From assembly GCA_034226945.1 (NCBI GenBank), contig CP120454.1:372001-436000 (forward strand): a stretch of DNA of 64,000 nucleotides. The letters run 5' to 3'. Under the pieces are notes generated by a model. The model was not told the DNA's origin, searched no databases, and saw only the letters and a list, made by a program, of their open reading frames with translations. Source of the DNA: Picochlorum sp. SENEW3. Lineage: Eukaryota. A program made the position numbers and the translations under genes. Below, one piece after another: positions 1-64,000 of this stretch (positions are counted from its first letter, which is position 1; each line of letters begins with the position of its first letter).

Positions 1-1259
1 TCCTCCTTTCCTCCAGAGTAAAATCTGAAAGCAGGGAGGCCTTTGACTCCCAGCTCCGAGCAGAACATCTCCAAATTTTCATCAGTAGTGTCAACAGATA
101 CTACTCTGACTTTGCCTGACAGGTTGGAGGCCAGATCCTCTACGAATGGGGCAAGTTGTCTGCATTTTCCACACCATGGAGCCCAAAACTTGACCAAAAT
201 TTTCTCTCCAGATTGGATCAATTCTTCGAGTTCTTTGGGATTTTCGATCGGTTTCACAGCATTGGATGATATTTCATCCGCATGTGATGCCTCTGCTGTC
301 TGGAAATAGTCCAAACTCTTTTCCGGGTCTGCTACCATTGCCCTATCCCCAGGCTTCCATCCAGCTGGACACACCTCCCCATGCTCAGCCACGTGCTGGA
401 TTGCCTGAAGGGTTCTCAAAGCTTCGTCAACACTTCGACCAATTGGGAAATTGTTGATCGTAGCATGCTCGACGACACCTTCCGGATTGATGATGTACAG
501 CCCTCGAAGTGCAATACCTGCATCTTCTTTTAGCACACCATACCTGGCTGCAACTGATTTCGTAACATCTGCGAGGATTGGAATCTGCATATAACCCAAT
601 CCTCCCATAGTTCGAGGAGTTTTTATCCATGCGAGGTGGACTTCTGGCGTATCCGTAGAGGCTGCAAGCAGTTGGCAATTCAACTCCTCAAATTCTTTAG
701 CTCTGTCACTGAATGCAATAATTTCCGTTGGGCACACAAACGTAAAGTCTTTCGGGTACCAGAAGAGGATTACATACTTTCCCTGCATACATACAAAAGA
801 TCAGACGACAGCAGGCGACAATGCGTGATTCTGCGATGCTAAAATACCTTGTAATCTGAGAGATTCACAGTTTTCATGTCCCCATCAACAACAGCTGCAC
901 ACAGAAGATACCATAGTCAGTGCATCGCCATCGTTTCTCTTCTTTCCCAACATATATACCATACCTTCAAGGGAAAAATCAGGAGCCGGACTTCCGACCT
1001 GCAGCTCAGTCTCGGGATACAGAATATTATCCCAAGCGCTCGTTGAAAAAGCACGACCTGCTGATTCAGGTGATCTCCATGGAATGCCGCCATTGGATCG
1101 GTTTGATTCAAAATTTACTCCAGATAATTTTGATACCAGAGAAGTCCCAACGCAGCTGTGAAGGGTTCTTGCTTGATTTACCTTGGAAGCAGACCCTCCA
1201 ACAAGACTGCTTTCCCGCTCGATCAAGCGCACAAAAGAAGAGACGAGTCTGTTTCTCAT
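1..1259 (-). CDS. Typical 2-Cys peroxiredoxin fused to a C-terminal thioredoxin domain; 3' end runs off the window; probable mitochondrial presequence
   Basis: Exons 1259-965, 894-848 and 782-<1 with GT-AG introns splice to [15 protein letters not shown]...[21 protein letters not shown]...GGLG...[11 protein letters not shown]...SLDYF, then continue in frame to [15 protein letters not shown]...GVKGLPAF. Confidence 0.9.
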
Positions 1260-1739
1260 GATGTACCGTATTTAGATATGGGATAAATAACAAACGATAT
1301 AATAGTACGGAATGATGGATGCGGCATTGAGCTTTGATGAGGATGGCACCCATGGCTGGTGAGTCATCAGGGTTGAAATGCTCCACCAAGATTTCCATTC
1401 TCATTTGATTATGGGCTATCAGTGGTAGAGTATCCTGAGATACATGTATTTTTTAATTTGCTCGTGCATCAATATGTCGCCCGGGTGATGTCGACTCATT
1501 CGATTTGCACGGTATGTTTCTTCAACTACAGACAACGCCATATAGGTCCCATTATCGCATCCAATTGTTCCGTAATTCTTCCAAAGGATGGAATCATTAC
1601 TTTTAATGGATGCGGATACGAAAATACTGAGATCAGTAGGCAGCTGGTTTATACTCAACTTTGTTGGACTAGGCTGCAAAGGCACAGTATACATTCAACT
1701 TCAATGCTTTTACAATGTGCAATGCAGATATAATTACGT

Positions 1740-2921
1740 TTATTGCTCTTCCACTGATTCAGTTCCAGATTTGACGATGCTATGAGCATCAATCTTCTCA
1801 GGGTTCTGAGACAGATTGTCAACCATCCACTTGATCACCAGGGAATTTGAGATGTACAGGGTGCTCTGTTCAGGAGTCTCGATGATTGTTCTCAGTGGCT
1901 CTATAGCCACAATTTTACCCTCAGCAACCACATTCTGATAGTTCAACAATCTCACCTCATCACCGATTGCAAAGGGAGGTGCAGTGTACAGTGTTATTGC
2001 AGCTGCAAAATTTTCCAACACATTCCTAGCTGCTATACCAATGACGACGGATGAGGCCCCGAGAGATGCTAAGAGTGGGCTAATGTCGAAACCAAATGCA
2101 TTCAAGCCAGCCAAACCTGCTCCAATGTATAAAACATAGTCTAACAGGTAGGAGAATGTTAGCAACATCCTATTCAACCCAGAATTTGACGTCACCCCAT
2201 TCAAATATTTATTCAGTACATAGTTTGTCACACGGTCCTTGATATTCTTTACAGTCCAGGTGGTCACGAGGATGTAACACAAGTCGACGAGATCTTGGCA
2301 TAACTGCGCAAGCAGGCGTACTCCCCTCACCATGAGTGCTTCGTCAAACATAGTCTTCTCTAAGGCCTGTTCAAGGTACACATCATATACGGTGATCAAC
2401 GATAGCACAACTGTACATGTATATGTATATCCAAGGAATGGCAGTATCCGAGACAGTGGCCCAGTAAAGCTGTACAAGAGAGACTTGATCGGGTTTAAAG
2501 GCCGAATGCCCTCCTCTTCTACGGCAGTGCTTCCCTTATTCAACCAATCAGAGATAAATTTCATCAGATAGATGCATACCAACGAAGTTGAGATGATCTG
2601 AACTGAATGAACTGCTGCCTCGAATCCAGAAAACTGGTGAAGTTTCTCCAACACCGGAACACCTGTTGCCTCCCAAGTAATCAAAAGATTATTTTCTCCA
2701 GCATGTCTTCGGATATTCACATGCCTTTTCGGTGCACGAGTGCATCGAAATCCCAGGTGAGTGGGCTGTTGAAAGAGTTGGTATCTGCACACCGTCTGTG
2801 ACCTGGTTTGGAGAATATTGCAGGACACACTATTCATACTGTTGTATATTATGCAGGGTTTGTCAACTGCAACCATGCAAACCGATGGTAAATTCATGTT
2901 TGCTATTGCCAATGGAACCAA
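1740..2921 (-). CDS. MscS-family small-conductance mechanosensitive channel
   Basis: 393-aa ORF with TM segments and LASLGASSVVIGIAARNVLENFAAAITLYTAPPFAIGDEV...G.I..I..LRT.I.......YISNS, typical of MscS TM3 and the beta domain. Confidence 0.85.
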   Translation of the reverse strand: MVPLAIANMNLPSVCMVAVDKPCIIYNSMNSVSCNILQTRSQTVCRYQLFQQPTHLGFRCTRAPKRHVNIRRHAGENNLLITWEATGVPVLEKLHQFSGFEAAVHSVQIISTSLVCIYLMKFISDWLNKGSTAVEEEGIRPLNPIKSLLYSFTGPLSRILPFLGYTYTCTVVLSLITVYDVYLEQALEKTMFDEALMVRGVRLLAQLCQDLVDLCYILVTTWTVKNIKDRVTNYVLNKYLNGVTSNSGLNRMLLTFSYLLDYVLYIGAGLAGLNAFGFDISPLLASLGASSVVIGIAARNVLENFAAAITLYTAPPFAIGDEVRLLNYQNVVAEGKIVAIEPLRTIIETPEQSTLYISNSLVIKWMVDNLSQNPEKIDAHSIVKSGTESVEEQ

Positions 2922-3099
2922 GTTGGTTCGCTAGTAGATCTGTACGTACAGATCTGTCCTTCCACACTTGCAATCAGTCATGATATGGGCCAAATCATCT
3001 CTGGGAGGGCACTGCATCTCTCATATACAAATTTTGGAAAATACTTTAACGAGAGAATACTGGATAGTAGATGCTACTTGTCATTTAATTTGACTACGC

Positions 3100-3785
3100 A
3101 TGAGTGTGAAAACGTGAGTATCTTTACATTTTAATTCGACATGGCGTGCTTTGATTTAGAAATCCATTGTACTTGGTGATGTGCAGAAGACATCCTTGGC
3201 TCTCGGAGTATGAGGAATCTGTCTGTTGCGTTCCAAAACATGCAGATGCAGGAGAAGGTGGCCTAGATTACTGGACAGTTCAGGTTCCAGATGCGGTGCG
3301 TGTTAGCAACAATTGTATATTTATAAAGTTAAAGACGCGTTTCTTTGACCATTGGTGACAATGTTCAGGTTAGTATGGAAAAAATCAACTCATCAAAGTG
3401 GTCTAAAAGGAAAGTTGGTGATGGGCCACCCAGCTGGACTTCAGAGATTGATGGTGCGTTTTCAAGACTGCAAATAGTCTGTTACATGCCTAGGATGGTG
3501 TGACGCTAATGATATGATGTATGCGCCTCGCTAGCATGAGGTCTCCTATACATAGTCTCAGATTGGATTGTTTACCTGACTGATACTGTTTCTGCAGGAG
3601 TGCTGTATGTTATGGAAGAGGTCACCTGTAGATCAAAGGTTTACCTCTTGAGTACTGAAGGAAAGGAAGGTGTCAAGGATGTTGTGAAACGACTTGTCAT
3701 CCGGGTTGAGACAGGCTCCAATGCCACCAAGGATGACAGCGTTCGGAACAAGAAGAAGCAGAAAAGACAAGAGTCGAACGATTGA
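3100..3785 (+). CDS. Small 4-exon protein (about 125 aa); weak resemblance to RNA polymerase I subunit RPA34.5
   Basis: ATG at 3100 and three phase-consistent GT-AG introns give MSVKTRHPW...DYWTVQVPDAVSMEKINSS...Lys-rich tail; the gene model is better supported than the identity. Confidence 0.55.
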
Positions 3786-3886
3786 AATTCTCGTCATGCT
3801 TATATATTTATCTATCTCATTTATTAATAGCAGAAATTGATGTTTAAGAGTGGATGGAGTGAGAGAGGAGGAAGAATTGTCCAGTC

Positions 3887-5371
3887 ATGGCGAACTTCTC
3901 GAGTGCACTCAAGATTACTGATGTGAATGATTTCATTGCGCCTAGTCAAGACTGTGTTGTTTTAGACCAATCCAAGGCGTCTTTGAAATTGGCAGACACT
4001 GATGATACTGAGGTATGTTGGAGTTGCAGTCAAAAAGGCATTTGAGTTTGTGAATTCGTTTTTCATATGCATTGTTCGACAATGTAGATCGGTCAAGTTC
4101 AGATCCAGAGTAGAAGTATTCCTTCGAGAGAGAACAATGAGCCAGTGAAGATTTCATTGCATGACTGCCTAGCGTGCAGTGGGTGTGTCACAACTGCTGA
4201 GACAATTTTGTTAGAACACCAGAGTATTGATCAGTTCAAAAACAAGCTGGGAGACAAAAACTGCCGAGTAGTTGTTTCAATATCCTTACAAACACTAGCT
4301 TCAATTTCTGATGCTCGGGGTATTGGTGTTGCTGAGGTTGGCAGGAAGTTGTCTTGGCTACTTAGGCAACATGGGGCATTTGCGGTGTTTGATCTCAGCA
4401 TAGCGTCTGAAATCGCTTTACTAGAAAATTGCTTAGAGTTTGAGAGAAGATTAAGGAATGGAGAGAAAATACCCATGATGGCTTCAGCTTGTCCTGGCTG
4501 GATATGTTATGTGGAAAAATCTCAGCCTCATTTGATTCCTTACATTAGCTCTGTGAAGAGTCCTCAGGGTATAATGGGTACTCTCGTCAAACAATTCTGG
4601 TCATCTGAGATTAATACAAGTCCACAGGGTATATTTCATGTCGCTATTATGCCATGCTATGATAAGAAATTAGAGTCAGTCCGTGAAGAGTTGATGGTTG
4701 GAAATGTACCAGAAACCGATTGCGTTCTGACGACTGGAGAGCTTGAAAAGTGGTTGGATGATATTAATGTGAATCTTTCAGAAACCAAAGAAGAGAGTTT
4801 TGATGTGTTTTTTGATGATGCAAGTGATTTGGGAGATTTGATGGACTGTGACAATGCATCCATATGTTGGCCTAGCACTCTCACTGGTGATGACGATCCC
4901 GTGGGCTCGGGTGGATATTTGAGTCATTTGGCTAGATACATGTCGTTATCGCATGGTTTGGGACGGATTCCTCTAAAACAGGGAAGAAATGCTGATATAG
5001 CAGAATGTCAGCTGGACAATGGACAAAATCACATCAACTTTGCCATAATCAATGGATTCAGAAATATTCAAGGGCTGGTGAGAAAGATAAAATTAGGCAA
5101 GTGTCATTACCACTTCGTGGAGGTCATGGCATGCCCCTCAGGCTGTGTCAATGGTGGAGGTCAGCTCCCAGTTGAAACTGGGAGAACAGAGGCATTGGGC
5201 AGGATGGAGAAATCTGTCCACGTTGCCAAATTGCGTGGCTCAGACATCGTAAAGCAATGCGATTTGATCTATAATAGATGGATTCGAGGCATGCCAGGAT
5301 CAATGACTTCGGTTTCGAAATTCACGACTTCCCTGAAGGAAAGAAAAGGTATCTCTGTTGCAGATTGGTGA
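3887..5371 (+). CDS. NAR1: Cytosolic Fe-S assembly factor NAR1/NARFL (Fe-hydrogenase-like)
   Basis: Exon 1 MANFSSALKITDVNDFIAPSQDC; exon 2 ISLHDCLACSGCVT, SACPGW, IMPCYDKKLE, EVMACPSGCVNGGGQ; ends in the conserved terminal Trp. Confidence 0.93.
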
Positions 5372-5494
5372 CAGATTTCTTGTGATGGCAACAGAAACGT
5401 ATCTTAAAACATGATGATTAATGAAATATTCAAATAAGTAATATTACAACATAAGAAGAGCGTATTTCATTGCTCGCCGGTCCGCGAAATCGGA

Positions 5495-7387
5495 ATGCTT
5501 GTTCGTCATGCAGCAAGGTTTGGTTACACCCACGCCCTCGTGAGCGATCGAGGAACGACTAGAGTCCCTCTAAGACAGCCATTTGTCAAATTTCATGCCA
5601 GTTACTCGTCACATTGTGGCGGTATACTTGGAGCAGACGCCCTCACTCTTTGTTTGGCTGTTCCGGAAGGACAAAGAAGTTTGGTAGAAGAAAATGTCAA
5701 GGACGTGGTAGTGAGGGTGTATAATGTATCTGTATCGGCTCCAAAAGATCCTGGAAAAGACGATTTTGATGTCCATCAAGAGTTGTTGGAGTCAATCAGG
5801 AAGAAGTTAAAGCTCAGGTCAACTAAACCACTAGCAGAACATGGGAATGTTGCTATTGTGAGGAAAGCATTTGATTCTCGAGATAAATCTCGAAAGAAAT
5901 GGATCTACGTAGTGGATATTCCACTGAGAGCTCTTGATGGAAAGAAAATTGTGGAATCTCAGGGGAAGATTGAGATAATGGAGGTTTGCAAAGACCATGT
6001 CAACTGGAACCGTGTATCAAATGGGCAGGCAATCAATAAATCTGATCCAGTTGTTGTGGTTGGATCTGGGCCAGCGGGTCTTTTTGCTGCGCTCTCAATT
6101 GCTAAATCTGGCATCCCTGTAACAATATTAGAGCGAGGGCGCCCCGTGGAGGATCGAGGGAAAGATATAGGGGCCTTATTCGCCAGAAAGAAGTTGAACC
6201 CTGAAAGCAATCTCTGCTATGGAGAGGGGGGAGCTGGGACTTGGTCAGATGGGAAGTTGACCACAAGAATTGGGCGGAACAATGACCCAGTTCGACAAGT
6301 ATTGGAGACATTGTGTCTATTCGGAGCTCCAAATGCAATATTATACTCCGGAAAGCCCCACTTGGGCACTGATAGATTGATTGGAATTCTTAGGTCATTT
6401 AGGCATCACTTGCGGGACCTTGGAGTTAAGATTGAATTTGAATCTAAAGTGAAAACACTTGAAATAAAAAACGGGCGAGTTGTTGGAGTTCTGCTCGAGG
6501 ATGGAACTGGGTTTCCTTGTCAGAAATGCATTTTAGCTGTAGGACATTCGGCTCGCCAGATGTATGAGCATTTGGCAGATCTGGGTGTCAAGATGGAAGC
6601 AAAGCCGTTCGCCATGGGTTTTCGGATAGAGCACCCTCAAGCTGTTATCGATGCAATCCAATATGGTAAAGAGGATGCAGAGAATCTGGTCAAAAGAGGG
6701 AAGGGTCCGATTCCTGTTGCAGATTACAAATTAACAACCAATTTATCTGATAGAGGCATTTACTCTTTTTGTATGTGCCCGGGAGGACAGATTGTTCCCA
6801 CCAGCACAAATGAAGCTGAATTATGCATAAATGGAATGTCTTTCAGTAAAAGAAATTCAATCTGGGCCAATTCTGCCCTGGTCGCAACTATTTCAGAAAC
6901 CGACTGGGAACCATTTGAGAACGGTCATCCTGCTTTATCAGGTGTGAACTTACAAAAGCACATTGAGCGGAGAGCGGCGCATATGGGTGGTGGTAACTTA
7001 ATTTGCCCAGTGCAGCGTGTGGTTGATTTCCTCTCGGATAGAGAATCTGTAGGGAAACTTCCTTCATCCTCCTATCGTCTAGGTGTGAAAAGTGCTTCAC
7101 TGCATACTCTCTACTCAGCAGAAGTTACTGAGGCAATCAAACAAGCTTTGTTCAAATTTGATACCATCAAGCCTGGATATATATGCGAAGATGCACTACT
7201 ACATGCTGCTGAGACAAGAACGAGTTCGCCTGTTCAAATAACACGCCATCCAGAAAGTTTTGAATCAGTCTCAATAAAGGGTCTCTATCCAGCAGGGGAG
7301 GGTGCAGGATATGCTGGAGGCATTGTATCAGCTTGTGTTGACGGATTGAAAGTAGGGAACTCGATCGTTCAACAAGTCGCGTCCTAA
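5495..7387 (+). CDS. Uncharacterised FAD-dependent oxidoreductase, probably organelle-targeted
   Basis: 630-aa ORF: VVGSGPAG dinucleotide-binding motif, GEGGAGTWSDGKL, YSFCMCPGG, ETRTSSP, GEGAGYAGGIVSA. Confidence 0.85.
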   Translation: MLVRHAARFGYTHALVSDRGTTRVPLRQPFVKFHASYSSHCGGILGADALTLCLAVPEGQRSLVEENVKDVVVRVYNVSVSAPKDPGKDDFDVHQELLESIRKKLKLRSTKPLAEHGNVAIVRKAFDSRDKSRKKWIYVVDIPLRALDGKKIVESQGKIEIMEVCKDHVNWNRVSNGQAINKSDPVVVVGSGPAGLFAALSIAKSGIPVTILERGRPVEDRGKDIGALFARKKLNPESNLCYGEGGAGTWSDGKLTTRIGRNNDPVRQVLETLCLFGAPNAILYSGKPHLGTDRLIGILRSFRHHLRDLGVKIEFESKVKTLEIKNGRVVGVLLEDGTGFPCQKCILAVGHSARQMYEHLADLGVKMEAKPFAMGFRIEHPQAVIDAIQYGKEDAENLVKRGKGPIPVADYKLTTNLSDRGIYSFCMCPGGQIVPTSTNEAELCINGMSFSKRNSIWANSALVATISETDWEPFENGHPALSGVNLQKHIERRAAHMGGGNLICPVQRVVDFLSDRESVGKLPSSSYRLGVKSASLHTLYSAEVTEAIKQALFKFDTIKPGYICEDALLHAAETRTSSPVQITRHPESFESVSIKGLYPAGEGAGYAGGIVSACVDGLKVGNSIVQQVAS

Positions 7388-7424
7388 CGAATCTTCTAAA
7401 AAGTCAAATCAACAAACTATCTTA

Positions 7425-9306
7425 TCAGCTCATAATTTTAACCAACACTGGGGCGATCAGTTGTCTATCCTGAGCCCAAGCCCACAATACAATCTTCTTC
7501 TTTCCCATTAATGGCAACGAGCCACTAGCCACAAGACCTATTGATGGATATTTAGAATTCATGCCATGCGGACGCGCCGAAGTAACAATGCCCATGACAT
7601 CCCACCTATGAATGTCTTTCTTCGCTGCAACTGTCGATTCGCCTTTTCTTATGAGGCTGCGTTGTGAATCAATTCTCATCTTCCCACAAGACGGCAGTAT
7701 CTTAGGAGATTCAATAGCACATAAAATATCTCCTTGCCTGAGCGTTCCATTTTTGAGAATCCAAATTGCAACTCGAGAAAGTCTCTCGGATCTAGAAAAC
7801 AATGCCTGAGACTGTCTCATCAAATTTGATGGGAAATTCTCATTCTTGTCCAATCTCGCTGCAAATGTCTCCACAATCTTGCCAAATTGGTGAGAATTAG
7901 AGTAATCATTCGGATAAAATGCAAGTTTATTTAGAGTGTGATACCAGTGCCATTCCCTTTGACCTGCAATGAATGCCCCAGACAAGCAGATTGCTTTGAA
8001 GATTACCTGATATATATCCCTGTTCAGATAGATGGAGAACCCTGCACAAGGCAAGATATTAGTAAATGTCCCACTTGACACCAGAGATATGCAATTTTGA
8101 AACACACCTGAGCTATTCCGAATGACAGCAATGGTGATACTGTCATCCGAACTAGCACACTCTCTCCCTCGAGGCTCGCTACAGACACAATATCCCACCA
8201 GTCCTGACACAATATCTGACAGGCCATTGGACAAGTCTGAGGCCGAATATATAACTTGTTTCTTATTGATTCTATCATACATTGACCAAATACAGTTGTC
8301 ACCCAGTGACGGGTCATTGTGATTCTCAATTGTTAAAGGTGCTCTTCTCCTTCCCTCGTCCCCAAGCTTGCTGATGATCCTTTCAGACACAGGGCCCCTC
8401 ACTTCAATCCTACCCAGCCTTCCCAGTTTCATGCTGATGTTGTCCGATTTCTTAACCTTTTCACACACGTTCCGAATCACTGGGGCTGCATATTCGCAAT
8501 GTGCCCAGATAATGACCCTGCTACTCTCACAAGTCATGATTTCAAGAGGCCCTGTGCAGCATGAGCCATTGCTCCCTGGCACATCGGCATGTTGATGTGA
8601 ACTACGTTCTTCGCCCACATATTCGGGACTTGTATAATTAGATAGATCCGAAAGAATGGGCAGAATCTCCTTCATCGGCCCAAGTAATTCGATAGAGCAC
8701 CAATAGGAAGCATCGTGGATTATACAGCCAGTCTCCAGTCTGTGCTTGAATGATCGAGTTCCTCTTCCGCAACCACACGTACCCTCAGGAACCACAAACT
8801 TCCAACTATATGAAACAAATGTATGTTAGACATAGATCTAATGATGCAATTATCTGGTTAATGACGTTACCTGTCAATCCTGGACATGGCCATTCTCTTC
8901 GCATGGAAGACATGTGTTGGGAGCCTGCAAACCTCACCAGGGCTCATTGCACCCTTCTCCCAAGGATTCGAACACTCATCAAAACTTTTTTTCCTTCTCA
9001 TCCGCCGATTGAGAAACCTACCCGGGGAGTCCTTGTCTTTATGGACGTTGGGTCTCCTGCCACCTCTCCGATACCGTTTATGACTCCTAGACCTCCTCCT
9101 CAAGCCTCTCGGCAAACCTCGTATTCCATACTCATCTTGGCTCGAACCCTTAACCTGATCGTGAATCGATAGTATCTGCATCGAAAGAAGATCTGATACC
9201 TTCAGTAAAGAGGACCAGAGAGACCAGTCCAGTAAAAGGAGCAGCGACGTACCTCCCGAATTCTGGCCTCAGCCAGTTTATTTACATCAACAGCTCGAGT
9301 AGACAT
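7425..9306 (-). CDS. POP1: RNase P/MRP protein subunit POP1
   Basis: Three exons: VDVNKLAEARIRE / LPRGLRRRSRSH...RLPTHVFHAKRMAM / GRGTRS...IHDASYW...AGQREW...FYPNDY, matching POP1 N-terminal and POPLD motifs. Confidence 0.85.
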
Positions 9307-10183
9307 GTGATAAAATAGCCTACGTCAGATCATTCTATTGATAAAATCCATCCATATTTTGGGGTACAGCAGGAGAGCTGCATGCTTTCGATATTTGTTC
9401 ACTCGTGGGCACGCTACAGTCCTTTTGACATTGCTCACAACACCGGTAATCTTTTCTGAAACACTCTAATTGCTTTTATTGATTCATTGATGAAAGTATC
9501 ATAGTATGCCCGTAGATCCGAATTTCATGGTGGCGCCCTCGAGGTCCACTTCAAACAGAACATCATGTTCCCAACCAATGGCATTGGTTGATTGGAGTTA
9601 AACTTTAAACCTGGGATCCAACAAATCCCCGAAATAATGCTTTCATATGCGGAATGCCGTAATATTGTACAGCTATGATGAAATGCGGCTAAAACGTATC
9701 TGGAATGATGGCTGGGAGTTTGTATGTGTGATCCAACACCTTTTTGCTACGAAGTATAGTTTGGAAGAGTAGGTCGAAGAACGAGCCATTGCCTGGTGTT
9801 AAGCAGTCACCAACCTTGCAGCATCTGATCACTCAAAGTGTATAGAATTCGCTCTCTGGAAGTTATAATCACTCTGGAAACTGTATTCTGATTAGCCTTC
9901 CTCCCATTTTGCAGGTTCAGCTCTAGACTTGGCCAGCTCTCAAGAGAAGGAATGGGGCTAGAGAGGATAGCTTTGCTTTCATTCATCCACTTGTTTACTG
10001 GTATAGATTCGCGGTAGCATATTGGCAATTTTAATCTAGGGGCTGTATATTGATAATGTCTCCCGCCTTGCGGCCATCATGGCACATGGCATGTATGAAA
10101 GCCCAAATCTCGGCTGGTCAACGTTCTGGTTGACCCCGTCAAATTCATTTGCATACCCCGCGTATCCACAATTTTAATAGATA

Positions 10184-13100
10184 ATGAAATATAACAGAGT
10201 TGATCAAGATCCAACAAGAGAGTGGGACCGTGCAAGCGGTGCAAAGTTGGTGTTTCTTCAGTTTCGAACTCTTGTGAGAAAAGAATGGCTCGTGAGGTGA
10301 GTATTGCATCTTTGGAAGCTGTATATCGAACAGAAATAAATTACAACCACCTTGATACAATAGGAAAAGGAAAACGAGGCTCAACTTCTTGCTTCTTGTA
10401 AGCTCGACCCTCTGTGTTGGAATGATTTGGGTCTTCAATGCTGCGATGGATTTATACCAGCAAATGGATTCCAACCGAAGGGTCGTCAAGTATTCTGAGA
10501 TGATATCAATGACGTCTGCCATTCCAAGCTGCAAGGACAATATCTTCATGAGGCAGGACATTCCATGTTTTAGCCTTCTGTATGCTCCGGTGTGTGGCTT
10601 GAATGTTGCCAGCCTTGCTTGACTCTATGTTTCGAGTTCGTTCTACTTAACACGTTGAAAATGTAGGAAAACAAGGAAACAAGAGAGATCGTCAATAATA
10701 TTCGTGAAGATAATGTGCCGAGCATTGATGCATCACTGGTCAAAGGCTTTTCCTCTGGAAAAGAGATGGATGAGTATTTGTACACTCATCCAAACTCAGT
10801 GGTATCGGCTGTAGAATTCTTCAAGGAAAGTGATAAAAATTATGCATTTTCGGTTCAGACGAATGGAACAGTCCGCTGGTTCAAGGGAGTTTTTCAGCAA
10901 CCCCATCTGTATGCTCAACTTCCAGTTGTTGTTGCTGTTCAGAAAGCCCTAGCATCCATGATTGCTGGAACGCCTATAGAATGGACAGTTCGCATTGGAG
11001 AATATCCCCATCCAGCTATATCAGTACGTTGACGGGATTTAACCTCAGCATGCTCCGCTTTTTTTGTGCATGAGAGTTGGTATTGTACATGCAGGCTCAA
11101 ATGTTCACAAGCAAATTTGCCCCGCTATTTTTTGTGTCGAGCATTCTCTTGGTACTGATACTGCAAATCTACGAGATTGTGGAGCAGAAAGAAAGGGGAA
11201 CCATCGGGCTATTGACATTAACTGGCTTGCAGTACGCTAATTTTCTTGTTTTTCTATAGGGACCACAATGGTTGACTGATAATCCACTGAATGTTGCAGG
11301 TTCACTCCGTACTGGAGTTACCTTGTTGCCACATACTCTACTCTGCATCTGGCGAATGCATCACTTCTTTCCCTTTTGTCGGTAGCAATTCAGCTCCAAC
11401 CTGTGAGTTCTGTTGCCTCGTTTTTTGCCCGTTTCTTGATGGACCTCAGAATCACTGACATCGTATACTGTTCTCTTTTGCAGTTCCACGGAGTCAAAAT
11501 ACTTTATTGCTTCCTCCTTTTGGCTAATTCTTCACAAGCAATAATGGCATTAGGCCTACTGTCCTCCTCCCTTTTGAGAAAGGTGTGCACCGTGTATTTG
11601 TGTACATGTTCTCGTTGATGATTAGATATCTTGCTTGGCTGGTAAACAACCAAAGTACCTCACCAATTTCTTGCAGACTTCCTCAGCTATATCTACAGGC
11701 TTTTTACTTTTTTCTTTGGCTTGGATAATGATGGTGTTTCTTAGTTTTGGATTCCCTTTTAACCTGGAAGGTGAAGGAGTCTGGAAAACACTGTTCTGCA
11801 TGTTTCCATGGACGATCACATTTAGAGGATACGAGCTACTCTCCGACTCCAACACAGCGTCAGAGACATCTAACTTTCCCATTCTAATGGCCTTGCTATC
11901 CGCTCAGAATGTGATATACACTGTCTTGGCAATCTACTTTGATGCTTGCCTGCCAGATATTAACGGCAAAAGACGGATACCCTGGTTCTTGTTCAGATTG
12001 GAACAGTTGCACTCAAAGGTACGATACACATCCTAACCGGTTAGTCGGAAGATAATCAATCTGACTCATTTTCATGATCATTGATAGGGATATGTTAGCA
12101 AAAGCCTACTCTCCGCGACGAATCAGAAGTCCAATCGATGCTCGGATGATGCAATCGATCTCGAGGAGAGAAAAATCAAAGAGCTTTGTCGGAAGTATAT
12201 TACTGAATCAATCGAGGATCCTGAATACGCAATCCAAATACACGGGTTGCGGAAAGAATATAATTTGCCAGGATGGCTGAACAGAAGTAGCAGGATTGCC
12301 TTAGATGGTGACTGGTTCGGTGTCAAAGCAGGTAAGATAGCGCAGTAGGTTGACAACAAGTTGAGCGCGACGCGTGTCACAAATAGGTGTGCATTCGACA
12401 TGTGCTGATCCCAATATGACGATCGCTATCTTTGCAGGAGAATGCTTTTGTCTTCTTGGGCCTAATAGTGCTGGCAAAACTACTTTGATCAAGTGTTTAC
12501 TTGGACTAACTAAGGCTTCCAGTGGTACGGCTGCTTCGCCTTTATTGCGAGAGTACTGGTTCCTTATTATTTTCGCTAAAATGATTTGTACAGGTCAAGC
12601 AATCATCGACGGAAAGAGCACTTATACATCGAGCGATCTTCAGGAAGCATCGAAAAACATAGGCTATTGTCCCCAGCATGACGGATCTCTTTGCGATCTT
12701 CTGACAGTTTGGGAGAATTATGAATTGTTCTGCGCAGCGAAAGGAGTTGTTCCGAGCTTGGCGGAAAAGCAGAATGTTCCGATAATCACGGTGCGAGCTA
12801 ACAATGAGTTTTCCTTAAATTCCAATGAATGAACACACCATGACACCGCCGTACCTTGCGCAGGGACAGCCGAATGCCACACTGCTCAATGCGTCTCCCT
12901 CCGAACGAAGGCAGCTTTCCATCGCAATCGCACTGATAGGAAATCCAAAGGTAAGTGGAGCAACCTATAAGAGTTTGGTCTTAACACTGATATCAATCAA
13001 GCCATGTATTGGAATATACTATATATATATTCAGGTGATAGTACTAGACGAGCCAACTGCTAATGTCGATCCTTTCGTGAAGAGGACACTGTGGAAACAC

Positions 13101-14072
13101 ATTGAGGAATTGAAAAATGAAAGATCGACTGTGTTTCTCTCGACCCATAGTATGCATGAAGCTGAAATTCTCTCCGACAGGTGAGTCAAAAGATCGATGT
13201 CGATGGTAGTAGAGATCTCAATGACGATTTTATGACTCAATGCGCAGGCTCGGAATTATGGTGCGAGGGAAGTTACGATGCTTGGGTTCTCCTCTGGAAC
13301 TCAAGCGGAGGTTTGGATCCGGATATAAAATTAGCCTGGGACTTCGAAAAGATATTGACGTCGACCAAAAGACTATACAAGAAAATATTGTTCAGCTTAT
13401 GCGGAAAAGCATGACTCTGAAATCAGGTATGATGATCGCAGTGCTCCAAAGGTTTGATTATTGATTGATAATGACATCTAGTTGCAGTTGAATTCTCAGC
13501 TGATTATGTGAATATTACCTTACCATACGAAATGGAAGATAGGTTGCCACTGATGCTGACGCAGCTCAATGTACGTGCACTTGAAGACTGTGTGTCCTCT
13601 ATTTATACCTAAGGAGCAAGCTTGTTTTTGACGCAGAATAACATGGAGTTGCTTCATATTCGAGACGTGCAGCTGCGACCAACTCCGATGGAGGAAGTTT
13701 TCATGACCATAACAAAAAAAGCGGAACTTGAAAATGCTGAGGTGCGTGTGCTCATATATCGTGTTTCTAACTTTGAGAGTAAACTGATTTCACTGGTGAT
13801 GGTTCCACAGGCCGAGGGTAGATTTGAGACATTGCTATTAGCTGAGGAGGGTATTGCTCTCAAAATACCAGTGGGCGCAGATTACATCGAGAGTCCAGGT
13901 GAGAATTCGTTTGCAATAAACAAATCGGATGTTACAACTATCGATCTTGCTGTATACTGTTACAGGTGGAAATTTTTATACAATCAAATGGACAAAAGAT
14001 CGCTTAGGTCACCTGAGAATTCACGATTATTCTCCTGACAAATTCCGCATTCGCGAGGAGAAAGATCGATAA
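10184..14072 (+). CDS. ABCA half-size transporter, plant ABCA2/ABCA9-like, many exons
   Basis: Spliced fragments give N-terminal TM, ectodomain, TMD, Walker A GPNSAGKTT, Q-loop IGYCPQHD, Walker B VIVLDEPT, H-loop LSTHSM, RCLGSPLELKRRFGSGY and the C-terminal MEEVF...KAELE...IPVGA tail; exon edges approximate. Confidence 0.85.
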
Positions 14073-16420
14073 ATTTTCTTAGACTGATCTTCGATGATTG
14101 CAGCCTTTACTCTGCATGAATAAATAAATTTTTAGATGCTGTCAACTATCGTACCAATCTTTTTGTATATGATGTAATTCGTACCTGTAATCATCGACGT
14201 GTCGTTTCCAGTTTTCCATGTTGATCTTTTCAGGCAGGTTCGCATTATAGGCTGACTTTACTTCGTTTTCGCACATTGGTTTCGGATGCTCTTTACCCAT
14301 CTACACAAAAAAGAATCGAACTCCATCACAATTCGTCTCCATGCTTATGAAACTGCCACTCAAAATTCGTACCTGCTTCATTAAGTGAGGGCTACTCCAT
14401 GAGAGATAGCAGAGGGATATTTGTAGCAAAGAATACGAAGAGCTTTGAGGTGACGACTGGCATATTACTGGTGGATGCTTTAGTGTGAAATCCATGCTGG
14501 TCTTCTTGGAATCTTCGTCTGCTGGCATTGGTGTTTCATCTAAGCGCTCGGAGCAGCTGAATTTTTTCAGCTTGCACATGATGAACTCAAAGTCTTCCAT
14601 GCTTTCGTCGAATTGGAAGTAGACGTCCTCGAGATACTTGATATACCTGTCTAGATCTCGTACGTTCAACTGAATAACCTGCAAGTGAAAGAAAAAAGAG
14701 TGATTGTTTAGTCTACTCTGTGGCCGTTGTTCCAATAGTTTTAAAGCTGGTATCAATTGACGTACGTCACGGGAGCGAACACGGTGAGGCATCAGCCTAT
14801 CACTGTGCAGAAGATTCTCAAATGATGATTGTATGAGTGAATCCCATGCTGACCGATCTTCCACACAACTAAGTATGACATCAACTGCAGCAAATGTATA
14901 TTAAATTATTTACCTTGCCATATGCGTGAGCAACCAGAAAATATCAATTCCTAGTTTTCATGTAGCTTTTGTCTTTGTTCATATCAACATTCAAAACCAT
15001 GCCTCACCATAAAATGCAGTTTTTGTGGCCTGCATAGCCCAAGGAGTCTTGAATAGGTCACACAAGTAGAGCTCCGAGGAGTTTATATCTCCACCGTAGA
15101 GAAATTGACACGTTGAGAGCGGTGCGAGTATTTCCTGCATCAAATATCATAGCCATGATGACTGAAACAATATTCACGGTAGGGTGAAAGAAACTAACCT
15201 CTGGCAGGCCAAGGGTTACTGCATATCGCTGGTTCCAGGCCATGGTGTGAAGCGGAGGAACTTTATAACGAAGAAAAGATCCTAAACGTCGGGATTGTGC
15301 ATATATCTTTGCAGGACTAATGACCCCTGCATCACAATTGTCAGAATGTTTGTCTGCCATATACATTCACGGACAATAATGAATAAAACATACCCGGTCG
15401 ACAGAAAAAGATCTTGGGAAACATTGTCAAATATTGTTCTAAAGAGGATTTGAATATTTTCCAAAATCCTAAGTATTCGATCCTGCCTGTCGATGACAAT
15501 GTGCAAATATCCATGGGGTCTAATGTCTCTCGCATCATCCAGCATCCTAGAAACAAAATGGTCAGGGAAAGCGAAAGAGGCAAGAACTGCAACAAGATGC
15601 CACGGTGAGACCAAATTTTGAAAGCGTGTCCAGAAACAACATACTTTGTTCAAGTGCATGGTGACAATAGCACTTGCTCGGCTTGTCTTCCTACCCTGAT
15701 CATCTTCAAGCATCTTCTCCTCGCTCGCAGCAATCTCTCTCTCTATGACCCTGCAAGCGCACAATGTTCGTCATGATATCAACATAAGAAAAGTAGGTTC
15801 TCTCTCATTAGGATGACGTACTCGTAAAACGACGATTCTAAAACCCCCGATTTCTGGATATATAGGAACCAAATTTCTCGAACACGTTCACGGAACACAT
15901 CACAACGGGAAATCAGATCCAGCCTCTCCAGCTGGGAAATCTGAATCTGCACGAGTGAAATCTATACGTCAAACAATACTTGAAGACCTGTTCCAGTGCC
16001 CGTAGGAATTACAAACCTGAAGTAAATCTTGAAAGGCAAAGATGTATGCTTCAATTCCTTCCTGAATGGGCAGCTTTTCCTTCTCTTCTACGCGCTTCCA
16101 TTCAGTCTTGTATTCACTTGGAGCCGCACGAACTTCAGTACGCCTGCATATGATCTCATCTCGTATGAGCCCGAAACTTAAATGAATGGAATCACAGCTG
16201 TTTGCACACACAACTCACCTGGTTGCAGCTTGGTACTCCTGTGTTTCCTCCAAAAAGTTCTGCAAAGCCAATGTTGTCAAGCCGATTGAAACAAATATAA
16301 ACTTTTAATATGAAAACCTACTTGTTGAGTAACCCCGCATGTTTCGCAGACTAAAATCCCAGCTGTCAGTTGCAAAGTCCCTGCAAAGCATGTTTGACAC
16401 AAACCCCCCTCTTCTTCCAT
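14027..16420 (-). CDS. TAF1B/RRN7-like RNA polymerase I initiation factor (TFIIB-related), multi-exon
   Basis: ATG 16420: MEEEGGLCQTCFAG...ILVCETCG zinc ribbon, then AFQDLLQ/IQ...VREIWFLY helix pattern seen in RRN7/TAF1B; later exons include ORF 14301-14864; 3' end uncertain. Confidence 0.55.
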
Positions 16421-16696
16421 TGCAGAGGGTAATCAGTACCCCAATAAATGACAAATTCAGTTAATTTATTTTGACATGAAAAAAGATGCAGTCAGTACCG
16501 ACTTTCCACTCTCGACAAGCCGAAACACACGTCAGTGCTCTCTGCAAATCTGAGCCTGAATTGTCAAACACGGAAGAATGACCTCCGTGAAGGTCACGGG
16601 CACAATGTAAGAAAATTATACCATAGATCGATATATTGTTGTGATACGTATTTATTTCAATAGCAGAGCACCTGCTATTTGAACAAACTGTTCGAG

Positions 16697-17790
16697 ATGT
16701 CTTTGTCCACATGTGTAATCGGAGGAAGCAAAAACACTGCGTTTGCCGGTAGTGTGCGAGGTAAGTAGCCTAACATGTTACTAAAATGTAAATATTGGGT
16801 AACAATGGAGTTTCTGGGACCCTACGCAGCATTTACTCAGCGAAGAAGGTTGTATCAGAAGAGTACCAGGCCTGCTGTCAAAGTTCAGGCCAACTTGTTT
16901 GAGCGAATCGTCAGAGTTGCTAAATCGTATGCAAATGCCTTTGGTATGTTGAATGAGTGTATCTCTCCCTTGGCTAGATGAACTGGTGTGATGGTCTGTT
17001 TCTGTGTGTCTGCAGTGAGCTCTGTGGAGGATCCAGAAAAAGTATTGGATCAGGCAGTCGAGGATATGCAGAACGATCTGATTAGGCTGAGACAGGCCGC
17101 TGCGGAAGTCACGGCGTCGGAGAAGAGAATGCAGGCGAAGAGGGATCAGGCGCAGAGCACAGCAGTGCGTACTATCATTGCCATGGAGCCCATCATTGTG
17201 TTGATCAAATGACTCACGCTGTTATTTATTTACTCTTGCAGAATGAATGGTATCGCAGAGCTGAACTCGCGCTCAGCAAAAATGATGAGGAACTTGCACG
17301 CGAGGCGCTGTCCAGGCGTAAGGCTTTCCAGGAAAATGCTGACATGTTGAGTTCACAGTTAGACCAGCAAGCCAAGGCTGTTGAAACTATCGTCTCCAAC
17401 ATGAGGACACTGGAAGCAAAGTTGGCGGAAGCAAAAATGAAAAAGGATACTCTAAAGGCGAGGGCTCAATCAGCCAAGTCAGCCAGAGCAATCAATGACA
17501 TGGTAGGAGGGCTGAGCACTGGCAGTGCCCTTTCAGCTTTTGAAAAGATGGAAGAAAAAGTCATGTCACTGGAGGCCGAGGCCGACGCTGCGACACTTTT
17601 GGTCGGTGGTGCAGATGACCTTGAATCGAAATTCAAGCAGCTGGAAGGTGGAGATGTAGACGACGATTTGGCTGCCATGAAGGCCAAACTCGGCACCACA
17701 ACCGTTGCTGGCCAACTGCCCCCCGGCAGACCCGTCAAAGATGCGATTGACGTCGAGCTCGAGAATATGAAGAAAAATATGGGAGATTAA
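16697..17790 (+). CDS. VIPP1: VIPP1/IM30 (PspA/ESCRT-III family), plastid
   Basis: Transit peptide, then NLFERIVRVAKSYANA / EDPEKVLDQAVEDMQNDL / WYRRAELAL...AFEKMEEKV, plus the VIPP C-terminal helix IDVELENMKK. Confidence 0.93.
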
Positions 17791-17830
17791 TTAATTGTAG
17801 TATTGAGGTGTAAACGAATATTTTACCAAA

Positions 17831-18556
17831 CTATTCTACCATACCATCAATGATCCCCAACCCAACAGCCTCCTTTGGACTCAAAAAGTTTTCTCTATCA
17901 CACTCTTCTTCGATCCTGTCTGTAGATAACCCTGTCGAACTAGATAAGAACTGGTACATCATCTTCATGGTGCGATTCAGCTCGGTCGTCTGAATATTAA
18001 CCTCATCCGCTGACCCCTGAGCACCCCCATTCGGTTGCTGCAACATTATCCTGGCATTGGGCATGCTAAATCTTCTGCCCTTTGTCCCTGCAGCTAATAT
18101 CTGAACGGCATTTCCTCCCACCATACCGAATGCGACGGTGCTAATTGGTGCCTTGACAGCTTCCATGGTATCCAAAATTGACACCACCGAGTAGGAGGAA
18201 CCTGCCGCACAATTGATGTACAACTTAATTTCATCCTCTGTGCTTAATGAATTTAGTGCTAATAAGCTAGCTACTGTCTTAACTGCCACCTGATCGTTGA
18301 TTCGCTCACCTAGAAAGATAATTCGATTGCGGAGCAAGTGGCTATTCAGATCTACAACATCCTCGTTGTTCTCACCCAGCTGTATTACTGGAGCAATAAT
18401 TGGATCACGCTCTCGACGAGCCATACATACCAATCTGCACGCAACGTTGGAACGGTGATTCAGTACATGAGCGAAAACGCAAGCACTCTTGCTATTCTCA
18501 AGATTTCCTTTCATCCACGCACCCTGCACCGCTCTCATACAAAGATGAATTTTCAT
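17831..18556 (-). CDS. CLPR6: Plastid Clp protease non-catalytic subunit (ClpR6, ClpP6-like)
   Basis: ClpP fold (LLRNRIIFLG, YINCAAGSSYSV like plant ClpP6); catalytic Ser site reads VGGNA and His site reads MLQQP. Confidence 0.8.
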   Translation of the reverse strand: MKIHLCMRAVQGAWMKGNLENSKSACVFAHVLNHRSNVACRLVCMARRERDPIIAPVIQLGENNEDVVDLNSHLLRNRIIFLGERINDQVAVKTVASLLALNSLSTEDEIKLYINCAAGSSYSVVSILDTMEAVKAPISTVAFGMVGGNAVQILAAGTKGRRFSMPNARIMLQQPNGGAQGSADEVNIQTTELNRTMKMMYQFLSSSTGLSTDRIEEECDRENFLSPKEAVGLGIIDGMVE

Positions 18557-18901
18557 ACGAACTCAGAGGTCTTGATTGAACACCACGCTGGTCCACTGTA
18601 TGGTGGAAGAACCTCCTCTCCCGAGGACAGGACTGGGTAGTCCTGCAAAGACTCGTTTCAAGTCGAGCAATGTGAGTCATGAGTAATTATAAAGAGTTTA
18701 TAATGCATCTATACCGAGAGATGGTGTGTGGTGGATTTCCATGAGAATCCACCGTGCCTCATCCATGGCCTTTGGCCAATGGCCGCCGATGGCTTCCATC
18801 CGACATTGTCGAAACCACGTACATTGCCCACATACACATCGAATACAGCATTCTCAATATAATTATAGCACATTCCGATTTTAACACGTAGATCGGCAGT
18901 C

Positions 18902-19590
18902 ATGATGAACGTGCGTCCTTCCAGCGTTGCCATGGCCACAAGCACAGCAGGTCTTCCTGTTACTGTGCCAAGGGTGGCACATTTTGGATCATGTTCTGTA
19001 ATTCGTAGAGTACGTTATTTGTTCTAGTTTTTAGCCGTATTGAATGGATGGTTTTTGGCTGAAATGAGGTGAATGGGGTTGTGTGGTAGTGTCGCCTGGC
19101 AGTGTGGTGGCCATGTTTGCCGGCATTGCTATCGGAATGCTTTCTCATTTTTTAAATTCTTTTGATGCAGCAAGCTGGCGTGGTGCCTGTTGAGCGTCCA
19201 GCGACCCGCACGCTGGCCGCCCCGGTGTGTGTTGCCGCTGCTGCGACAGAGGCTCCAGAGGCAGTGGCCTATCTCAGATTTGCAAGAGGTTCTGCTCTCA
19301 AAGTGCGTAGAGTTTTGGACCAGATTCGCGGAAGATCATATGAAGAAGCTTTGATGATTCTGGAGTACATGCCATACAAAGCCTGTGAGCCAGTGATTCA
19401 GACACTTCTCTCAGCTGCAGCAAATGCCAAGAACAACCTTGGAATGAAGAAGAAAGATCTGTTCGTAAGCGAGTGTTTTGCTGATGAAGGTCCAGTAATG
19501 AAGAGGTACAGACCTCGTGCGCAGGGAAGAGCAAACAGGATTTTAAAGCCAACAGTGCACATTACAATCAAGGTAGCAGAAAGATCATAA
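18902..19590 (+). CDS. RPL22: Nucleus-encoded plastid ribosomal protein uL22
   Basis: Transit-peptide exon from 18902, intron, then [28 protein letters not shown]...PRAQGRA...HITI. Confidence 0.92.
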
Positions 19591-19595
19591 TGTAA
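19591..19595 (+). terminator. TGTAA chlorophyte polyadenylation signal (representative example)
   Basis: TGTAA directly after the RPL22 stop; similar TGTAA signals follow many other genes (e.g. about 17810, 35431, 39594, 44103, 52020 on +; about 45473, 48807 on -). Confidence 0.65.
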
Positions 19596-19600
19596 CATAG

Positions 19601-22600
19601 CTATTCAATGTCTTCCAGTAGATTGAGGTACACATCTTCTAAACTCAAATTCGAGACACTCCAATCTGCAATGTCTACTTTTGGCCCAAGTTTCATCTTT
19701 TCCATTCTCCTGAAGACAGCATCGATTGTTTGGTTGGCTGTGAGAGGCAGAGCAAATTTGAGCGTTTTGCCAAACTCGCTGACCAGTTCAGCATCCTGAA
19801 ATGTGGATCTGACACACTTGATGATTTGTTTTCTACTTTCAGTTGTGTTGACAGTGATTGTCAGCCACATGAATCTTCCATACCTAGAAATCATCTTTTG
19901 TGGAGACCCAAGAAATGCGATTTCCCCCTTTCTCAATACAGCAATGCGGTCGCACGACTCTGCCTCCAGAATATTATTTGTCGAGATGACCACCGAAACA
20001 CTTTTTGTTGCTTCTTTCAGGGCTCTCCATAGTACTTTCCGCGAGTATGGATCCATTCCTGCTGATGGTTCATCAATAAATACAACTTTAGGGCCATTGG
20101 GATCCCCCAGACCCAGCAATGCAATTGCCAATGAGAGCCGTCTTCGCATACCCCCGCTGTATTGGGCGACTCTCGTTTCAATTGAAGAGTGCAAATCAAG
20201 AGACTCTATCATATTTTGTATGTACGCGTCAATGTTCGCACGTCTTCCAAATTTTATCATACCAAAGATTTTCAAGTTTTGCCACCCTGTAAGCTCATGA
20301 AACAAAATGTCTGTATCCCAACATGCCCCAATAGGTATATTCAGAGGAAGCTTGTCTCTAGAGTCCCAGCCCTGGACAAGAATCGTCCCTTGGTCCTGAT
20401 GAACAAGGCCGACCGTCATTTTCAATATTGTGCTTTTGAATGAACCTGGCGCAGCACCTAGGAATGCAAAGCATTCCTGGTCTTGGATCACCAAGGAAAG
20501 ATCGATCTCTAACTGATCATATTCGGAATACTTCTGCACCGCCTGATAGATGACCGAGAAATCGTAATGTTGGATTAAACTTGGATCACGCTGCAGCATT
20601 TGGACCAGCCTTTTGCTATTTTCTCTTGTGTCATCTTCATCTTCGCGAGCAGCTGGTATTTCGAGACTAGTATCTGCGTATGATCCTAAGTATTCTGCTA
20701 GAGAAGATTTTTTCTTCGCTCTAGAAGTCCTTCCCTTTAGCTCTGTTTCACTGAGATGGCCCAAATAATAATCTAACTCATCTTCAGAATTCTTTCCCTG
20801 AACAGCATGACTACTGGAGTCTGCTCCATCTACCCTGCTAACTTCTTGTTTTGATTTCCTTTTAAGAAAAAACAAATAGCCCCGTCTTATTCCATCAACA
20901 TTGCCCATGAGATAATCAGAGTAAAGTGCAAGGAGCGGTATCACCAGGCTCTGAATCAACATGGCAAGCAGAACAAGCATCATGCTATTATCGGTTGCCA
21001 TGGTGTTCCATGAGATTCCTTTGTGCGCACCAGATTGATCTGCCAGAAAGGCATACTGAGATAGCTCATAAAGTCCTGCCAAACAACAAACAAACTGTCA
21101 AATTTGCATTGACAACAGTTCATGCATCTGAGTCAAGCCAGATGATACACACCTCTAAAAGCGCAAAAGCTTGGCACAAAAAATTGAAGAATATTAGCTG
21201 ATATGTCATTTTCTTGTTCAATTAGCAGAACTAGGACGACATTTGCCAAAAACCCCATGATTAAGATGTAGAACACTGATGATAATGCTCCTGACCTTCT
21301 GTCCTTGAAGAAAGATGCATACAAAAATCCAAAACTGATGATCACGGTTCCCCACAGTCCAAAAAATGCTATTTGGATTGATATTATATTCTTAGTAAAC
21401 ATCTTGACTCCAAGCAAAAAGCCAAAACCAACAAAGCAAGACATGTAAATGCTATACATGCCCATACACCACACAAATTTTGAAGCATAGAATGCAAACG
21501 GTCTCAGTCCATTGATATGCTGGAAAATCCTCAAATCTAGTTCTTTTTCATATACTAAAGAGTTGAGGTGGAGTGGAAGTATCGCATGCATCAACCACAT
21601 TGAAAACAAAGGACCCAACAAAGTTGAGAAGTCAACAGTAAGGACCGAGGACTGCCTTGGCATGTCCCTGATCCCAGCCAGGTTCACAGATCCATCGAAA
21701 AAGTATTTAATATATGCATTCGATGCAATGTTAATAGATTGTGCCCAGCGTTGGATGTCTGGGATATCCATGGGACTATAGACTCTTGGGGTGTTAGCCC
21801 AAATGTCTACCTGCAGGTTTGAGGCATTTGTTAGGTGCCAATCATACGCACCGATAATCTTTGCACTTCTGTCTCCCCAATCTTGGTAAATGGCATTGTT
21901 AATATCGTCAGACGAGTTGAAATATTTGAACAGAATGTTCAGCGTCGCGACATGCATGCCTGTCAGGTTGGCAACAGATTTCGGAATTGAGGACATTACT
22001 TTGTCAGAATGGGCACCCTTGCTCCGACCATCTTGTAAGAGATACAGCTTCTTCTCCTCATTAATTTCGGGGATTAAAGCGCGTTCTAGTAGCAGAGTAC
22101 CCGAAGATATATCTGAAGTTGCCATGCTAACGCCAAAATCATGTAAACCCTTGACCAAAGCACCCGTAGCCTCGATAAATTCGAGTTCCTCAGCATTTTC
22201 ATCCGCCTCTGTCCCACCACTCTGATGAAATCCATCCATGGATTCTATTTCATCCAGTACCATTGACTTGACGTATGATTCAGCGACTTTGGAGGCCACC
22301 AACGCAGAGTTAGAAAAGAATGAATCCATGATTTTTGTTGTGTCCATTTCGTCCCCCCCTGTAAATGCAATATACCCAGTATCCAGGGTATCTGGCGGTA
22401 TCTGCATTAAAGGGGGCCATAGCGGGGTCTGCTTGACGTCACAGAATGGTGCCTGATTGACAGAGGAATACAAAAAGCTACAGGTAGCATTATTCTGGCT
22501 TGAACAAGACCCAGATGGGGTACATGGCTCGACCCCTGTCGAATTGTAGCAATCCAAACATTTACAACCACATTTGAATGCATCGATATCAACGTGGTTA

Positions 22601-22746
22601 GATATCGAGTTCTGTGCGATGATCAGAATGGCCAAGGCAATGAAAGGCGCTGCCCCAAGAGCTAGTACTCCAAAAGGCCTCCGAAACTGTAACAGAGCAT
22701 CCTTGTATACGCATGCAGAGATCTGTGAGACTAATTCCCTTTTCAT
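19601..22746 (-). CDS. ABCA half-size transporter, plant ABCA7-like, 2 exons
   Basis: KCGCKC ectodomain, WPPLMQIP, LVYEKE, FRGLYE across the intron, signature YSGGMRRRLSLAIAL, VVFIDEPSAGMDP, DWSVSNLSLEDVY. Confidence 0.88.
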
Positions 22747-23112
22747 TTATTGAAAACGCAGTCTAAATGCATCCAAGTCTGGAAATATGCCGTGCTGTGA
22801 ACCGTCAACGCCAATTCTCCTGGTCAAACTAGCATGAGCATGCCTCGTTCAGCGCGAGTAAGGGTTCACTGCCCTAGAAAAACATTAGTTTCATTGATAC
22901 TCTGGATAAAACGATTGGATTGAGGATTTATAATGGGCGTTTCAACAGATTCCCGCTTCTTCCCAGCGCTCGGCTAAAACTCCCATAGAAAGGCATCTTT
23001 GACAGACGACGCCCATCCAAGCAAACGTTCAAAGAAAAGAATGAATGGCCAAGATGCATTGTAGGTTCCTGACACATGTTTCGATATTCCACATTCGTCG
23101 ACCATATTTGAT

Positions 23113-24869
23113 ATGTTCCATAAAGTTATTCGAAAGTCAGTTCTGTATTCGCAGACACGTCTGAGATTTGCAGGACGACAACCGGCGAGTCACTGTTTTG
23201 CTGTGCTGAATAGTGGGACAGGAGCAGCATTCACCAATACTCTGCACAGGAACAGGTGCTTATTTTCCAATAAAAAGTATCACTACAGAGACTATAGTAA
23301 GTCTCAGGGTGTGGTCGGCGGTTGTTCGAGATTTGTGATGACGAAAGCCACAGGTGTGGAGTACTCCTGCATGGAGCAAACGGCGCGAGCTAGCTCGTAC
23401 GTGGTGACCGAAGATCAAATTAATGGAGAACCAATGGAACTGAAGATATTTACGGGGATGGAAGCGAGAGACTGGCTGGACCAGTTGTCAGACAAGGACA
23501 AGAACTGGGTGAAGGCAAGCAATTTTTCAGGGAAGGATGGGGAATTGGCGCTTCTTCCCGGAAATGATGGTCAGATAGATTATGCTGTCTGCGTCTTAGA
23601 CGATTTATTTGACATTTGGGGTTATGCCAGCCTTCCATCGAAGCTGCCACCAGGATTATACCGCTCTTCTAGAAAATTGGAAGGTCACCATCCACTGTCC
23701 ATGGCAGATTCTCTCTCTCTTGGGTGGATTCTCGGGACATATTCCTTTGATAGGTATAAATCTAATCGTTCAGACAGCCAAAATCTCTCAAAGGTCAGTT
23801 TGGTGTTGCCAGAGGGAGTCAACAACGCCAATGTGTTGGGAATGGCTGAGGGAATATTTTTAGCCAGGGATATGATCTCTACCCCTGCTGAAGATATGGG
23901 TACGTAACACTTGAGCAGAATCGTGTCCACTAGTTTGTCTGACTGAATTCAATGCATGCAGCCCCTCAACATATCGAGAAAGAAGCAAGAGAACTCGCAT
24001 CCGTTCACAATGCCACGATATCATCAATCATCGGGGATGATCTTCTAAAGGAAAATTACCCAGCAATTCATACCGTTGGTAGGGCATCCGTGAATGCCCC
24101 GCGTCTTATTGATATGAGATGGTCCCCACCTGAGGGAAAGGATCTTCCAAAGATCACACTCGTTGGGAAAGGCGTTGCATTTGACACAGGTGGTCTGGAC
24201 TTGAAACCAGCAAATGCCATGAAACTCATGAAGAAAGATATGGGTGGTGCAGCCTTGGTGTTAGGGCTAGCCCATGCCATCATGAAGACAAATTTACCGG
24301 TTCAACTGCGAGTCCTAATTCCTGCAGTGGAAAATTCTGTTTCTGGGAACGCTTTCCGTCCTTTAGATATACTGCAGACGAGGGCTGGAATAACTGTGGA
24401 AAATGGCAACACGGATGCGGAAGGTCGCCTCATCTTGTGCGATGCTTTAGCAGAAGCGGTCACCGAGAAGCCCGACTTACTTTTAGATGCAGCTACATTG
24501 ACTGGAGCCGCCCGGGTTGCTCTAGGAACAGAAATGCCGGCTCTGTTCTGCACGGATGATCATGTTGCAGATGAAATCATCAGAACATCCAACCATGTGC
24601 AGGATTACATGTGGAGAATGCCTCTTCACAAGCCATACAGGAAAATGATCAGCAGCAAAACTGCCGATATCGGATCTTGTTCCGAAGGAGGATATGCCGG
24701 CGCTATCACAGCAGCCCTTTTCCTGGAAGAGTTTGTGAAAGAGGCACCTGTCTGGGCCCATGTAGATACAATGGGGTACAATCTATCATCCAAGCCTGGA
24801 AGACCAGAGGGCGGGGAAGCACTTGCATTGCGGGCTATTTTCACATACCTGAATAAAAAATACTCTTAA
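23113..24869 (+). CDS. M17 leucyl aminopeptidase (PepB-like) with N-terminal targeting peptide
   Basis: Two exons; VGKGVAFDTGGLDLK, MKKDMGG, NTDAEGRL, ATLTGA metal-binding motifs. Confidence 0.92.
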
Positions 24870-24920
24870 TTTAGTATTTGTAAGACATAGTCATTCGAAG
24901 CTCTCCCGAGGACGAAAACT

Positions 24921-25746
24921 ATGCCACTGTTCATCGCCTTTCACAAGGTACCTGAAGTCACGGCCAAAGTGCCTTTCTCGATAATTCAACTCCATGATCA
25001 GATTAAAATGAAGAATACCCCGGCAGGTTTTAAATGTAGGCACGTGTTTCCGACCAGTGGGGAGACCAGCGTTTCGGTTTGGGACTCAACGGAAACCGAT
25101 GGAACCATCCTTCTCAATTGGCTCACGGAGAATATAAATGCTGATTGTAATCACGAAGTTCATGAGGTGCGTATTTTATTGACTGACTGAATCCCTGTGG
25201 ATTGTCTTCCATAGAAGACAGCGACAGGTGGATTCCCGAGGGATCGTATGACTGGACAGTGAACCTCCTTCTCGCAACTGTGCCGGGATCCATGGCTCGG
25301 ATTTTTTTCATCTTGATAATTATTTCATCCACGTGATTCAGATCCAAGAAGCGTTTGCGTTGGGCCTGGGAGAAATTCAGAGGGCAAGGGCAACAGACAA
25401 AGTAACTTCTGGAACTGCTCAAGTTGCTGACAAGACGGCAAAGGCTATGCATGATCTTGATACGAAAATGCGCATTTCAGAGAGAACAGGAAACGCTGTG
25501 GAAGCAGTGAAAGAATCTGCAGTAATGCAGCAAACTGGTGCTGCATTTACCAAGGCTGGAGAGTCGATGAGGAGTGCCACAAGAAAGGTGATGGAGCAGC
25601 CAGCGGTCTCGAGTGCAGCTGACAGTGTAAGCGCTGGTTTCAGAAAATTAACTGCAAGCTTTTCATCCATGACAGGGAGAAATACTGCCACAAGCAGTGC
25701 AGATCCACCAGCTGTTGTGCCAGAGAACACCTCAGGGGATCCATGA
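24921..25746 (+). CDS. Hypothetical protein with a small N-terminal globular domain and a helical C-terminus
   Basis: Exons 24921-25166 and 25342-25746 join in phase 0 through a GT-AG intron. Confidence 0.65.
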
Positions 25747-26296
25747 CACGCCCTTTTTTGCCATCATCGAGCGCTTCGAGGTAATTCAAGTCCCATTTTA
25801 TGCCATGTGGAGTGCAATCGAACAATTCACGTCTGACCCTGGCACAGAGACTATTCAGGCTCAGATCTGCATGAATCTCCAGCAGACTTTCATGAAGTTT
25901 CTTTGGTAATTCGATTGGGTGCAGGAATATCATTGTACGCACATGGCCTGTTAATTTAATATGTGATATATTGTAATCGCTAATTAGTCATTCTCCCGGC
26001 ATAGGTTTACACGATCCAAGGGGAAAACAAACCAATATCTAGGGTTTGGGATAACAATGCATCAGAATGCTATAAATTCTAGAGAAACTGGAGAAAGCAA
26101 CAAAACAAACCAATATTTTAGAGTATCACTGGAGTATACACACACGTGTAGCAGATATACAAAAGAAAAAGGAATTCTTTCATTCATTGTTACCGCACAA
26201 AAAGTGAGTTTTGAATCTTTGTGACGTTGCTCTGACTATTTGTGATTGAGTTTGAAAGGTGTTTCCAGGGCAACCGTGTTCAAGGCGGAGCAAAAA

Positions 26297-28510
26297 ATGT
26301 ACTTTAACATTTTCTTTCTCATTTCACAAGTCATATGGATCCAGCCACTCGTGGTAGCAGGACTTCCATCCCTCTCGACATGGCAAGGGGCTTCTCTCCG
26401 AGAAATGTTGCAGCCCCAATCAGGTATGTGACGTCTCGTTGATAGGTTAATGCACATTTCACTATTGACTTTATTTTTTGATGTGCCAACAGAGTTATCC
26501 TGTAATTCCAAGCATAGTAGCTTGATCCAAGGCGAGTCAAAGTTTGTTTTCAGGGCAGAGGATATAATCTCAAATGGAAATATCTCACAGACATTCGAAC
26601 AAACCGTTTGTTCTGGGTCCTCGATAATATCAAACGTCTGGGCGACAGAACGCAATATCACATGTTTTAATTCAGAAGGAGTGGAAATGAAGTGTCAGGA
26701 ATTTTGTCTTGAGGAAATATCTATTATTTTTGGGGTGCCAACAGTTAGACCTGCCTTCTCTGACCTGGAAGACTGTATCCAGAATCCGCATAGGGCGGAA
26801 TGCAAAAGCATCAAGTCCTTCTCCACGATACTCAACCCTCCTTGCACACCTTCAACATCCTCAGGGCGAATCGAAGTGGTTGGGAAGTTCACAGCGACGT
26901 GCTGTGAGTCTGATAATGTACTCCCATGGAAAAACAGGTATGTTTGATCTCCTTGTGTGATGGAGTGTGCACAATTTCGCATCGAATCCTTGATCATGAA
27001 TTTAATGAGTGCAGAAAGTGTAGCCTGCCCCTTCACTCGATAACCATGCCTCCAACGCATGTGCATGTTGATACTTTGGATTCATGTGATCCCTCTTTGT
27101 CTGTCTCATGGAAAGAGCCTCTCGTGGATTACATTTGCCCTGTAGATATTACTCATTACAAAGTATCTTGCAACTCGGCGAATGATGCCGTCTCCAAGAT
27201 GGTTTCTGATTCAGTATTGAGTACTGAGCTGCCTGTTATCGCTGGGGAGAAATATCTTTGCAGTGTTGAGAGTGTTTCACATATTGGCAAATCTCGCAAG
27301 ATTTATGGTCGACCGGTAACTTACAGGTAACAATCTTGTTCCTATGAATCGATCTTTGGTAGCTATTTGAACACGATCAATGATCTTCATCATGCTGTGC
27401 AGATATCCGGAAAAGTGCTTGCCATCTTCTCCTTCTAACGTGACAACGGAGTTTGCTGGGTCCTTCGCACAGGATTCCAGAAAGGTGCTCTGGTTAGCAG
27501 CTGGCAATCCTGACTCACCGATTCTCAACTATAAAGTTTCTTGCCAGTCAGATAGCCTCGAATCATCTACTTTGGTGCCTGGAGATTCCTTACAGGCAAT
27601 TGTCACAGGCTTGGAATTAAATTCAACTTACACTTGCACTGTTACTGCCATCACTGCTGCAGGACCTGGACCAATATCAGATCCATCAGATCCGTTTGAC
27701 ACTCCGTCTCTAGTGACAATCAACAAGTATCCAACGGGACCTGCAAACGCATCTTACGAAGTGTGGCTTGTTGACAGAAAGAAGCCTGATGTGTGGACAA
27801 GTATATCAGAGTATGAAGGAAAGGCAAATGTCTTGATAACTGGAGTAAAAGACGAAGATGTAGATACTACATCGTCCTTCTACAATAATCAGGGTCGTCA
27901 GTATAGATTTGACCGCAGCATAAAAACTGGTGACACGATCGTGCAAGCTGCAAGTCTGTACATTCCAAGCACCTGGTCTCAGGTGAATCTGTCTGATTCA
28001 AGTACGTGGAAAACGGCTACATTTTGGTCTTCTATCTATGCGCCTCCCGATGAATCAGGACAAGGACCTTTCTCCGTTTTTGGATTTAAGAATGCCCCAT
28101 TCAAGGCCTTGGCAAATGCCAACGATCAGGATGCATCAAGTGATTATGTCCAGTTTGTTGCTTGGGATCCAACACAAGGTTACTGGGCCATTGATCCAAA
28201 CGATTTCCCCGTCAAATTCGATCAGTGGAATGATTTGGTCGTCAAATTGGCTGTGAAAGGGGATTTATCTTCGAGGACAGTTTCATACCAATATTTTGTC
28301 AATGGAGACCTTGCAGTAGAGTTCCCAGACATTCCATTGGATAACTCCCTGACGGACCTTGTCTTTTTGGTGAACACGGTCAATGCATGCTCAGGATTCG
28401 CAAATTACAATGATGCTATCTGTGATAAGAATGCACCTGGGAATACCTGTTGTACAGGATCAACTTATGATACCTATAGGACCATCGATGCTTACTTTGT
28501 GGAACAATAA
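26297..28510 (+). CDS. Secreted protein: Cys-rich region, two fibronectin type III domains and a C-terminal beta-rich domain
   Basis: Signal peptide MYFNIFFLISQVIWIQPLVVAG; four phase-consistent exons; FN3 patterns VSWKEP...THYKVSC and PSSPSNV...LNYKVSC...VTGLELNSTYTCTVTAITAAGPG. Confidence 0.8.
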
Positions 28511-29140
28511 ACAATCCAGGATATAGACGGATGGATCATCAGATGGAGGCTGTGATACAGGAAAGAAGAGCAACTGTAGCTCGAGCTGGTCATGAAAAAT
28601 CGTTTCACATTTTATTCATATCCTTGTAAAAATTTGTAGATATGTCTGTATAAAGTTGCAAAAGCATATCAGAATGTATGCATGCCGTCCGTACGGCGGA
28701 ATGAAGCTCGTACAGGCACTCATCTAGCACATGCGCGTCTGCGACATACATCGCGACACAGCAGGCAGACATCACGCTCAGGCGTGCATACTCCGACTCA
28801 CCATCTATGCTTGAGGAGCTTGTCTGATTTGTGGAATACAGACAAGGTGTACCAACTATAAGAACGATCCTGTTCAAGTATAGTCGATAGAGTGAAGAGG
28901 GGATCAAGCATATAAGTACCGGTTCTTTAGATCTCCTTGAAGATTATGGGCCAAAATACCCTACACACCAACAAACACAAAACTCCCTCTCTATGCGGAT
29001 ACGATATCAACATAATCATACTAAAATGACAATTAGGCTCTAATTTTGTGGAAACGTTCTCGGCAACCACTGGATACTCCCAGGGCGTCGACCTCTCGGA
29101 GAAATCTGTTCAAACGTAGCACGAGAAGTCAGATTAAGCA

Positions 29141-30554
29141 ATGACCTTGAATGCCGAGAACATATGCTACTATCTTCTAGGTATCGGTACATTAATGCCA
29201 TGGAATGCCTTTATAACTGCAGCAGATTATTACGCATTACAGTTTCCTGTACGTTGATAGAAACTGCCACTGTTCCTGGGTTCATAAAGATATGGGATAT
29301 AGCTGAAAATGTGATGCGCAGGGCAAACATGTGGATAGGTTAATCACAGTGTTATATCTCCCTTTGAATCTAATTGCCCTGAGCCTATTTGTTTTATGCC
29401 ACGATGCAAGATACGCTAGACTTCGCATTGTTGTGGGCTTCACAGTATTCAGCATTGCTATGCTTCTGGTACCCCTGGTGCGTTGTACATCTTTAACCAG
29501 CTGAAGATATGTCGGTATCATTCTTTCGAGATTCCTTTCTTGAGTACTCTGTCTGTATTGGACGCAGTTGGATTCCCTAGATGTTCAGTCTTTGGGTCTT
29601 TTGCTCTCATTTGTTGCTGTTTCTGGAGCTGCCGATGGAGCAGCTCAGGGGGCGCTATTCGGAGTTGCTGCTGTATCCAGAGATTCTGCGATCAACACAC
29701 AGATGCTCATTAGCGGAACTTCGACCTCCGGGGTCATTGTCTGCCTCATTCGTCTTGGGACAAAAGGTATCTTCCATGGGGAGGAGGGAGTGACTTTGTC
29801 ATCGAATCTGTACTTTTTGATCTCTGGCCTCATATGTGTTTGTTGTACATTCATTTTCTGTTGGGTACTTTCAAAGTACGATCACGATATCTCCAGATTG
29901 TATGTGTTTGACGCATCTGATATCACGAATGAGGAGTCTTCTTCCCATGGCCTCCAAGAAGAGGCTCAAGATCATTATTTGGGTTTAGACGAGTCTCGTA
30001 AGAGAATTTTGAGCATAGAAGAATCATCATATCCTATAGAGAATGATAGTTTCACAAAAATCAATGCACAAGCTTTGGAAGTTTCTCGAGAGATCATTCA
30101 CCCAATGATAGCATTGGTGGTCTGCTACGTTGTGACACTATCCATTTTCCCTGGGGTTTTAGCAGAGGATTTAGGTCAGGATGCATCGAAGAGCTGGTAT
30201 CCCATCATATTGATATTTGCATTCAACGTGAGTGATTTCATAGGGAAAATGTGCCCACCTGGCGTTCAAAGTATATTCGCTTCCAAGAACAAAGTGTTGA
30301 CAATATCAGTATTACGAGCTCTTTTCATTCCTCTATTCTTGATAGCGGCTCATTCCTCAGTCTCTACTCCATTTGTTTCAATATTGACTATCCTTCTTGG
30401 ACTCACAAATGGGGCATTGACAACGGTTTGTATGGTATTTGCTCCCACCCTTGTATCTCCTGATAAAATGGACTTGTGTGGTAACCTAACAGTGTTGGCG
30501 CTAGTGGTAGGACTTAATTTGGGTGCCTTCTCTGGTTTTCTATGGCTCTTGTAG
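29141..30554 (+). CDS. Equilibrative nucleoside transporter (ENT/SLC29)
   Basis: LLGIGTLMPWNAFITAADYY, VVTLSIFPG, FNVSDFIGK, LLGLTNG; three exons. Confidence 0.92.
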
Positions 30555-30872
30555 TATGCAGATGCATTCACAGGTACTTCATGTATCACGAGGAGCCATT
30601 TCTAGATGAGAATGCATCTGCAGTGGAATGAACTCCATTTGACAAGACGCTACGCTATCGTGTCAAATCGATTTGTTCATCTGCAAATCGGGGCCCTCGT
30701 ATTCTAAATATATGGGTTAATTACATTGAGAATATTTGCTAGCATAGGCACTGAGAGCAAGTATCCTCTGTCTTCTCACTTGCTCTCGTTCTGCTGTGTG
30801 CACAGTGCAAAAGTTCTGTGTTTGGCGATACACGTCGATCTGGTAATCAAATGCGTGCATTCAATAGTGTGA

Positions 30873-31803
30873 ATGAAGAAGGGTATTGAAGAAATACACG
30901 CAGAGGCGTGCTTTGCCAACCAAGACACATACACTGACCCTGTGACTGGATACACTGTGTTTACCTCTCTTGCACATAAAAAGCGGGGTGTTTGCTGTGG
31001 TTCAGGATGCAGGTATGTAGGAAGATGTGTACTGATCTTTTAATGATGTCGCGTTGCTATTGCTCATCATGAGTTCATACTATGCAAGGCACTGTCCATT
31101 TTCTCATGAGCGCTGCCAGCATGGTGCTAGCCAGCGAATGTTTGAAAAGCCTCGGTACATCAAAAATTCTCGTGTTAGAGATGACAGCCGATCTACATGC
31201 AGACCACCAGTAGTACTGTTTTTCTCTGGCGGAAAGGATTCATTCTTGTCGCTTGCTTTGGCACTCAAAGATTCTCACACAAAGGTGATACTTTTAAGCA
31301 CATATGATCCTGCAATGGGGATGAATGGGATACAGCAGGTTCCGATTTTTGAAATTGAGAATTTCGCATCGATGAATGAACTTGATTTGATTGCCGTGCC
31401 TATCAGCTCAAACTCATTGCCATATACTGACATGGTTCACTTAGGACTGCAATTAGTTCCTGGGGGCAAAGTCGATGCTCTCATATTCGGCGATATCCAT
31501 CTAGAACATATCAGAAGATGGCGAGAAGATGAGTTTTCAGCCAGGCTAGGATATTTATGTAGATTTCCGTTGTGGAGGCAAGACTACTCTGCATTGATCA
31601 AACTCCTGAGAATGGCATGTTTGGAGTACAAGGTGAATATTGTCTTTTGTGCAATCTACGACGACGATTTGAGAGAGAAGTTATCACCGGGGATGCTTTA
31701 TGATGATTTGGCGATTCAAACTATCATAGAATCTGGGAAGGACATGTTTGGAGAGAATGGGGAGTTTCACACACGTGTACAACTTGCTTGTTCTTCAGTA
31801 TAG
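30873..31803 (+). CDS. DUF5522 (C1orf53-like) domain fused to a DUF71/Dph6-related PP-loop ATPase
   Basis: Exon 1 (30873-31012) YTDPVTGYTVFT...RGVCCGSGCR; exon 2 (from 31089) HCPF...FFSGGKDS...FGDIHLEHIRRWRE...FPLW...FGENGEFHT. Confidence 0.85.
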
Positions 31804-31973
31804 AGGGGTATCAATCTTCATCCCCTTCATATCATCACACGTAGACTCTGTAGCTTTCTATGTCTCATGTAACATGGACAGAAAAAGGATAACACGCCAT
31901 TCCTCAACAAGTGCATCACGAGTGGCAAATCACCGTGGCCTTGAACTGAACTCAGTCAGTTCCAACCCCACTC

Positions 31974-34297
31974 ATGATCATGAGTCAGTGGATTCCTTTG
32001 ACGAAATTATCTGATGAAGCGTCTGATGAAACGTCAGTGGCCATCAAATGCATGCCCTTATTTGAATTGATATATTGGAGCATATCGAAGTACAATGCAA
32101 CACAGGAATCGTCCGTTGTCATTGAAGGTATGTGTGCAGACGCGAAAGTAGTTTGTTTGACCCCCTCGATTTCCTGAGACCTTTGGAACTGACCGACGCT
32201 TGCTTATTTCAAACACAGGTCGCTTTAGGTGATCTAGTTTTCGAAAATATAAAGTCCCTGTTGCAAGAGGCTCATCTGAGCTGCCAGGACTGGCTGGAAA
32301 ACTTTTCTTGCCATGGAGCAGTTCGGGCCAGCGCTGGTCGAATTTTCCTGCAGATTTCTTTCGAATCTGTCGTTGATGGGGTATCTCTGTCAATGGAAGA
32401 GTTTTTGAATGTTTTGCTGCTTGCAAATTTGTGCTTCGCCCCTGTCGAGTTTTTCCGTTGCGCCAACTTTATGGTGTCCCGCCAGGAGCCTTGTCTGCTT
32501 TCGAGCAAGGGAATTTTGTCGCCTCAAATATTCTCTTATCTGCGCTGGAAAGTCATGACAGTAGTCAGAAAAGTAGAGATGGTCTTCCATCAAGTATCAG
32601 AGCTGGGGAATCAGGACCAATGCTCATTCCCAAGCACGGATGGTTGTAGAGTACAGCAGCAAGCCTTAATCTCTGAAGCTCGCATGGAGGAGTCTTCCTC
32701 CATGCCTGGATCTCTTATTGTTCATAGAAAAATATGTATGAAACCTATATATCGAGACAGGAATGCGCTCGAGGTTGACAACAGTGCTCTTGTGCAGCAA
32801 GTTATGCACCCTTGCCTCTCAGTCCTTGCGGGAATGATTCTACAGTGCGGCATTGTTTCATCAAATCCTAGCAGTAAGGCATCCTCAAGGGGATTAAATG
32901 ACAAAAGGAAGAGGGTTGACAATCCAGGCAGAAGAAATGGCAGTAGGAAGAAAGCTTCATCCTCATCCAAGCCAAAGGGGCAGGTTCAGCAGAAATGTCC
33001 AGGCTCCTCCTTGAGAGAGACAAATGGTACGAAATGAATATTACAGTCTTAGATCATGTTCAGAGTGAATAACTTTGCTGTAAACTTCAGGATTTGTAGC
33101 CAAGAAATCCCATGACAGCACCAAAACTAACAAGAGCAGTGCCAATAAGGCAAGAATGAAGGGAAAAAAGAAAAAGGCTATCTCTGAGAACGAATCAAAT
33201 CGAAATGAATATGATAAAGCATTGGGAAGGATGAAAGGCCAGATGTCTAGATTTCGACAAGAGCAGGCGTTGATCATGGCTTATGATGCTGATGGGTGGA
33301 ACGGTGCCAGCAGGGAAAAAGTTAAACCCCACACTGAAATAGCTAGAGCGAGACTATCAATAGCTAAATGCTTGGAGACTATACGGGACTGTATTAGAAT
33401 CTGTGACGAGGCTGGTGGCGACAAATCTATCCCTTCAGAATGTTTTGATGAGGAAGGAGAATTGGATGCTGATAGTATTTTTTGTGGAAAATGTCTCAAA
33501 TCAGACTCCACAGATGATAACGACATTATCTTGTGCGATGGTATATGCGATCGAGCGTATCATATGAAATGTATTTTTCCTCCTCTTGACGCATCGGTGC
33601 TGGAAGATACTTCTGATGAGGGCTGGCTTTGTCCAGCTTGCGACAGAAAGATTGACATGATTGACGAAATCAATGACGAGTTCGGGACTGATTATGACTA
33701 TGAAGAATCGTGGGAGAAAATACTTCTGCCAGATAGCCTTCCAAAGCACGAACACTATGATTTCCAGACAGTGGAAGAGTGCGAAGCTATGAGACAGATA
33801 TCGTGGCTTGATGGCTTGGAACTCCCAAGCGAAGATGAAAGCGACGAGGATTTCCGGTACGGCATTGCAGTTTTTGCATTTGTTTCCCTTTCTTATATCA
33901 CTACTTCTGACAAATTATATTTCGTGATCTCAGTGCCGATAACTCAGCAGATTCTTCCCAGGATGCCAACTCCAACTCTGATAGTGAATCTGTTGACTCT
34001 GAAAACGAATTGCACTCTTGTACTAGCGAAGAATTGAAAGGGACCATCAAAGATGTAGAGCTAGATGCATTAGAAGGAGTCACTCAAGACAAGATGGACA
34101 GAGAGGGATTATACAAGCTCCTCGAGGACAACTCCCCAGAGCATGTAGAAGGAAAGAGAAAGCGAACCAAAGTCGATTACAAAGCTCTGAACCAGGAACT
34201 TTTCGGTGGCATTGAGTCACCTGACATGAAATTTCCTGTTCATGGCTCCGATTCTGACTCAGATGATGCCGTGTGGTCCCCCACAGCTAAGGAATAA
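31974..34297 (+). CDS. PHD-finger protein related to plant PRH/HAT3.1, with a long unrecognised N-terminal region
   Basis: EQALIMAYDADGWNGASREKVKP, PHD IFCGKC...ILCDGICDRAYHMKC...WLCPACD, LPSEDESDEDF, KRTKVDYKAL; ORF 32132-33037 splices in frame into 33156; start uncertain. Confidence 0.8.
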
Positions 34298-34401
34298 TAA
34301 ATAAAGGCTCTGTCGGTTGTCCTACTCATATCTCTTTCTCAAGAATCCAACAGACTGCATTGTCACCCTGAACCCTCTTTTTTTGCTTGAAGATCAAACA
34401 T

Positions 34402-34419
34402 GTATATATATATATATAT
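34402..34419. repeat. (TA)n microsatellite
   Basis: gtatatatatatatatat in intergenic DNA. Confidence 0.8.
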
Positions 34420-34614
34420 GTGATTTCAATGCGATGGTGGATCATTATATTACCCAAGGGTAATATTATAATACCCTTGGGCCAACCATGGCCATGAGCA
34501 AATCCCATCATCATCTGATCTTTCAACAAAGATTTCAAAATCCTGGCCTCTACCCTCCAATTCCAGAGAAAAAAAATACAATTTTATTAACATTTCATTT
34601 ACAGTACAATTGCT

Positions 34615-35330
34615 ATGGAGTCACTTTGTATCTCAGGGGCGTCTTTTGCGTCATCAGTCCCAGGAAGACAGTCGCGCCACTCGTTACTCCAAAGGAATTT
34701 AATTCATGTTAGGCATTGCATTAAGCGTCTTAAAGCTGTAGAAACGGAATTATATCCAATAGAACCTCTCATAGATGATGTTAAATACCAAGTATGTTGG
34801 TTGTGGTTGGTCGACAAACCGTTCCACTGTTCTAACTCAAAATGTTCATCATTCAGGACGGCATGTTCTCAGTATCTGGTAGAATATACAGTGAAGTTCC
34901 ATCCTATGACATCTACAGCACTCTGACTGATTACGACTCTCTGCCTAGGGTGTTTCACAATGTTGACCATTGCTCTGTCCGTATTTCTGAGGATGGACGC
35001 AAATTCATCCATCAAATGGTCTTGTGGAACTTTTTAATTTTCCGAGGTTCATTTGAGACAGCTTTACAAGTATCTGAAGATTCTCAAAATCTCAAACTAT
35101 CTTTCAGTCTGCTGGAATCCGCGTTTATGAAACAATTTATAGGGACATGGGGTGTCGAAGAGGACCCAGGGACAGGTATTTCAATGGTCAGGCACTCTCT
35201 CTGTGTAGCACCTGCTGTGCGACCACCGCAGAAGATAGGGGATTTAACCAAACGAATTTTCGAAGCCCAAGTGAGAATGATATTGCAAGACCTTTCTGCA
35301 GAATTGTCTCGGCATAGGTCTATGGATTGA
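34615..35330 (+). CDS. Polyketide cyclase/START-like (SRPBCC) protein, probably plastid-targeted
   Basis: Transit-like exon, then IYSTLTDYDSLPRVFHNV...FMKQFIGTW. Confidence 0.8.
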
Positions 35331-35463
35331 GGTGATCTCGTGATTGCCAACCAGTTTTGAAAAGAAAAGAAGAATGCATGTACTTCCAAAATAATAAAAA
35401 ATGTTCCGTGGAATATCTAAGAGTAAATGATGTAATTGTAATCACCAAGAGAGAGTTTCATCT

Positions 35464-36903
35464 CTACACTCTCAACAGGTCAAAAGGATAGGCTGGTCTG
35501 TCCCTTGGTGGGGATGGAGCTTCAAAAAAGTTACGCCTTCGGATCTTGTCTTCTTCCCTCCGTTCTGCCCACTCTTTCGGATATCGCTCTTTAATTAATA
35601 GAGAAAGCTCTTTCAGCGACACCGCACCTTTGTACGCTCCCTTTTGTCTGCATTGGGGACATGCCATTCTAGACGGAATATAACTGATGATGTTTCTAAA
35701 TGCTCCAAAAACCTTTCCAAATCCAGCTGCATCCAAAGCGCACTGGCGACAAAATTTGTGACCACAACTGAGCCCTACAGGTCTGTACAACAACTCCAGG
35801 CAAATAGGACACTTGAGCTCATCATCATTAAATGGCTGACGCCCTGGACCTACGCCAGATGAAGGGTGACCACTAGAGCCAAGAGAGCTGACATTTTTAG
35901 AGGGAACTGGCGCATCTGGATCGATTCCAGTATTGAACTTTTCCCTTTTCCCGCGTTTACCATCTTCTGCATCTTTCTCAATGAATCTACCATCCTTTAA
36001 TACGGGCCAATCCTCTGATGTCAATCCATGTTGGGCAACGGGAGAATCCTCTTCCCAATCAATATCAGAAGAGTCCAGCAGACATGTTGGCGATTCTTCA
36101 ATAGCTCTCAGTGCTTCTTCTCGAAGCATACGTAGACTTGGAGTCGTCTCACTTTTTGGTGGGAATATAATGCCACTTGTGCCCCGATGGAACTGTGGTT
36201 CCTTCCTCTTTTCAATCTCCAATTTAGAGGATGGTTCCTCAGCAACATCCTTGCTGTGCTGCCCATCTCTACTCATCACATCCCTCTCCCCGTCATTCTG
36301 ATTTGGTTCCTCTTCATCTGCATGCAAGGGGTATGCTGATTTGCTATCTTCGTTCGGATCAGGAGGTATATCTTCAACGAGAGACTTTTGTAGCTTTTCT
36401 TGAACTGCCTTGAGCTCGTCCAACAATGGAGAATGCAAAAACAGCCCAATGCTCTCTGATACACTAACCCCCCAACATTTCTGCAAATATTCTCGTCCAA
36501 GTCTATTTCTGCACGTTTTATCATGCTTTTTCAAAATTTTGCGCAAGGCAACAGCATTCGCCCTGGCATACTTGCGACACCAGTAGACTTCCTTGGCCAT
36601 CTGTGCAACATTCTTTTCACTCTGAAAGAATGACGAAAACACCCACGCAACAAAGCCCCTTGTCCTCCTCTTATACTTGGCAACACAACTATCCGCGTAC
36701 TTGAAGAATATTTCATTCACAAACCGAAGCTCTTTCTCAATCTCTTCAAAAAAGGCAGCCTCTGCATCTTTATCCACCTCGCCTCCATTTTCTGAGACAC
36801 AGGTCTTCAGAACCTTCTTCAACTTTTTATACTGCAAAAACTTGCCCTTCCATTGCTTCGGAGCGTCCCTCTCAAGCGTGGTAAGGTAATGGGCAAACTT
36901 CAT
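35464..36903 (-). CDS. SPX-RING E3 ubiquitin ligase (NLA/BAH1-like)
   Basis: SPX motifs MKFAHYL, YKKLKK, NAVALRKILKKHDK; C3HC4 RING CPICLELLYRPVGLSCGHKFCRQC...CPQCR. Confidence 0.9.
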   Translation of the reverse strand: MKFAHYLTTLERDAPKQWKGKFLQYKKLKKVLKTCVSENGGEVDKDAEAAFFEEIEKELRFVNEIFFKYADSCVAKYKRRTRGFVAWVFSSFFQSEKNVAQMAKEVYWCRKYARANAVALRKILKKHDKTCRNRLGREYLQKCWGVSVSESIGLFLHSPLLDELKAVQEKLQKSLVEDIPPDPNEDSKSAYPLHADEEEPNQNDGERDVMSRDGQHSKDVAEEPSSKLEIEKRKEPQFHRGTSGIIFPPKSETTPSLRMLREEALRAIEESPTCLLDSSDIDWEEDSPVAQHGLTSEDWPVLKDGRFIEKDAEDGKRGKREKFNTGIDPDAPVPSKNVSSLGSSGHPSSGVGPGRQPFNDDELKCPICLELLYRPVGLSCGHKFCRQCALDAAGFGKVFGAFRNIISYIPSRMACPQCRQKGAYKGAVSLKELSLLIKERYPKEWAERREEDKIRRRNFFEAPSPPRDRPAYPFDLLRV

Positions 36904-38074
36904 GGCACTACACGTGCTCCTCGTGCACCAGCCCTCCTTCTCTATTCATATAAATATACGTTATAAATGGATTAAACGACGCCGGAGCAACTACAATGTC
37001 ACACGGAACTTGTACCAGTTGGTAGGGCACGTCTATCGGAACTGAAACGCGAGAACGAGGACAACAAATTCCCACCGACTATACATTCTTCATTAAAAAT
37101 GTACTCATCTTGGCTCTAGATATCAACACAAAGACCAGTACTGTCACGTTCATCAATCATGTCGAAGACTGCCATCTGGATCCGGATATCCCCACGGATG
37201 GATTCCCGACCGGGATTCTGAGAGAAAGCCCCACGGGGCCAAAGCCAGGACTCGCGTGGAGGCCTCGGGTCGCCAGAACAAAACCATATTGATCATGTAG
37301 GTTGGTTTCCATTGAGTAAGACCACTTACAAACTTGGCATCATTGCTTCGCACTGCTTTGCAAGAGCAAAGATAACGAGTAGGATCATGTTCTTGGCAAC
37401 TGCCCATAGTTTGGGCGCCCTATGATTTTCAAATTTCGCGCTCTGGGTGTCCCTGGATGTTGCGTATAATGGGTGAATGCCAGCACAAGAGTCATCAATG
37501 AAATATTTCTTAGTTTTAATGTCTCATAACTGAGATATATAGATATTACATGTCCTACAGGGGAGTGAAACAAGTATCGCTGTGCTTCTAGATCTCTGCC
37601 TCAGGAACCCACGAGCGAGAGGTGACCCAGACGGTTCACGCCTATTATTTACGATACTGGCTGACCAAATAGCATAAGAAATATGGAAAATCATATTGGT
37701 ACGTTTGGATTATTGTAATTTAGGCAAGGGAGGTTGTATGGCGACAACTGCGATTGATTGTCATGACCTTGGAGAGGACCGGTGGGCGATGTGATCTGTG
37801 ACGTTCCGGACACATATAGGTGCCTATAATTAGAAATTAATGATTATAAACACGTGTGTATGACATTCGGGGAATGGTTTGGCCGGGAAGGTTGGGTCGG
37901 TTGCGTGTGCTTGTTGGGCGACCGAATTCAAAATTTCCAGGGTCGACAGCGATCTTGGCGGTGCATGATTGGGGGCTTGTTTCCCACGCAGCGCAAGGAA
38001 AATGTTTCTACTGACTTCTTTTAACGTTCTTTGAATGTATGTGTAGTGAATGTGCCCTCTAGGAATGATGCTGG

Positions 38075-39521
38075 CAGCATCAAGAGTGAAGACCAGGATG
38101 GGCATCTTGAGAATCAGCTGGCCACTCCGCATCAGCAATTTCCCGCCGTCAAAGGTACGCCATTTTTCCTGTAAAGTTTTATTGTGGAGGATGTGTGTCA
38201 TATACTCATGTCTGACAACAAACTATCAATCACTGCAGATCATTTTGCGAGCCCTCCAAGATCTGCATTGAAGCAACTCACTCCAACTGATCAATCTCAC
38301 CAGCTTTTGTCACCTGCGACCATCTCTAAAAACGAATTGAATGACGCAGCGTTGGCTTTGACCTGGCTTTCAGAAGCTTGCGTAGGATCAGAGATGGATA
38401 GGAGAGAGGAGGCCATAGTGCAACGAGTTATGGAGAGAAGATCAGATGAAAGCCAAGAAAAGACTGGCAAAAGGGCAGCGTCAAGGAAGTGTGCTGCGAT
38501 GATTAAAAATGCTTTGAGCGAAGAAAAGAGATCATCAAAGATTGAGAAAGTTCCGAAAGTTACAGTGCAAAAGGTGACAAAAGCTAAAAAGGGCAAGCAG
38601 AACGGTGAGGCACCTCGGAAGAGATCGAGGAATTACAGCCAGAACTCCCGAGTTGGTAGGGCAGTTCAGGCTATTTATGCCTATATCACGAAACATCAAG
38701 TGGAATATTTGAACAAGGGTGCCAAAGGTGTTCCTGAGAGATCGATTCGGTTGGAATTTGGAAACAATCCAGATACATCAAAGGCACTCAGATTTTTGGT
38801 GACTGGAGATCGTATCAATAGGTTGGGCCTTGGGGGCAGAAAGGACCCATTTTCGTATACAATCAAAATGCAGAGCCCAAATGAGACGGATTCAGCTGGA
38901 AAGAATGATTCCGCCCTGTTGAATTCGCTGAAGACTCCACCAACTGAAATTGGAAACTCAGGCCCTGCAGCAGCAGCAGCAATTCTCACTGCACCAAGTA
39001 CCAGAAAGCAGCTGCTGCAAGAAGTTGTATCGACAGCCAGAACTGAAAAGCAGAAGCCTGTCAAACCTTGTCAGCCGCGATTGTCTTTTGGAGAAACACA
39101 GGATCCAATCTCCGGATTTGGTACTGAGAAAGTGGCTGGAAATCTTCTTCCTGGCACCCTGTCTCCACTGCCAAACTTGAGCATGGGAAATTGTTTTAGA
39201 TCTACAGTAATAAAAGAAGACAAGAACCCTGAACCTGTCCAACAAAATGAGAAAGTTGGCTCAAGCAATCTGAACAACAGTGTTCAACCCAAGCCCTGGA
39301 AAATGCAGCAGCCTGGCCAACACTTGGTACCATCTGCAGCTCAGACAGCATATATGATGCACATGTATGCAGCCCAACTGTATTGTAGACAAATGATGAT
39401 GTCTAATTTGTGTCTTAATGATACCACACAGACTCAAAATAATAATACAACGGCTGGGCTGAGTATGCCCTTGGCTGATCATCATGACAGAAATGGTGCG
39501 GAATGCGAATCAGCCCTTTGA
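38075..39521 (+). CDS. Low-complexity protein with a central putative winged-helix domain; start uncertain
   Basis: 445-aa ORF with an upstream spliced exon; core ERSIRLEFGNNPDTSKALRFLV...RLGLGGRKDPFSY resembles a motif I recall from uncharacterised plant proteins. Confidence 0.7.
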
Positions 39522-39850
39522 TCAAAGCTGGAGATATCTCTAGACAGTTGCTCTTTTCTCTTTTCCACATTTTCATGCTCGTTTTCGTTAGATTGTAACC
39601 CATTTATATTGCTTGTTTCTTCAAGAGAATAATGAATGAATGAATGTGGATGACACCTCGTGGCAAGACGTGTGATGTCCAAGACTGCAACTGCCATGCA
39701 CAGCAGCTGAGTTCATCATCAAAGGTCCACAAACACACACACATAACCAGCCATATGCGATAATTTATGTCTAAATTATAATTAGACCTTATTGAAAACC
39801 TACATTGACAGAAAAATCAACCAGATCGTTCTTTGTATTTCCACATTGCC

Positions 39851-40799
39851 ATGTCAGAGCCAATTGCTACCGTCGGGGAGATCTCACAGGGAGGCGAGGA
39901 GAATACTGTAGTAGTTAGAAATTTGACATTTTCATTCCCAACAAGTGATGTTATTGTGGACAATTTCAGCCTCATATTGCCAAGGGGTAGCAGAGCACTT
40001 TTGTGTGGAGCAAATGGAGCAGGAAAGACGACATTATTACAAATCCTCGGAGGCAAATACATGGTCGCCAAGGATACCGTGCGAATTCTCGGACGTCCTG
40101 CATTTCATGATCTACAGCTAGTGTCATCTGGCGATGTCAGTTTCCTTGGCCCAACATGGCGCAGGGACATTGCTTTTGCTGGGAATAACGTTGCCCTTCA
40201 GGTGTGTGCCCTGTGTTGTATGCATATACCACTGTACATATCGACTCACTATCCTAACACATCTATATGTTACACAGGGAGATATATCCGCGGGTAAAAT
40301 GATATTTGGAGTGGAGAATGTTGATCCTGCACGCAGAGAGAGACTGATTCGACTGCTAGATATTGACCTGGACTGGAGGCTTAATAAAGTATCAGATGGT
40401 CAACGTCGACGGGTACAGATTGCCATGGGACTTCTGAAACCATATAAAGTACTTTTATTGGATGAAATTACGGTAGATATGGACGTGGTCGGACGCCTGG
40501 ATCTCTTGAAATTCTTTGAGGAAGAGTGTTCTGAACGTGGTGCAACAATCATATATGCAACACATATTTTTGATGGGATGGAAAAATGGGCTACTCACAT
40601 AGCGTATCTGGAAAGCGGTAAAATGATTCGTGGTGGGAGTGTAGACCAGGTGAGGGAATTAAATAGTGACCTGAAGCTATTGAACATTGTGGAGGCCTGG
40701 CTTCGGGAAGAGAAGGAAAATCGAAAGACAAGAACAAAGACCACATCCAAACCATCCATCCCACTTATGCCAAGCAAACACATGGCATTTTATCGTTGA
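39851..40799 (+). CDS. Soluble ABC ATPase, ABCI19-21/CAF16-like
   Basis: [39 protein letters not shown]; two exons. Confidence 0.9.
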
Positions 40800-41002
40800 T
40801 CACGATATATCATGGGAAATTGCTCTCAGCAATACTATCAAATGCACTGCATGGAAGCATAGTTGCCACAGAATCAGAAGATTCCTTGCAGATTCCTTTT
40901 TAAGAATCGGTCGTCGACAAGAGCGGGCTGTATGGTGGGATGATACAATTCGTTACATTTCATTGTTAATTTGAAATATTGTCAGCACATTTATCGCATA
41001 CT

Positions 41003-41755
41003 ATGGCGAGTTTCGAAACTGAGCAAGATGACGGAAGTCATAGGATGAGAGTAGCAGACAGATACAAGTCAAATGCAAAACTTCGCAAGTTAATTCGTCC
41101 ATTTGCGATCATTCAAATCACATATATTTGTGTGAGAACTGTTTGGAATATGTTGCCAGTCGCATTACTTGGTGAGTCTGACTCTTGATTTTTCATACAA
41201 CCAGGAGAGTTGACACCAGTGTTCTCGATGATTATGAGTATTGCTGTCTGTAGGGGATGACATTCAGGTTGCAGATGCACTGATCTTCCTGTTGGGGGCA
41301 TTGTTGTTTCCTCTGTATCAATATGCCTTTGGTTTTGGTAGAAGTCAGTATGAAAAGTCGTGGGCCATAAAAGCGTATGCCATTTTGTCCATCCTGTTGA
41401 TCGGAGAGGTGGGTACTTCACATCTATGATACATATATATGAATGGTTAAAACGAATAGTGGTATGTATGCAGTGCTTCATTCGGTTTTGGTTGTATCAT
41501 GTCATGTTTGGACCAAATGCTATTGACCCAGATGTTGCCATGGCTTATCCTCCCATCCCAAAGGCTGTCATGTATTATTTAGGATATGGAAACAGTGCTT
41601 CATATCTTTTTAGAGCAATGGACCTGTTTGAAAAGTCAATGGATGTCGCTGGCATCGGAGCATGTGTTGTTGGGTTGTTTGTAGTGAAAGAGTACGTCAG
41701 CAGCCAGGTGGAGGCGAAGAAGCAGGCAGCGTCAAAGAGTAAAAAACGAGAATAG
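41003..41755 (+). CDS. Jagunal-like ER membrane protein
   Basis: N-terminal HRMRVADRY...K motif, hydrophobic TM exons, C-terminal dilysine KSKKRE. Confidence 0.65.
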
Positions 41756-41787
41756 ACAGCTGAGACTATCCATAACGATTCTTAGTA

Positions 41788-42720
41788 TTACCCTGTGAAG
41801 AGTATCCTGTGGCTAACTGTTGCCTGGTGAACATAAGGTCTAATAATTGCTCTGATTTTGCTATCCGCACTGTTCTCAAGAACTCCCATCTTACCCTCTG
41901 AATCAGACAATATCTCGTTAATGAGAGTCACTTTGAACTCTGGAGCCAGCGTATTACCGAACGTTTGGTCAAGCTCTTCCAGGACAATTTTTTTCACCCG
42001 CTTTGCAGTTCGTTTCCTCTGCACATCACTGTCATTCACACCTTGATCCCAATCAATGTCCGAATCCAAAAGAACGCTTGATTTTCGCTTCGAAGCATTC
42101 GTTGTATGCCTTCCATCGACAGGACTCGGTCCTTTCTTGTCTTCCTGCATGGGCTGCGACAGATGCTCATTGTTGGCCTTCTGTATATATGGCTTGTACC
42201 AATCAATGGCTGTCACATTCATACTTTTACTTGCATACGACTGATTTGTATGACAGGATTGAAAAATCTCTTGCTCCTGTTCAATGGCTCTTTCTTTCGC
42301 ACGTTCAAATGCATGTGGCCGTTCATCCATCTCTTTCATAACATCTTCCATCGCTTTGGATCCCTCCAAATCCTGGATCAAGCACATAATATGCTGACAG
42401 GCCAATCTACTCAAAATAATCTGTCGCTTCTGCCTACCAATCGCGGATCTGTTCACAAATGGAGCAACTGGAAGCCACTTTGCCGCAACTGCCTTTTCAA
42501 GTGCCCGAGACTGTTTTGCGAACGAGAGGACCTTAGCATCCTGGCGTTTCAAGCCAGCAAGACAACGAACATATGAGCTAATCAGTGGAGCACCATCATC
42601 GTCATCTCCGTCCTCGAGTCGTGCAATATCGAGGATTGCTTCTGCACAGAGTTCAATTCAATTTTCAGAAGAGTCCTTTTCACGCCATTCGTCATTCATA
42701 CCTTTCCCTACTGGATCCAT
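41788..42720 (-). CDS. Hypothetical protein
   Basis: Short exon MDPVGK from ATG 42720 splices in frame into the 41788-42552 ORF; no family recognised. Confidence 0.65.
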
Positions 42721-42925
42721 AAATTCAAAAAATTTACTCATAATGTAACCCACCATCCGGCAGAGGGAGTATTTCCCTCGATGTGATCTAAAGAGTCTTT
42801 TTAAGGCCAATTGGCCTTGCAAGGAACAAAGGACTTCTCATTCCGGCTCATCACCGATGCACTTGGTCAAAATACAAGAAATAATTTCATTGATATATCG
42901 TATTTTTCGATCAGAGGAGCGTTTC

Positions 42926-44060
42926 ATGATGACTGCTCTTGGTAGGACGGCACGGCATGTCAGTGCGTTTCAGGCTGTTGTTCCATTTCGATGCATGTAT
43001 CCATGTCGCACAGATATAATTAGAAGAAAAGGATTGTTTAGATGCTATTCAATGGCACCAGGTGGCTCGAGGACAGATGAAGTTCTGAGGACACTGAGTG
43101 AGAACGGGCAAGTCTCCATCATTGTCGTCGATGGAACTCGTCTCGTTCAGGAGGTATGATTTATTATTTTAAATTTTGAATGTGGTGATGGAGCGGGACT
43201 GTCCTATGCGCTTACTTGGATGTATACTACTTGTACAGGCTTGTACACGCCATAATACTGCACCAACAGCGTCAGCTGCTCTAGGGAGAGCAATCCTTGG
43301 TACATTGATGATGTCTTGCTTTCGAGGGGAGGGAGAGAAGACGCAAGTGACGTTCAAGGGTGATGGTCCGTTTGGGATGATACAGGTGGTCAGTGAGTCC
43401 TCAGGTCAGGTCAAAGGTCTGATAGGGAACCCAGAAGTGAATTTTCCTCTACGAGATAGTGATAATAAGCTTGATGTGTCTCAGGGGGTTGGACGGGGAG
43501 TACTATCGGTTGTCAGATCACTTCCTTTTACAGACAAAGGGTGGCAGGCACCATATACAGGCATGGTTCCAATCACTACAGGGGAAATTGCAGAGGATCT
43601 TGCCACATATTTGGCAGATTCTGAACAAGTACAATCAGCACTTGGGCTCGGTGTTTCTGTCGGTAGAGATTTGCAGATTGATGCTGCAGGAGGTTTTCTT
43701 GTCCAGGTTTTGCCTTTTGCAGAGGAGGAGACTGTTGCTCAGTTGGAACTCAACATATCGAAAGCAGGAAGTATGAGTAAGATGCTCAAAGACGGATTGA
43801 ATCCAAAGCAAATAACTGATATTTTATTGGAAGGATTGGGCTCTGGGGGTGATGGATTCTCCCTGCAACCAACATATGGACCATGTGAGCCAGAAAGCTT
43901 GAAATCAAGAATGGCGAGTGCCGTGGCTGCATTAGGTGAGAAGGAAGTGAAAGATATTATAGAAGAGCAAGGACACGTGGAAGTGACATGCGAATTCTGC
44001 AAACAAACGTATCAATTCACAGAAGAGCAAATCATGGAAGTACTGCAAGACAGCGAGTGA
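42926..44060 (+). CDS. HSP33: Hsp33 redox-regulated chaperone, plastid-type
   Basis: H...PTASAALGRA, GDGPFG, YTGMVPITTGEIAEDLATYLADSEQVQSAL, AAGGFLVQVLP, EVTCEFC. Confidence 0.92.
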
Positions 44061-44393
44061 CATGACATATTTGTTTCTTATTTCTTATTTCATTGTCGCA
44101 AATGTAATTCATTCATAGCTCGATTCTTCATCGGTGCAGTCTACTTGATGAATAATCGTCGACATGCTTCAAAATGTGTCACAGCAGGCGCTAGCCTCTC
44201 AGGCTCGAGAGCTCTTCGCTGAGAGGTTCACTGCAGTGAGAGGGCCCATCTCAAACAAGGTGATTGCCTTTGATGTCGGATTCCTCCTCCGATGTCCATT
44301 AATATATCTCTAATATCAATAAAAAATGTACCATGTATCATAAATATACCGCAATGCCTATATGTGGCGCTCTATTTGTACTGTACTTGGGTC

Positions 44394-45442
44394 ATGGACG
44401 AGGCAACACTTGCACTCTTGAAACCCGATGAGAGTCTGGGGCAGTATCTCTCTCGGATTAAAAAGGATAAAATAGAGTCTGGAGTACCAGTTTTGGACAG
44501 ATGTACAGCATTTCATAGGTCTGATGTGGTGGAGTTAAGTGGGGTAGTTGGTTCAGGCAAGACGGAATTTTTATACTCTGTACGTGCGCCATGTCGTGGA
44601 TACTTTGCAGAAGAAGATGCATGTTGCTTATCGTTTGTGCTGTAGGTCGCTGTATCGTGTATATTGCCACGTGTGGCCAATGGAGTGGACTTTGGTGGGA
44701 GAGGTCAACATGTGATATTCCTGGATTTGGATTATAAATTCGATATTTTTAGGGTGTCGAATCTGCTGCAGCATAGAATACAAAGTACTCTGAGAGCCTC
44801 AAGGTATGGATGATGGTGATATTGCTTTTATATGGTCGCTGATGAATTGTTGTCGATGAGTGTAGGCCGGCAGGATCTACCAAGCTCAATGTGGAGATTG
44901 TAGAAATTGTGACGCAGACATTCGAGAGACTTCATGTGTTTCGATGTGAAAACAGCTTTCAATTTCTAGCCACGCTCAAGAGTTTGTCGATTGATTTCCT
45001 TCCGACATTGTATAGTGAGGGAGGATCACTTGGTGCAATCCTCGTGGATGACATTTCATCCTATTGGGATGTCCAAAAGGAATTGAAGGAATATAGACGA
45101 TCGGCTTCTCGACGTCATAGCTCCAGTAAGGAAGGCACAAGTACTCTAGAAAGTATTCGAAAGACTTTAGAGGAGCTTCAAACATTATGTCAAGTTCCTA
45201 TATTTGTCACACGGAGGGTGCCTTCCTTACGAGCAGTACGTGAGAACCCGTCGTACGAGCTCAATGCTCTGTGGACAGACTTTACAACAAAGTCGGCCAG
45301 TTTAGGGATATTAGGTAAGCAGCCATCAATTGCTGCTCCTTGCAGGCCGAATGTTCGTAGAATATCATGGGTTAAACCAGAGTTGCACACAGAAGTCAAC
45401 TTTGTGATTGAAAAAGGTGGTGGAGTTCAATCCTGTTCCTAG
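44394..45442 (+). CDS. XRCC2: RAD51 paralog XRCC2
   Basis: DESLGQYLSR, VVELSGVVGSGKTE (Walker A), CILP...FGG...VIFLDLDYKFD, ILVDDISSYW; three exons. Confidence 0.85.
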
Positions 45443-45539
45443 AAATGTATGTGTCAAATATCGAACCTAATGTTACAAACTCATATCCAAAGAAGACAAA
45501 TCCAAATATCCGATAATAACCACAGCCACATGGCATGGC

Positions 45540-47485
<1,946 letters not shown>

Positions 47486-47670
47486 ACTAGTTATATATCC
47501 GTATAAATACAAGATGCTTGGAAGGGTGATTGCTGGCTATGAGGGGCTGATAGCATGCTGGATTGTTTACTTGATCCTGTCAAATCACATTGTTGACCGG
47601 AGGTCTCTTTGCAATTCTATCACCTTTATTCTCTTTTGCAAAACATATTACAACATCAATTCAGAGGAAA

Positions 47671-48549
47671 CTACTTTAAGCAATTACCTCCTGAAAAACA
47701 TACAGAGGCAAAGATAATCACGGCTATCAGGATGACGACGAGAACAACAATGATTTGTACTTTGAAATTCTGCCACCACATCTTGTTCCTCAGACTCCTC
47801 CCAGTCTTATGAAATTTATCAGCTTGGAAACGCAAATTGTCAGTCTTATCAACAAGAAGTTCAATCTTCTCACCTCGTTCGAGGACTCGTTCAATATTCT
47901 CTACCATGATGCCTTTGACTTCGTCAACCTTCTTCTGGACCTCTGCTGCTTTGGAGACTTCGTCGGGATGGGTCTCGCAGTACTCCATCCAGTATTTCAG
48001 TCTCGCTCCAAATGATTTATCTAAAGAATGTGCCGAGGCAGAGGCACCCTTGTCTGCCCATTTGGCAAACCACTCATCCCTGACTTTTTCAACAAAAGCA
48101 AAGGGAATGGCCCTCCCATATGCGTCGTCAGCAACAGCTAGGAATGTATATCCTTGAGAAGATAGATAGTTGAATGCTACACAAGGGTAGAAAGAGCGTG
48201 TCAGGAGCACTAGTAGACAAGCGACAATTGATCGGCTTGAGCCGGGTTGGAATACGTACTATGGCCATCACAAGAGTAGGTAAACTTGGCATTGTTTCCC
48301 TGAGATCCTTTTTCAAGTGCCTGTATGGACATGTGTGTATTAGTTTGTGTATATACGAAAACGATAGAGATCACTCCGGACACGCTGTCGACGCGTTCGC
48401 CCTGCCATTGCTGTATCTTCAGTTAGAAAGCATTTTAACGCAGTCATATATCACACCTGAATGGCAATAACGCTAAAGTTGCCTGTGTATGCTGTGTAAT
48501 CAGCAAGGACCGTTGTCCCACGGGCAACGAAACTGTAAATAAGAGGCAT
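47671..48549 (-). CDS. VAMP72-type longin R-SNARE
   Basis: [18 protein letters not shown] longin start, [34 protein letters not shown] motif, C-terminal TM. Confidence 0.93.
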
Positions 48550-48672
48550 CCTATGAGTGTATCCGCCTCTATTTTGCCATGAAAATACGGAAATATTTCA
48601 TGAATGAGTTGGATGGGGGTGGTTGACAGAGTCGAATGATTGGCGCGGAGGGGTCAGTGCCCTTGATGTATC

Positions 48673-48690
48673 AGAGAGAGAGAGAGAGAG
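48673..48690. repeat. (GA)n microsatellite
   Basis: agagagagagagagagag in the VAMP-CTR intergenic region. Confidence 0.8.
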
Positions 48691-48836
48691 CAACATGCGC
48701 AGGGCACGCGCGAGCGACACTTGTATCTATTTATATATACGTCTGACGCAGCCCTCACATGGTAGGAGAAGTTAGGGTGGTGATGCGCGACTCGATGAGA
48801 ATCTCGTTACAAATAGAAGACAAACGTTAGAGAGGT

Positions 48837-50747
48837 TTAGAGAATTCCAGTGCTGCCACAGCAACTTGGTGGTTCCATGAACCTCACATCAACCTCTGCT
48901 GCGGGGTCGACAGCTGCTGTAGCTCCTCCAGATGTAATAGAACCTGCCTTTTCACCAATATGGCCCATGAGAAGGGCACCTACCATGTATCCAAAGACAA
49001 CAGCAGCAATGATGCCAATGTTGAATGTCATGACAATGAGCATGAGCATGTAATCCAAAAATACAACAATACCAGAGAATGCAGAGCGGACAATATTCCT
49101 CTTGAATTGGGCCTTTGTAAACTTGCACCAACCAAACAACTCATCGAATGCTCTCACACCAAAGTTTTTGACACGTTGGCCAGTTGTTTCTGTCGTGTCT
49201 TTTGATGAGCTACCTCCACAACCCTCTCCGCTGCTATTTCCTGCACCGATTGGGTCTCTTTCATCATCGGATTTCTGATCTTCCAAGCGTCCACCGCACG
49301 CAATATTGCGGCAAGGCAAAATTGGGCGCTTGGAAGCCCACGTGAGCTCTTGCTGGATCCTGAAAGCTTTCAACCACTGAACCAAAACTGCTCCGAAGAA
49401 ACAGGCAACGAGGGTTCCAAAGTAATATCCTCCATTTGTTGGTACCCACTCTTTAATTAAAACAATGTCTCGAATACCAGTGTGGAGCCACATTCTCATT
49501 GGTGGCAAGCCCTGCTCCTCCCCAGTTCCGCAAAGCTGAGAGAAATCATCTCCTGTTGATGTGCACATGGTAAAGAATTTCGAGCATCCTGCCATATACG
49601 GCATTCCCAAGCATATTTCTGATAATGAATCCAATGGATGTGGGCAATTGCTGATGGATGTACATTTTTCACATCCAACCATGCTATGGTCAGAGCAAAG
49701 AGAGATGACAGTATTGGTAGCTTCCTCTGTGCTTGGGGCAGATGGAATTGGCTTTTCTGTTGAGCACTGCGCCACAACAGATCCTGGTGAGAAGCAAAGA
49801 CTGTTGTAATTGGAGCAGTCTCTCATGGAACTCATCTCCTCACAGATTGTTCCCAAAAGGCTGAAGGGCGAACACCAATCACCCTCTGCAGTCCCATTTG
49901 TGCATGCTGTTCTGAAGGAGCAACCAACCATATTTGGCATCGAAATGCATAAATTTTCCAAGTCTTCCTGCACGATTGATTCTGGCATGACGTAATCGGC
50001 ACAAGAAGCCTGTGTTGGATCTGAAATGCAGGAGTCATTGGAACTGGCAGTGTTGGTATTCTCCATATCACCCATGTCAGCAGCACTTGGTGAAGGCTTT
50101 CCAGTACAAAGGCTGCTAAATGCACTCTCTTCTGCTGTGACCTTACAGAAGTCAACCCAAACTTCGCAACCTGTCATCCACATTCCCAAGCAGACTGTCG
50201 AAATAGACTGCAATGGATTGGGGCACTGTTGCCTAATGACCAACTCTGTCGAATCTTTTGGTACATCTTTGCATGTTTCACAGCCCACCATATCTGGCAT
50301 CGCGTTACACATGTTGATGGTTGCCTGATAAATGGTGTCTACAGATGGAATCCCCTCAATCACAGAACTCTCCTTGCAGGCTGGAACATTCGTGCCATCA
50401 GAACAAAGCCTCTGATATTTTGTGCATTCTTGATTGGAATCAATTTCACTACACGTTGTTAAAAGCAAACTCAATGGATCGCACATACTATCCGTCTGTG
50501 AGACTGTCTTGCAAGCAGCAGCCATAGAACAACCTGTTGGCCATCCTGATTGGGACACACCCAAGCTCTCCTCCTTGCATATGGCATCCAAACTTTGCGT
50601 GACTTGATCTTGAGACACTTCAAAGGTAGAACAAGCGTCACTCGATGGATCCGTGAAGCACTCTTCCTGAGCACGTCCAGACCCAACTAGCAAGAGCAAA
50701 ACCGCAACAAAAATTAGACCTTTGCTCTTATCGGTATACATTTTCAT
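48837..50747 (-). CDS. CTR-type copper transporter with a large Cys/Met-rich ectodomain (like Chlamydomonas CTR1/2)
   Basis: Signal peptide, repeated CxxMxxMxGC motifs, MRMWLH...W, TM2 MLIVM (MxxxM), TM3 GYMVG. Confidence 0.9.
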   Translation of the reverse strand: MKMYTDKSKGLIFVAVLLLLVGSGRAQEECFTDPSSDACSTFEVSQDQVTQSLDAICKEESLGVSQSGWPTGCSMAAACKTVSQTDSMCDPLSLLLTTCSEIDSNQECTKYQRLCSDGTNVPACKESSVIEGIPSVDTIYQATINMCNAMPDMVGCETCKDVPKDSTELVIRQQCPNPLQSISTVCLGMWMTGCEVWVDFCKVTAEESAFSSLCTGKPSPSAADMGDMENTNTASSNDSCISDPTQASCADYVMPESIVQEDLENLCISMPNMVGCSFRTACTNGTAEGDWCSPFSLLGTICEEMSSMRDCSNYNSLCFSPGSVVAQCSTEKPIPSAPSTEEATNTVISLCSDHSMVGCEKCTSISNCPHPLDSLSEICLGMPYMAGCSKFFTMCTSTGDDFSQLCGTGEEQGLPPMRMWLHTGIRDIVLIKEWVPTNGGYYFGTLVACFFGAVLVQWLKAFRIQQELTWASKRPILPCRNIACGGRLEDQKSDDERDPIGAGNSSGEGCGGSSSKDTTETTGQRVKNFGVRAFDELFGWCKFTKAQFKRNIVRSAFSGIVVFLDYMLMLIVMTFNIGIIAAVVFGYMVGALLMGHIGEKAGSITSGGATAAVDPAAEVDVRFMEPPSCCGSTGIL

Positions 50748-51224
50748 GGATATAATAGGATTTTTAATATTAATATAAACTCAAAATTCGTTTGTTGCTA
50801 TCAATGTATCACTTTTCCAGCCGTTGCTGCGAGGTCAAGGGATGCTCCAGCTCTGTAAGGTGGTATCCTAACTTTTGACCTGTTGCTTCCACCCAATAAG
50901 TTGTAAAAGTATATTTTGAATGAATAAAAAGTGACAATTCCCAGTGCAGACACCACTGATATCCTGCGATTGGATGACGATCTCGTCACGTATAGCGCAA
51001 TCCAAATATACTTTAAGTTTTATTTACGAATCTCGCCCTTTTCAGATTGATACCATGATCCGGTCAAATGATAATTTGAAAGCGACCATAAAAGCATTTC
51101 TTGATGTCGAGATATTTTTGATTCTAAGGCGATAAGGCGATCTTTTCGAATGGGAGACTCAAGATGACTTTAACATGATGTAGAGAGTATCTGAATGGGT
51201 CAGGAGTAGAGCAAAGTCGTTGGA

Positions 51225-51980
51225 ATGCGCCAGCAGGCTGTCAGAGGAGTTGTTCGAGTGAACCACTCTTGCCACTCCGTGGGATTTAGGCGTCCTTATG
51301 ATGCTGTATTTTCATATAGAAGTAGGTTTTATCAGGTTATGGCGTCTGGAAAGAGTCATCAGCACAGCGCTGAAATCTCGAGGACCTATACCCTGCCTCA
51401 AGAAGAGTTTTATGTAAACGAAATAGAGGTGAAGAAAAGTAAATTTGTGGCGACCGCGTGGCATGTGGGATCTGCCGAGGAAGCAATGGCATTGATTGAT
51501 CGATCGAGGGATGTTAGTGCGTCTCACAATTGTTTCGCGTATAGGATTGGAGGCGATTGCAGGGCATCTGATGATGGTGAGCCATCAAATACAGCAGGGT
51601 CCCCGATTTTGAGGGTTATCGAAGGCATGAATTTAGATAATGTGGCAGTTATGGTAACCAGATATTTTGGAGGAACAAAATTAGGAACTGGTGGACTCGT
51701 GCGAGCGTACAGTAGCGCAGCAAGGGAGTTGTTACAGCAAACTCCATTTGTAGAGTGCAAGCATGTGGTAGAAGTGACGGTAAAAGTCCCCGTGGATGCG
51801 ATAGGAATAGCTTTTAGTGTTCTAGATTCTTTAGGGGCAGTTAAAAAAAATGAAATCTTCGACGAGTCGGGTGGTAATACGTTCAACATAACATTCGCAG
51901 TTGATGCAGAGAAGGAAAACGATGCCCTGCAACAACTGAAAAATGGGAGCCGTGGTAGAATAGTTCTTGTCTCTGAATAA
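51225..51980 (+). CDS. IMPACT/YigZ (UPF0029) family protein
   Basis: EVKKSKF, ASHNCFAY, SDDGEPSNTAGSPIL, VTRYFGGTKLGTGGLVRAY. Confidence 0.93.
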   Translation: MRQQAVRGVVRVNHSCHSVGFRRPYDAVFSYRSRFYQVMASGKSHQHSAEISRTYTLPQEEFYVNEIEVKKSKFVATAWHVGSAEEAMALIDRSRDVSASHNCFAYRIGGDCRASDDGEPSNTAGSPILRVIEGMNLDNVAVMVTRYFGGTKLGTGGLVRAYSSAARELLQQTPFVECKHVVEVTVKVPVDAIGIAFSVLDSLGAVKKNEIFDESGGNTFNITFAVDAEKENDALQQLKNGSRGRIVLVSE

Positions 51981-52077
51981 ACACTCTTTACAATAGTACG
52001 ATTGGAAATGGGTTTTGCATGTAATGATGCATAGTGCAGTGAACGTTACGTTAGCATGTGTGCATGCGGCGCATTGA

Positions 52078-54060
52078 TCACTGGCCAAGATGAGCTTTGA
52101 TTGCCTCTGTGGCAAGCTGGGCTTCAGTTTTTCCAGTCTTCTCTGCGGCAGATTTCAGCAAATCAGCAGCATCTGTAGATATTCCGATTTGTGGAAGATT
52201 TTTCATTTCACTTTGTGGAATATACGAGTCTTGCTGCTCCTTCAGGGCATCAAAGCCGACTCTGCCACAGAAATCACCAAATGATTCACCCACACGCCTT
52301 TGTGACTTGAAGAGAGCGAAAATTGGTTCAAAGAATGACTCAAAATCGCTTAGCTTGACACGGTCTTGATAACGCTCTGCCAGGCGTGCTCCACTAGGAC
52401 TTCCCCCGAGCCAAATCTGATATGAGTTGGGCCCATCTCCAACAAATCCTAGTTCGGCATTATATGGTCTTGCACAGCCATTTGGGCATCCAGTCATCCG
52501 AATGACAAATTTCTCATCTTTATCCATTCCAAGATTCTCCAAAACATTACGAATGCGACTGATAACGTCTGGAAGGCCTCGCTCGGCTTCAGCAATTGCC
52601 AATCCACAGAGTGGCAATGCCGGGCATGCCATGGAACCAGCTTCCAAGGGGTCCCAGTCTTGGACGTCCTTTATACCCGCAGCAGACAATGATGAAATGA
52701 TATCATCCTTCCAAGCTGAGGATATATTTCGCAGAATGAGATTCTGATTAGCAGTGATGCTCACTGGAATTTCATATCTCTCAATCACAGCTCTGAGTGT
52801 CTTCTTTGCTTCACCCTTCAGTCGTCCATTCTGGACATAGATTCCATATGCCAACTTTCCATCTCCTTGGTCCATCCAGCCTAAATAGTCTTTAAATTCC
52901 CAAGCAGGCAGTGGTTGGAATGGCTCCATCTTCTTCCCGTAGTACTGCTCCGTCACCTGGCGGAACTTGTCCACTCCCCAGTCGTGAATCAAATATTTCA
53001 AGCGGGCCTGCTTCCTGTCATCTCTGCGACCGTAATCACGCTGCACCGCGACAATCGCCTTGACAATATGGAAAATATCATCAGCGGGCACAAACCCTAA
53101 AGGATCTGCCAGTCTCGGGAAGGTCGTTGCCTTTCCATGAGAACGACCCATGCCTCCCCCAACGAGCACGTTGAATCCCTGCAACTTGCCTTCGGCATCA
53201 GTCATCACCACCAAGGCCAAATCATTTGTCAGAGCATCCACCGAGTTATCTCCAGGAACTGTCACAGCAACCTTGAACTTACGGGGCAGGAACAAATTGC
53301 CATAAATTGGCTCTGGAGAACCCTCAAAATTTGTTCCAAAACCATTGAATGCCCTATCAGCTGTCACTTTGGGATCCTCCATCTCATGGGAAAAGAATTT
53401 CTCACCATCCAACCAAACATCGTAATACGCTCCACTCTGAGGTGCCAGCAGATCAGCAACGTCATTCGCATATTTTTGCGCCAATAGATACTCTGGCTTG
53501 TCAGAAAACACCTCTGGTGGAGCCATGACATTTCTGTTCACATCCCCACAAGCACCGAGGGTGCTTCCCATGGCCTTAATGACCGAAGAAAACACAGTCT
53601 TCAAATCCTGCTTCAAAACCCCGTGCAACTGGAAGGTCTGGCGAGTTGTCAAGCGCAGCGTTCCATTGCCATACAAATCCGCCAACTCATCCATGACAAG
53701 GTACAATTGATTGGTCACGGAACCCGCAGGCTGCCTCGTTCGCATCATAAATTGATACGCCTTACCAGCCCCAAATGTCCTCTTCTCTCTGTCATCCTGC
53801 TGATACGAACCGTGGAATTTCATGAGCTGCACCGCCTCTTCGCTAATACTTGTCTCCTCAGTCACCAGCTCTTGCATAAGAGGGTGCCTCAGAAAGTCCG
53901 ACTTCTCCTTTATTAATTCTACTTTGGATCGTTTAGGTCCCCTTGAGGATGGAGGGCGAGACGGTGTTGCAACACATACAATTTTACCGCCTGTAAAGCG
54001 ACTATGCGCCGCAACAGAACGTGTACCCACATGCCTCTTCATTTTTATATGCGAATGCAT
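52078..54060 (-). CDS. SIR: Ferredoxin-dependent sulfite reductase, plastid
   Basis: [48 protein letters not shown] siroheme/4Fe-4S ligands. Confidence 0.96.
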
Positions 54061-54469
54061 TTTTGCTGCTCAAATATGACTTTGACGACTGCGTTTGATT
54101 GCAGATATCATCCACTCTCATAGAGCATGGCAATCCATCGAAGAATTTCAACCATTACGGTCAATGGTGTGTCTCGATGGGATTCCTCTGCAACGAATTG
54201 TCAACGACTCAGCATCCGGTTCATGTCCCAGAGTATTCTCAGATATCATGGTATATGAATACCAGTATTCATTATTAGTGGATAAATAATGGTCTCGAGA
54301 GTGACTGATAGTCATTAGTGATGGTTGGTGTCATGGGCACCTCAACAAGCTGGTGACGATCTGGTAGGTTTCAGGTACACGAAAACTTGGGTGCTGGGTC
54401 AATCACGTCGAATACACACATGCTTTCTATTATTTATATTAGATAACTTTATATTGACTCTCAAATCAT

Positions 54470-55342
54470 ATGGGTATCCGTTTTTTTCGGCGGAAGGGAA
54501 AGAGGTTGGAAACCTGTCAAACTGCTGGTCAACAGCTAGGCGATGACCCAAGGGGAGGCAAAAGACGTGGTAAAGGAAGGAATGGAGGCTCATCGATCGA
54601 TAATGGGTTGATTCGAGCCGTTTGTATGGATAGATGTGCGGCTGGGGGTCGGCATTCTCAAAACATGGGCAAGGTGTTTGTTGCTCCTTGGTCCTATTCC
54701 CGCAAAGAGATCCAGGAGAAGATGGACAAGTACAGGGCAGAGAACTCGCGAATTCATTCCCGCCAGATAGTGCCAGGAGATTTGATGCTTGGTGATACGG
54801 AAGGGTTGTGGGGGACAAGGTTTCATATGGATGATGTTGAGGTTAGAAAGGAACATCAAAGGAAATTGGGTCTCTCTGAGCGGGAAGAAGCACGTTTGGA
54901 AAGGATCTTGTACACACAAAATGATGAATCCTCTCTCATTCGTGTCCTGGGCAGATCAAGGCATCGGTGTAGGAAGAGCATGGGTGCTGAGCGATGGAAG
55001 GAGTTTATGAGCAGAGAAAATAAGTCATTGAAGGAGCACGTATCCATGCTGGAAAATAAATGGGGTAGGCGCTTTGTCGATTCTTGTCGGAGATTTATAG
55101 CAGACACACCCTTGGTGAAGAGAAGGGAGTCTGAACCTCTGCAGCGTGCTCATGTGGATGTTATTCATCCACCCATAGAATCGCCTCACACATCTAGGTT
55201 AGAGACGAAAACTAATGAAGATAATCACGTACTAGGTAGCCTTAGGGAAAAGTACGACCTGAATATTGGTAAGGTAGTTTCAACGGTTGTCCAAAATGAT
55301 GACAGTTTTAGAATTCTAGCCCGCCCCACTTCTGCTGCGTAG
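54470..55342 (+). CDS. Hypothetical protein
   Basis: 290-aa uninterrupted ORF filling the space between neighbours; no motif recognised. Confidence 0.6.
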   Translation: MGIRFFRRKGKRLETCQTAGQQLGDDPRGGKRRGKGRNGGSSIDNGLIRAVCMDRCAAGGRHSQNMGKVFVAPWSYSRKEIQEKMDKYRAENSRIHSRQIVPGDLMLGDTEGLWGTRFHMDDVEVRKEHQRKLGLSEREEARLERILYTQNDESSLIRVLGRSRHRCRKSMGAERWKEFMSRENKSLKEHVSMLENKWGRRFVDSCRRFIADTPLVKRRESEPLQRAHVDVIHPPIESPHTSRLETKTNEDNHVLGSLREKYDLNIGKVVSTVVQNDDSFRILARPTSAA

Positions 55343-55396
55343 ACATTACTCAATTCTACATACATGGATTTTGATATATCATTCATATAGCGATAA

Positions 55397-56200
55397 TTAC
55401 TGTTCTGCATCCTTTGGTTTCCAATTCGAGGTATCATAATGTACCCAACCATCATCGTCCTGCTCACCAGAAGCATCAAACATTGAGTATGGCCCACAAG
55501 GCCATATTTCCGAGTTTGCAAAAAGAACTTCTCTCAAATAATCCCACTGATAGTCATTAGCACATTCTGGAAGACTATCAAGACCAGCAACGTTTTGGAA
55601 ATTGCCACAAGCATCTAAAACTGCATCAAGACAATACTCACTGAGCCCCCCTTTTGAGGCAAAAAGCGCGGACGCCCTACAGCCAGAATTCAATATTACT
55701 ACTCGTGTGAATGAAATGAGTTCAATATCTGTCAACGCACTCTTTATTCGTATTCGGTACACATTTGACACACGATGTAATCATTCTGGGCTTTGGCAGT
55801 TGATTTTGTTGAAGTAGATATGCCACGGTTTCTATGTAATTCGTGAAGCCAACAATCAGGTCTTTTTCCACTTCCATTCGCATGTCTGGAGGAAGGAAAT
55901 TGATCAAGTATACATCAGGATCGTGCATTGCTTGTGCCTCTGCACGAAAACAACAATAAGTTTTAGCTCAATAACCCCCCTCATCGTAGACGAAACCCAC
56001 CAGGCTCCATCCCCATTTACAACTCAAAACTAATTTTGCTCAAATCACATACCTGGGTACTCTGATAAGGATTCTCGTAGCAAATCTGCCGAAACATTTG
56101 CTGTTTCGAGCATGAGCAACCTGGTCCGTGGGCTCAGGCACCCTCCAATGCAAGCATGACACGAGCAAAATGACATAGTATCAATAGTTTTTAATCCCAT
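55397..56200 (-). CDS. Conserved-looking hypothetical protein, 3 exons
   Basis: Phase-consistent splicing: CSCHACIGGCLSPR / GFTNYIETVAYLL...P / GGLSEYCLDAV...LPECANDYQW. Confidence 0.7.
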
Positions 56201-56357
56201 GGTATCGTATACGGTCCTCGTGCATCAAATTCGTAACGACAGTTTGAACAAAGTAATTCGTTATTTTTTTGCATGCAGAGATGACAGCAAAGAATGCCGC
56301 CTACATTTGATGAAATGTGATACATTTAATATGATTGATGAATTGTAAAAGCTGAAT

Positions 56358-57653
56358 ATGGAGCATGTCCCAAAATCAAAGAAACAAAAGCTTGCTGGGC
56401 AGCACAGTGGCTGCATGTTCTACTTCGAGAAGAAAGGTCGGTACTGCTCTCTCTCCAAACATGCTGACAGTTTATACTGTGGTATTCACCGACCTCAGGT
56501 TTCAGGAGAGGAAGAAAGGGTTCAATGCCCGCATGGAAATCACACAGTGGCCAAGAGCTCTTTGGCAAAGCATGTGAAGATATGTCCAGACTATGTGAAG
56601 TTGAAGGAACTAGAGTCCAAGCCATATTTTGAGCGTGGATTCAATAAGGGATTGGACACAAAGGTAAATCTGCCACATGTAGAGGGAAAGAATACTTTAT
56701 CCAGGAGGAGATTTGCATCGATCCAGCTTATGGGAGAGAAAGGTTTTCAGGATTTGTTGGACAAAATAGAGCGTTTGCATAGTGATCTAGAATGCAGTTT
56801 GAGAGAAAAGAGCTATATCGAGCCGTCTAGTATGGGAGCAAGCAATATACCGGAAGGAGACCACCAACGACGGTCATTGATGAAGAAAAAGCATTCCAGT
56901 CAGCAGGATTCAATCATAGGCAATATGATGAAGTGGGGATTCTTAGACCATCCAAAAACTGTCAAATATATGGAATTTGGATCAGGAAAAGGATATTTGA
57001 CAGGTAGAATGATCGACTGTGTTCCAAGCGTGCAGGATGTGGTGTTGATTGACCGAACAAGTTTCAAACTGACAGTAGATCGAAATCTGAGGGATAAGAA
57101 TTTGCAGAGGGTTCGATGCGACATTGCCGATTTCAACCCATCAAAAGTTGAAAATCCATCCGCTTGGGTAGCCTATGGGAAGCATTTGTGCGGACCAGCG
57201 ACAGATATGACTATCCGTTGTGTTGCCAATCAAATGCACACTGATGGTTGCAAGCCCATGGGTTTGGCAATAGCATCCTGCTGCCATCATCTCACCTCAT
57301 GGGATCAATATGTTGGGCACGAATTTATGAATGAGCACGATATATCTCCCGAGGAATTCGAGTTGATGTGCTACATGTGTGCTTGGGCAACATGTGGGCA
57401 CTCCTCAAGCAAGAACACGCTGAAGCAACAGGATGACAATGACTGTATGAAGCACGAACATGGTCCTTGGCGTCCTCAAGCAACCATAGGCAGAGCACGA
57501 CGTATTGAGATAGGAACCAAATGTAAGGACCTGATAGACAGAGGCAGAATATTGTATTGCAGGCAAGTTTTAGAGTGGAATGCTGCAGATGTGACATTCG
57601 TAGATTCATCAATCTCATTAGAAAATAGACTCTTACTGGCCAAACGACCTTGA
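56358..57653 (+). CDS. TRM13: tRNA position-4 2'-O-methyltransferase TRM13
   Basis: N-terminal CCCH and CHHC zinc knuckles, EFGSGKGYL, KHLCGPATD, SCCHH, SLENRLL. Confidence 0.92.
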   Translation: MEHVPKSKKQKLAGQHSGCMFYFEKKGRYCSLSKHADSLYCGIHRPQVSGEEERVQCPHGNHTVAKSSLAKHVKICPDYVKLKELESKPYFERGFNKGLDTKVNLPHVEGKNTLSRRRFASIQLMGEKGFQDLLDKIERLHSDLECSLREKSYIEPSSMGASNIPEGDHQRRSLMKKKHSSQQDSIIGNMMKWGFLDHPKTVKYMEFGSGKGYLTGRMIDCVPSVQDVVLIDRTSFKLTVDRNLRDKNLQRVRCDIADFNPSKVENPSAWVAYGKHLCGPATDMTIRCVANQMHTDGCKPMGLAIASCCHHLTSWDQYVGHEFMNEHDISPEEFELMCYMCAWATCGHSSSKNTLKQQDDNDCMKHEHGPWRPQATIGRARRIEIGTKCKDLIDRGRILYCRQVLEWNAADVTFVDSSISLENRLLLAKRP

Positions 57654-57969
57654 ATGAATCTACTCTGTAAAGCCTTTTTGTTACAGTAATTGCAAAACCA
57701 AAAAAAATCATATCATTCTCGTCAAGAAAAAAATAAGGGGTTCTTTCCAGATCTCATGCGAATCATTTGACATCACATGGAAAAAATTTCATTAAAATAT
57801 TCCCCAATCCCATCATATCATACCCATCACAAGCAATACTACATATTGCCACCCAAATAATTCCAATCAAAGCACATGTAACATACGTTGTTTAAAACCA
57901 TTTCATGAGCGATCTCTTAATATACAAATGCGATCAAAAATAACCGCAGACAGAGATCACAACTTTTCC

Positions 57970-58419
57970 CTAGAAACAAGGAGAATGCCAGTTCCCCACG
58001 GCATTGTTATCCACTTGAGTACATGCAACACTACTCAAACTGCAAGCACTGTCACATCTACTCATAAATGCATTGTTGGCGGCAGCTTCTTTCTCCTGCT
58101 GCTCTTTTTCTTCCTTAAGCCTCAAGTGTTCTTCATATTCTCTGAAGAAATCAGCATTCTCTGATTCCAGGCGCTTCCAAACGATCTCGGTAACCTTTGG
58201 GTCTACTCCCATGAACGATAGACAATAACAGGTCTCTGGGCAGTCCTTACCGAGTTCAATGCAGTGTTCGATTAAAATATGCACCTATAATCAGATATGT
58301 ACCATTAGAACCACTCACACAGGCATGTTGGCAGAGAAACTTCGTACCTTCTCCACATCCTCCGTCGTGACCTTTTGTCCGAGCCCTGACGGAATAGTTG
58401 GCCTTTCCATTCCCTCCAT
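57970..58419 (-). CDS. Plant A_thal_3526 (TIGR01589)-family small protein
   Basis: Two exons; VHILIEHCIEL...VDPKVTEIVWKRLESENADFFREY matches the family pattern. Confidence 0.75.
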
Positions 58420-58823
58420 ATCGTATATCATTTCATTAACTGTCAGATTCCTGAGCGCTACCAAAATATTTTCAGATATTCGGGGACTACTCTCCGACCC
58501 GCCCACGCGAGGTCGAACATGCGGTCCACACATACAGTAGCCGTATAAAACCGAGACGTTTGAGTTTCAAAAGTTATGAATCATTCATAAATAGTAAATT
58601 AATTTACATGTGCTCTGATACAAGTCATACGTGTATGCAGCGACCGATAGCTTTGCTACCGAATCCGCGATTTTCCGACAGAATGGTCGCATTTTGGTGT
58701 ACACGTCTACCGTTCTCTTGAGCCCACCAAAGAGGTGCCTTGATGGGACGCATTGGCATAACGCAGATTGCTCTTGTTTGACCCTGGCAACTCCAGATGA
58801 CGTGAAACATGTGCAAAACACGC

Positions 58824-60264
58824 TCATATCCAGTCTCCTTCCTGAAATTTCAAAGGGAGATAGTGCTGTGACAGATATTGGAATCCAAAAGAAGACAAGG
58901 CCTGGATCTCTGCCTTGACCTTGGTGGTTACCATGATTTCGAGCTCTTTGACCCACAAAGGGTTTGACTTGACAAAATCTTCCTCGAGAAGCTTTCTGCC
59001 CGTTTTGATATCTTCATCTGTCATTGGAAGTCTACACTGCTGAGGAATATTGAATCGGTCGAGATCAGACGGCCTCACCCCCAGCCACTTGATATCTGGT
59101 GTGGTGAGGTTGCTGCTGTCATATGACATGTTCATGGAACCCTTCATGTAGACTGACAAGATTTTAAGCCCGTATGGATCCGAATCTACCAAAGCCAGCA
59201 CTGGTATTCTCAATGTATATCGAAGCTTTCGAAGGAAAAGGCGTGTTGCAACATCAGGTTGGCCTTTTGCTGTTATTATTATACATGGATATGTTTGGTA
59301 GAATCTATCCTCCGCCAAGCGCATAAAAGCTGCATCCTTCTCGACCAACAATATAAATTTTGCATTAGATTGGATATTTGTCACCTTGTCAATATTCGGT
59401 GGTATTGCCTTCCCTCCAACTCCCATTCTGCTACAGTCAATATCATCACCATCCTCTGTGAATTGAAGTTTTCCTACCACCACACCCTTTTCAGACGCGA
59501 CTACGTGAAGAGATGATCTAGTACACGTGAGCATGCAAGCGATATCATCCAGCACTGCATCAGAGTTGCCCTGGTCCTCAAACAGTTTCACATCTGTGTA
59601 AAAGAGATCACGCTTTGTGACATGAATTCTCTTCAAGCAGAGCTCGTGAACAAGCTGTAATATTCTGGTTGTTATCACAGTTTTTCTACAAGTCGATGTG
59701 TTTGCAAATTGTCTGTAGGACACTGAATCCTTGAGAACAATACGATCCAATTCTGCACAGAGAAAGAATGCTCAACTGACGTTCTGCCATCAAACAATGT
59801 GGGGTCACCAGTAAGCACTATAGAGACCCAACATACCTGGAACATATAGCTGATTTGCTTTAGAACGGTTCGGGAGAGCATACGTGAAGCCCTCCCCTTT
59901 GAGAATTGTATATGCAACCTGCAAAACTGAACTCTCTATTTCTCTCAGTATCGCGTCAGCGTCCTTATCCACCACTTCTCTACAGGAATGAGGCAAATTA
60001 AGATCTTTTAGAGACTTAATATACGTTGTCTGAGCTTTAACTGCACGTTCAAGCTCCTCAACCTTTTCGAGAATTTCCTGCGAGACAATAATTTGAATTT
60101 TGGTGACACAGTATCCTGGCTGATTGCGTACTTTAGATGCCATGTTCTACATACATATGGGTTTATATTCAAATAAACTCATGAGTTGGCCGCACCTTTG
60201 TTCCCTTGAGCTTCTTCTTGCTGATTCCCAAGGCATCCTTTGCACCCTTTTTTCGAGACGACAT
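58824..60264 (-). CDS. SPO11-3: DNA topoisomerase VI subunit A
   Basis: [25 protein letters not shown] (catalytic Tyr), LVEKDA, DSDPYG TOPRIM motif, KAEIQAL; three exons. Confidence 0.95.
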
Positions 60265-60341
60265 GGTTATCTTTGAATCAAATTTACTGAAATATTATGT
60301 CGTTACAGATTTGGATAATAGAAATTTGATGCGCTGACGGG

Positions 60342-62225
60342 TCATTGGGTGGAATCTTCTGCGGAAATCCCCTTCACTTCAATGTACAAGCATGGATGCC
60401 TGGAATTGAGTCTCTTTGCCTTCTGCCGAGATACATCCATTGGCTTTTTAAACAATGGAAGTGCAAGTTTGCCTTCTCGGACTCGGCAACTGAGGTTTCC
60501 AACATCGCAAATCATCTCAAAATCAACAACAGACCAGGCAATTGTGCTCATCTTGTTTCTCTTAGCTTTCCAATGTTTGATGGCAAAGAACAGGGATGAG
60601 CCTGATGGTATATTTTTCAACAATGAAGATAGGGTTTTGGACTGCTTGGAAAACTTGAGAGTGCCCCTGTCCCTGTTCTGTTGCCCAGGAGCTGTGTCGA
60701 GGGGTAGCTCCAACAGCCTCCCCATCTTGTCTCTGAGTTCGATGGAAACAAATGGTTGGTCAAACTCTCTCCTTGTGCCAAGAGCCGAGGACAAAATTGT
60801 TATGTGTAAGTGATCGTGGCCTGGTCCAGATTGCTCTCTCCAAACTGCAGTGTCGAGCTTTGACACAGGTAGTCCTCCACGCGCATCACTGGGAAGATGG
60901 CCAACCCTCTCTGCCAAGCATTTTCTATCCAAATCTCTACCTCCAACCTTACTGACATTTCTAAGCATACTCTTGATATTGAATGACATGGACCTAAATG
61001 AGCCAACGATGGAAGGCATTCTTGAGACAAGAGAAGCTCCTCCAATGGAATCATCATCAGAGTAGGAGTATTCACTTTCAATGCAGGTTCTCGGAGTCTC
61101 GACATCTCCCAACGCCGCACTCCACATTTCACTCTCATATACGTCTTCATTATTGAATGCTTTACCAAGATTGAGACGCAATTGGTCTGTAGAGGTTTGG
61201 CCAGGGAGAGGCTCCAAGACCAATCTAGAAATGTCTGTATCACTCAACGATTTCGGCAATTTGATGCCATCTCCTTGCTCAGTGACGCTTTGAACAATTG
61301 CGATAAATGCACAGAAGCACCGTTCGTCAATTTTGCATACTGTGTGAGGGTCAACTAATGCCCAAACTTTGCTGAAATGGACATGGCGAGTTTCCAATGC
61401 ATGATACATCTCAATAGCATCACGAATTGGCATTCCACCACTCTGATCATATCCTTTTGTTTTGAAAGATTCCAGACATTTTCTCTTCTCCGCTTCTGTC
61501 AAAGGCAATATCGAAGAACCAGGCAGTGGCCCGACAAGTTTTTTAAAGGCATTGGACAATGATATACTGCCATCCTCTCTTCCCCACATCGAACGGCTTC
61601 TAGCCGAGTGCTCGACTGTCTCATCAAAAGCATCCCACGGATCCTGAGAGCCATCTACAAAACCACCATGCTGCATGGTGCCTGACCCTCTCATGCTGAG
61701 CACTCCTTGGCCCAGAGGACCTGACGTGTCTTCGAATTGCAAACTCGATAAATTCAAAGGGGGTATAGTCTCACTTTTAATCTTCCACCCCCCTTCGCCA
61801 TCATCGTTCTCTATAGCTGATGACAGTCCAGCACTGGCATGTGACAATTTCTTCTGGACATTGGTCAGCCCACTCACCATTTGCTTCTGTTCGTTACAAT
61901 CATACATATCTTCTTCTTGATCCATGAATAAAGACTCTTGCGCCTTCCTAACAGCCATGAGTAGAAGGTATGTGGCCAGAAAGAAATCATCTTGTGACAG
62001 AGTGGATGCGTCCTCCCTGTTGACTGCTTCCAGCACATCTGACACAAAGTCTCCATGTGCTACATGCCTGTCCAAGTAACATATAGCATGTTTCCTGTCT
62101 AGTGTACCCCCTGTAGAGCCGCTCTCTCGGCAACAAGCTTCCCAATGGTCTCTCAGAACAGAAACGCTTGCCTGGCTACATTTGTCGCCATCAACGTACG
62201 CTCGATAGCGATTCTTCTGCATCAT
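60342..62225 (-). CDS. EH/EF-hand-like domains plus a C-terminal AIDA-type C2 domain
   Basis: LTEAEKRK...F...KVWALVD...IDERCF...LPKSL (EH-like); QPFVSIEL.D..G.LLE...DT, FFAIKHWKAKRNKMST, LPLFKKPMD (AIDA C2). Confidence 0.7.
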   Translation of the reverse strand: MMQKNRYRAYVDGDKCSQASVSVLRDHWEACCRESGSTGGTLDRKHAICYLDRHVAHGDFVSDVLEAVNREDASTLSQDDFFLATYLLLMAVRKAQESLFMDQEEDMYDCNEQKQMVSGLTNVQKKLSHASAGLSSAIENDDGEGGWKIKSETIPPLNLSSLQFEDTSGPLGQGVLSMRGSGTMQHGGFVDGSQDPWDAFDETVEHSARSRSMWGREDGSISLSNAFKKLVGPLPGSSILPLTEAEKRKCLESFKTKGYDQSGGMPIRDAIEMYHALETRHVHFSKVWALVDPHTVCKIDERCFCAFIAIVQSVTEQGDGIKLPKSLSDTDISRLVLEPLPGQTSTDQLRLNLGKAFNNEDVYESEMWSAALGDVETPRTCIESEYSYSDDDSIGGASLVSRMPSIVGSFRSMSFNIKSMLRNVSKVGGRDLDRKCLAERVGHLPSDARGGLPVSKLDTAVWREQSGPGHDHLHITILSSALGTRREFDQPFVSIELRDKMGRLLELPLDTAPGQQNRDRGTLKFSKQSKTLSSLLKNIPSGSSLFFAIKHWKAKRNKMSTIAWSVVDFEMICDVGNLSCRVREGKLALPLFKKPMDVSRQKAKRLNSRHPCLYIEVKGISAEDSTQ

Positions 62226-62630
62226 TAAATATTCAACTAAAATAATAACACGTGTTTTTCATACCAAAAGATCGAGAGAAAGTTTGTCATGACGACACCT
62301 GCAATGTGGTCAACCAACTGCCAACCCACCTCGCGACTGAAGTCGTCAATGACGCGATCCACGCTTTGAGCAAGTATAGAATCCATTGTCATACAAATTA
62401 TATACTATTTGGAAATGCTCGGGTCAATTGTGTACACGCGTGAGTCGACATCATCCATCGGAACTGGCCATATAACCTCTGCATCAATATCTAAATTCCG
62501 TATGAGCTCATTAAAAAAATGCGCCCTTGGACTCGTTTCAAAATTGAAATTCTCTCGTCTCCATACATGGTGAATTAAACGACGGAATCGTGTGCAGAAT
62601 ATATTTGTGAATAGTAATGAAAATACCAAC

Positions 62631-64000
62631 ATGGTAGAAGAGAACAGAGAAGATACAGTGGTGGATGCAACTGTAGACGTTGCCAACGGGCAGTCTGACT
62701 CTGAGGGAAGGAAGAGCGGGAGGGTCAAGGAGTTGGTCATTCAAGACTTTAAGTCTTACAAGGGAAAAGAGGTTGTCGGCCCCTTTAAAGATTTCACGAC
62801 CATCATTGGTCCGAATGGTAGTGGGAAAAGTAACTTGATGGACGCGATTTCCTTCGTTCTTGGTATTCGCACTGGTGTCTTGCGAGGAAATTCCTTGAGG
62901 GAATTGATATATGTGAATACGGATTCAGATGATCGGTGCGTCGCGTGAGACTATTTGGTTTGACTGTCGTGTTTCGAGGAAGAAGAGTTGTAACGCCATA
63001 TGCGTATGGTGCAGACCTGATAGAGCGGAAGTAACTCTCGTCTTTCAAACTGATGAGGGTAAGAAGGACGTTCTTTTCAGCAGAGCTATACTTCCGGTCA
63101 ATGGGGGAGAGAGTTATGTGAGTCAGTACAGGTTGGATGGAAAACCTGTTACAGCAGAGGCATACAATGCCAAATTGGAGGGTTTTGGAATTCTTGTGAA
63201 GGCTAGAAATTTTCTTGTGTTTCAGGGAGATATTGAAAACATAGCACAGATGACCCCGAAAGACTTGGCAAATTTGTTTGAGACTATTTCTGGATCTGCA
63301 GCATACAAGAAGGAGTACCAGGAAGCTGAGGGGAAGCTCAAAGATGCCGAATCAGCAATGGCCATCGTATTTAGCAAGAGAAAGGCTATTATGGCCGAGA
63401 AAAGACAAAAGAAAGAACAGAAGACTGAGGCTGAAAAGCATATTGCTTTGATGGAACAGCTGGAGGAGATGAAAGTGAGAAAGATTCTTTGGCAGTTGTA
63501 TCATCTCAGGCAAGACGAGAAGAAAGCACAAGAAGAATTAGATAAACTTAATAAGGATTTATCTGCAGCGGAGGTGGAGGCAGCAGAGTTATCGGAGGCA
63601 GTGGATCAGAAGAAGAGAAAGCATGCTAGCGTGGCCAAAGAGGCCCTTTTGATTGACAAGAAAATTAAGAAGAAGAAGGCAGAAATGGAGAAAAAGAGCC
63701 CTGAATTAATCAAGATTAAGGAACAGATTGCCCACCTTCAACGTAGGATAAAATCTGTCTCAAAAGAGAAGGAGCTTGCCTTGTCAAAGGCCCAGGAACA
63801 GTCAGAGCGGGTGGAAAACCTGAAGAATCAGGTCGCCAAACTGCAAAATGCTCAGCAGCAAGTCGAACTTGAGATTGAAGAAAGTAAAAAGTCACAGAAA
63901 AGCTTGAGTCCTGATCTCTTGAAAGAATATAACCGTATAAAGCAAGAATATGGATCAAGGGCATCAGCATTAGAGGCTGAAATTGCATCATTGAATGCTT
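62631..64000 (+). CDS. SMC1: Cohesin subunit SMC1; 3' end beyond the window
   Basis: FKSYKG...[29 protein letters not shown], then [16 protein letters not shown] and coiled coil, open to the window end. Confidence 0.95.

Follow-up and report, generated by a model that had tools for sequence, protein, structure and literature searches.

Locus and gene layout

The window (the whole 64,000-nucleotide stretch of DNA that was analysed) derives from Picochlorum and carries two intact, spliced genes for ABCA half-transporters: an ABCA2-type gene on the plus strand (899 aa) and an ABCA7-type gene on the minus strand (1022 aa), both of them diverged 'b' copies (ABCA2b and ABCA7b). The genes are convergent, and their stop codons lie 5.5 kb apart, which bears out the initial annotation of an ABCA2-like and an ABCA7-like gene at this spacing when the distance is measured between stop codons.

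10184-14072, plus strand: ABCA2-type half-transporter gene ('b' copy), 17 exons, 899 aa, open frame
10184-10296, 10364-10589, 10667-11023, 11095-11231, 11300-11402, 11484-11582, plus strand: exons 1-6 of the ABCA2-type gene
11677-12018, 12088-12331, 12438-12524, 12594-12790, 12864-12950, 13035-13180, plus strand: exons 7-12 of the ABCA2-type gene
13248-13426, 13488-13570, 13637-13741, 13811-13898, 13966-14072, plus strand: exons 13-17 of the ABCA2-type gene
14100-19590: four intervening genes with no transporter part, namely an unnamed multi-exon gene (minus), PspA/IM30 (VIPP1-like, plus), a Clp protease family gene (minus) and ribosomal protein L22 (plus)
19601-22746, minus strand: ABCA7-type half-transporter gene ('b' copy), 2 exons (22746-21153, 21075-19601), 1022 aa, open frame

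The entire seven-gene block (M17, ABCA7, L22, Clp, VIPP1, an unknown gene and ABCA2) is syntenic in a contig from a relative (L034), on which the linkage comparison rests, contigs L035-L039 ending short of the partner gene. The linkage seen by the initial annotation is therefore conserved, but as ordinary synteny; because ABCA2b and ABCA7b lie within a conserved block with four unrelated genes between them, we treat their proximity as weak evidence and set it aside as special evidence for pairing. The more telling linkage is that of the canonical 'a' pair (see section "A canonical sister pair and natural fusions").

Gene models and transcripts

Six introns of the ABCA2-type gene are among the RNA-contig joints listed (15 of 34), with one more in a further table, and the single intron of the ABCA7-type gene was seen in run X5. 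The RNA status of the runs is a software guess, none being recorded as RNA, and is borne out by the splicing itself; their contigs give presence rather than expression levels, and contig depth was not used to rank genes.

The initial annotation leaned on an 87-nt exon (12864-12950) of the ABCA2-type gene, and this exon is upheld by RNA contigs. In run X5, the spliced contig 17 has its first letter at precisely 12864 and connects 12950 with 13035. A 296-nt contig of run X7, contig 21, has its first 190 letters on 12600-12789 and a 16-letter loose end that equals 13037-13052, leaving exactly 90 letters for the exon; from this arithmetic we infer the 12790/12864 joint, which is absent from the 15 of 34 joints listed. 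The same exon join occurs in P0301 (Picochlorum sp. BPE23 annotation), and L034 has an intron at the same place. A gene-model artefact at 12790/12864 is rejected by these three observations together.

A scan for [LIVMFYC]S[GSA]G in six frames of 9000-16500 returned three matches, all of them outside the stretch from Q-loop to Walker B, and thus no alternative exon that would restore the signature. Pseudogene status of either gene is rejected by open frames, splicing and conservation, and spliced contigs of both genes are present in one run (X5), so that, of the findings that would have weighed against the initial annotation, an alternative exon, pseudogenes and a lack of co-expression were not encountered. 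Coding differences in related runs numbered 26 among the rows listed (40 of 281), with 11 non-synonymous and none of the 26 within a motif; every indel listed within either gene lies in an intron or keeps the frame.

Domain architecture and clade assignment

Both proteins have one six-helix transmembrane domain (TMD), an extracellular domain (ECD) after TM1 and one nucleotide-binding domain (NBD), as judged from Pfam, structural models and the PDB, which is the layout of a half-size ABCA, and in both the NBD is followed by a C-terminal regulatory (R) domain (ABCA11_C on P0301; the model fold for the minus-strand gene). The ABCA2-type protein runs in the order TM1, extracellular domain, TM2-6, NBD, regulatory domain and ABCA11_C tail. 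It shares 882 identical residues with P0301 (898 aa, an NCBI model), in which Pfam identifies ABC2_membrane_3, ABC_tran and ABCA11_C (the last at 52 bits against a cut-off of 27); its predicted structure shows a six-helix TMD, NBD and R domain at low confidence (mean pLDDT 59). The ABCA7-type protein matches P0269, labelled Picochlorum sp. SENEW3 by its source, at 1022/1022 residues, and its predicted structure (mean pLDDT 73) runs TM1, ECD, TM2-6, NBD and R. Matches of its regulatory domain to R1_ABCA1 are weak and below cut-off (17-18 bits), and the fold is present in the model.

Half-size ABCA (ATH) proteins fall into an ABCA2/9/11 clade (including AtABCA9 and CrABCA2 = Cre14.g613950) and an ABCA3-8/10/12 clade (including AtABCA10) (PMC9605142, available text). 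The ABCA2-type gene belongs with the former by its ABCA11_C tail and by its grouping with the canonical ABCA2-type protein in trees that were built without any named land-plant ABCA2/9/11 sequence. The ABCA7-type gene groups with ABCA12_C-bearing half-transporters of the latter clade, including a Selaginella 'ABCA8', and the clade of ABCA7-type halves has support of 100 in the tree with randomly drawn full-length ABCAs. ABCA12_C itself has no match on P0269, is below cut-off on the orthologues P0007 and P0148, and is above cut-off in Chlorella and Micractinium orthologues. The window pair thus resembles plant and green-algal ATH proteins in its forward TMD-NBD order, large extracellular domain and ABC2_membrane_3 plus ABC_tran content, as well as in the tail of the plus-strand gene and the grouping of the minus-strand gene; however, the NBD motifs of the ATH relatives examined are canonical, whereas the window pair shows reciprocal losses at one site.

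Reciprocal motif losses and their conservation

The D-loop acts across an ABC dimer. Each ATP site combines one NBD's Walker A, Walker B, Q-loop and H-loop with the signature of the other (PMC7756269, available text). All NBD motifs named by the initial annotation were recovered in both genes at the positions that it gave; the loss of the Q-loop Gln in the ABCA7-type gene had been missed.

12458-12484, plus strand: intact Walker A GPNSAGKTT, contributing in cis to the predicted active site
12668-12682, plus strand: Q-loop CPQHD, intact
12864-12950, plus strand: 87-nt exon with degenerate signature ASPSE (12891-12905) (trans part of the predicted degenerate site)
13044-13073, plus strand: Walker B LDEP (13044-13055), intact, and D-loop NVDP, Asp kept
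13140-13148, plus strand: H-loop STH, intact
20429-20458, minus strand: distorted Walker A GAAPGSFKST (Phe for Gly before Lys, one residue extra, Lys kept)
20309-20323, minus strand: Q-loop CWDTD, Asp for Gln
20147-20161, minus strand: signature YSGGM, intact (trans part of the predicted active site)
20048-20077, minus strand: Walker B IDEP (20066-20077) and D-loop GMDP
19973-19987, minus strand: H-loop ISTNN, His lost

The signature Ser is retained in the ABCA2-type protein of the window.

Walker A Lys, Gln, the Walker B DE and His are kept in all five diverged ABCA2-type orthologues, and the signature is broken in all five, none of which holds both signature Ser and Gly; the D-loop Asp is lost in 3/5, which form the most decayed group. 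Among 17 ABCA7-type orthologues the losses fall on the other side: the H-loop His is kept in none, the Q-loop Gln in three and the Walker B Asp in ten, and the Walker A Lys is lost in seven, with the signature Ser kept in 16, and signature Gly, D-loop Asp and Walker B Glu in all 17. Even the most decayed groups (in the ABCA7-type, those that have lost Lys and the Walker B Asp) keep their partner-facing or own catalytic residues. Counted by site, the predicted active site is canonical at 30/30 cis residues (five ABCA2-type proteins) and 50/51 trans residues (17 ABCA7-type proteins), and the predicted degenerate site at 57/102 cis and 6/15 trans residues; the rows are related, so these counts carry no statistical test. 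On both chains the departures from the canonical motifs fall on one composite site, P0131 being the one exception among the 17, and the reciprocal pattern recurs down to about 35-45% identity, as expected from the co-degeneration that the initial annotation had suggested. Comparison across orthologues thus confirmed that the pattern is more than chance.

Both genes occur with this pattern on one contig, L034, at 40-45% identity, which favours a heterodimer. Counting against it, the two genes were found together on one stretch of DNA in no more than two independent lineages (the close group of the window, and L034); the ABCA7-type 'b' orthologue P0131 lacks the signature Ser (CKSGC) as well as the His; canonical signatures occur in the ABCA2-type 'b' orthologues P0302 and P0304; and the ABCA2-type NBD of the window is itself not pristine, having GPNS for GPNG and a shorter helical subdomain than human ABCA1. 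From tree position only, we infer that the P0306 group pairs with the P0008 group. Outside Picochlorum, Lys, DE, His and SGG are all canonical in the ABCA7-type 'b' orthologues (8/8). Protein searches did not find the ABCA2 'b' partners of the canonical ABCA7 'b' proteins of Chlorella, Micractinium, Myrmecia and Trebouxia, and a further protein search gave two more orthologues only, with no Chlorella or plant ABCA2-type sequence.

A canonical sister pair and natural fusions

The genome holds a second ABCA2/ABCA7 pair, which the initial annotation had missed; it is canonical and head-to-head, with 329 bp between the start codons. Only these four ABCA halves, and no full-length ABCA, were found in the genome. 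On the ABCA2 and the ABCA7 side alike, the 'b' proteins group as separate clades (SH-aLRT 97-100).

Natural single-chain ABCA2+ABCA7 fusions also exist and, like the head-to-head pair, are new in this analysis. In P0010 (2050 aa, from a cluster of 55), NBD1 is followed by ABCA11_C and NBD2 by ABCA12_C, and the halves of this protein are sisters to ABCA2-type (SH-aLRT 96-97) and ABCA7-type (98-99) halves, respectively; in both P0010 and P0126 the N-half is ABCA2-like and the C-half ABCA7-like. Among 221 full-length ABCA rows, 100 have the reciprocal pattern and 102 the ABCA2 half only (13 rows being the P0010 cluster). In a tree with 16 randomly drawn full-length ABCAs the grouping of the ABCA2-type with N-halves was not recovered, and the AU test did not reject a single half-transporter clade (p = 0.28). 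The deep placement of the ABCA2-type with N-halves is sample-dependent in these trees, and an equation of the ABCA2-type with the N-half of all full-length ABCAs is upheld neither by the 221-row pattern count nor by the random-sample tree.

A candidate asymmetric heterodimer

We consider it likely that ABCA2b and ABCA7b pair obligately as an asymmetric heterodimer in which one ATP site works. The two genes would encode two different halves of one ABCA transporter. Site 1, made of the ABCA2-type Walker A/B, Gln and His with the ABCA7-type YSGGM, would hydrolyse ATP and drive the cycle. Site 2 would combine the ABCA7-type P-loop, devoid of Gln and His, with the ABCA2-type ASPSE, with slow or no hydrolysis, and might, in the manner of ABCG5/G8 or TAP, act as a hinge that holds nucleotide. 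At the level of sequence comparison, the split exporter proposed by the initial annotation gains good support from the conserved one-site losses, the sister pair and the fusions. Its claim of exactly one complete site fits the reciprocal motif losses; however, because the Walker B Glu is kept in 17/17 ABCA7-type proteins and the Walker A Lys is kept here, the second site may still bind nucleotide and need not be dead. Most likely the complex would transport lipids, in the ER or a different endomembrane; the substrate, like the extension to plant gene clusters made by the initial annotation, is suggested by family knowledge only.

As to history, ABCA2-type and ABCA7-type proteins would be long-standing partners. 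Trebouxiophytes would have two pairs, of which 'a' is canonical and 'b' is likewise canonical in relatives of the Chlorella kind; one site of the 'b' pair would then have been given up in the Picochlorum lineage. Losing both halves of one site could be tolerated only where each protein almost always has the other type as its partner. In Chlamydomonas, a gene of the one type and a gene of the other are co-induced (r = 0.99) at similar abundance (PMC9605142, available text).

Independent homodimers, with an ABCA2-type that tolerates a non-canonical signature and an ABCA7-type that forms a separate low-activity homodimer, are very unlikely: such dimers would give no reason for the ABCA7-type signature and D-loop to be kept (16-17/17) while Lys, Asp, Gln and His go, and proteins fused in the order ABCA2-ABCA7 exist. 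Half-size ABC proteins can be homo- or heterodimeric (PMC5355449, PMC9605142, available text) and the signature Ser persists in the ABCA2-type protein of the window, which would suit homodimers; CrABCA2 overexpressed alone raised TAG (PMC6999713, available text), but such overexpression results came from cells having both types. Relaxed selection, or a non-catalytic role as scaffold, regulator or lipid sensor, would instead mean that the reduced genome holds two rapidly evolving duplicates with an eroding ATPase function, complementarity being partly a coincidence. The long branches in the Picochlorum lineage, the two-sided defects of P0131 and the oddly shortened NBD and TMD of the P0306 group are in keeping with this, but the decay is non-random, with the ABCA2-type cis and ABCA7-type trans residues retained as counted above, the frames are open, the indels listed are confined to introns or keep the frame, and 15 of the 26 coding differences listed are synonymous; we regard this explanation as improbable.

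Since the same genome also holds a canonical ABCA2-type and a canonical ABCA7-type paralogue, the motifs alone leave the partner unfixed. ABCA2b could pair with ABCA7a and ABCA2a with ABCA7b, or all four combinations could form, each with one complete site, and motif logic alone would permit this. We judge such cross-pairing unlikely, since it does not account for the decay of the two 'b' proteins at one and the same composite site within one lineage; the separate 'b' clades on both sides and the shared head-to-head region of the 'a' pair also argue against it.

Comparison with known transporters and significance

Like ABCG5/G8 and TAP1/TAP2 (ABCB2/B3), the window pair consists of two half-genes with one composite site degenerate on both chains. 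Signature and Walker A change together in ABCG5/G8, and Walker B and the H-loop in TAP (PMC7756269, available text). Those systems differ in subfamily and fold; in the candidate heterodimer of the window the catalytic Glu is kept, Gln, His and signature are lost, and four unrelated genes separate the halves. The best PDB matches of the window pair, in sequence and fold, are ABCA1/3/4/7. Full-length ABCAs are single chains, and P0010, P0126, P0129 and P0170 are canonical in both NBDs. Where full-length human ABC proteins have a degenerate site, it is always NBS1 (PMC7756269, available text), whereas that of the window pair would be NBS2 when numbered by the order of its fused relatives rather than by homology to the human N- and C-halves.

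We found no proposal of an ABCA2/ABCA7 heterodimer in the literature searched, most subscription papers lying outside the search. In Arabidopsis and Chlamydomonas, half-size ABCAs have been investigated as oil-yield genes, singly and with no partner named in the available text of the reports (PMC6999713, PMC9866645, PMC9605142). A wider proposal, for which we see the chances as even, is that all green-lineage half-size ABCAs (AtABCA9, AtABCA10, CrABCA2 and relatives) are ABCA2-type/ABCA7-type heterodimers that match the N- and C-halves of a protist full-length ABCA class; the Picochlorum 'b' pair would reveal this through its one working site, with the degenerate site opposite to that of human full-length ABC proteins. 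If the ABCA2-type/ABCA7-type heterodimer is the working unit, it would account for the retention of both clades in genomes, as well as for their co-expression, reported for Chlamydomonas, and their linkage, which is present in Picochlorum and which we take to hold also in Arabidopsis. Biochemistry, structural work and oil engineering would then need both genes. With four genes, one canonical pair and one asymmetric, Picochlorum offers a clean test system, and through the window pair the short list of one-site heterodimeric ABC transporters would gain an ABCA member.

Gene Structure of the Window Pair

In assembly coordinates the window is G000:C2:372001-436000, from a genome of 13.85 Mb in 14 contigs, and its two ABCA half-transporter genes are as follows.

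10184-14072, + strand, ABCA2-type gene: 17 exons, 899 aa, frame open
22746-19601, - strand, ABCA7-type gene: 2 exons, 1022 aa, frame open

The minus-gene protein is identical to database protein P0269, whose record is labeled Picochlorum sp. SENEW3 (1022/1022), and the plus-gene protein has 882 residues matching its orthologue P0301 of Picochlorum sp. BPE23. Both encode ABC2_membrane_3 and ABC_tran domains, with ABCA11_C also found for the plus gene (Pfam); the top PDB matches of P0301, by sequence and fold, are human ABCA1/3/4/7, and predicted single-chain models of both halves show only the expected fold. The window proteins are members of known plant-type half-size ABCA clades. All NBD motifs reported for the two genes in the initial annotation were located at their positions.

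Four sequencing runs were compared for the exon with the degenerate ABCA2-type signature (12864-12950): X5 and X7 yielded spliced contigs, and X1 and X2 were DNA-like. The predicted exon is borne out at its start and at its downstream splice by X5 contig 17, which begins at 12864 and splices 12950 onto 13035; the 12790|12864 joint is deduced by arithmetic and is absent among the joints listed (15 of 34). In X7 contig 21 (296 nt), 190 nt lie on 12600-12789 and a 16-letter loose end equals 13037-13052, so that the remaining 90 letters fit the exon. The P0301 model has the same join, and L034, a related contig (PJEL010000128.1), has an intron at the equivalent position. An alternative exon restoring the signature was sought in all frames between the Q-loop and Walker B, where no signature-like motif was present. 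X5 also contains the spliced minus gene.

Conservation of the Reciprocal Losses

An ATP site comprises one NBD's Walker A/B, Q- and H-loop plus the signature of the other (PMC7756269, excerpt). Among 17 sequences of the diverged ABCA7-type clade (the window's and the near-duplicates L035/L036 included), the H-loop His is never canonical (0/17) and the Q-loop Gln rarely so (3/17); the Walker A Lys and Walker B Asp are each kept in 10/17, the Ser/Thr next to that Lys and the Walker B Glu in all 17. The signature is nearly invariant (Ser 16/17, Gly 17/17), as is the D-loop Asp (17/17), a residue that faces the partner's ATP site. The diverged ABCA2-type clade (window, L034, P0306, P0322 and P0323; P0303 and P0305 were excluded as lacking an NBD) has the opposite pattern: Lys, Ser/Thr, Gln, Asp, Glu and His are retained in 5/5, the signature Ser in 1/5 and Gly in 3/5 (both together in 0/5), and the D-loop Asp in 2/5. 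Counted by composite site, canonical positions number 80/81 at one and 63/117 at the other, a description rather than a p-value because the rows are related. L034 carries both genes at 40-45% identity, in the window's order and with the same reciprocal pattern:

L034 ABCA2-type motifs: GPNSAGKTT/ATAAE/LDEP/ATH
L034 ABCA7-type motifs: GASGSYKST/VFD/YSMGT/STS

The reciprocal-defect observation is real. The proposed co-degeneration recurs in relatives but is not uniform: P0131, an ABCA7-type orthologue, has lost both H-loop His and signature Ser (CKSGC), and P0302 and P0304 are canonical, though sisters of the diverged ABCA2-type clade. P0306, P0322 and P0323 are strongly reduced, with a short TMD-NBD linker and no D-loop Asp, and nevertheless keep Lys/Gln/DE/His intact. 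Eight ABCA7-type orthologues outside the diverged clade, among them named proteins of Chlorella vulgaris, Micractinium, Myrmecia and Trebouxia, are all canonical, which places the origin of the loss within the Picochlorum lineage.

Linkage and Neighboring Genes

Exon-by-exon searches of the own genome turned up four ABCA halves in all and nothing full-length of this family, although such a search could miss an intron-rich gene. The other two halves form an ABCA2-type/ABCA7-type pair at C1:236-243 kb:

L021:2617-5809 (-) and 6139-9372 (+), canonical pair, = G000:C1 about 236,100-242,900

This pair is head-to-head with first ATGs 329 bp apart, is canonical at every NBD motif and likely shares a promoter. 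It is stronger evidence of linkage than the window pair, whose two genes converge and have four unrelated genes between them, the entire block being syntenic. ABCA2-type and ABCA7-type genes occur together in both Arabidopsis clusters.

One intervening multi-exon gene (about 14,100-16,450, -; counterpart L034:12553-14052, +) is conserved, with an N-terminal CxxC...CxxC and no Pfam match, and may resemble TAF1B/Rrn7; its X5 contig reaches the ABCA2-type transcript at the latter's 3' end and continues into it, which suggests that the two overlap at their 3' ends. Three adjacent genes at 16,700-19,590 encode PspA/IM30, a Clp protease family member and L22, probably plastid proteins; their order is kept in L034, and L22 and/or Clp also occur in L036, L037 and L039. 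Directly upstream of the ABCA7-type gene, and divergent from it, lies an M17 leucyl aminopeptidase gene (23,400-24,869, +), a neighbor kept in L034, L038 and L039.

Single-Chain Relatives

Five full-length ABCAs (P0010, P0126, P0129, P0170 and P0181) combine an ABCA2-like N-half with an ABCA7-like C-half. P0010 (2050 aa; cluster of 55 members, ENA, contigs of ~8 kb) has NBD1 followed by ABCA11_C and NBD2 followed by ABCA12_C; it seems to be missing the first TM helix and the extracellular domain, and may be truncated. Trees were built on TMD+NBD+R (601 columns; 53 and 51 rows) by quick searches with SH-aLRT support only. In them the P0010 N-half clusters with all ABCA2-type halves (97, 96), joined by that of P0126 (labeled Cavostelium apophysatum; 95), and the P0010 C-half with every ABCA7-type half (98, 99). 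The N-halves together with the ABCA2-type are split by a branch of 98 from the C-halves together with the ABCA7-type, and a single half-transporter clade was rejected (AU p = 0.00035, the test being chosen after seeing the tree); 8/16 full-length proteins in that tree came from the top of a reciprocal-score ranking. When 16 full-length ABCAs were instead sampled at random out of the remaining 199 (most of them animal-type), the ABCA2-type halves did not group with the N-halves and a single half-transporter clade had AU p = 0.28, so the robust claim is narrower: in some eukaryotes one chain holds an ABCA2-like half followed by an ABCA7-like half. Such proteins may reflect fission or repeated fusion, and under each history the two types would appear to act jointly. 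Half ABCAs have been placed nearer to C-terminal halves, without division into two types in the excerpt seen (PMC4649718).

Inferred Mechanism

The window genes are intact and spliced, their losses are reciprocal and conserved, and a canonical sister pair and fused relatives are present. We infer that the two proteins would pair as a heterodimer, with ATP hydrolyzed by Walker A/B, Gln and His of the ABCA2-type protein together with the ABCA7-type YSGGM. The opposite site, without Gln, His and an SGG motif, would support little hydrolysis but may still bind nucleotide, because the window ABCA7-type protein keeps Lys and Glu. Neither homodimer would hold a complete ATP site. Separate homodimers are the least probable alternative. 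Decay or a non-catalytic role, to be set beside the intact, spliced genes and conserved losses, seems improbable, if slightly less so; cross-pairing of the diverged proteins with their canonical paralogues, which the same genome encodes, is also unlikely but the foremost of the three.

The putative heterodimer would work in the mode of ABCG5/G8 and TAP. The degenerate site of human full-length ABC proteins is invariably NBS1 (PMC7756269, excerpt), whereas here it would be NBS2, judged by half order in the fused relatives. No published proposal of an ABCA2/ABCA7 heterodimer was found in the portions covered of PMC5355449, PMC6999713, PMC9605142, PMC4358917, PMC4649718, PMC10513242, PMC9408558, PMC9866645, PMC9195045, PMC3823996 and PMC7756269. 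In Chlamydomonas, the ABCA2-type gene and one ABCA7-type gene are co-induced (r = 0.99) at similar abundance (PMC9605142, excerpt), which is what a heterodimer would require. By analogy with AtABCA9 and CrABCA2 (PMC6999713, excerpt), the substrate of the Picochlorum pair may be a lipid, transported at the ER.
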